DNA of 21,656 bases, from contig JBFRWD010000062.1 of NCBI GenBank assembly GCA_051439425.1, positions 1-21,656 of the forward strand, in the 5' to 3' direction. Position numbers and translations under genes: made by a program. The notes beneath the pieces are model-generated. The model did not search any database. It saw only the letters and a list, made by a program, of their open reading frames with translations, and was not told the DNA's origin. The stretch comes from Synechococcus sp. Its GTDB lineage: Bacteria > Cyanobacteriota > Cyanobacteriia > Thermostichales > PCC-7336. Below, in pieces: positions 1-21,656 of the stretch. Every line of letters begins with the position of its first letter. Position 1 is the stretch's first letter.

Positions 1-109
1 AACTTTTCAATTGGAATTCCAGATTCTTCGTCCCGAGCGAGTTCTTCGCTTAACTGTTGGCTAGGACTGTGGTGCTCGGTCTGTTTTTTGTATCGCGACT
101 ACGAATGTT

Positions 110-1822
110 TTGTCAGTCAACCAGGCAAATACCTCAAGCCCTCAGTCTACTCTCATCAGTTTTGGTGACAGTGTAAACGAAGCCCACCAAATCTTGATGT
201 CAGCCTACGAGCAATTTCAAGGGGAATCTCGACTATTTGCCTCCAGCTCTGTTCGAGAACAATACAAGCAGGCTAGAATCCTTTTTCAACGAGCAGGGAG
301 ATGTCTCGATCTCAGTCAGGTACCGACGCGTTTGAAACGAACGAAAGAGATCGAAGGGGTCTTGTTACTTAAAGAGGTACTCGATCGGATTGAACTACCC
401 CCTTTGGCTGAAATTCCTAACGAGCGCTTCATCAGCAATGACGAAGACTTCATTCGTTGGAGAATTCCCGATACACAAATTGACATTGCAAAAGTTGAGG
501 AAGGAAATAGAGCTGGGGAGTTTTTATTCTCTCCCGAAACAGTTGAAAATATTCATGATTACTATCAAAAAATTGCACACTTCCCCTATAAAGCAGGCGC
601 AACCGAAGGACTATACCAGTTCTATATTTCTACTCCAGGTAGTTTAATCCCCTCAAAGCTGAATATCTGGTTCCAGAACTTGCCGAGTTGGATGCACACT
701 ACTGTCTCTGAGCAGACTTTATGGCAGTGGTCGTGCCTGGCTATCTCTCTAGTTCTGCTGATCTGGATTCCCATGAAATATATTTCTAGACTTTCAAAAA
801 GAATATCCAATCTTTCACCTCCACAGCGAACCTGGGCACTGCTTCTGGCTCCACTCGTGACTGCTGCCGTCATATCAGTAGTTGGATTATTTCTCGATCA
901 CTGGGTCAATATTACGGGTGATGTTCTCATTTATGTATTGGTTCCCCTGAGATTTATATTTTGGTTGTCTGTCGCAATTGGAGTCTTTATATCAGGAAAC
1001 TGTCTGGCGGAGACATCGGTATTTTATCTAAAGACTAGACTTAAGGATATTGAACCCAGTGCCATCAGAACCATTTTCCAAGTGGCGAGCTTCTTTATTG
1101 CTTTAGCTGTCCTAATAATAGGAATTGAACGAGTGGGGATTTCGCTCACACCGATTATTGCTGGTTTGGGAATAGGCGGGCTGGCCCTGGCCCTGGCAGG
1201 ACAAAAGACAGTAGAAAATATTATTGCCGGACTGTCATTATTTGCGGATCGTCCGGTACAGGTAGGAGAGCGATGCCGATTTGGCGATCGCGAAGGGTTT
1301 ATTGCGAATATTGGCCTGCGTTCGACACGGATTCTGGCCTTGAATGGCGATTTAATTTCAATACCGAATTCTACATTTTCGGAACTAGAGTTGATCAATC
1401 GAAGCCGTCGCGATCGTACCCTGATCGACCAAACAATTGGCCTGCGATACGAAACAACCTCCGAGCAACTGCAGTACGTGTTGGTCAAATTGAGGGAAAT
1501 GATTCTCTCACATCCAAGGCTGCAAGAAGATGCATCGCGCGTACGATTTATAAGATACGGGGATTTTTCTCTAGATATAGAGATATACGTCTATGCAGAC
1601 ACAGGAGATCTGCAAGAGTTTCTGGGAATTCAAGAAGATCTGCTACTGCGGGTGAAGGCGATTGTTGAAGGGGCAGGTACGGGCTTTGCTTTTCCTTCAC
1701 AAACCGCTTATCTATCTCGGGACGACGGTCTAAACAGCGAACTCAGTCGTAAGGCTGAAGCTGCGGTGAAAGAATGGCGTTCTCAAGGCGTGCTGCCCTT
1801 CCCGGAGTTTTCGGACGAATAA
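110..1822 (+). CDS. mscS: Mechanosensitive ion channel (MscS family, large periplasmic N-terminal domain); probably C-terminally truncated by a premature TAA
   Basis: 570-aa ORF with several TM segments, then GLGIGGLALALAGQKTVENIIAG, DRPVQVGERC, IGLRSTRI, IPNS and FAFPSQT MscS motifs. The same frame continues after TAA(1820-1822) as QDRLRNTLDFPPEGSP. The TTG start is uncertain. Confidence 0.9.
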   Translation: MSVNQANTSSPQSTLISFGDSVNEAHQILMSAYEQFQGESRLFASSSVREQYKQARILFQRAGRCLDLSQVPTRLKRTKEIEGVLLLKEVLDRIELPPLAEIPNERFISNDEDFIRWRIPDTQIDIAKVEEGNRAGEFLFSPETVENIHDYYQKIAHFPYKAGATEGLYQFYISTPGSLIPSKLNIWFQNLPSWMHTTVSEQTLWQWSCLAISLVLLIWIPMKYISRLSKRISNLSPPQRTWALLLAPLVTAAVISVVGLFLDHWVNITGDVLIYVLVPLRFIFWLSVAIGVFISGNCLAETSVFYLKTRLKDIEPSAIRTIFQVASFFIALAVLIIGIERVGISLTPIIAGLGIGGLALALAGQKTVENIIAGLSLFADRPVQVGERCRFGDREGFIANIGLRSTRILALNGDLISIPNSTFSELELINRSRRDRTLIDQTIGLRYETTSEQLQYVLVKLREMILSHPRLQEDASRVRFIRYGDFSLDIEIYVYADTGDLQEFLGIQEDLLLRVKAIVEGAGTGFAFPSQTAYLSRDDGLNSELSRKAEAAVKEWRSQGVLPFPEFSDE

Positions 1823-1873
1823 CAAGATCGGCTCCGCAATACTCTAGACTTCCCACCAGAAGGCTCGCCCGGC

Positions 1874-2007
1874 TCTTCCCGGTTGTGTCGCGCGGTGGCT
1901 CTTGGAATTCCCCTCCCCCGCTATGCCGCTCGGCGCGCCGTCGCTGGAACAAACCCGACTTCAGGAACGACAACATGGGCTTCCGTGTGGTGTGTTCCTC
2001 GGCGCGA
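1874..2007 (+). other. Orphan DGR variable-region-like segment (C-terminal end of an FGE-sulfatase/CLec domain)
   Basis: Codons from 1891 read RGGSWNSPPPLCRSARRRWNKPDFRNDNMGFRVVCSSAR (stop 2038-2040), the canonical end of FGE-sulfatase/CLec domains. The upstream part of the domain is absent. Confidence 0.8.
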
Positions 2008-2149
2008 CCTATTGCTCCCCTCTCCAGGGAGAAACGATAACGACGGGGGCTGCCAGCAGAAAAGTGAGTAATGGGATAACGCTCTCCCTCAGGCTGGCTA
2101 CAATCCATTCATCGTTTGGCGATCCCTTTCTCAGCAAGCGTGCCAAGTC

Positions 2150-3928
2150 CTAGATTGCTGCAGGATTGCCCATCTGCACCTTCCACAGGCTCGCATATAA
2201 CCTATCTCGCGAAACTAGCTCGTCGTGTCGCCCCTGCTCGGTTATTTGACCGTTTTCCATGACGTAAATCCTATCGGCATTGCGAATGGTCGATAGCCGG
2301 TGAGCGATCGCAATCACCGTCCGTCCTCGTGAAATCTTATCCAGCGATCGCTGAATGGCAGCTTCCGTCTCGTTATCCACCGCCGATGTCGCCTCATCCA
2401 AAATCAGCACCGGAGGATCTTTCAAAATGGCTCGTGCGATCGCCAATCGTTGCCGTTGCCCTCCCGACAAACGCTGACCCCGTTCCCCCACAATCGTGTC
2501 GTACCCCTGGGGCAACATCTCAATAAACTCGTGCGCCTCTGCCAGCTTGGCCGCGTTGATTATTTCCTCAGAAGTGGCATCAAAACTGCCATAGCGAATA
2601 TTCTCGGCCACTGTCCCGTGGAACAAGAACACATCCTGACTGACCAACCCGATCGCCCGTCGTAAATCCTTTAGGTTAAGGCTGTGCAGTTCCTGACCGT
2701 CGAGGGTGATGTGGCCGCGATCGATTTCGTAGAACCGCAGGAGTAGCTTCACCAGCGTGCTCTTCCCAGACCCCGTTGGCCCCACCACCGCGATCGTCTG
2801 ACCGGCAGGTACGTGCAGCGACAGATCGGTGACAACGGGAGGGCGATCGGCATAAGCAAACGTGACACTGTCGAAGTGCAGCTCTCCCTTCACGGAGGCC
2901 AAAGGTAACGGCTGTCGACCGGTACGAATCGAGATCGGCGTATCTAGCAAATTGAGGATGCGCGTGGTGGACGCCATTGCCCGCCGATATTCATCCAGAG
3001 TTTCTCCCAATCGAGTTAGAGGCCACAACAATCGCTGAGTCAGAAATACCAATGTGCTGTAGACCCCCACATCCAAAGCTCCGTTGGCCGCCTGCATCCC
3101 TCCCATAAGCAACGTGGCAGTAAATCCCACCAGAATGATGATGCGAATTAGAGGGACAAACGCCGCGCTGACGGCGATCGCACGACGGTTACTTTGCCGA
3201 TAGGCGTCGCTTTCAATCCGGAGGCGATCGCTTTCAAATGCCTCCGCCGTAAAGCTTTTAATCGTAGCCATCCCGCCCAAGTTGTTCGCCAACCGTGCGG
3301 CCAATAGCCCCACCTTCTCTCGCACGTCACCGTACAGCGGAGCCAGCTTGCGCTGAAACATCAGCGAGCCCCACAAAATAAAGGGCATCGGCAACATAGC
3401 CATCCAAGCCACCGAGGGTGTGAGCACAAAGAATGTGGTTCCCACAATAATGACGGTGGTCGTCACCTGAATCAGGTCGTTGGCTCCACCATCCAAAAAA
3501 CGTTCCAGTTGATTGACGTCGTCGTTCAAGATCGACATCAACTCCCCCGTACTGCGCTGCTCGAAATACGCCATCTCCAGTTCTTGCAAGTGGCCATAAG
3601 CTTCCAACCGCAAATCGTTTTGGATATGTTGAGCCAAATTCCGCCATAACCGCGCAAAGGCATATTCGAATGCTGATTCCAATCCCCAGACAATTAGGGT
3701 TAGGAAGGACAAAATCAGGAGCTGATGAAAAACAGAGTCAACTCCAAATTGAGCGATAAACGAGTTGTCTTTCTCCACCACAACATTGACGGCAATACCA
3801 ATCAAGGCAGGTGGGGCCAAGTCGAATAGCTTATTCAGAACCGAACAACCGGATGCCAACCAAATTTGCTGGCGATAAGTGCGGGCATACTTCAGCAACC
3901 GAACGAAGGGAGTGGATGGATCGGGCAT
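2150..3928 (-). CDS. ABC exporter, fused permease/ATPase (MsbA/multidrug-like)
   Basis: N-terminal TM domain, Walker A GPTGSGKST, signature LSGGQRQR, Walker B ILDEATSAVD, H-loop IAHRLST. ATG at 3928 preferred over TTG at 3937. Confidence 0.93.
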   Translation of the reverse strand: MPDPSTPFVRLLKYARTYRQQIWLASGCSVLNKLFDLAPPALIGIAVNVVVEKDNSFIAQFGVDSVFHQLLILSFLTLIVWGLESAFEYAFARLWRNLAQHIQNDLRLEAYGHLQELEMAYFEQRSTGELMSILNDDVNQLERFLDGGANDLIQVTTTVIIVGTTFFVLTPSVAWMAMLPMPFILWGSLMFQRKLAPLYGDVREKVGLLAARLANNLGGMATIKSFTAEAFESDRLRIESDAYRQSNRRAIAVSAAFVPLIRIIILVGFTATLLMGGMQAANGALDVGVYSTLVFLTQRLLWPLTRLGETLDEYRRAMASTTRILNLLDTPISIRTGRQPLPLASVKGELHFDSVTFAYADRPPVVTDLSLHVPAGQTIAVVGPTGSGKSTLVKLLLRFYEIDRGHITLDGQELHSLNLKDLRRAIGLVSQDVFLFHGTVAENIRYGSFDATSEEIINAAKLAEAHEFIEMLPQGYDTIVGERGQRLSGGQRQRLAIARAILKDPPVLILDEATSAVDNETEAAIQRSLDKISRGRTVIAIAHRLSTIRNADRIYVMENGQITEQGRHDELVSRDRLYASLWKVQMGNPAAI

Positions 3929-4075
3929 AGCAAGCAAAAATCGGATTTACCCATTGTGAGCTGTCGCAGTCCGGTTGACCGACCAATTCGGAAATGTTCA
4001 TTTCAGACAGCACAATCCATAACCGACAGCGAGATAAGATGGCGGCCGAAGATCGATTCTGAAAGGGGCTGGGCA

Positions 4076-4276
4076 ATGACTGCAACGTTTGAATTTACCG
4101 TGCCAAAACTGGCCTGTCAGGTCTGTGTCGGCAATGTGACCAAGGCCGTACAGGGAGTGGATGAGAATGCCACCATCGATGCCAACCCGCAAACAAAAAT
4201 CGTAAAAGTGACCAGCGATCGCCCCGAAGCGAGCTTGAGAGATGTCTTGACTGCGGCGGGCTATCCTCCCAACTGA
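4076..4276 (+). CDS. atx1: Heavy-metal-associated (HMA) domain copper chaperone, Atx1/CopZ-like
   Basis: 66 aa MTATFEFTVPKLACQVCVGNVTKAV...AAGY with CxxC motif. GAAAGGGG RBS-like sequence precedes ATG 4076. Confidence 0.85.
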   Translation: MTATFEFTVPKLACQVCVGNVTKAVQGVDENATIDANPQTKIVKVTSDRPEASLRDVLTAAGYPPN

Positions 4277-4320
4277 ACAAAGGCAGAGTCAGAGAATCGG
4301 CTTCAAGACCGTGGGAGGAG

Positions 4321-4902
4321 ATGAGTTTGGACTGGGAGCAACATTATCAAGATGGAGATACCCCCTGGGATAAAGGAGAGGCATCGCCTGGGTTGGTGGA
4401 ATATTTGGAGCGCCAACCGTTGACGGGAACCGTACTCGTGCCAGGATGCGGTAAAGGACACGACGTCCGAGCCATTGCAGCAACTGGAGCAAGCGTTACC
4501 GGATTGGATTTTGCCCCGAGTGCGATCGCTGCTGCCCAACAGTTTCCAATAGTGAATGGCGAACGATACGAAACGGCAGATTTCTTCGACCTTCCCAATC
4601 GCTTTCACAACAGCTTTGATGTGATCTTCGAACACACTTGCTTCTGCGCAATCGACGTTGTCATGCGAGAGGATTACGTGCGATCGGTGACTCAAGCATT
4701 GAAGCCAGCAGGTCATTTCCTTGCGGTGTTTTACCTCGACCCAGCTCCCGGTCGAGATGGCCCGCCCCATCGCGTCTCCACAGCCGAACTCGATCGCTTA
4801 TTCGGCCCTTTCTTCACCCCATTGCAAGATTGGCAACCCACGCGGGCCTATTCTTCGCGCATCGGCCGCGAGCGCATGCGTCTCATGCAACTCAAGGGCT
4901 AA
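4321..4902 (+). CDS. SAM-dependent methyltransferase, TPMT / thiol-halide methyltransferase family
   Basis: W-x3-Y...TPWD, VLVPGCGKGHDV, GLDFAPSA, FEHTCFCAI and GPP motifs. GGAGGAG immediately upstream. Confidence 0.88.
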   Translation: MSLDWEQHYQDGDTPWDKGEASPGLVEYLERQPLTGTVLVPGCGKGHDVRAIAATGASVTGLDFAPSAIAAAQQFPIVNGERYETADFFDLPNRFHNSFDVIFEHTCFCAIDVVMREDYVRSVTQALKPAGHFLAVFYLDPAPGRDGPPHRVSTAELDRLFGPFFTPLQDWQPTRAYSSRIGRERMRLMQLKG

Positions 4903-5180
4903 GGCAGCTCACCGACTGACGCTCTGCCGATCGTTCGAGTATGGCAGGGCTTGAATGGGAAGAATTCAACAGCCTTCAATTGTCTTGGGCAAACCGTTGC
5001 ACGGCTTCTTCGCAGAAATCCCCGCCCTCTAAGAATAAAAAACATTCATACTTCCAGACGCTACAGAAACGTGTTGTTCGCGCTTGGAGAACTCAATGTA
5101 CCTTTGCTACGGTAAATCCCCTTACACACGAAGATGTTTTGAAACTACTATGACAAAATCACTTACATAATCCTAACGAA

Positions 5181-5681
5181 GTGTCGAACCGGATCGATAC
5201 GAATAGCATCTCTTCGAAGGCGATTACTATCCGCCGCCGCCGTTGGGGTGAAATGTCGAAACTAGAAAGCATCTTCGAAGATGCCACGATCTCCCACTGC
5301 ACCCGCGTTTACACTGTCAAGCAGATCCAAGTATTGCTGCAAACGAATAACCCAAGGCGATACAGCTCGCACCTAACAATGGTTGCCGAATGGGACGAGC
5401 GTATCGTGGGGTATGCCTCGCTATGGAGCAATTCCATCCAGGCTGTCTATGTCGATCCATACTGCGGTCGTAGAGGTATTGGTCGAAAACTCGTGAGTGC
5501 CCTAGAACACCACGCACGGCATAGTCTGAATCCCGTCCTGAAAGTGACCTCTTCACTTAATGCAGAACCCTTCTATCGCTCCTGCGGTTTTCAACAGGTA
5601 GAGGAAATGGTCACCAAATATTGGCAGTTCCAATCTGTAGACATTCCAGTTGTTCTGATGGAAAAGCATGTGGGTGGGTAA
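5181..5681 (+). CDS. GNAT family N-acetyltransferase
   Basis: VYVDP..GRRGIGRKL acetyl-CoA binding motif and SSLNAEPFYRSCGF. Start codon uncertain. Confidence 0.85.
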   Translation: MSNRIDTNSISSKAITIRRRRWGEMSKLESIFEDATISHCTRVYTVKQIQVLLQTNNPRRYSSHLTMVAEWDERIVGYASLWSNSIQAVYVDPYCGRRGIGRKLVSALEHHARHSLNPVLKVTSSLNAEPFYRSCGFQQVEEMVTKYWQFQSVDIPVVLMEKHVGG

Positions 5682-5978
5682 GCCCATGAGAAAACCATCA
5701 TAGCTAGCCACCGAGTTTCCGTATGAACCTTGCTCCTCAGTAATTTTTAGCGATCATCTATTTGCCCAGCACTACCGAAATATGCTGAGTTGAAGGGTTT
5801 CTGGGGCTGGGTATTCTCTGATAGCCCTAGACGCCCGCCTTGTTCACCGAGCGCCAAGCCACTTGATTGGTATAGCAGTGGCCAATACCACTGCGGACAT
5901 TTCAGCGATGTCCAGCCCTGGCTGCGATTGAAAACGTTTGTCCTAACTGAAATGACAAAAACTATACGAGTCAGTTCT

Positions 5979-6599
5979 ATGCGTGGCGAACCCTTTTTAT
6001 TTCAGGTATTCGACAATCCCATATGGTTTTTGCAATATGCGATCGTCATTGTGATTTCAATTTGTCTGCATGAGCTCGGCCACGGATTTGCGGCCATTTA
6101 TTTGGGGGACGATACTCCAATTCGCTCGGGGCATATGACTTGGAACCCAGTAGTTCATATGGGAGTCCCCTCGCTGATTTTTTTGATGGTGACAGGGATG
6201 GCATGGGGAGCGATGCCGGTAACACCATCGCGACTGCACTCGTCCTTTGGAGATGCGATCGTTTCAGCTGCCGGACCGTTTACGAATTTTGCACTAGCAA
6301 TTACCAGCACATTTGTTGTCAACCTATTACTACTACTTCCTAGAGGCGAGTTTGTTGTAGGGCTAGCAAACTTTTTCTTGCTGGCAGTCTATGTCAACAT
6401 CACCCTTGGACTGTTTAACCTCATTCCCGTTCCTCCTCTAGACGGGTTTCGTGTCTTTAAACGGTTCATCCCGAAGTTTGGATCGATTGAAGGGACGCCC
6501 TACGGTTTTATTGCACTCTACGTACTCTTTTTTAGTGGGTTTTCAGGGGTGTTGTGGAAAGCGTCCGATGCGATCCTTCAGTTTCTTGTCAACGCGTAA
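5979..6599 (+). CDS. Site-2 protease (peptidase M50) intramembrane zinc metalloprotease
   Basis: HELGH zinc motif, AAGPFTN and FNLIPVPPLDG. ATG 5979 (or 5952) is more plausible than TTG 5790. Confidence 0.92.
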   Translation: MRGEPFLFQVFDNPIWFLQYAIVIVISICLHELGHGFAAIYLGDDTPIRSGHMTWNPVVHMGVPSLIFLMVTGMAWGAMPVTPSRLHSSFGDAIVSAAGPFTNFALAITSTFVVNLLLLLPRGEFVVGLANFFLLAVYVNITLGLFNLIPVPPLDGFRVFKRFIPKFGSIEGTPYGFIALYVLFFSGFSGVLWKASDAILQFLVNA

Positions 6600-6966
6600 A
6601 TCCAGGCATTCGTGAATGGAGCATGACGGAATTAGAGTGAGATATCAACACCTCCGCAAAGTTTCGCGACGGTCTGTCATTGGCGGCTGTGACCATTACA
6701 TCTTCATTAAGCGTACGTGAGTCCTCGCTTCCTATCTGAAGCGCTTCTTCCTCTCAATTTGTCGATATCGTTTGTAGCCTTGAACGATCGCCGATTGCCA
6801 AATGATATGCCAATCGCCCCTTTGATCTCGGTACTTCTACCGCTAGGGCACGCCTTTCGATAGCTAACGAAAATCCAAGCAGGGCAAGCCAATTCCAGCT
6901 TTTGTCTTGCCACCCAAACGCTCCAACAGCCCCTGCTAGAATCCCAAAAACGATGGATTCAGCGAG

Positions 6967-7821
6967 ATGAAGCCGAAGCAAAAGCTTTTAATATGCACCG
7001 ATCTGGATCGCACCCTGATTCCCAATGGTGCTGCCGAAGAATCTCCCAACGCGCGGGAGCTATTTCAGCATTTCGTCAGCCGTCCCGAAGTTTCGCTCGC
7101 TTATGTCACTGGTCGAGACCTCGATGCCATCAATCAGGCGATCGCCGACTACAAACTGCCTGTCCCCGACTATGCGATCGCCGATGTAGGAGCCAGCATC
7201 TTCACCCATAGCAATGGGGAGTGGACACGTATCGAGGAGTGGGATCGCCAAAGTGCCAATTATTGCAAGAAAGACCATTGGAGCGATCTGGACGAACTGT
7301 TTGACGACCTAGACTGCTTGGAATTGCAAGAGCCTGCCAAGCAAGGGTTATACAAGCTCAGTTATTACGTTCCGGGCGAAGTGAATAGCACCACCCTGAT
7401 GGTGAAGCTGAAAACTCGGCTGAAATGGGAAGAAGTTCAGGCCAAAGTCATTTGGAGCACCGACGAACACCAAAAGCTAGGGTTAGTGGACATCCTGCCC
7501 GCCAATGCCGATAAATGTCTGGCACTGGAATTTCTCTTGGAGCGATTTGGGTTCAACCGCGATCGCACTCTGCTAGCTGGAGTCAGTGCCAACGACATCA
7601 CCGTAATGGCCAGCGATATCCCCGCCGTATTGGTGGCCAATGCTGGGGCCGAGATCAAGCGATTAGCCTACCGCCGCGCCCGCGAAAGCCACAATCTTCA
7701 GGCCCTATACATTGCTCGCGGGGAACGTTTGGGGATGAATGGGAACTACGGTGCAGGCATCTTGGAAGGAGTTGCCTATTTCTTTCCAGAAGCACTCTCC
7801 TGGATTACTCCTCAGACCTAG
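6967..7821 (+). CDS. HAD-IIB family sugar-phosphate phosphatase (sucrose-phosphate phosphatase-like)
   Basis: Motif I TDLDRTL, motif II YVTGR, DVG, LP..ADK, and a variant motif IV GVSAND. Adjacent to a PfkB kinase. Confidence 0.85.
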   Translation: MKPKQKLLICTDLDRTLIPNGAAEESPNARELFQHFVSRPEVSLAYVTGRDLDAINQAIADYKLPVPDYAIADVGASIFTHSNGEWTRIEEWDRQSANYCKKDHWSDLDELFDDLDCLELQEPAKQGLYKLSYYVPGEVNSTTLMVKLKTRLKWEEVQAKVIWSTDEHQKLGLVDILPANADKCLALEFLLERFGFNRDRTLLAGVSANDITVMASDIPAVLVANAGAEIKRLAYRRARESHNLQALYIARGERLGMNGNYGAGILEGVAYFFPEALSWITPQT

Positions 7822-7825
7822 TGTT

Positions 7826-7879
7826 TTCCCCGCTTTAATGCTCTCCCCAGCCTTAATGCCCTCCTCAGCCTTTATCGAC
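7826..7879. repeat. Imperfect 18-bp tandem repeat, 3 copies
   Basis: ttccccgctttaatgctc / tccccagccttaatgccc / tcctcagcctttatcgac. Confidence 0.7.
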
Positions 7880-7929
7880 ATTGACCGTAATCGAGATCGA
7901 GAGGGGCTGAGACTACGCGATCGAAACGT

Positions 7930-8823
7930 ATGACCGAACGTATACTCGTCTTCGGCGAGGTTCTGTTTGACTGCTTTCCCGATAACCGACAAGTGTTAGG
8001 GGGAGCTCCGTTTAACGTAGCTTGGAATCTACAGGCGTTCGGTCGATCGCCATTGTTTATCTCCCGTGTTGGGGCAGATGACTTGGGAGCTAAAGTTCGT
8101 CATGCCATGACAGCCTGGGGTATGGACACCTCTGGTTTGCAAATAGGCAGCAAGCGCTTGACAGGGGCTGTAGACGTTCAATTACAGAGGAGCGAGCCTA
8201 GCTATACGATCCTGCCAGACCGCGCCTTCGACTTTATCGATGCTCGGCAGTTGCCGAGCTTTTCTTCAGACTGCATCCTCTACCACGGCACGTTGGGGGT
8301 GCGCAATTTTGAATCGGAAGAATCTCTCGAAACGATTTACAGCCGCATTGTGACGGAAACGCCCCGTCCCAAAATTTTTGTAGATGTCAATTTGCGGGCC
8401 CCGTGGTGGACTCCAGAATTGGTAGATAAATGGCTAAGTCGAGCCAGCTGGCTGAAGGTAAGCGAAGCAGAGTTGCAGGCCATCGTGCCGGATGGAGAGT
8501 CGCTAGAGGAGCGCATTACTCACATTGTAGAGGCCTTGCTGCTAGAAGTGCTGATTGTCACCCGTGGCGAATTGGGGGCGATCGCTGTTTCTGCTGACGG
8601 CACGTGCATCGAGCAGGTATCCTCGCTCACCTTGGATGTCGTGGACACAGTGGGGGCTGGAGATGCATTTAGTAGCGTGTTGCTGTTGGGAATGGCGAAC
8701 GGATGGCCGCTAACGTTATCGATGCAACGGGCGCAGGAATTTGCCAGTGCTGTTGTAGGGATTCGAGGGGCCACATCCAGCGATCGCAAGTTTTACGAAG
8801 CATTTTCGGCCATGTGGCATTAG
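7930..8823 (+). CDS. PfkB family carbohydrate kinase (fructokinase-like)
   Basis: FGEVLFD, GGAPFNVA, DVNLR and the PfkB signature VDTVGAGDAF. Confidence 0.92.
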   Translation: MTERILVFGEVLFDCFPDNRQVLGGAPFNVAWNLQAFGRSPLFISRVGADDLGAKVRHAMTAWGMDTSGLQIGSKRLTGAVDVQLQRSEPSYTILPDRAFDFIDARQLPSFSSDCILYHGTLGVRNFESEESLETIYSRIVTETPRPKIFVDVNLRAPWWTPELVDKWLSRASWLKVSEAELQAIVPDGESLEERITHIVEALLLEVLIVTRGELGAIAVSADGTCIEQVSSLTLDVVDTVGAGDAFSSVLLLGMANGWPLTLSMQRAQEFASAVVGIRGATSSDRKFYEAFSAMWH

Positions 8824-8905
8824 TGGTTTGTTGGGCTTGCTGTGCATATGTGCTGCAGCAAGCCTACTGACAATCGCTCGCTCGTGACGTTTCGCTAGCC
8901 CAGTG

Positions 8906-9217
8906 TTAGCCCAGTAGTCCCCATCCAAACACGACAGCAGCAATTGCACTCACAATGCCCATCAATCCGGCTGGCATAAATTTCCCCGTTTTTTTCAATC
9001 TCATCAAGAAGACTGCGCACAACGCAATCGCGCATCCCAGAGCGATCGCCAATCCCCCAGTTGGGTTGGCTCGACTCACGATATAGGCCACCACCAATAA
9101 GGCAGCACTGCCCAAGCCGCTCAACAACGAGACCTTGCTCTTGCTCTTCAGAAAACCAATCCCTCCGCCAATCGCGACAAACACGGCGTAGGCAAGAATA
9201 AAGGGAATAAAGGTCAT
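8906..9217 (-). CDS. TMEM14 family small membrane protein
   Basis: 103 aa, hydrophobic, with YA..VAIGGGIGFLKSKSKVSLLSG and KFMPAGL motifs. Confidence 0.85.
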   Translation of the reverse strand: MTFIPFILAYAVFVAIGGGIGFLKSKSKVSLLSGLGSAALLVVAYIVSRANPTGGLAIALGCAIALCAVFLMRLKKTGKFMPAGLMGIVSAIAAVVFGWGLLG

Positions 9218-9574
9218 GGGGAATAACTCTCAAAGAGTACGTTGCAGTTGTGCGAGAACGTTTAGATCGAAAAACGTATGGAGGAGAAGACAACATACGG
9301 AACTGAGGTGATGGTAGCGCTAGTAGCGCGCTCTAGCCGACTAAATAGAGATTCGCGGCTGCTTATCCGCGACATATCGTACTTGCCATTTCAGTTAGGA
9401 CAGAGGTTCCAATCGCAGTCAGCTCTAGACATCGCTGAAATGTCCGCAGTGGTATGGCCACTGCTATACCCGATCGGCACTTTCTTTTGTCGTTTCTGAA
9501 TTCGAAACCGAGATAGATAGCTGGGAAAAGTCCGCCACAGTAAGGTTGCGCACTCGAACGATAGGAGTTGAGCG

Positions 9575-10573
9575 ATGAGTCGCCTGCAATCCATCAAACC
9601 CATTAGTCCCATCAAATTACTAGCTCCCATCAAATTATTAGCTCCCATCAAGACGATCGGACTGGCCGCACTTGCGGGCACAGCATTGATTGTGGGCTGC
9701 GCAAGGCTATCCCAGAACTCACAGGGAGACGCAGATGTACTGTATGCGCAACCGCTTGCAGAAGAAGCATTGGTCAATCAGTCGCGATCGCTAGCCCCGA
9801 CGGACAATATTGCAGGTGTTGTTGCCGATGCCGAACTCACTCCCACCAGTTCGAATGTTGCTCCCAATCGTCCCCAACTGATTCGGACGGCTCAGATGAC
9901 AGTGGTCATAGATTCGCTGGACGAGACATTGGATCGAGTGGGTGAAATCTTGGGTCAGCACGATGGAGAAATCCTATCGCTGTATGAATCCACCCCCATT
10001 CGCGAGGGGGATCGCCACTCTGCCCACCTGCAACTGCGAGTCCCGCAGGCCCAATTAGATGCAGCGGTAGAATCCCTCAATGCGATCGGCAATGTTAGCT
10101 CCCAGAGCATTACAGCAGAAGATGTTTCCGCCCAAATCGTAGACTACGAAGCCCGATTGAGAAATTTACGTCGGGGAGAAGAAACCGTATTGGCGCTGTT
10201 TGAGCGCTCGGGCCGCTTAAGCGATGCTCTGGAAGTTTCTCGGGAGTTGAGCAATATTCGCTCTCAAGTCGAACAGACTGAAGCGCAGTTAAGCTACCTG
10301 CAAACTCGGGTGACGTACTCTCACATCACCGTGCAATTAGAGACGGCTCTCGCTGCCGTTCCCAACGAGCGATCGCTGTCTACTCAATTGAAAAATGCTT
10401 GGCAGCAATCCACCCACTCGTTAGGCACCTTGATGGTGAGCATTCTGGAAGGGGGAATTTGGGTGGTAGTGTACAGCCCCTTCTGGATTGCGATCGGGGT
10501 TGGGGCCACTGTAACGGTGGTTCAGTTGAAACGTTGGCGTCGTAGCGCGTCCCAAGAACCTGTGGAGAGCTAG
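9575..10573 (+). CDS. DUF4349 domain lipoprotein
   Basis: Lipobox LIVGC, LIRTAQM, LRVP, EDVSAQIVDYEARLRNL coiled coil, YSHITVQL and a C-terminal TM helix. AGGAG RBS upstream. Confidence 0.85.
   Translation: MSRLQSIKPISPIKLLAPIKLLAPIKTIGLAALAGTALIVGCARLSQNSQGDADVLYAQPLAEEALVNQSRSLAPTDNIAGVVADAELTPTSSNVAPNRPQLIRTAQMTVVIDSLDETLDRVGEILGQHDGEILSLYESTPIREGDRHSAHLQLRVPQAQLDAAVESLNAIGNVSSQSITAEDVSAQIVDYEARLRNLRRGEETVLALFERSGRLSDALEVSRELSNIRSQVEQTEAQLSYLQTRVTYSHITVQLETALAAVPNERSLSTQLKNAWQQSTHSLGTLMVSILEGGIWVVVYSPFWIAIGVGATVTVVQLKRWRRSASQEPVES
9590..9652 (+). repeat. In-frame 18-bp tandem repeat (PIKLLA) in the signal-peptide N-region
   Basis: tccatcaaa cccattagt cccatcaaa ttactagct cccatcaaa ttattagct cccatcaag. 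Confidence 0.85.
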
Positions 10574-10602
10574 TTGTAGATGCAGAATGTAGAAAAACTC
10601 TG

Positions 10603-11190
10603 CTAGGAGTCGTTCTCTCCAGCGTCATCACCGGAGGATTCATCCACTGGTGATTCTTCGATGAGAGTTTCGTCAGCAATGTCTTGTACTGCCACAATTT
10701 CAACTAGCTCCACCGCAAAATTAAGTTCTTCGCCAGCAAGGGGATGGTTGGCATCCAACGTCACGGTCTCGTCATTGAGTTCGAGAACTTCCGCTTGAAT
10801 CGGAATATTGCCAGGGCCGACCAAGAAAACAGTGTCACCCACGGCCATATCCGGTGGCTCTTGCTCGGGCTCGCGGGTTCGCTGCATGACCAAATCGGGA
10901 TTTTGGGGGCCGTACCCGTCCTCGGGGGCCAATGTAAATTCAGTGGATTCTCCGACTTTTAACCCAGTCACACCACGATCGAATCCAGGGACCACATCAC
11001 CCGCTCCGAGGGTAAATTCCAGTGGAGTTCGGCCTTCAGAGGTATCGGCGATGGTGCCGTCGGACAGAGTCAGGGTGTAGTTCACTCGGACTACATCTCC
11101 AGACTGGGCCTCTTGCACTTGCAGGGTCGATCCGCATCCCACTAAGACAGTAAGCACCAACGTAGAGAGGAGCATTCCGATTCGGCGCAT
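10603..11190 (-). CDS. FKBP-type peptidyl-prolyl isomerase, SlyD/SlpA-like, with lipoprotein signal peptide
   Basis: GDVVRVNYTL, PLEFTLG, VVPGFD, PEDGYG and DANHPLAG motifs. N-terminus MRR-hydrophobic-LVGC; acidic tail. Confidence 0.9.
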   Translation of the reverse strand: MRRIGMLLSTLVLTVLVGCGSTLQVQEAQSGDVVRVNYTLTLSDGTIADTSEGRTPLEFTLGAGDVVPGFDRGVTGLKVGESTEFTLAPEDGYGPQNPDLVMQRTREPEQEPPDMAVGDTVFLVGPGNIPIQAEVLELNDETVTLDANHPLAGEELNFAVELVEIVAVQDIADETLIEESPVDESSGDDAGENDS

Positions 11191-11236
11191 GAAGACCTCA
11201 GTGTCAGTATGTGTTTATCCTAAACGCATGCCAGGA

Positions 11237-12121
11237 TTATCCTTGACTAGCCAGAACGCGCCGTTGTTTGAGGCACTCATCTTGCAGTTGCCCCAATCCC
11301 AAAAAACCGCGATCGCCCATAACCCTGACCAGATTTGGGTTGTCGGGTTGAGGGTGAGGGATTTTTTGGCCGCAGCACCAGCGATGCGCCAGCGATTCAT
11401 CTAGAGAAATAGCGGGTAGATGCTCGAACGCAGCAGCAATCGGCTGCAACATCTTTTCAGGATTGGTGCACTCAATTAGTTCTTCTAGGGTAATGCTGGT
11501 TTCCACCCCGAATGGTCCGCTGCGAGTGCGAAGCAGGTGACTCATCAATCCACCACACCCCAATGCCTGTCCCAAATCTCGGGCGATCGCCCGAATGTAT
11601 GTCCCGGTCCCGCAGTCAATCCGCACATCCAGTTCGGGAAAATCCCCCCCGCGCCAGGCGATGAGTTCGATAGCAGAGATGTGCACGGGGCGCGGTTGCA
11701 GTTGAAGCGACTCAATTGTGGCCCCTTCTCGGGCCAGTTCGTACAGTCGCTTGCCTTGGCGGCGGATGGCACTGTAAACCGGTGGAATTTGTTGAATGTC
11801 GCCGACAAATTGGGGCAGCGCAGCCCTGACTGCGCTCTCGTCGATGGCGATCGCTGAAGTCTCCTGCGTTACCTCTCCCGATGCATCATCCGTTGTACTG
11901 TTCTTCCCCAACACGAATGTCGCGCGATACGATTTCCCGTCAGGCAAAAACTGCAAAAATCGCGTTGCCCGACCGATCGCGACCGGTAACACCCCTGTTG
12001 CATCGGGATCGAGGGTGCCACCATGCCCCACCTGTCGAGTGTTAAAAATTCGCCTTAACTTCCCCACACAATCGTGAGATGTCCATCCTGCAGGCTTATT
12101 CAAATTGAGAAATCCGTCCAT
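11237..12121 (-). CDS. truB: tRNA pseudouridine(55) synthase
   Basis: GFLNLNKPAGWTSHD, GHGGTLDP, QIPPVYSA, GKRLYELAR and GTYIRAIARDLG. ATG at 12121. Confidence 0.97.
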   Translation of the reverse strand: MDGFLNLNKPAGWTSHDCVGKLRRIFNTRQVGHGGTLDPDATGVLPVAIGRATRFLQFLPDGKSYRATFVLGKNSTTDDASGEVTQETSAIAIDESAVRAALPQFVGDIQQIPPVYSAIRRQGKRLYELAREGATIESLQLQPRPVHISAIELIAWRGGDFPELDVRIDCGTGTYIRAIARDLGQALGCGGLMSHLLRTRSGPFGVETSITLEELIECTNPEKMLQPIAAAFEHLPAISLDESLAHRWCCGQKIPHPQPDNPNLVRVMGDRGFLGLGQLQDECLKQRRVLASQG

Positions 12122-12224
12122 GCTGGGCCGGGACTCCAAACTCCCGTGCCATCATATAGCCCTTGAGATTCCTAGTAAGACCTAACGCTCTTCACTCAGC
12201 CGATATCGTCTAGTGCGGCTACGA

Positions 12225-12629
12225 CTACAAGGCTGCGCTGAGGGCATCCACCGGGCAGGTGGGAATGCATTGCTCGCACATGACGCATCGATTGCGCAAG
12301 TATTCTAACTGAAAGCTACTAGGCTCCAATCGCAATGCCTCTGTGGGGCAGACTCCCGTACACAGACCGCAATCTACGCACAAGTCGCGATCGATTTGAA
12401 TCTCGCTGCTGCTCTCCGAAATGCTAATTCCTTGCGTTCGGGCCCATTCTAAGCTCGCCTCCACTTGGTCGATGTCACCCGACAGTTCGACAACAAGAGT
12501 CCCCACCTCATCAGGTGCCACTTGAGCCCGCACGATATTCGCAGCAACATCAAAATCACGAGCCAGACGATAAGTTACGGGCAAATTCACCACGTGACGA
12601 GGAAAAATCATGCTGACGCGCTTGCGCAT
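12225..12629 (-). CDS. NIL domain-containing 4Fe-4S ferredoxin-like protein
   Basis: N-terminal NIL-like region (PVTYRLARDFDVAANIVRA) plus two CxxCxxCxxxCP motifs. Confidence 0.9.
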   Translation of the reverse strand: MRKRVSMIFPRHVVNLPVTYRLARDFDVAANIVRAQVAPDEVGTLVVELSGDIDQVEASLEWARTQGISISESSSEIQIDRDLCVDCGLCTGVCPTEALRLEPSSFQLEYLRNRCVMCEQCIPTCPVDALSAAL

Positions 12630-12697
12630 GGCTAGTCAAAAGAACGTAGTTTTATTCTGGAAAAATTGCTGAGGAGTGGCAATGGTGGGGGAGGGGG

Positions 12698-12812
12698 ATT
12701 TGTCCTTGGTCATTGGCTCCTTGTGTTTACCCCCTCTACACAGCGGACTACGACTACTCATGTAACCAGTGACGAATGACCAATGCCCGTGACGTGTAAC
12801 CATTAACCATTA
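12698..12812. repeat. Degenerate heptamer (STRR-like) arrays in inverted orientation
   Basis: ttgtccttggtcattgg on the left versus aaccagtgacgaatgaccaatg and taaccattaaccattaa on the right. ttggtcatt (12706-12714) is the reverse complement of aatgaccaa (12775-12783). Confidence 0.55.
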
Positions 12813-12817
12813 ATTCC

Positions 12818-13132
12818 TCACCGATTCTCCAACTCCCTCACCTGGCGCTCTAGGCGATCCAGCCGCCCACGCAACTCATCCATCTCCGCTTGTCTAGGTA
12901 CCCCCCAGTCCTGCATCGTATTGCGAATCTGACGCTGCAGAACGGCTTCGAAGTTTTCCTGCTCGGTGCGAAATTGGGTCATGACCTTGTCGACCATTTG
13001 ACGAGCAGATTCAGGTTCGAGGCTGCCATTTTGCACTAAATCATCCACAGCCTTATTGAGTTGTTCCATCATCACACTTGTGGTGCCTACCCCCACCATC
13101 AAGAGTTGTCGAATTAAGCTGTTGGTATCCAT
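12818..13132 (-). CDS. Phasin-like (PhaF/PhaI-type) coiled-coil protein
   Basis: LLMVGVG, VDDLVQNGSL and C-terminal EMDELRGRLDRLERQV pattern typical of cyanobacterial phasin-family proteins. Confidence 0.75.
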   Translation of the reverse strand: MDTNSLIRQLLMVGVGTTSVMMEQLNKAVDDLVQNGSLEPESARQMVDKVMTQFRTEQENFEAVLQRQIRNTMQDWGVPRQAEMDELRGRLDRLERQVRELENR

Positions 13133-13355
13133 AGATCCTCAAACCACTGCTCTAGCTTTATTCTGTCAGACTACTCTTGCTCCACAAGGTTGGATGAGGC
13201 GACTCTATGGACGATTGTCCTCTCCTGCTGCCTAAATACATAAAGTGTTCTGCTTGAACTCGCCCTTCTTTTGACGGTGGTCTATATAGTGGTGGCGATA
13301 TCACCGAAGTCACGATGAGCCTGGCCACTCTGACCGGAACACTGGACCTTACGCT

Positions 13356-13685
13356 ATGCCCGATCGCATCACGTTCAATCTCGATAGCGGTGCCGTTAGC
13401 TTCGACTGCCCGCCCGAAACGATTCATCAACTAAATGCCACCCTCGATACTCTCAATCAACGTTTGAAAGCGGTGGCGATCGATCCCAAGTCCCCCCAAC
13501 CCTCCGTCGAGTTTCGTTACACCGATGGGATGCTGCTGGAGTTGTTCTGCAACCCCAATATTTGGCCATCCCCGTTTGCTGCCAAACTCAACATGACCTT
13601 AAAAACCGAGCGCGTTCGACTGTCCACAGAGTTATTGCTTTCGCAGATGCGTGAAGACATCAGCCAATTTTTGGAGAACCAGTGA
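13356..13685 (+). CDS. Conserved cyanobacterial hypothetical protein
   Basis: 109-aa ORF with an LELFCNPNIWPSPFAAK motif recalled from conserved cyanobacterial proteins. Stop overlaps the next start (GTGA). Confidence 0.8.
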   Translation: MPDRITFNLDSGAVSFDCPPETIHQLNATLDTLNQRLKAVAIDPKSPQPSVEFRYTDGMLLELFCNPNIWPSPFAAKLNMTLKTERVRLSTELLLSQMREDISQFLENQ

Positions 13686-14182
13686 ACCCACCATCTCCTC
13701 CCATTATTTCCGAGTTACCCAGTCCCTCTCCTACCCAGACACCCGCAGGACTGACTGCCCCAAACCAACCGCAGATTCCATCCGGGCAACTCGTTGAATG
13801 CGTGTGGCTTGATTGGCACGATCGGCGCAAAGTCAGACAGCGGGTGTGTAGCGATGCTGGAACGGAGCTGTGTTTGTCGTTGCCGCGTGGAACGGTGCTT
13901 GTGGATGGCCAAGCGCTGCTTCTCGAATCCAATCGCCACATCATCGTGCGAGCCAAATCCGAACCCTTGCTAGCCATCTCCCCCTCTACCCTCCAAGACG
14001 CCTGTCGCGTGGCCCATCACTTGGGGAACTGGCATCGTCCCATCCAAATCGATCCAGATGGCAAATTATGGGTGGCAAAAGATCGCCCGATCGTTGAGTG
14101 GCTGGAGCGTTCGCATATTCCATTTGAAGAACTTGACTCCCCCTTCGAACCCAACTCGATTGCCAACTCACACCATCACTAA
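13682..14182 (+). CDS. ureE: Urease accessory nickel chaperone UreE
   Basis: LDWHDRRKVRQR, LPRGTVLVDG, AHHLGNWH, PFEP and a His-containing tail SHHH. Confidence 0.88.
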   Translation: MNPPSPPIISELPSPSPTQTPAGLTAPNQPQIPSGQLVECVWLDWHDRRKVRQRVCSDAGTELCLSLPRGTVLVDGQALLLESNRHIIVRAKSEPLLAISPSTLQDACRVAHHLGNWHRPIQIDPDGKLWVAKDRPIVEWLERSHIPFEELDSPFEPNSIANSHHH

Positions 14183-14664
14183 TTCCCTCCCTACAGTTTC
14201 TTTCGCATCCCAGTTCATGTGTGTGCAAGCAGACACAGGTTCGTCAGTGGATTGTTTATGAGAGGACGTGACAGCGAGGCTACTCTGCTCTCATTTTCAC
14301 GAACACTGCTTTTCGACCGGGATCATTCTGCGAGTCGCAGCATTCCCAGCCCTCGCAACACCTGATTATTCGACACGTTCAAGCAGGACTAGCGCTAGGG
14401 GTTCTCAACCTTTACTATGTACCCGTAATCGTTAAGCTCTCTCAGAAAATCGTCATTGCGGCACCCTGTAGGGCTTACTATGTGAACATCTAGAAAAGAT
14501 ACGGCCGGATACGCAATATTCCTTAACAAAATCGACTGATTTTCTCAGGGATTTTGGCAGGGGCTGAATGAATCCGTGCTGGGTTTTCAACATAACAACC
14601 TGTCATTTATCTGGACTGCATAAGTCACTTCTATTCAAACTGTTGTTGCTGGGAGTAGCACCGA

Positions 14665-15960
14665 ATGAACTTTGGATCGACGTCGCGATTGGGACTTAGC
14701 CTCTACGAAACGTCCGCCCCCATCGAGCAGTGGCCGGGCCAATCAAGCGGAGATACAGCAGTCATTATTCGGGCGGTTTACAAACAGGTTCTGGGCAACG
14801 CCCACATTATGGATAGCGAACGCTTGGTTAGCGCAGAATCCAAATTTACGGACGGAGAGCTGAGTGTGCGAGAATTCGTCCGCGCTGTCGGTAAGTCTTC
14901 TCTGTATTCCTCTCTGTTCGGCGATCGCCCCCGTTTCCGCCAGATTGAATTGGGATACAAGCATTTTCTAGGGCGCGCTCCCAATAGCTACAGTGAAATG
15001 CAGGCCGGTACTGCTGTTCTCGATACTGGCAGCTTTGACAACCTGATCGACTTTTTTGTAGATAGCAACGAGTACGAGTCCACGTTTGGTAGCGATACTG
15101 TTCCTTACATCCGCGGCTACAAGACTGAAGCACTCAGCACTAATGCCGGTTTCTCGTACATGTTCGATTTGCTGCGCGGTCCCGCCACCAGCGATGCGGC
15201 GGTAGCCTCTGCACTAAATGGTGCCATTTCGAAAGAAAAGCCTCGGTCGATTTCACTCAGTTACCGCAAACCGACGATTTTGCCCTACGGCTCTCAACCT
15301 AGCTATCAGGTTCCAACAACATCTGCCGCAATTCCTACTGCTTCTGTGGATATACCCAGTCAACCTGCAACCGCCGCCCCCGAAAAGGCACCGCTGTTCT
15401 CGGGAGAATCCACCAGCAAGCTGGGTGTCTTCGGCCGCATTGTTAGCTTTGTAGAGCAACTAACTGGAGGTGATGGCAGTAGTGATGCGGCTGTAACAGC
15501 CTCGCAGTCGAAAGAAGAATTCTTCCTGGATCCGGACGACGCTCGCTCTTTGGGAGACGTCGAATACATGCGGGCTCCTAGAACGATTAAACGGACGTTC
15601 CCGAATGCTGCAAATCCCGAAAAGCCCCTGGAATTTGAAGCAGTTGTGACGGCGACCGAAAAAGTTATTTCGCCCGAAAAAGACAAGCCCACTGGCTTGC
15701 CGACAGCTGCACCTACCAAACCAAAGGACGTCAAAATTCCTGTGGTTACCGGAACTCCGGCGGCAACATCAACTGCCCCTGCATCCGTATCAGCAGTCTC
15801 TGCTTCGTTGATGGAATTTGGGACGACCGCCTCCAGAGCCGGTAAATCTGGGCCTTATGTGTCGATGTCGATGTCCCCCGAGGTATCTACTCGCCGCAAG
15901 AAAGATAACAGCCTTGACCTATTCCGTAAAATGGCCACTGACTTGCGCCGCAGCGAATAG
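14665..15960 (+). CDS. Phycobilisome rod-linker domain protein (CpeC/CpcC-like) fused to an ApcI/ApcG-like C-terminal module
   Basis: aa 1-175: SRLG, IIRAVYKQVLGN, ERLVSAES, SVREFVRAVGKS, KHFLGRAP, DSNEY..FG.DTVPY (PBS linker domain). C-terminal part: FFLDPDDARSLGDVEYMR..IKRTFP and RRKKDNSLDLFRKMA. Confidence 0.88.
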   Translation: MNFGSTSRLGLSLYETSAPIEQWPGQSSGDTAVIIRAVYKQVLGNAHIMDSERLVSAESKFTDGELSVREFVRAVGKSSLYSSLFGDRPRFRQIELGYKHFLGRAPNSYSEMQAGTAVLDTGSFDNLIDFFVDSNEYESTFGSDTVPYIRGYKTEALSTNAGFSYMFDLLRGPATSDAAVASALNGAISKEKPRSISLSYRKPTILPYGSQPSYQVPTTSAAIPTASVDIPSQPATAAPEKAPLFSGESTSKLGVFGRIVSFVEQLTGGDGSSDAAVTASQSKEEFFLDPDDARSLGDVEYMRAPRTIKRTFPNAANPEKPLEFEAVVTATEKVISPEKDKPTGLPTAAPTKPKDVKIPVVTGTPAATSTAPASVSAVSASLMEFGTTASRAGKSGPYVSMSMSPEVSTRRKKDNSLDLFRKMATDLRRSE

Positions 15961-15994
15961 AGAGTTCAGCTCTGAATAATTCTGCAAATCTGTT

Positions 15995-16023
15995 GGCTTC
16001 ACCACAATGGTGAAGCCTTTTTT
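15995..16023 (+). terminator. Rho-independent terminator of the linker gene
   Basis: Perfect 10-bp stem ggcttcacca-caa-tggtgaagcc followed by T6. Confidence 0.85.
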
Positions 16024-16399
16024 CTTTCGTGCTCCGAAAGTTCAACGTACATAGCAATCCGCTGTAAGGTCTGGAGTGTGAGGGAAGCTCAAACCCCAGT
16101 TCTTCCGAGAAAATGGCTAGAGGTTCCTCCATCGCTGATTGCAGAAAGCTATAGAGCCTGAAATGTTGAAGAACCGCTTGCAAACTTCTTTCTTCAATCG
16201 CAGTAGACAAATCCCAGATAGAAGTGTTCAGCACATTCGGTCGAAGTTACTGTTTGTATCGCCCAGATTTTCTGCTTTTTTTACGATCGCCAAGATACGA
16301 ATATTGCATCGATGACGCCTTCCTCGTTGCCCCGAATTCACAGCTTGAAACGGCAGACAAGATAAACCAAACAAACAATACCCAACCTTAGAGCGACGG

Positions 16400-16405
16400 T
16401 ATAAT
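16400..16405 (+). promoter_or_regulatory. Putative -10 box of the GT4 gene
   Basis: Consensus TATAAT ending 35 nt upstream of ATG 16440, with an A-rich tract upstream. Confidence 0.4.
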
Positions 16406-16439
16406 ATTCCATATTTCACCACTTGAAGCTCGAATCACC

Positions 16440-17516
16440 ATGTCCGAAACTACGATCGACGTTTTGATGCTGGGGCCAGGGTTAGACGTTTGTGGAGGCA
16501 TGACAACTGTCGAAACGCTGATCTTGGAAACTCCCCTTGAGGATGTCGAGGTCGAGCATATATCGAGCTTCGAAGAGGGGGGGGCCGGACTAAAGCTGGC
16601 TGTATTTTTAACGGCTCTTGGCAAGTTGGTATCGGAGGTTCTTTCCCGCCCCGTCAGTTCGGTACACGTTCACGTTTCTTTTGGTGGAAGTGCGTTCAGG
16701 GCAGCACTGATTGTGTTGCTAATGGCCACTTTCCGCAAGCCAGTAATCTTACACATGCATGGCAGTGACTTCCACATATTTTTTGCCAGCTTGCCTAAAT
16801 TTGCACAACACTTGCTAAGTGCAATTTTCCGTCAGTGTAAATACATGATCGTTCTCTCGGATAGTTGGAAAACCTTTTATTGCAATAACCTCAAGATCGA
16901 TCCAGAAAAAGTCATTGTCTTGCCAAACCCAGTCAAGTTACCTGCAGTCGTTCCCGCTCGCAGCGAAAGCAACACGGTACGCTGTCTGTTCTTAGGCAGA
17001 CTGGGTGAGCGCAAGGGCACGTTTGAATTGCTCCGGGCTTTTGCGGCGCTTCCTGCAGAGACGCTGGAACGGGCAACATTGACAGTGGCTGGAGATGGAG
17101 AAATCGAGAAAGCGAAGCTGCTTGCTGCCGAATTGGGAATTTCCGAGCGGGTGGAGTTTGTCGGTTGGGTGGGGCGAGAAGCTTGCGATCGCCTACTTGA
17201 AGACTCCCATGTCTTTGTCCTACCATCCCACAATGAAGGGCTACCCATGGCAGTGCTGGAGGCAATGGGCTGGGGACTCGCGGTGATTACCACCCCTGTC
17301 GGTGGAATTCCGGAACTAGTCACGCCTGACGATGATGGGCTTTTGGTTGAACCCGGCAAAGTTGAAGAGTTAACAACAGCACTGAAGACCTTGATTGAGG
17401 ATGGGGCCACTCGCCAGCGATTGGGCGAGCGGGCTAGGTCGCGCGTTACCCCCCTGAGTCTGGACACGTATATGGATAAATTGGCAGACCTTTACAAGGT
17501 CATGCATATAGGCTAG
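16440..17516 (+). CDS. Glycosyltransferase family 4 (GT-B)
   Basis: GG motif, HMHG, FLGRLGERKG, FVLPSHNEGLPMAVLEAM (EX7E) and TPVGGIPE. Confidence 0.92.
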   Translation: MSETTIDVLMLGPGLDVCGGMTTVETLILETPLEDVEVEHISSFEEGGAGLKLAVFLTALGKLVSEVLSRPVSSVHVHVSFGGSAFRAALIVLLMATFRKPVILHMHGSDFHIFFASLPKFAQHLLSAIFRQCKYMIVLSDSWKTFYCNNLKIDPEKVIVLPNPVKLPAVVPARSESNTVRCLFLGRLGERKGTFELLRAFAALPAETLERATLTVAGDGEIEKAKLLAAELGISERVEFVGWVGREACDRLLEDSHVFVLPSHNEGLPMAVLEAMGWGLAVITTPVGGIPELVTPDDDGLLVEPGKVEELTTALKTLIEDGATRQRLGERARSRVTPLSLDTYMDKLADLYKVMHIG

Positions 17517-17995
17517 ATACCGAACCAATGTTTAGTCAGTCTGCCGTTGAGTGAGTAGCCTCTCGCGGCGAATATTATCTGTAGGCATTTGGCCCAGTAA
17601 CGGTTTTACAAAGTACTTGCCAATGGGGTGATGCTGTCTTCATCGTGTCATGGCAATCCGCCAGAAGGTCTGGAGGGTTGAGACTGGGAAAGTACTCGAT
17701 CTTCAAGGAAAAGTAGTCAGGGACGTTTCCATCGCAGATTGTCAATCGCTGTAGATGTACGCGTAGTCTTCGATTGAGATGGACTACAGTCAGTTTTTGA
17801 ATGCGGCGTTTGGTACTGGCACCGCAAGCCCCCGTTTGAAGCCTGTGGCCAGTATCAGCAGGCCATGATAAACATAGGGTCGGCACATTTCGATTGGTGG
17901 CGGGTAGATCGTTCGACGAATGTTGCCGTAGAACGGTATAACCACCCATTTTGGGCCGTGTATTTTGCCCTCATGCTTTGATTCAAGAACCCACT

Positions 17996-19681
17996 ATGTC
18001 TGAGAACCGTAGAAGTCGAGCCATCACTGAAGGAATTCAGCGGTCTCCGAACCGCGCCATGCTGCGCGCCGTTGGCTTTCAGGATGAAGACTTCACCAAG
18101 CCGATTGTGGGACTTGCCAATGGTTACAGCACCATCACCCCCTGCAATATGGGGATCAATACTCTGGCATTGCGGGCAGAAGATGGGCTGAGGACGGCGG
18201 GGGCCATGCCGCAAATGTTCGGCACCATCACCATCAGCGATGGTATTTCAATGGGCACCGAAGGCATGAAGTATTCTCTGGTGTCTCGCGAGGTGATTGC
18301 GGATTCGATCGAGACTGTATGCGGTGGCCAAAGTTTAGACGCAGTATTGGCCATTGGAGGCTGCGACAAAAATATGCCGGGAGCCATGCTAGCGATCGCC
18401 CGCCTCAATATCCCGGCCATTTTTGTTTACGGCGGCACAATTAAGCCCGGTAACCTGCGGGGTTGCGATTTGACGGTGGTTAGCTCCTTCGAAGCGGTGG
18501 GAGAATTTAGCGCTGGCAAAATTAGCGAAGACGAGCTGATGGAGGTAGAGCGCAATGCCTGTCCGGGGGCTGGCTCCTGTGGCGGCATGTACACCGCTAA
18601 CACGATGTCCTCAGCGTTTGAAGCGATGGGGATGAGCTTGCCCTATTCCTCAACAATGGCGGCAGAAGATGAAGAGAAGGCGGAAAGCGCTGAGAAGTCA
18701 GCCTTTGTTCTCGTTGAAGCGGTTAAGCAGCAAATTCTGCCCAAGCAAATCCTGACGCGCAAAGCGTTTGAAAATGCCATCTCCGTGATTATGGCGGTCG
18801 GGGGCTCTACGAATTCGGTACTGCACTTGCTGGCGATCGCCAATGCGATCGGCGTTGAACTAACACTAGATGATTTCGAAACGATTCGCGGCCGCGTTCC
18901 TGTTATTTGCGATCTCAAGCCCTCCGGTCGTTACGTAGCGACAGACCTGCATAAAGCTGGCGGCATTCCTCAAGTAATGAAGATGCTGCTTGACCACGGC
19001 CTACTGCACGGGGATGCTTTGACCATCAGCGGCCAAACCATTGCCGAAGTGCTGGCAGACATTCCCTCCGAACCCACTTCCGAGCAGGATGTGATTCGGC
19101 AATGGGATAACCCCATGTACAAGCAAGGCCACCTAGCAATTTTGAAGGGGAACCTGGCCTCCGAAGGCTCAGTCGCCAAGATTTCTGGCGTGAAGAAGCC
19201 TCAAATTACCGGGCCTGCGCGAGTGTTTAACTCCGAGGAAGAATGTTTAGCGGCGATTCTGGACGGCAAGATTGTGGCGGGAGACGTGATCGTCGTCCGT
19301 TACGAAGGCCCGAAAGGTGGCCCGGGTATGCGCGAGATGTTGGCTCCCACGTCTGCCATCATTGGAGCGGGTTTGGGCGATTCAGTTGGGTTGATTACCG
19401 ACGGGCGATTCTCTGGCGGAACCTACGGATTGGTTGTGGGTCACGTTGCACCTGAGGCCGCAGTCGGGGGAACCATTGGCCTGGTGGAAGAGGGCGATCT
19501 CATTACAATTGATGCCGATCGCCGCCTGATTCAGATCGAAGTGGACGATGCAGAGCTGGAGAAGCGCCGTGCCTCTTGGACACCCCCTGCTCCTCGCTAT
19601 ACCAAAGGGATGCTGGCAAAGTACGCCAAGCTAGTGTCTTCCAGCAGTCTTGGTGCCGTGACCGACTTGGATCTGTTCTAG
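17996..19681 (+). CDS. ilvD: Dihydroxy-acid dehydratase
   Basis: [48 protein letters not shown] and TDGRFSG motifs. ATG at 17996. Confidence 0.98.
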
Positions 19682-19719
19682 GTTTGGTCTTGAACTGAAG
19701 TGATTCCGATCTTGAATCG

Positions 19720-19740
19720 ATGCTCGATCCCGAGCATTTT
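19720..19740 (+). terminator. Possible terminator between convergent ilvD and GT4 genes
   Basis: atgctcg-atcc-cgagcat hairpin followed by a short T run. Confidence 0.45.
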
Positions 19741-19744
19741 CGAG

Positions 19745-20965
19745 CTAGCCTGCCGCCCCAACATGCGACATCATCCAATCGATGTGTTGGGGCAATAGTG
19801 TTTTTTGATCGTAATTTTGCACGATCGTTTCGCGGGCATTGGCACGTATGGCTTTCATGCGATCGCGGTTGTCGAGGGCTTCTTCAACGCGATCGGCGAT
19901 CTGCTCTGGAGAGAAGAAATCTACTAATAGACCGTTCTCTCCGTCCTGAATCATCTCGGTGACCGGTGGGGTATTCGACGCCACGATCGCGCACCCCGTT
20001 GACATCGCCTCCATCAACGACCAAGACAGTACAAACGGATAGGTGAGATAAACATGCACGTCGGATGACTGGATGACTTTCAGGTAATCGGGATAGGGGA
20101 GGCCATCCGTGAAGTGTACCCGCGACATATCGAGGGAAAATTCCTCCAGCATGGCTTCTTTATAGGTTTTGCCGTCAGCCCTTGCGGAGCCGTAGCACAC
20201 TCGGTCTTCTCCCACGATGACGACGTGACAGTCTGGTCTTCGTTTTTGCAACAGTTGCACGGCTTCAATAAATTGTGGAAAGCCTCGGTAGGGCTCCATA
20301 CCGCGACTGACGTAGGTCACGATTTCGCTCACACCTGACAAATCTAGTCCGATGTCGGGCAATACCAGCTTGCTTTCTGGGTTGGGTTTGAATGTGTCGG
20401 TGTCGATGCCATCGTGCATCACCGTCAATTTCGTGCGGAATTCTGGAGGAAATTGCTGTTGCTGCCATTTCGTCGGACACAACCCAGCATCGCAGCTATA
20501 TAGGTCGAGCAAGATGGGTGAGTTTTTCGTGCGAATCATGGCCATCGTATTGAGGTCAATCGGATCGCTGGGGTCAAAGTCACTATCCCCCCCTCGACCG
20601 CGATAAAACCATTCGAAATAGCACAGTAATGGAATGTCTGGCAGCGCATCTTTGATATACAGTGTTGGCCCCCATCCCGAATGACCGTAAACTATATCGG
20701 GCACAAAGCCCTGTTGAGCCAAGCTTTGTAACAACCGCACCACAGCCTGCCCCTGGAGCACGGCTTTCTCTAACGTGCGAACGTAATGGTGAACGGAATC
20801 GCTGGGCTCACGCGACACTTCGTAGATCGCCTTGGCGATTCGCTGCATGTGCCCTTCTTCGCGCATCGTGCCAAACACAACCGTATGCTCGGGGTTAGTG
20901 CGCAGAACAGATGCTAGGTGGCGAAATTGGGCCGGGAAGTTGGGGTGAAGGAACAGGATGTTCAC
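19745..20965 (-). CDS. Glycosyltransferase family 4
   Basis: ILFLHPNFPAQFRHL, GHSGWG, YFEWFY, RGMEPYRGFPQF and YLTYPFVLSWSLMEAM. GTG start at 20965 (or 20971). Confidence 0.92.
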   Translation of the reverse strand: MNILFLHPNFPAQFRHLASVLRTNPEHTVVFGTMREEGHMQRIAKAIYEVSREPSDSVHHYVRTLEKAVLQGQAVVRLLQSLAQQGFVPDIVYGHSGWGPTLYIKDALPDIPLLCYFEWFYRGRGGDSDFDPSDPIDLNTMAMIRTKNSPILLDLYSCDAGLCPTKWQQQQFPPEFRTKLTVMHDGIDTDTFKPNPESKLVLPDIGLDLSGVSEIVTYVSRGMEPYRGFPQFIEAVQLLQKRRPDCHVVIVGEDRVCYGSARADGKTYKEAMLEEFSLDMSRVHFTDGLPYPDYLKVIQSSDVHVYLTYPFVLSWSLMEAMSTGCAIVASNTPPVTEMIQDGENGLLVDFFSPEQIADRVEEALDNRDRMKAIRANARETIVQNYDQKTLLPQHIDWMMSHVGAAG

Positions 20966-21028
20966 GAACACTACCTGCTAGTGCTGGCTACATCGCCCTG
21001 TCTACCTCCAACTCATATACTTTGCAAG

Positions 21029-21656
21029 GGGAGTGTCAGATCTGGGATCTCAGCCGAGAGCAATCAGCCTGATAAGCTGAGCAATCCCTGCCTTGCAATA
21101 TGTATCTCGCACTGAATGAACTGCCCCCATTGCACGTCTAGCGACACCACTTGTCTCAAACGTACGACCAATCTTGGCTACCCAGTCTTCCGCTGTCGCG
21201 ACTGCGATCGTACTTTCAACGAGCGAACCGAAACTCCCTTCAATTTCATCGAAGTCCCCACAGACATCGTCTTTCAAGTGCTGTTCAGCCGAGTGCGATT
21301 CAAACTCAGCCTTCGCGATCTGGTTGAAGTCTTCTTGCTGCGAGGTTTCGAGTTCACTTACGAAACGGCGAGGGATTGGGAGGAGCGTTTCACCCACATA
21401 TTTATCGAAGAGCTCAGACGCAAACGCAGAGGAAAAGTGAACCGGAACTGGTTTGTGGACGAAACCTATGTCCGAATCCGAGGGCCCTGGTGCTATCTGT
21501 ACGGAGCGAGCGACTCGGGTGGCAATCTAATCGATTCTGGGCTGAGTCAGAAAAGGGATATGGCTGCAGCCAAAGCCTTCTTCCGACAAGCACTGGAGGT
21601 AGCTGAGCAAGCGCCCGAACATGTAGTCACTGATGGACTGGCATCTTACCCGAGAG
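21029..21656 (+). mobile_element. IS6-family insertion sequence, left part (truncated by window end)
   Basis: Putative left inverted repeat GGGAGTGTCAGATCT at about 21029, followed by a transposase ORF. The right end lies outside the window. Confidence 0.8.
21116..21656 (+). CDS. IS6-family DDE transposase with N-terminal zinc ribbon (partial)
   Basis: Absent from the ORF track because it runs off the edge. Manual translation: MNCPHC...CRDCDRTFNERT...LSLRDL...WFVDETYVRI...YLYGASD..GNLID...KRDMAAAKAFF...VVTDGLASYPR, open to the window end. Confidence 0.9.
   Translation, partial: MNCPHCTSSDTTCLKRTTNLGYPVFRCRDCDRTFNERTETPFNFIEVPTDIVFQVLFSRVRFKLSLRDLVEVFLLRGFEFTYETARDWEERFTHIFIEELRRKRRGKVNRNWFVDETYVRIRGPWCYLYGASDSGGNLIDSGLSQKRDMAAAKAFFRQALEVAEQAPEHVVTDGLASYPR

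Follow-up and report, generated by a model that had tools for sequence, protein, structure and literature searches.

The stretch of DNA analysed here (the window, 21,656 nucleotides) lies on contig C62 of a Synechococcus sp. genome assembly and contains, on its plus strand, an open reading frame (ORF) at 14665..15960 with an ATG start and 431 codons plus stop, encoding a phycobilisome (PBS) linker domain followed by an ApcI module. The extent of the ORF and this architecture are as given in the initial annotation. The gene is neighboured by ureE and a GT4 glycosyltransferase gene, while the cpc, cpe and apc genes are on contigs other than C62. Between ureE and the linker gene is an intergenic region of 482 nt (14183..14664, plus strand), with a GGGAG sequence approximately 11 nt 5′ of the ATG. 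A promoter scan found no consensus sigma-70 site on the plus strand upstream of the linker gene, the sole match being inside the end of the ORF, and no Rfam families were found in the window. A terminator-like hairpin with a T run follows at 15995..16027 (plus strand; hairpin 15995-16017, 10 pairs, 6 of them GC), 35 nt past the stop, but its position is suggestive only, since the region contains 2 terminator-like sites where 2.5 are expected from shuffled sequences. The long upstream region, the 3′ hairpin and the distance from the cpe and cpc genes that had been pointed out earlier are thus all present.

A rod-type linker domain without CpcD

The N-terminal part of the protein contains a PBS-linker (REP) domain of the rod, CpeC-like type, which matches PF00427 at 14743..15114 (plus strand, aa 27-150) with a Pfam E-value of 3.9e-39. 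The match covers positions 2-126 of the 126 in the profile and scores 134 bits (cut-off 28.7), and the AF2 model of the domain has pLDDT values of about 87-95. No Pfam family besides PF00427 was found in the whole ORF at E ≤ 0.01. The C-terminal CpcD-like domain (PF01383), predicted to be missing, is accordingly absent by this HMM check; the scan of the genome gave 7 PF01383 matches, none of which is on C62.

The closest single-domain relatives are 282 aa long, share 54-61% identity with the N-terminal 185 residues and carry the JGI label “phycoerythrin-associated linker protein”. Within the genome, the closest paralogue is a cpeC-like gene split between contigs C3 and C151, the intact counterpart of which (P0240) is 59-63% identical to the same 185 residues. 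BLAST identity of the REP domain to other domains of the genome is 40-59% for rod linkers, 36-37% for the ApcE repeats and just 31% for the REP domains of the CpcG/CpcL-like proteins, and its top single-domain PDB matches are CpcC rod linkers (143-151 bits). In the tree, the REP domains of the fusion proteins form their own clade (100/99), sister to the CpeC-like domains. This is in agreement with the earlier description of a rod-type linker resembling CpeC, the closest labelled relatives being phycoerythrin-associated. Judging from automatic source labels and sequence nearness, the pigment disc bound would be phycoerythrin, or possibly phycocyanin.

Compared with CpeC-type rod linkers, the fusion protein has a similar N-terminal REP domain, but it lacks the C-terminal CpcD domain (PF01383) and its REPs fall in a separate clade. 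The top summed matches in the structure database are Glr2806, Glr1262, CpcN and CpcJ, with scores that are sums over several domains. These multi-REP linkers, as well as two-REP PF01383 proteins, have tandem REPs like the 661-674-aa relatives described below, but none of them carries an ApcI tail.

An ApcI-like tail

The REP domain is followed by a Pro/Ala/Thr/Ser-rich spacer at 15115..15420 (plus strand, aa 151-252), which is predicted to be disordered (pLDDT <50). Next is a block resembling the N-terminus of ApcI, LGVFGRIVSFVEQLTGGD, at 15421..15474 (plus strand), with a predicted helix at 256-267, which was aligned to both Sll1911 and the ApcI profile. The ApcI middle domain, KEEFFLDPDDARSLGDVEYMR..TFPN..LEFEAVV, is located at 15511..15684 (plus strand) and has two short helices and three beta-strands, the latter predicted by AF2 at E306-312, E322-328 and E333-337; it retains the near-invariant residues of the ApcI family (L, G, M, R and F). 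A second, low-complexity spacer at 15685..15804 (plus strand, aa 341-380, pLDDT <50) leads to the C-terminal core-binding region, GKSGPYVSMSMSPEVSTRRKKDNSLDLFRKMATDLRRSE, at 15805..15957 (plus strand), which was assigned with the ApcI C-terminal HMM and carries the FxxM motif F420-M423 (nt 15922-15933). AF2 predicts helices at 405-413 and 418-430 in this region (pLDDT 59-82), the motif reading D..F420RKM423A, and all family-invariant residues are kept. The match of the C-terminal HMM to the ORF (E 4.4e-8) is the sole such match in the genome.

The blocks quoted in the initial annotation were located as K252-LGVFGRIVSFVEQL, K283-EEFFLDPDD...TFP and the terminal RRKKDNSLDLFRKMATDLRR, which contains F420..M423. 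They had been said to match Synechocystis Sll1911 (ApcI) in order, and BLASTP, profile and phmmer searches agree on this. BLASTP against Sll1911 (P0159, 128 aa) aligned aa 253-429 with residues 5-128 (E 4e-18), with the N-terminal block LGVFGRIVSFVEQ aligning with residues 5-17 and with profile positions 3 onward, and the ApcI profile matched the ORF with an E-value of 2.3e-30. A library-wide phmmer search with aa 246-431 gave 300 matches at E ≤ 1e-3, including the representative of the Sll1911 cluster (P0019, E 9.3e-12); in 147 of the best 150 of these 300 matches, the protein is 68-199 aa long. The likeness therefore extends over the whole 128-aa ApcI, i.e. the N-terminal block, the middle FFLxPDDAxxLG..YMR..TFP and the RR..D.S.D.FR.MA helix. 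While ApcI and LcpA stand alone, at a length of about 100-200 aa, the module in the window forms the end of a 431-aa polypeptide and is preceded by PF00427. The fusion tail also has an additional conserved stretch before the helix, SLMEFGTTASRAGKSGPYVSMSMS, which is partly common to the closest stand-alone relatives, P0011 and P0012. A phmmer search of PDB sequences with the tail (aa 201-431) returned only mitoribosomal mS35 (E 1e-4 to 1.6), a match which runs through the Pro/Ala/Thr-rich spacer and was rejected as compositional rather than homologous.

ApcI is reported to bind the PBS core via a C-terminal domain paralogous to that of ApcG, while its residues 1-73 associate with the thylakoid and photosystem II (PSII); in Synechocystis it is described as expressed in red light, as competing with ApcG for one site and as affecting high-light tolerance (10.1101/2024.09.09.612062). 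The published description of LcpA from Synechococcus 7002 gives it the three ApcI regions and an FxxMA helix (PMC11789067), and matching the published descriptions indicates that LcpA (A0913) and ApcI are probably one family. For both stand-alone proteins, the N-terminal and middle regions are reported to bind PSII or the thylakoid (10.1101/2024.09.09.612062, PMC11789067).

The suggested relationship of the tail to ApcG stands for the C-terminal helix, and no similarity was found beyond it. This allophycocyanin-binding helix is common to the fusion tail, ApcG (Sll1873) and the red-algal LPP2, and the ApcI profile reaches 7sc7_BG (E 0.14) and 8wql_EF (E 0.042) via the C-terminal helix only. No ApcG chain was matched at E ≤ 10 in a phmmer search of PDB sequences with aa 201-431. 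The ApcG helix itself is reported to bind a groove on ApcA “like CpcG1” (10.1101/2021.11.15.468712). Complex prediction of aa 380-431 with the ApcA and ApcB of the genome gave a score of 0.54, compared to 0.03 for the best of 3 controls, which lends weak support to docking on allophycocyanin. Of 157 solved complexes, 116 passed the mark used, as did 2 of 215 mismatched pairs; at scores of ≤0.60 it was passed by just 18 of these solved complexes, and by both of the passing mismatches. At least 47% of the contacts agree between the runs, and the pLDDT of the partner is at least 45, its fold being uncertain. Since complexes of ApcG on allophycocyanin have already been solved, the pass may reflect likeness only.

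Recurrence, selection and read support

A search for proteins sharing the tail gave 9 matches at E ≤ 1e-3, including the protein of the window itself, and the same architecture is thus present in 8 other proteins (439-674 aa, one or two linker domains) from other assemblies. A more distant form of the fusion is 663 aa long. All fusion relatives come from metagenome-assembled genomes or metagenome assemblies, in several records, and are named “rod-core linker polypeptide” by the NCBI pipeline. A word-indexed search for shorter relatives gave a single fragment (P0010), which reflects the limited sensitivity of that method; the short stand-alone relatives came from the exhaustive phmmer search described above.

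The 661-674-aa relatives have two tandem REP domains, the second being placed where the protein of the window has its first spacer; its alignment with P0002 has a 236-aa gap after residue 219. The number of REP domains also differs between P0007 and P0008, which are set apart by a 224-aa indel and are otherwise 98.6% identical. REP1 and REP2 are only about 65% identical at the protein level, which is too divergent for the one-REP form to have originated from a collapsed tandem repeat. The two one-domain forms are nested in clades of two-domain forms, which points to two separate losses.

Of 61 related genomes, 3 carry the fusion (G000, G001 and G003, with open frames of fusion length), all of one genus, and G002, of the same genus, is without it. 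None of the 33 metagenome ApcI loci carries the fusion, the frames being 99-206 aa in all of them. A scan of the genome contigs gave just the G001 and G003 loci, with peptide patterns that would not match P0013, so that its lineage may have been missed. The survey that had been proposed for this architecture thus shows that it recurs in other assemblies but is rare, and the fusion is dispensable for the group at large. Alongside the fusion, each of the three carrier genomes retains a conserved ApcI paralogue that lacks the core-binding helix.

The dN/dS ratio is about 0.06 overall and 0.03-0.10 across five segments, with pN far below pS in all of them. By segment, omega is 0.05 for the REP domain, 0.067 for the ApcI N-terminal and middle regions and 0.027, the lowest value, for the C-terminal helix region. 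Together, contigs of sequencing run X1 cover the ORF with 0 differences, and one piece of 867 nt reaches from the REP domain into the ApcI module; in two runs of a different study, the spacer specific to the one-REP form (15211-15375) is covered with 3 differences each. No indel inside the ORF was reported for the contigs of the three runs. Run X1 may be the source sample.

The fusion of a rod linker with a full ApcI is a conserved yet rare antenna-linker design that has not been previously described, the literature searched containing no mention of it that we found. The fusion is real and under selection, and on balance we favour, jointly with the tethering role discussed below, its reading as a genuine PBS linker that joins two known modules.

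Place among the phycobilisome genes and proposed role

The assembly (182 contigs, 96% complete) encodes cpeBA, pebAB and cpcBA, an ApcE with just two REP domains, which suggests a small core, a normal CpcG with the Y..MA motif (EYLAMAK) and, on contig C54, a CpcL-like gene with a hydrophobic tail. The initial annotation suggested that the fusion could bypass CpcG/CpcL, which is not supported, as both are kept and the fusion is an addition rather than a replacement. Searches for ApcG with the ApcI C-terminal HMM (filters switched off) and two tail motifs gave nothing convincing in the genome besides the ORF.

The organisation of the fusion protein follows the same logic as that reported for CpcG, namely PF00427, an extension and an allophycocyanin-binding helix of the FxxMA type (PMC11789067, 10.1101/2021.11.15.468712), this motif being reported for CpcG too (PMC11789067). 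The two differ in the tail, where the fusion has an entire ApcI module in place of the CpcG C-terminal domain, and the NCBIfam models of CpcG1-4 match the REP domain only, with 68-80 bits against cut-offs of 420-440. CpcL likewise combines a linker domain with a tail directed towards the photosystem or membrane, apart from the standard hemidiscoidal scheme, but it ends in a hydrophobic transmembrane helix, while the fusion ends in a charged amphipathic one (...RRKKDNSLDLFRKMATDLRRSE).

We think it probable, with some reservation, that the fusion protein tethers one or two phycoerythrin (or phycocyanin) discs to the junction of the core and PSII. The CpeC-like PF00427 domain, having lost its CpcD tail, would occupy the central cavity of a hexamer of phycoerythrin, or possibly of phycocyanin, and the disordered spacer of about 100 residues would join it to a complete module of the ApcI/LcpA type. 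One disc would be tethered to the core/PSII junction in this manner, and two in the two-REP relatives, with docking at the ApcI/ApcG site and not at the CpcG sites. The protein would then work like CpcG, with a linker domain and an allophycocyanin-binding helix, but would be built from different parts and have an extra segment facing the photosystem. The identity of the pigment disc, docking to allophycocyanin, contact with PSII and any physiological role are in this respect predictions, whereas the architecture, homologies, conservation, purifying selection, distribution and variable REP number are observed. Because a hexamer is too large for the gap between core and membrane, the model needs long disordered spacers, which, speculatively, place the disc beside the core. 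The presence of the usual rod attachment (CpcG and the CpcL-like protein) raises the question of what the fusion adds, and this counts against tethering.

Alternatively, the protein could belong to a core-independent rod antenna of PSII, the counterpart of the CpcL rods on photosystem I. The REP domain would then nucleate a short rod of phycoerythrin or phycocyanin, the N-terminal and middle ApcI regions would anchor this rod to CP47 or the membrane, and the FxxM helix would be secondary or contact a neighbouring phycobilisome. These regions may be counted as being as conserved as the helix (omega 0.067 versus 0.027), their stand-alone equivalents are reported to bind PSII or the thylakoid (10.1101/2024.09.09.612062, PMC11789067), core attachment is already served by CpcG, and the helix-less paralogue indicates that they are kept without the helix in the same three genomes. 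However, the C-terminal helix is the most conserved segment and keeps its invariant residues, which argues for retained docking on allophycocyanin, and there is no sign of direct energy transfer from phycoerythrin to PSII, so we regard this arrangement as unlikely. It is less probable still that the protein is a regulator or assembly factor, which would occupy the ApcI/ApcG site or sequester free hexamers under certain light, thereby uncoupling or remodelling the antenna. The red-light expression, competition with ApcG and high-light tolerance effect reported for ApcI (10.1101/2024.09.09.612062) would suit such a function, as would a gene that stands alone at a distance from the pigment operons behind a long upstream region, and a REP number that differs between the near-identical alleles P0007 and P0008, but a stoichiometric structural part would account at least equally well for the strong purifying selection seen in the REP domain (omega 0.05).

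In a third alternative, the REP domain would bind allophycocyanin like the ApcE repeats or ApcH and add a further disc or cylinder to the core, with the FxxM helix holding it in place. In favour of this, ApcE and ApcH have PF00427 domains that match the query too, and the ApcE of the genome, with only two REP domains, indicates a small core. This alternative seems very improbable considering that the best per-domain structural matches are rod linkers (CpcC, 151 bits) with the ApcE repeats scoring lower, that identity is 36-37% to the genome's own ApcE repeats versus 40-59% to its own rod linkers, and that in the tree the CpeC-like domains are the sister group of the fusion REPs. Least credible of all are an artefact of assembly (a chimera or a collapsed repeat) and a pseudogene in decay. 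An assembly in 182 contigs with another linker gene split across contig ends, and closest relatives that have two REP domains where this protein has one, could raise such a suspicion. The architecture nevertheless recurs in independent assemblies and in the genomes of two other species, the spacer specific to the one-REP form is matched by short pieces from another study, and omega values of 0.03-0.10, together with the absence of indels in the ORF across three runs, also speak against it.

ApcG, ApcI and LcpA were recognised as connectors of the core and PSII only in 2021-2025, and their arrangement is still being worked out. In this context, the fusion of a rod linker with a full ApcI acts as a “Rosetta stone”, placing a pigment disc and the core/PSII connector on one polypeptide in at least one lineage, and it predicts an antenna geometry seen in no solved phycobilisome. 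It also illustrates how rod-core linkers may originate, a linker domain being joined to an allophycocyanin-binding helix according to the logic proposed for CpcG. Its reach is limited to a few uncultured marine relatives. It does lend itself readily to testing, as its REP domain and helix can be assayed separately in vitro.

Taking the tethering model one step further, a third attachment route can be tentatively envisaged, with phycoerythrin discs on the membrane-facing ApcI/ApcG site, directly at the junction with PSII, of a core that is small and apparently has two cylinders. A second REP that is readily gained or lost would determine how many discs there are, and the helix-less paralogue would compete at the photosystem, the two proteins making up a switchable pair. 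PSII would in that case be served either by the core alone or by the core plus extra discs. One- and two-REP alleles do occur in near-identical strains.

Domain organization of the fusion protein

Re-translation reproduced exactly the frame and the protein quoted in the initial annotation, an ATG-started ORF of 431 residues (14665-15960, + strand). The single Pfam family in the protein is the phycobilisome linker domain PF00427 (aa 27-150, 134 bits; hereafter REP), and the absence of a CpcD domain, which had also been claimed, holds in the Pfam search (no PF01383 match in the protein). A scan of the whole Synechococcus sp. genome (G000) gave seven PF01383 matches, none on the contig of the window. 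The NCBIfam models for CpcG1-4 align with the linker domain only and stay below threshold (68-80 bits against cut-offs of 420-440).

The remainder of the protein was studied by an exhaustive phmmer search with aa 246-431 (the tail) against 1.84 billion representatives, which gave 300 matches at E ≤ 1e-3. Among the 150 matches listed, 147 are proteins of 68-199 aa, and these small relatives mostly match at two places, in the middle block and at the C-terminus. One match, P0019 (E 9.3e-12), heads a cluster of which P0159, named sll1911 of Synechocystis 6803 (ApcI), is a member. In a direct BLASTP comparison, aa 253-429 align with residues 5-128 of Sll1911 (E 4e-18), and the three blocks to which the initial annotation pointed are present: the N-terminal one, FFLxPDDAxSLG..YMR..TFP, and the RR..DNSLD.FR.MA tail. 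A profile built from 153 small relatives finds the fusion ORF with an E-value of 2.3e-30. The ApcI preprint describes three conserved regions, namely the N-terminal one, a middle one with predicted beta-strands and a C-terminal FxxM helix, the latter being paralogous to the core-binding domain of ApcG (10.1101/2024.09.09.612062). An AlphaFold2 model of the window protein (24-row alignment) agrees with this description, in that the linker domain (pLDDT about 87-95) is followed by a predicted helix (256-267), three strands at 306-337 (pLDDT 55-64) and C-terminal helices at 405-413 and 418-430 (pLDDT 59-82), while both spacers (aa 151-252 and 341-380) are modelled as disordered. The tail had been proposed to be ApcI/ApcG-like: the likeness to ApcI extends over the full module, but that to ApcG is confined to the helix. 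Indeed, the ApcI profile matches the helix only in both Sll1873 (ApcG; 7sc7_BG, E 0.14) and red-algal LPP2 (8wql_EF, E 0.042), and phmmer with the tail alone did not find ApcG.

Upstream of the gene lies ureE and downstream a gene for a GT4 glycosyltransferase (Pfam assignments), and the intergenic region on its 5' side measures 482 nt. At 35 nt past the stop codon there is a hairpin followed by a T run, terminator-like in form; hairpins in the region are not more numerous than in shuffled sequences, so its position does no more than suggest a terminator. Beyond it, at 16051-16096, is an intergenic short dispersed repeat (core of about 26-46 nt) with at least 60 BLAST matches over the G000 contigs and very high contig depth in all four runs compared. 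Unrelated neighbours in the window code for a DUF4349 protein (9575-10573, +), a NIL-domain protein fused to a 2x[4Fe-4S] ferredoxin (12225-12629, -) and a small phasin-like protein (12818-13132, -).

Authenticity and distribution of the fusion

The fusion of a linker with ApcI is real. Besides the window protein, eight proteins of 439-674 aa have the same tail (E 1e-56 to 1e-99); seven carry two PF00427-type domains before it and one (P0007, 439 aa) carries a single one, like the window protein. The fusion relatives, which include a distant form of 663 aa (P0013), all come from MAGs or metagenome assemblies and bear the generic NCBI pipeline label 'phycobilisome rod-core linker polypeptide'. 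Nei-Gojobori counts between the window ORF and its orthologues in two other genomes of the genus (G003 and G001) show pN to be far lower than pS throughout all segments. Omega, which is rough here because synonymous sites are near saturation, is lowest in the C-terminal region (about 0.03), with about 0.05 in the REP domain and 0.07 across the N-terminal and middle regions of ApcI. A stop or frameshift splitting two genes would have been an alternative, and at the level of contigs no insertion or deletion is reported inside the ORF. Contigs from run X1, possibly the source sample and not an independent one, tile the ORF with no differences; one piece of 867 nt begins in the linker domain and reaches the ApcI module. 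In two runs of a different study, short pieces cover the spacer that is peculiar to the one-REP form, with three differences in each run.

The tail was searched in 61 genomes, that of the window and 60 relatives (kin, hence not independent), and matched in 51. Only G000 (433 aa), G003 (676 aa) and G001 (441 aa), three of the genus's four genomes, have a frame long enough for the fusion; the remaining matches fall in frames of 80-216 aa. The fourth, G002, has a stand-alone ApcI of 152 aa adjoining cpcL-like and cpcG genes (in locus L020, apcI is convergent to this pair). A scan of species-representative genomes, with patterns that could miss the P0013 lineage, found two loci only, those of G001 and G003. 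All 33 ApcI loci found in metagenome contigs are stand-alone: their stop-to-stop frames measure 99-206 aa (median 139), and every one ends in F..M.

Phycobilisome linkers are notoriously modular, and both modules, the PF00427 linker and ApcI, are already known; what appears to be new is their combination. A full-text literature search on ApcI, ApcG and PCC 7336 phycobilisome linkers found no mention of it. The same holds for the main text of the ApcI preprint, whose supplement of 244 ApcI homologues might hold long forms (10.1101/2024.09.09.612062), and for the available portions of the LcpA paper (PMC11789067), the ApcG structure preprint (10.1101/2021.11.15.468712) and a 2026 review (PMC13436157).

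Affinity and number of linker domains

The linker sequence presumably resembles CpeC. A maximum-likelihood tree built from 29 REP segments places the fusion REPs together in one clade (100/99) beside CpeC-like domains. Among solved structures, the top single-domain matches are CpcC rod linkers (143-151 bits), the totals of CpcN, Glr2806 and Glr1262 being higher only through the summing of several domains. Within G000, the fusion REP is 59% and 53% identical to the halves of a split linker gene, 39-45% to three further rod linkers on contig C151, 36-37% to the ApcE repeats and 31% to CpcG/CpcL-like proteins. The split gene, the closest paralogue of the domain, is cpeC-like and lies on two contig ends (C3:35822-36079, +, and C151:5893-6363, -), which it probably joins as one gene. 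Its intact counterpart, P0240 (284 aa), has a CpcD domain; close relatives of 282 aa are 54-61% identical to the fusion REP and carry the JGI name 'phycoerythrin-associated linker protein', a source label and not a test.

In the same tree, the single REP of the window protein is nested among the first REPs of two-REP proteins, as sister to that of P0002 (88/79), and the REP of P0007 pairs with the first REP of P0008 (100/97), while second REPs cluster apart. P0007 and P0008 share 98.6% identity across 439 aligned residues and are set apart by one clean indel of 224 residues; the window protein is shorter than P0002 by about 236 residues, and the spacer remnants differ. The simplest reading of these sequences would be a two-REP ancestor with two independent in-frame losses. 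Collapse of the two repeats during assembly could also yield a one-REP form, and is unlikely because REP1 and REP2 share only about 65% identity.

A further family of two-REP linkers lacking CpcD (P0172, P0176, P0192, P0193 and P0198; 548-584 aa), some from named Leptolyngbya/Leptothoe records, has tails of coiled-coil-like repeats ending in ...EARLNKWR, different from the ApcI module. P0170 (754 aa) carries one CpcD domain behind three near-identical CpeC-like REP domains.

Proposed role

ApcI residues 1-73 associate with thylakoids/PSII according to the ApcI preprint (10.1101/2024.09.09.612062). LcpA (A0913) of Synechococcus 7002 is described as having these three regions too, with an FxxMA helix, a motif also found at the CpcG C-terminus (PMC11789067), and the ApcG helix is reported to sit in a groove on ApcA, 'like CpcG1' (10.1101/2021.11.15.468712). 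A linker domain, an extension and an allophycocyanin-binding helix thus make up the plan of a rod-core linker. The window protein matches this plan with other parts: CpcG has its own REP type whereas the REP here is CpeC-like, and the tail is a whole ApcI module, which adds a photosystem-facing segment. From this plan, we propose that the protein would hold a single hexamer of phycoerythrin (or phycocyanin), the longer relatives holding two, and that disordered stretches of about 100 and 40-70 residues would tether the discs to the core/PSII junction at the ApcI/ApcG site. We infer the identity of the disc, its position and the PSII contact alike.

Complex prediction of aa 380-431 with ApcA and ApcB of G000 gave a score of 0.54 (best of three controls 0.03), with at least 47% contact agreement between runs and partner pLDDT of at least 45. 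Of 157 solved complexes, 116 reach the mark, as do 2 of 215 mismatched pairs; at a score of 0.60 or under, only 18 of the 157 reach it, together with both passing mismatches. The pass, which may reflect likeness only since similar complexes are already solved, thus weakly suggests docking of this segment on ApcA/ApcB.

Antenna genes and ApcI-like paralogues

In G000, cpcBA, cpcEF and pebAB are on C3, apcABC on C179 and cpeBA on C54, where a CpcL-like protein with a hydrophobic tail and CpcG are encoded in tandem (C54:5661-6473 and 6532-7383, +; locus L012). This CpcG has EYLAMAK near its C-terminal end. The ApcE frame (C60:7533-9731, -; 733 aa stop to stop) has just two PF00427 domains; under the usual rule this suggests a two-cylinder core. 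Besides the fusion ORF, no other ApcI-type FxxM tail was found in this 96%-complete genome, nor an ApcG-like tail with the queries used.

A second ApcI-like gene on C9 (9151-9420, -; L014:2149-2421, -; 87 aa) has the N-terminal and middle regions and ends before the helix. Such short genes (72-90 aa) are intact, conserved and syntenic in all three fusion carriers (L032:1493-1765, +, in G003; L031:1343-1561, +, in G001), adjoining an EamA-type transporter gene and a gene for a 164-aa protein. None was seen in G002, where ApcI is of the normal stand-alone kind. The co-occurrence of the fusion with the helix-less paralogue is a pattern in three related genomes rather than a statistic.

Divergent phycobiliprotein-like ORFs were also noted, one of 199 aa with weak matches to ApcA/ApcB models (L011:13656-14252, +; 55-62 bits) and two with weak PF00502 matches (C142:37105-37521 and 39010-39408, -).
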